Sequence record: M38285.1
Strand: one strand, 5' to 3'
Origin: a phage
DNA length: 751 bases
How positions within the stretch are numbered: the first letter of the stretch is position 1; the number at the start of each line of letters is the position of its first letter. This document shows, in pieces, positions 1-751 of this stretch. The notes beneath the pieces are model-generated. The model had not been told where the DNA came from. It saw only the letters and a list, made by a program, of their open reading frames with translations, and made no database searches. Position numbers and translations under genes: made by a program.

Positions 1-32
1 TTGATTCAGGTAACAGGGAGAAAGGCGCATGA
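1..32 (+). CDS. 3' end of an upstream gene, truncated by the window edge; in phage lambda this position is occupied by ninI/orf221 (Ser/Thr protein phosphatase), but 9 codons cannot confirm the product
   Basis: Seen in sequence: the frame starting at nt 3 reads gat tca ggt aac agg gag aaa ggc gca TGA (D-S-G-N-R-E-K-G-A-stop), with the stop at 30-32 overlapping the Q start ATG at 29-31 (ATGA). Established knowledge from memory: in lambda the gene upstream of Q overlaps it by 4 bp in this way. Too short for the supplied ORF track. Confidence 0.45.
   Translation, partial: DSGNREKGA
15..25 (+). promoter_or_regulatory. Shine-Dalgarno / ribosome-binding site for Q
   Basis: Seen in sequence: purine-rich AGGGAGAAAGG at 15-25, with the GGGAG core at 16-20 lying 8 nt upstream of the ATG at 29. 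This spacing and composition are typical of an E. coli-type RBS. It sits inside the end of the upstream ORF, consistent with translational coupling. Confidence 0.7.
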
Positions 33-652
33 GACTCGAAAGCGTAGCTAAATTTCATTCGCCAAAAAGCCCGATGATGAGCGACTCACCACGGGCCACG
101 GCTTCTGACTCTCTTTCCGGTACTGATGTGATGGCTGCTATGGGGATGGCGCAATCACAAGCGGGATTCGGTATGGCTGCATTCTGCGGTAAGCACGAAC
201 TCAGCCAGAACGACAAACAAAAGGCTATCAACTATCTGATGCAATTTGCACACAAGGTATCGGGGAAATACCGCGGTGTGGCGAAGCTTGAAGGAAATAC
301 TAAGGCAAAGGTACTGCAAGTGCTCGCAACATTGCCTTATGCGGATTATTGCCGTAGTGGCGCGACGCCGGGGGCAAGATGCAGAGATTGCCATGGTACA
401 GGCCGTGCGGTTGATATTGCCAAAACAGAGCTGTGGGGGAGAGTTGTCGAGAAAGAGTGCGGAAGATGCAAAGGCGTCGGCTATTCAAGGATGCCAGCAA
501 GCGCAGCATATCGCGCTGTGACGATGCTAATCCCAAACCTTACCCAACCCACCTGGTCACGCACTGTTAAGCCGCTGTATGACGCTCTGGTGGTGCAATG
601 CCACAAAGAAGAGTCAATCGCAGACAACATTTTGAATGCGATCACACGTTAG
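29..652 (+). CDS. Q: Late-gene antitermination protein Q (lambda-type Q antiterminator), complete, 207 aa
   Basis: Seen in sequence: complete ORF from ATG at 29 to TAG at 650-652 with a good upstream SD. The translation (MRLESVAKFHSPKSPMMSD ... CRDCHGTG ... CGRCKGVG ... QCHKEESIADNILNAITR) is recognised as phage lambda Q, with the same 207-aa length and a Cys118/Cys121/Cys144/Cys147 zinc-binding motif. Context agrees: the pR' promoter and qut-like elements follow immediately downstream. Identity is from memory, not a search. Confidence 0.95.
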   Translation: MRLESVAKFHSPKSPMMSDSPRATASDSLSGTDVMAAMGMAQSQAGFGMAAFCGKHELSQNDKQKAINYLMQFAHKVSGKYRGVAKLEGNTKAKVLQVLATLPYADYCRSGATPGARCRDCHGTGRAVDIAKTELWGRVVEKECGRCKGVGYSRMPASAAYRAVTMLIPNLTQPTWSRTVKPLYDALVVQCHKEESIADNILNAITR

Positions 653-693
653 CAGCATGATCGCCACGGATGGCACATATTAACGGCATGATA

Positions 694-729
694 TTGACTT
701 ATTGAATAAAATTGGGTAAATTTGACTCA
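694..729 (+). promoter_or_regulatory. Late promoter pR' (sigma70 type): -35 TTGACT at 694-699, 17-bp spacer, -10 TAAATT at 717-722, predicted transcription start near A729
   Basis: Seen in sequence: consensus -35 hexamer TTGACT, 17-bp spacer (700-716) and -10 TAAATT (4/6 match to TATAAT), located 42 bp after the Q stop. Established knowledge: lambda pR' lies immediately downstream of Q and has this architecture. The start site is inferred from spacing (7 nt after the -10) and could be off by 1-2 nt. Confidence 0.85.
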
Positions 730-745
730 ACGATGGGTTAATTCG
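700..745 (+). promoter_or_regulatory. qut (Q-utilisation) site: Q-binding element in the promoter spacer region plus the promoter-proximal sigma-dependent pause elements (-35-like TTGACT 722-727, -10-like AACGAT 729-734, predicted pause near +16/+17 = 744/745)
   Basis: Seen in sequence: a second TTGACT at 722-727 followed after 1 bp by AACGAT at 729-734 in the initial transcribed region. Established knowledge: at lambda pR', sigma70 region 2 rebinds a -10-like element in the early transcribed region and causes a pause at +16/+17, and Q binds DNA between the -35 and -10 elements to load onto the paused complex. The exact QBE boundaries are inferred, not read from a motif. Confidence 0.7.
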
Positions 746-751
746 CTCGGT
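729..751 (+). ncRNA. 5' end of the pR' leader transcript (lambda 6S RNA, the short terminated transcript made without Q); truncated by the window edge
   Basis: Inference from the predicted pR' start site and knowledge that the lambda pR' transcript terminates at tR' about 194 nt downstream unless Q modifies the polymerase. The terminator is outside this window, so only the first ~23 nt are present. Confidence 0.45.

Follow-up and report, generated by a model that had tools for sequence, protein, structure and literature searches.

The window analysed here, that is, the whole 751-nt stretch of sequence record M38285.1, consists of a single long open reading frame (29-652, plus strand) followed by a 99-nt non-coding tail. 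The product of this frame belongs to Pfam family PF03589 (Antiterm, E = 5.8e-56) and is identical to the reference Q protein of phage lambda at 203 of 207 residues (98%), the four substitutions being F102L, A103P, A111G and V205I. In AAA32253.1, 'protein Q [Escherichia phage Lambda]', every residue is the same, and this old record is the only one that matches the window's Q protein exactly; therefore, the window is an early stand-alone record of lambda Q. Solved structures of Q are available (4MO1 and 7UBJ-7UBN).

At the DNA level, the whole window is 98.5% identical to positions 43860-44607 of the lambda genome (J02459), and the segment 694-749 is the same as lambda letter for letter. The 9 substitutions and 3 single-base indels that separate the window from the reference all lie outside this segment (window positions 13-22, 163, 274, 283, 334-335, 360, 641, 662, 675/676 and 750) and include a GC/CG swap at 334-335. 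These discrepancies are probably early sequencing errors in a record from the 1980s. Numerous lambdoid phages and prophages match the window as closely as lambda does, and the window was matched in 1361 of 5426 complete E. coli genomes. No match above 98.5% was present among the phages and E. coli genomes searched. In addition, near-identical lambda Q/pR' DNA (loci L085-L125) was found on short or low-coverage contigs of assemblies labelled Pseudomonas, Shewanella, Oceanobacillus, Bradyrhizobium, Kitasatospora, Algoriphagus and others, and is almost certainly lambda DNA contamination.

Several minor signals lie inside the coding region. The DnaJ CXXCXGXG zinc finger of Pfam gives a match below threshold (23.3 bits against a cut-off of 32.7) over 359-484, corresponding to Q residues 111-152, and this match reflects the zinc ribbon of Q (CxxC...CxxC). 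On the minus strand, an exact TTGC-N6-TTGC box of the CII-activator type is found at 329-316, and a terminator-like hairpin with a T-run at 92-74, about 225 nt beyond the box. Each of the two is near chance level alone; together they fit the CII-dependent antisense promoter paQ of lambda.

The stretch from 694 to 751 is the phage lambda late promoter pR' with the qut (Q-utilisation) site, directly 3' of gene Q. The features of the window are as follows:

29-652 (stop codon included), plus strand: gene Q, late-gene antiterminator of 207 aa (open reading frame, Pfam, identity to lambda Q).
694-699, plus strand: pR' -35 hexamer TTGACT (promoter scan, published lambda pR' sequence, HK630 annotation).
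700-716, plus strand: Q-binding element (QBE), which is the -35/-10 spacer TATTGAATAAAATTGGG (published position; near-invariant in 44 lambda-type haplotypes).
717-722, plus strand: pR' -10 hexamer TAAATT (promoter scan, published pR' sequence).
722-727 (-7 to -2), plus strand: -35-like hexamer TTGACT, docking site of sigma70 region 4 in the Q-loading complex (sequence, published cryo-EM).
728, plus strand: 1-bp spacer C (sequence).
729-734 (+1 to +6), plus strand: -10-like hexamer AACGAT, sigma-dependent pause element (published +1, pause literature).
735-737 (+7 to +9), plus strand: GGG, discriminator-like, for sigma70 region 1.2 (published for lambda pR').
744-745, plus strand: pause positions +16 (C, scrunched) and +17 (G, backtracked) (counted from +1; positions published).
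747-751, plus strand: 3' arm of a conserved dyad, with TCGGT in this record but TCGTT in lambda and relatives (complementary to AACGA, 729-733).

The stop codon of Q ends at 652, 41 nt ahead of the pR' -35 hexamer. A promoter scan of both strands detected one sigma70-type promoter in the window, TTGACT-N17-TAAATT (694-722), and the HK630 record labels the equivalent of this segment 'promoter similar to coliphage lambda PR''. The spacer has exactly the sequence of the lambda QBE, which has been placed between the -35 and -10 elements of the promoter, and TATTGAATAAAATTGGGTAAA (window 700-720) is annotated as the Qut site in the HK630 and mEp213 records. The published start of lambda pR' is the first A of AACGAT, after 'tgactc', and the alignment offset places it at A729, corresponding to lambda 44587. 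AACGAT starts 12 nt past the start of the promoter -10 hexamer, in agreement with the published spacing.

Base 722 is common to TAAATT (717-722) and the second TTGACT (722-727). The first-pass annotation had described a TTGACT beginning on the last base of the pR' -10 element and followed after 1 bp by AACGAT, and direct reading shows these coordinates to be exact. It had also recognised the lambda pR' system, as borne out by the identity of 694-749 to lambda and by a layout that matches published pR'. Its placing of the pair in the initial transcribed region is right for AACGAT (+1 to +6) but not for TTGACT, which occupies -7 to -2, upstream of the start; the interval that it had flagged ends at 745, which is +17. 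The exact 13-mer composite of the two hexamers, TTGACTNAACGAT, occurs once in the window and in 0 of 200 dinucleotide-preserving shuffles, and with up to two mismatches in 7 of 200. Two other pairings were considered and discarded. With TTGACT (722-727) taken as the -35 hexamer of a second promoter, no TAnnnT hexamer is found at 16-18 bp, and AACGAT taken as a -10 hexamer with TTGAAT (702-707) would have a spacer of 21 bp.

AACGAT has the A2 and T6 of the -10 consensus, as sigma70-dependent pause elements require. By direct reading, G735 (+7), C744 (+16) and G745 (+17) fit the elemental-pause pattern of G at -10, a pyrimidine at -1 and G at +1, so that G735 doubles as the upstream G of the elemental pause site. 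A PF03589 Q gene upstream, a promoter with the QBE, AACGAT-GGG, and a -35-like hexamer set 1 bp ahead of AACGAT are all present, as in a lambda-type pR'/qut. We regard it as close to certain that the locus is lambda pR'/qut with one half for pausing and one for Q loading, and nothing in this analysis contradicts that reading. The lambda identity, the coordinates and the conservation come from this analysis, and the order of events on the DNA, given further below, comes from published experiments.

The published work on lambda pR' separates the two halves of the composite. A pause element consists of a -10-like hexamer and is 'often supplemented by' a discriminator-like sequence. Three contributors to the pause at lambda pR' have been described, namely sigma70 region 2 on the hexamer, region 1.2 on the GGG (+7 to +9), as well as the elemental pause site, which sets the pause position; of the paused species, that at +16 is scrunched and that at +17 is backtracked. 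Cryo-EM of the paused complex without Q shows sigma region 3 in contact with the DNA immediately upstream of the pause element. In the loading complex with Q-lambda (PDB 7UBM/7UBN), region 4 has moved off the flap-tip helix and onto the -35-like site, making -35-type contacts at the second TTGACT. This move is 'induced directly by Q', and residues 133-137 at the tip of the Q arm touch sigma residues 552-554. The same arrangement is given in an earlier published summary. Because region 3 holds this DNA when Q is absent, and Q moves region 4 there, TTGACT (722-727) is a determinant of Q loading. Thus, the -10-like half makes the pause and the -35-like half serves Q loading, and the composite as a whole is best regarded as a docking site in two parts for a single sigma70 molecule that has taken up a compact form specific to elongation.

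Published work on lambda pR' supports AACGAT as a sigma70-dependent pause element, the pause at +16/+17 (by experiments on the identical lambda sequence) and the need of Q for the sigma-dependent paused complex, all of which had been put forward in the first-pass annotation. It had also held that the composite programs the pause; this is correct for AACGAT but not for the composite, since the hexamer, the GGG and the elemental pause site set the pause. In short, its identification of the system was right, but it did not keep pausing and Q loading apart.

Loci encoding relatives of Q were collected from IMG/VR and GTDB genomes, and the regions 3' of Q were reduced to distinct haplotypes; the haplotypes are related to one another, so that counts overstate the number of independent observations. 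An IMG/VR search with a six-sequence Q alignment returned a near-identical lambda set as its best 80 loci, and more distant loci were reached with the divergent Q proteins of Pectobacterium and Kalamiella as queries. Besides 44 lambda-type haplotypes, 60 haplotypes of a long-type Q (254-277 aa) were compared. The long-type proteins are homologous to lambda Q (about 40-50% identity) and comprise PF03589 relatives in Kalamiella, Erwinia and Chimaeribacter prophages and in IMG/VR contigs; the branch includes loci L113, L117, L119 and L286-L364. In contrast to lambda Q, they carry an insertion of 50-64 aa with extra CxxC pairs, located between the parts that align with lambda Q residues ~113 and ~118. 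Their promoter is TTTAC[TA]-N17-TAATnT, with a spacer sequence unlike that of lambda, and is followed by 5 to 7 variable bases and then by the pause element, which is [T]AACGAT-GGG in 33 of the 60 haplotypes, AATGAT-GGA in 11 and AACAGT in 12, or a close variant.

The -10-like hexamer is kept in all 60 long-type haplotypes. TTGAC at 0-3 bp upstream of the pause element, in any register, was found in none of the 60, the best match being 4 of 5 positions, in 6 haplotypes. In addition, the residue aligned with E134 of lambda Q, which is a contact to sigma region 4, varies in the long type (E, I, K, R, D or F). From the comparison of sequences, the pause half is family-wide and the docking half for region 4 is confined to the short lambda-type Q clade, a distribution that is just what the structural division of labour predicts. 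Since the docking hexamer is confined in this manner, long-type Q proteins may load without it.

Phage lambda pR'/qut (44552-44607; PDB 7UBM/7UBN) is the same element with the same Q gene upstream, and only the flanks differ. The pR'/Q21 system of phage 21 (PF06530) resembles lambda in having a Q gene, a promoter, a QBE, a -10-like sigma-dependent pause element and a terminator; however, the fold of Q21 is unrelated to that of lambda Q, and two Q21 protomers bind. In the Q21 loading complex, region 3 stays upstream of the pause element, region 4 is disordered and no -35-like docking site is used. At pR' of phage 82 (Q82, PF06323), region 2 likewise binds a -10-like element before scrunching to an elemental pause site, but the polymerase pauses at +25/+26, GCC replaces the GGG of lambda as discriminator-like triplet, and Q belongs to a different family; here a -35-like element gives a separate early pause at +14/+15, of uncertain importance. 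As at lambda, an early -10-like hexamer is recognised by retained sigma70 at lacUV5 and in many E. coli transcription units, and these cellular pauses occur without a QBE, Q or an adjacent -35-like hexamer, indicating that the composite is dispensable for sigma-dependent pausing in general. It had been taken as the structural signature of such pausing, a claim that does not survive the disordered region 4 of the Q21 complex and the 60 long-type haplotypes that keep a pause element without TTGAC. The composite is specific to lambda and is no general mark of sigma-dependent pausing.

These observations also bear on the strongest alternative, according to which both hexamers program the pause and region 4 must sit on TTGACT for pausing at +16/+17 even without Q. 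Region 4 on -35-like elements can cause or strengthen early pauses, the additional +14/+15 pause at 82 pR' being an example, and holoenzyme is reportedly able to handle hexamer gaps of 0-3 bp in early elongation (Devi et al. 2010). However, in the Q-free lambda complex it is region 3 that holds the DNA just upstream of the pause element, the repositioning of region 4 is attributed directly to Q, and both the long-type haplotypes and the Q21 complex tell against a part for region 4 in the pause. We consider this alternative improbable and prefer the division into a pause half and a Q-loading half.

Among the 44 lambda-type haplotypes, TTGAC followed by T, C or A is kept in 41, and in the remaining three the core is altered at one position, giving TTAACC in two and TTGCCC in one. 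A single base pair separates the -35-like from the -10-like hexamer in 37 haplotypes, and two base pairs do so in seven, as in TTGACA-TC-AACGAT, TTGACA-CC-AATAAT and TTGACT-CT-AACGAT; loci L016, L020, L027, L040, L106, L110, L207 and L210 are natural lambda-type late promoters with the 2-bp gap. In early elongation, -35-like and -10-like elements 0-3 bp apart are reportedly usable by holoenzyme (Devi et al. 2010), and the natural 2-bp spacers fit that report, in which 0, 2 or 3 bp are said to work as well. The -10-like hexamer is mostly AACGAT, with A2 kept in 43 and T6 in all 44 haplotypes; the variants AATAAT, AATGAT, AACAAT, AAGAAT, AAAGAT and AACACT have both bases, and AGCGAT has G at position 2. 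The GG after the pause hexamer is conserved in the lambda type.

Among these 44 haplotypes, the positions between the promoter -35 hexamer and +8 vary hardly or not at all, and per-position variability is 40-50% from +9. The conservation up to +8 and its collapse from +9 show that Q, the QBE and the composite are inherited as one block, and this block is joined to different downstream modules. From +9 onwards, loci L004-L285 show at least four alternative modules, beginning with GGGTTAATTCGCTCG, GGATAAATGCACTCG, GGGTTAATGCCTTCG and AAGAATGGCAGATTT. Taken together, the sharp drop and the alternative modules place a mosaic junction right after the pause element. The composite is also present in Pectobacterium, Yokenella and Pseudocitrobacter prophages whose Q is only 56-86% identical.

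It could be argued that 722-727 resembles a -35 hexamer without serving as one, and is conserved only as the discriminator and start region of pR' or for want of divergence among close relatives. The segment does sit between the pR' -10 hexamer and +1, and most lambda-type loci are more than 95% identical overall, so that conservation alone is weak evidence. However, conservation ends abruptly at +9, yet 722-737 is fixed; Pectobacterium and Yokenella prophages, with Q as divergent as just described, still carry TTGACC or TTGACA; and the solved structure has region 4 in -35-type contact at this site. Chance or hitchhiking of TTGACT is unlikely because of the +8/+9 conservation boundary, the divergent hosts and the solved contacts, and we give a functionless likeness very little credence. 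As for an additional, ordinary sigma70 promoter downstream of pR' with TTGACT (722-727) as its -35 hexamer, the probability is next to nil: TTGACT matches the -35 consensus at five of six positions, but the hexamers 16-18 bp downstream (CGCTCG, GCTCGG and CTCGGT, 744-751) all lack A2 plus T6, AACGAT is only 1 bp away whereas sigma on core spans ~17 bp, and scans find pR' alone both in the window and in lambda, which agrees with the earlier statement that the hexamer pair is not a second promoter.

Apart from the -35-like half, the pause hexamer forms part of a dyad. In lambda, AACGA (+1 to +5, 729-733) is the reverse complement of TCGTT (+19 to +23). The dyad was tested on alignment A3, which comprises 58 distinct, mutually related haplotypes from loci L001-L364 and covers both Q clades. 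The arms change jointly: AATGA/TCATT is found in a lambda-type Yokenella prophage and separately in a long-type group, and other joint changes are AACAA/TTGTT (Pectobacterium) and AACAG/CTGTT. In AACAG/TTGTT and AGCGA/TCGTT, pairing is held via G.U. Overall, 92.4% of the dyad cells are paired, compared with 18-55% after offsetting the partner by 1-3 columns, and three of the five pairs show compensatory changes on both sides. Double-sided changes occur in 14 dyad cells, against 2.9 +/- 1.5 in shuffles, and 0 of 500 shuffles reach the observed value. With gaps moved into the loop, 91.4% of the cells pair, and none of 2000 whole-arm permutations reaches the observed pairing. The loop is 13 to 15 nt long (10 nt in one case), and this variable length speaks for a hairpin rather than a rigid site for a dimeric protein.

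The short helix has only modest stability (-2.3 to -7.4 kcal/mol, z-scores between +0.3 and -3.1). A count made to tell an RNA hairpin from a DNA dyad gave 3 G.U cells and 11 A.C cells, some of the latter arising from misalignment due to loop length. A shifted, G.U-rich register, given by the minimum-free-energy fold of lambda +1 to +50, was discarded, as relatives pair at only 19% at the +2 slide. The window itself has G750 (+22), where lambda and nearly all relatives have T; this G would break the A2-U22 pair of the dyad, which again suggests an error of the old record. A description of the dyad was not found in the searchable literature, a scope that does not extend to the lambda literature of the 1970s-80s. 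Judged by covariation, it is possible, though we would not count on it, that the late transcript begins with a conserved hairpin and that the pause hexamer, as part of it, is under a second constraint. If such a hairpin forms, it might shield the 26-kb late mRNA from 5'-end-dependent decay, or it might block backtracking once the RNA has passed the Q nozzle.

The window ends at +23. Further downstream, the sequence of the lambda locus shows a stem, CCCGAAAC/GTTTCGGG, and a T-run ending at ~+193. This stem and T-run match the 6S RNA/tR' terminator of lambda. A simple terminator scan misses the structure because its loop is long. In the window, no Rfam family was detected, even at E <= 1.

On the basis of the published experiments, events at the locus would proceed as follows. 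RNA polymerase sigma70 holoenzyme would initiate at A729. With the RNA at ~13 nt and sigma70 still attached, region 2 would rebind AACGAT on the non-template strand and region 1.2 would bind the GGG. The polymerase would then scrunch forward and stall at the elemental pause site, at +16/+17 (744/745). By that time, the nascent RNA would have loosened sigma region 4 from the beta-flap tip, and Q bound at the QBE (700-716) would contact region 4 and set it on TTGACT, 1 bp upstream of region 2; this placement would displace region 3 and bend the DNA. Finally, Q would take the flap tip and, with NusA, form a nozzle on the RNA exit channel, allowing the polymerase to read through tR' into the late genes.

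The composite is already known from genetics, biochemistry and cryo-EM and has been solved to atomic detail, and its occurrence in the lambda sequence is no novelty. The added value of this analysis is only comparative and lies in minor leads, namely the natural 1-bp and 2-bp spacings, the clade-restricted -35-like half, and the covarying dyad at the pause hexamer. What the composite represents is the DNA on which sigma regions 2 and 4 are kept in a compact, elongation-specific arrangement, and lambda pR' serves as a model both for an initiation factor, sigma70, acting during elongation and for a promoter-proximal pause acting as the loading platform of a processive antiterminator.
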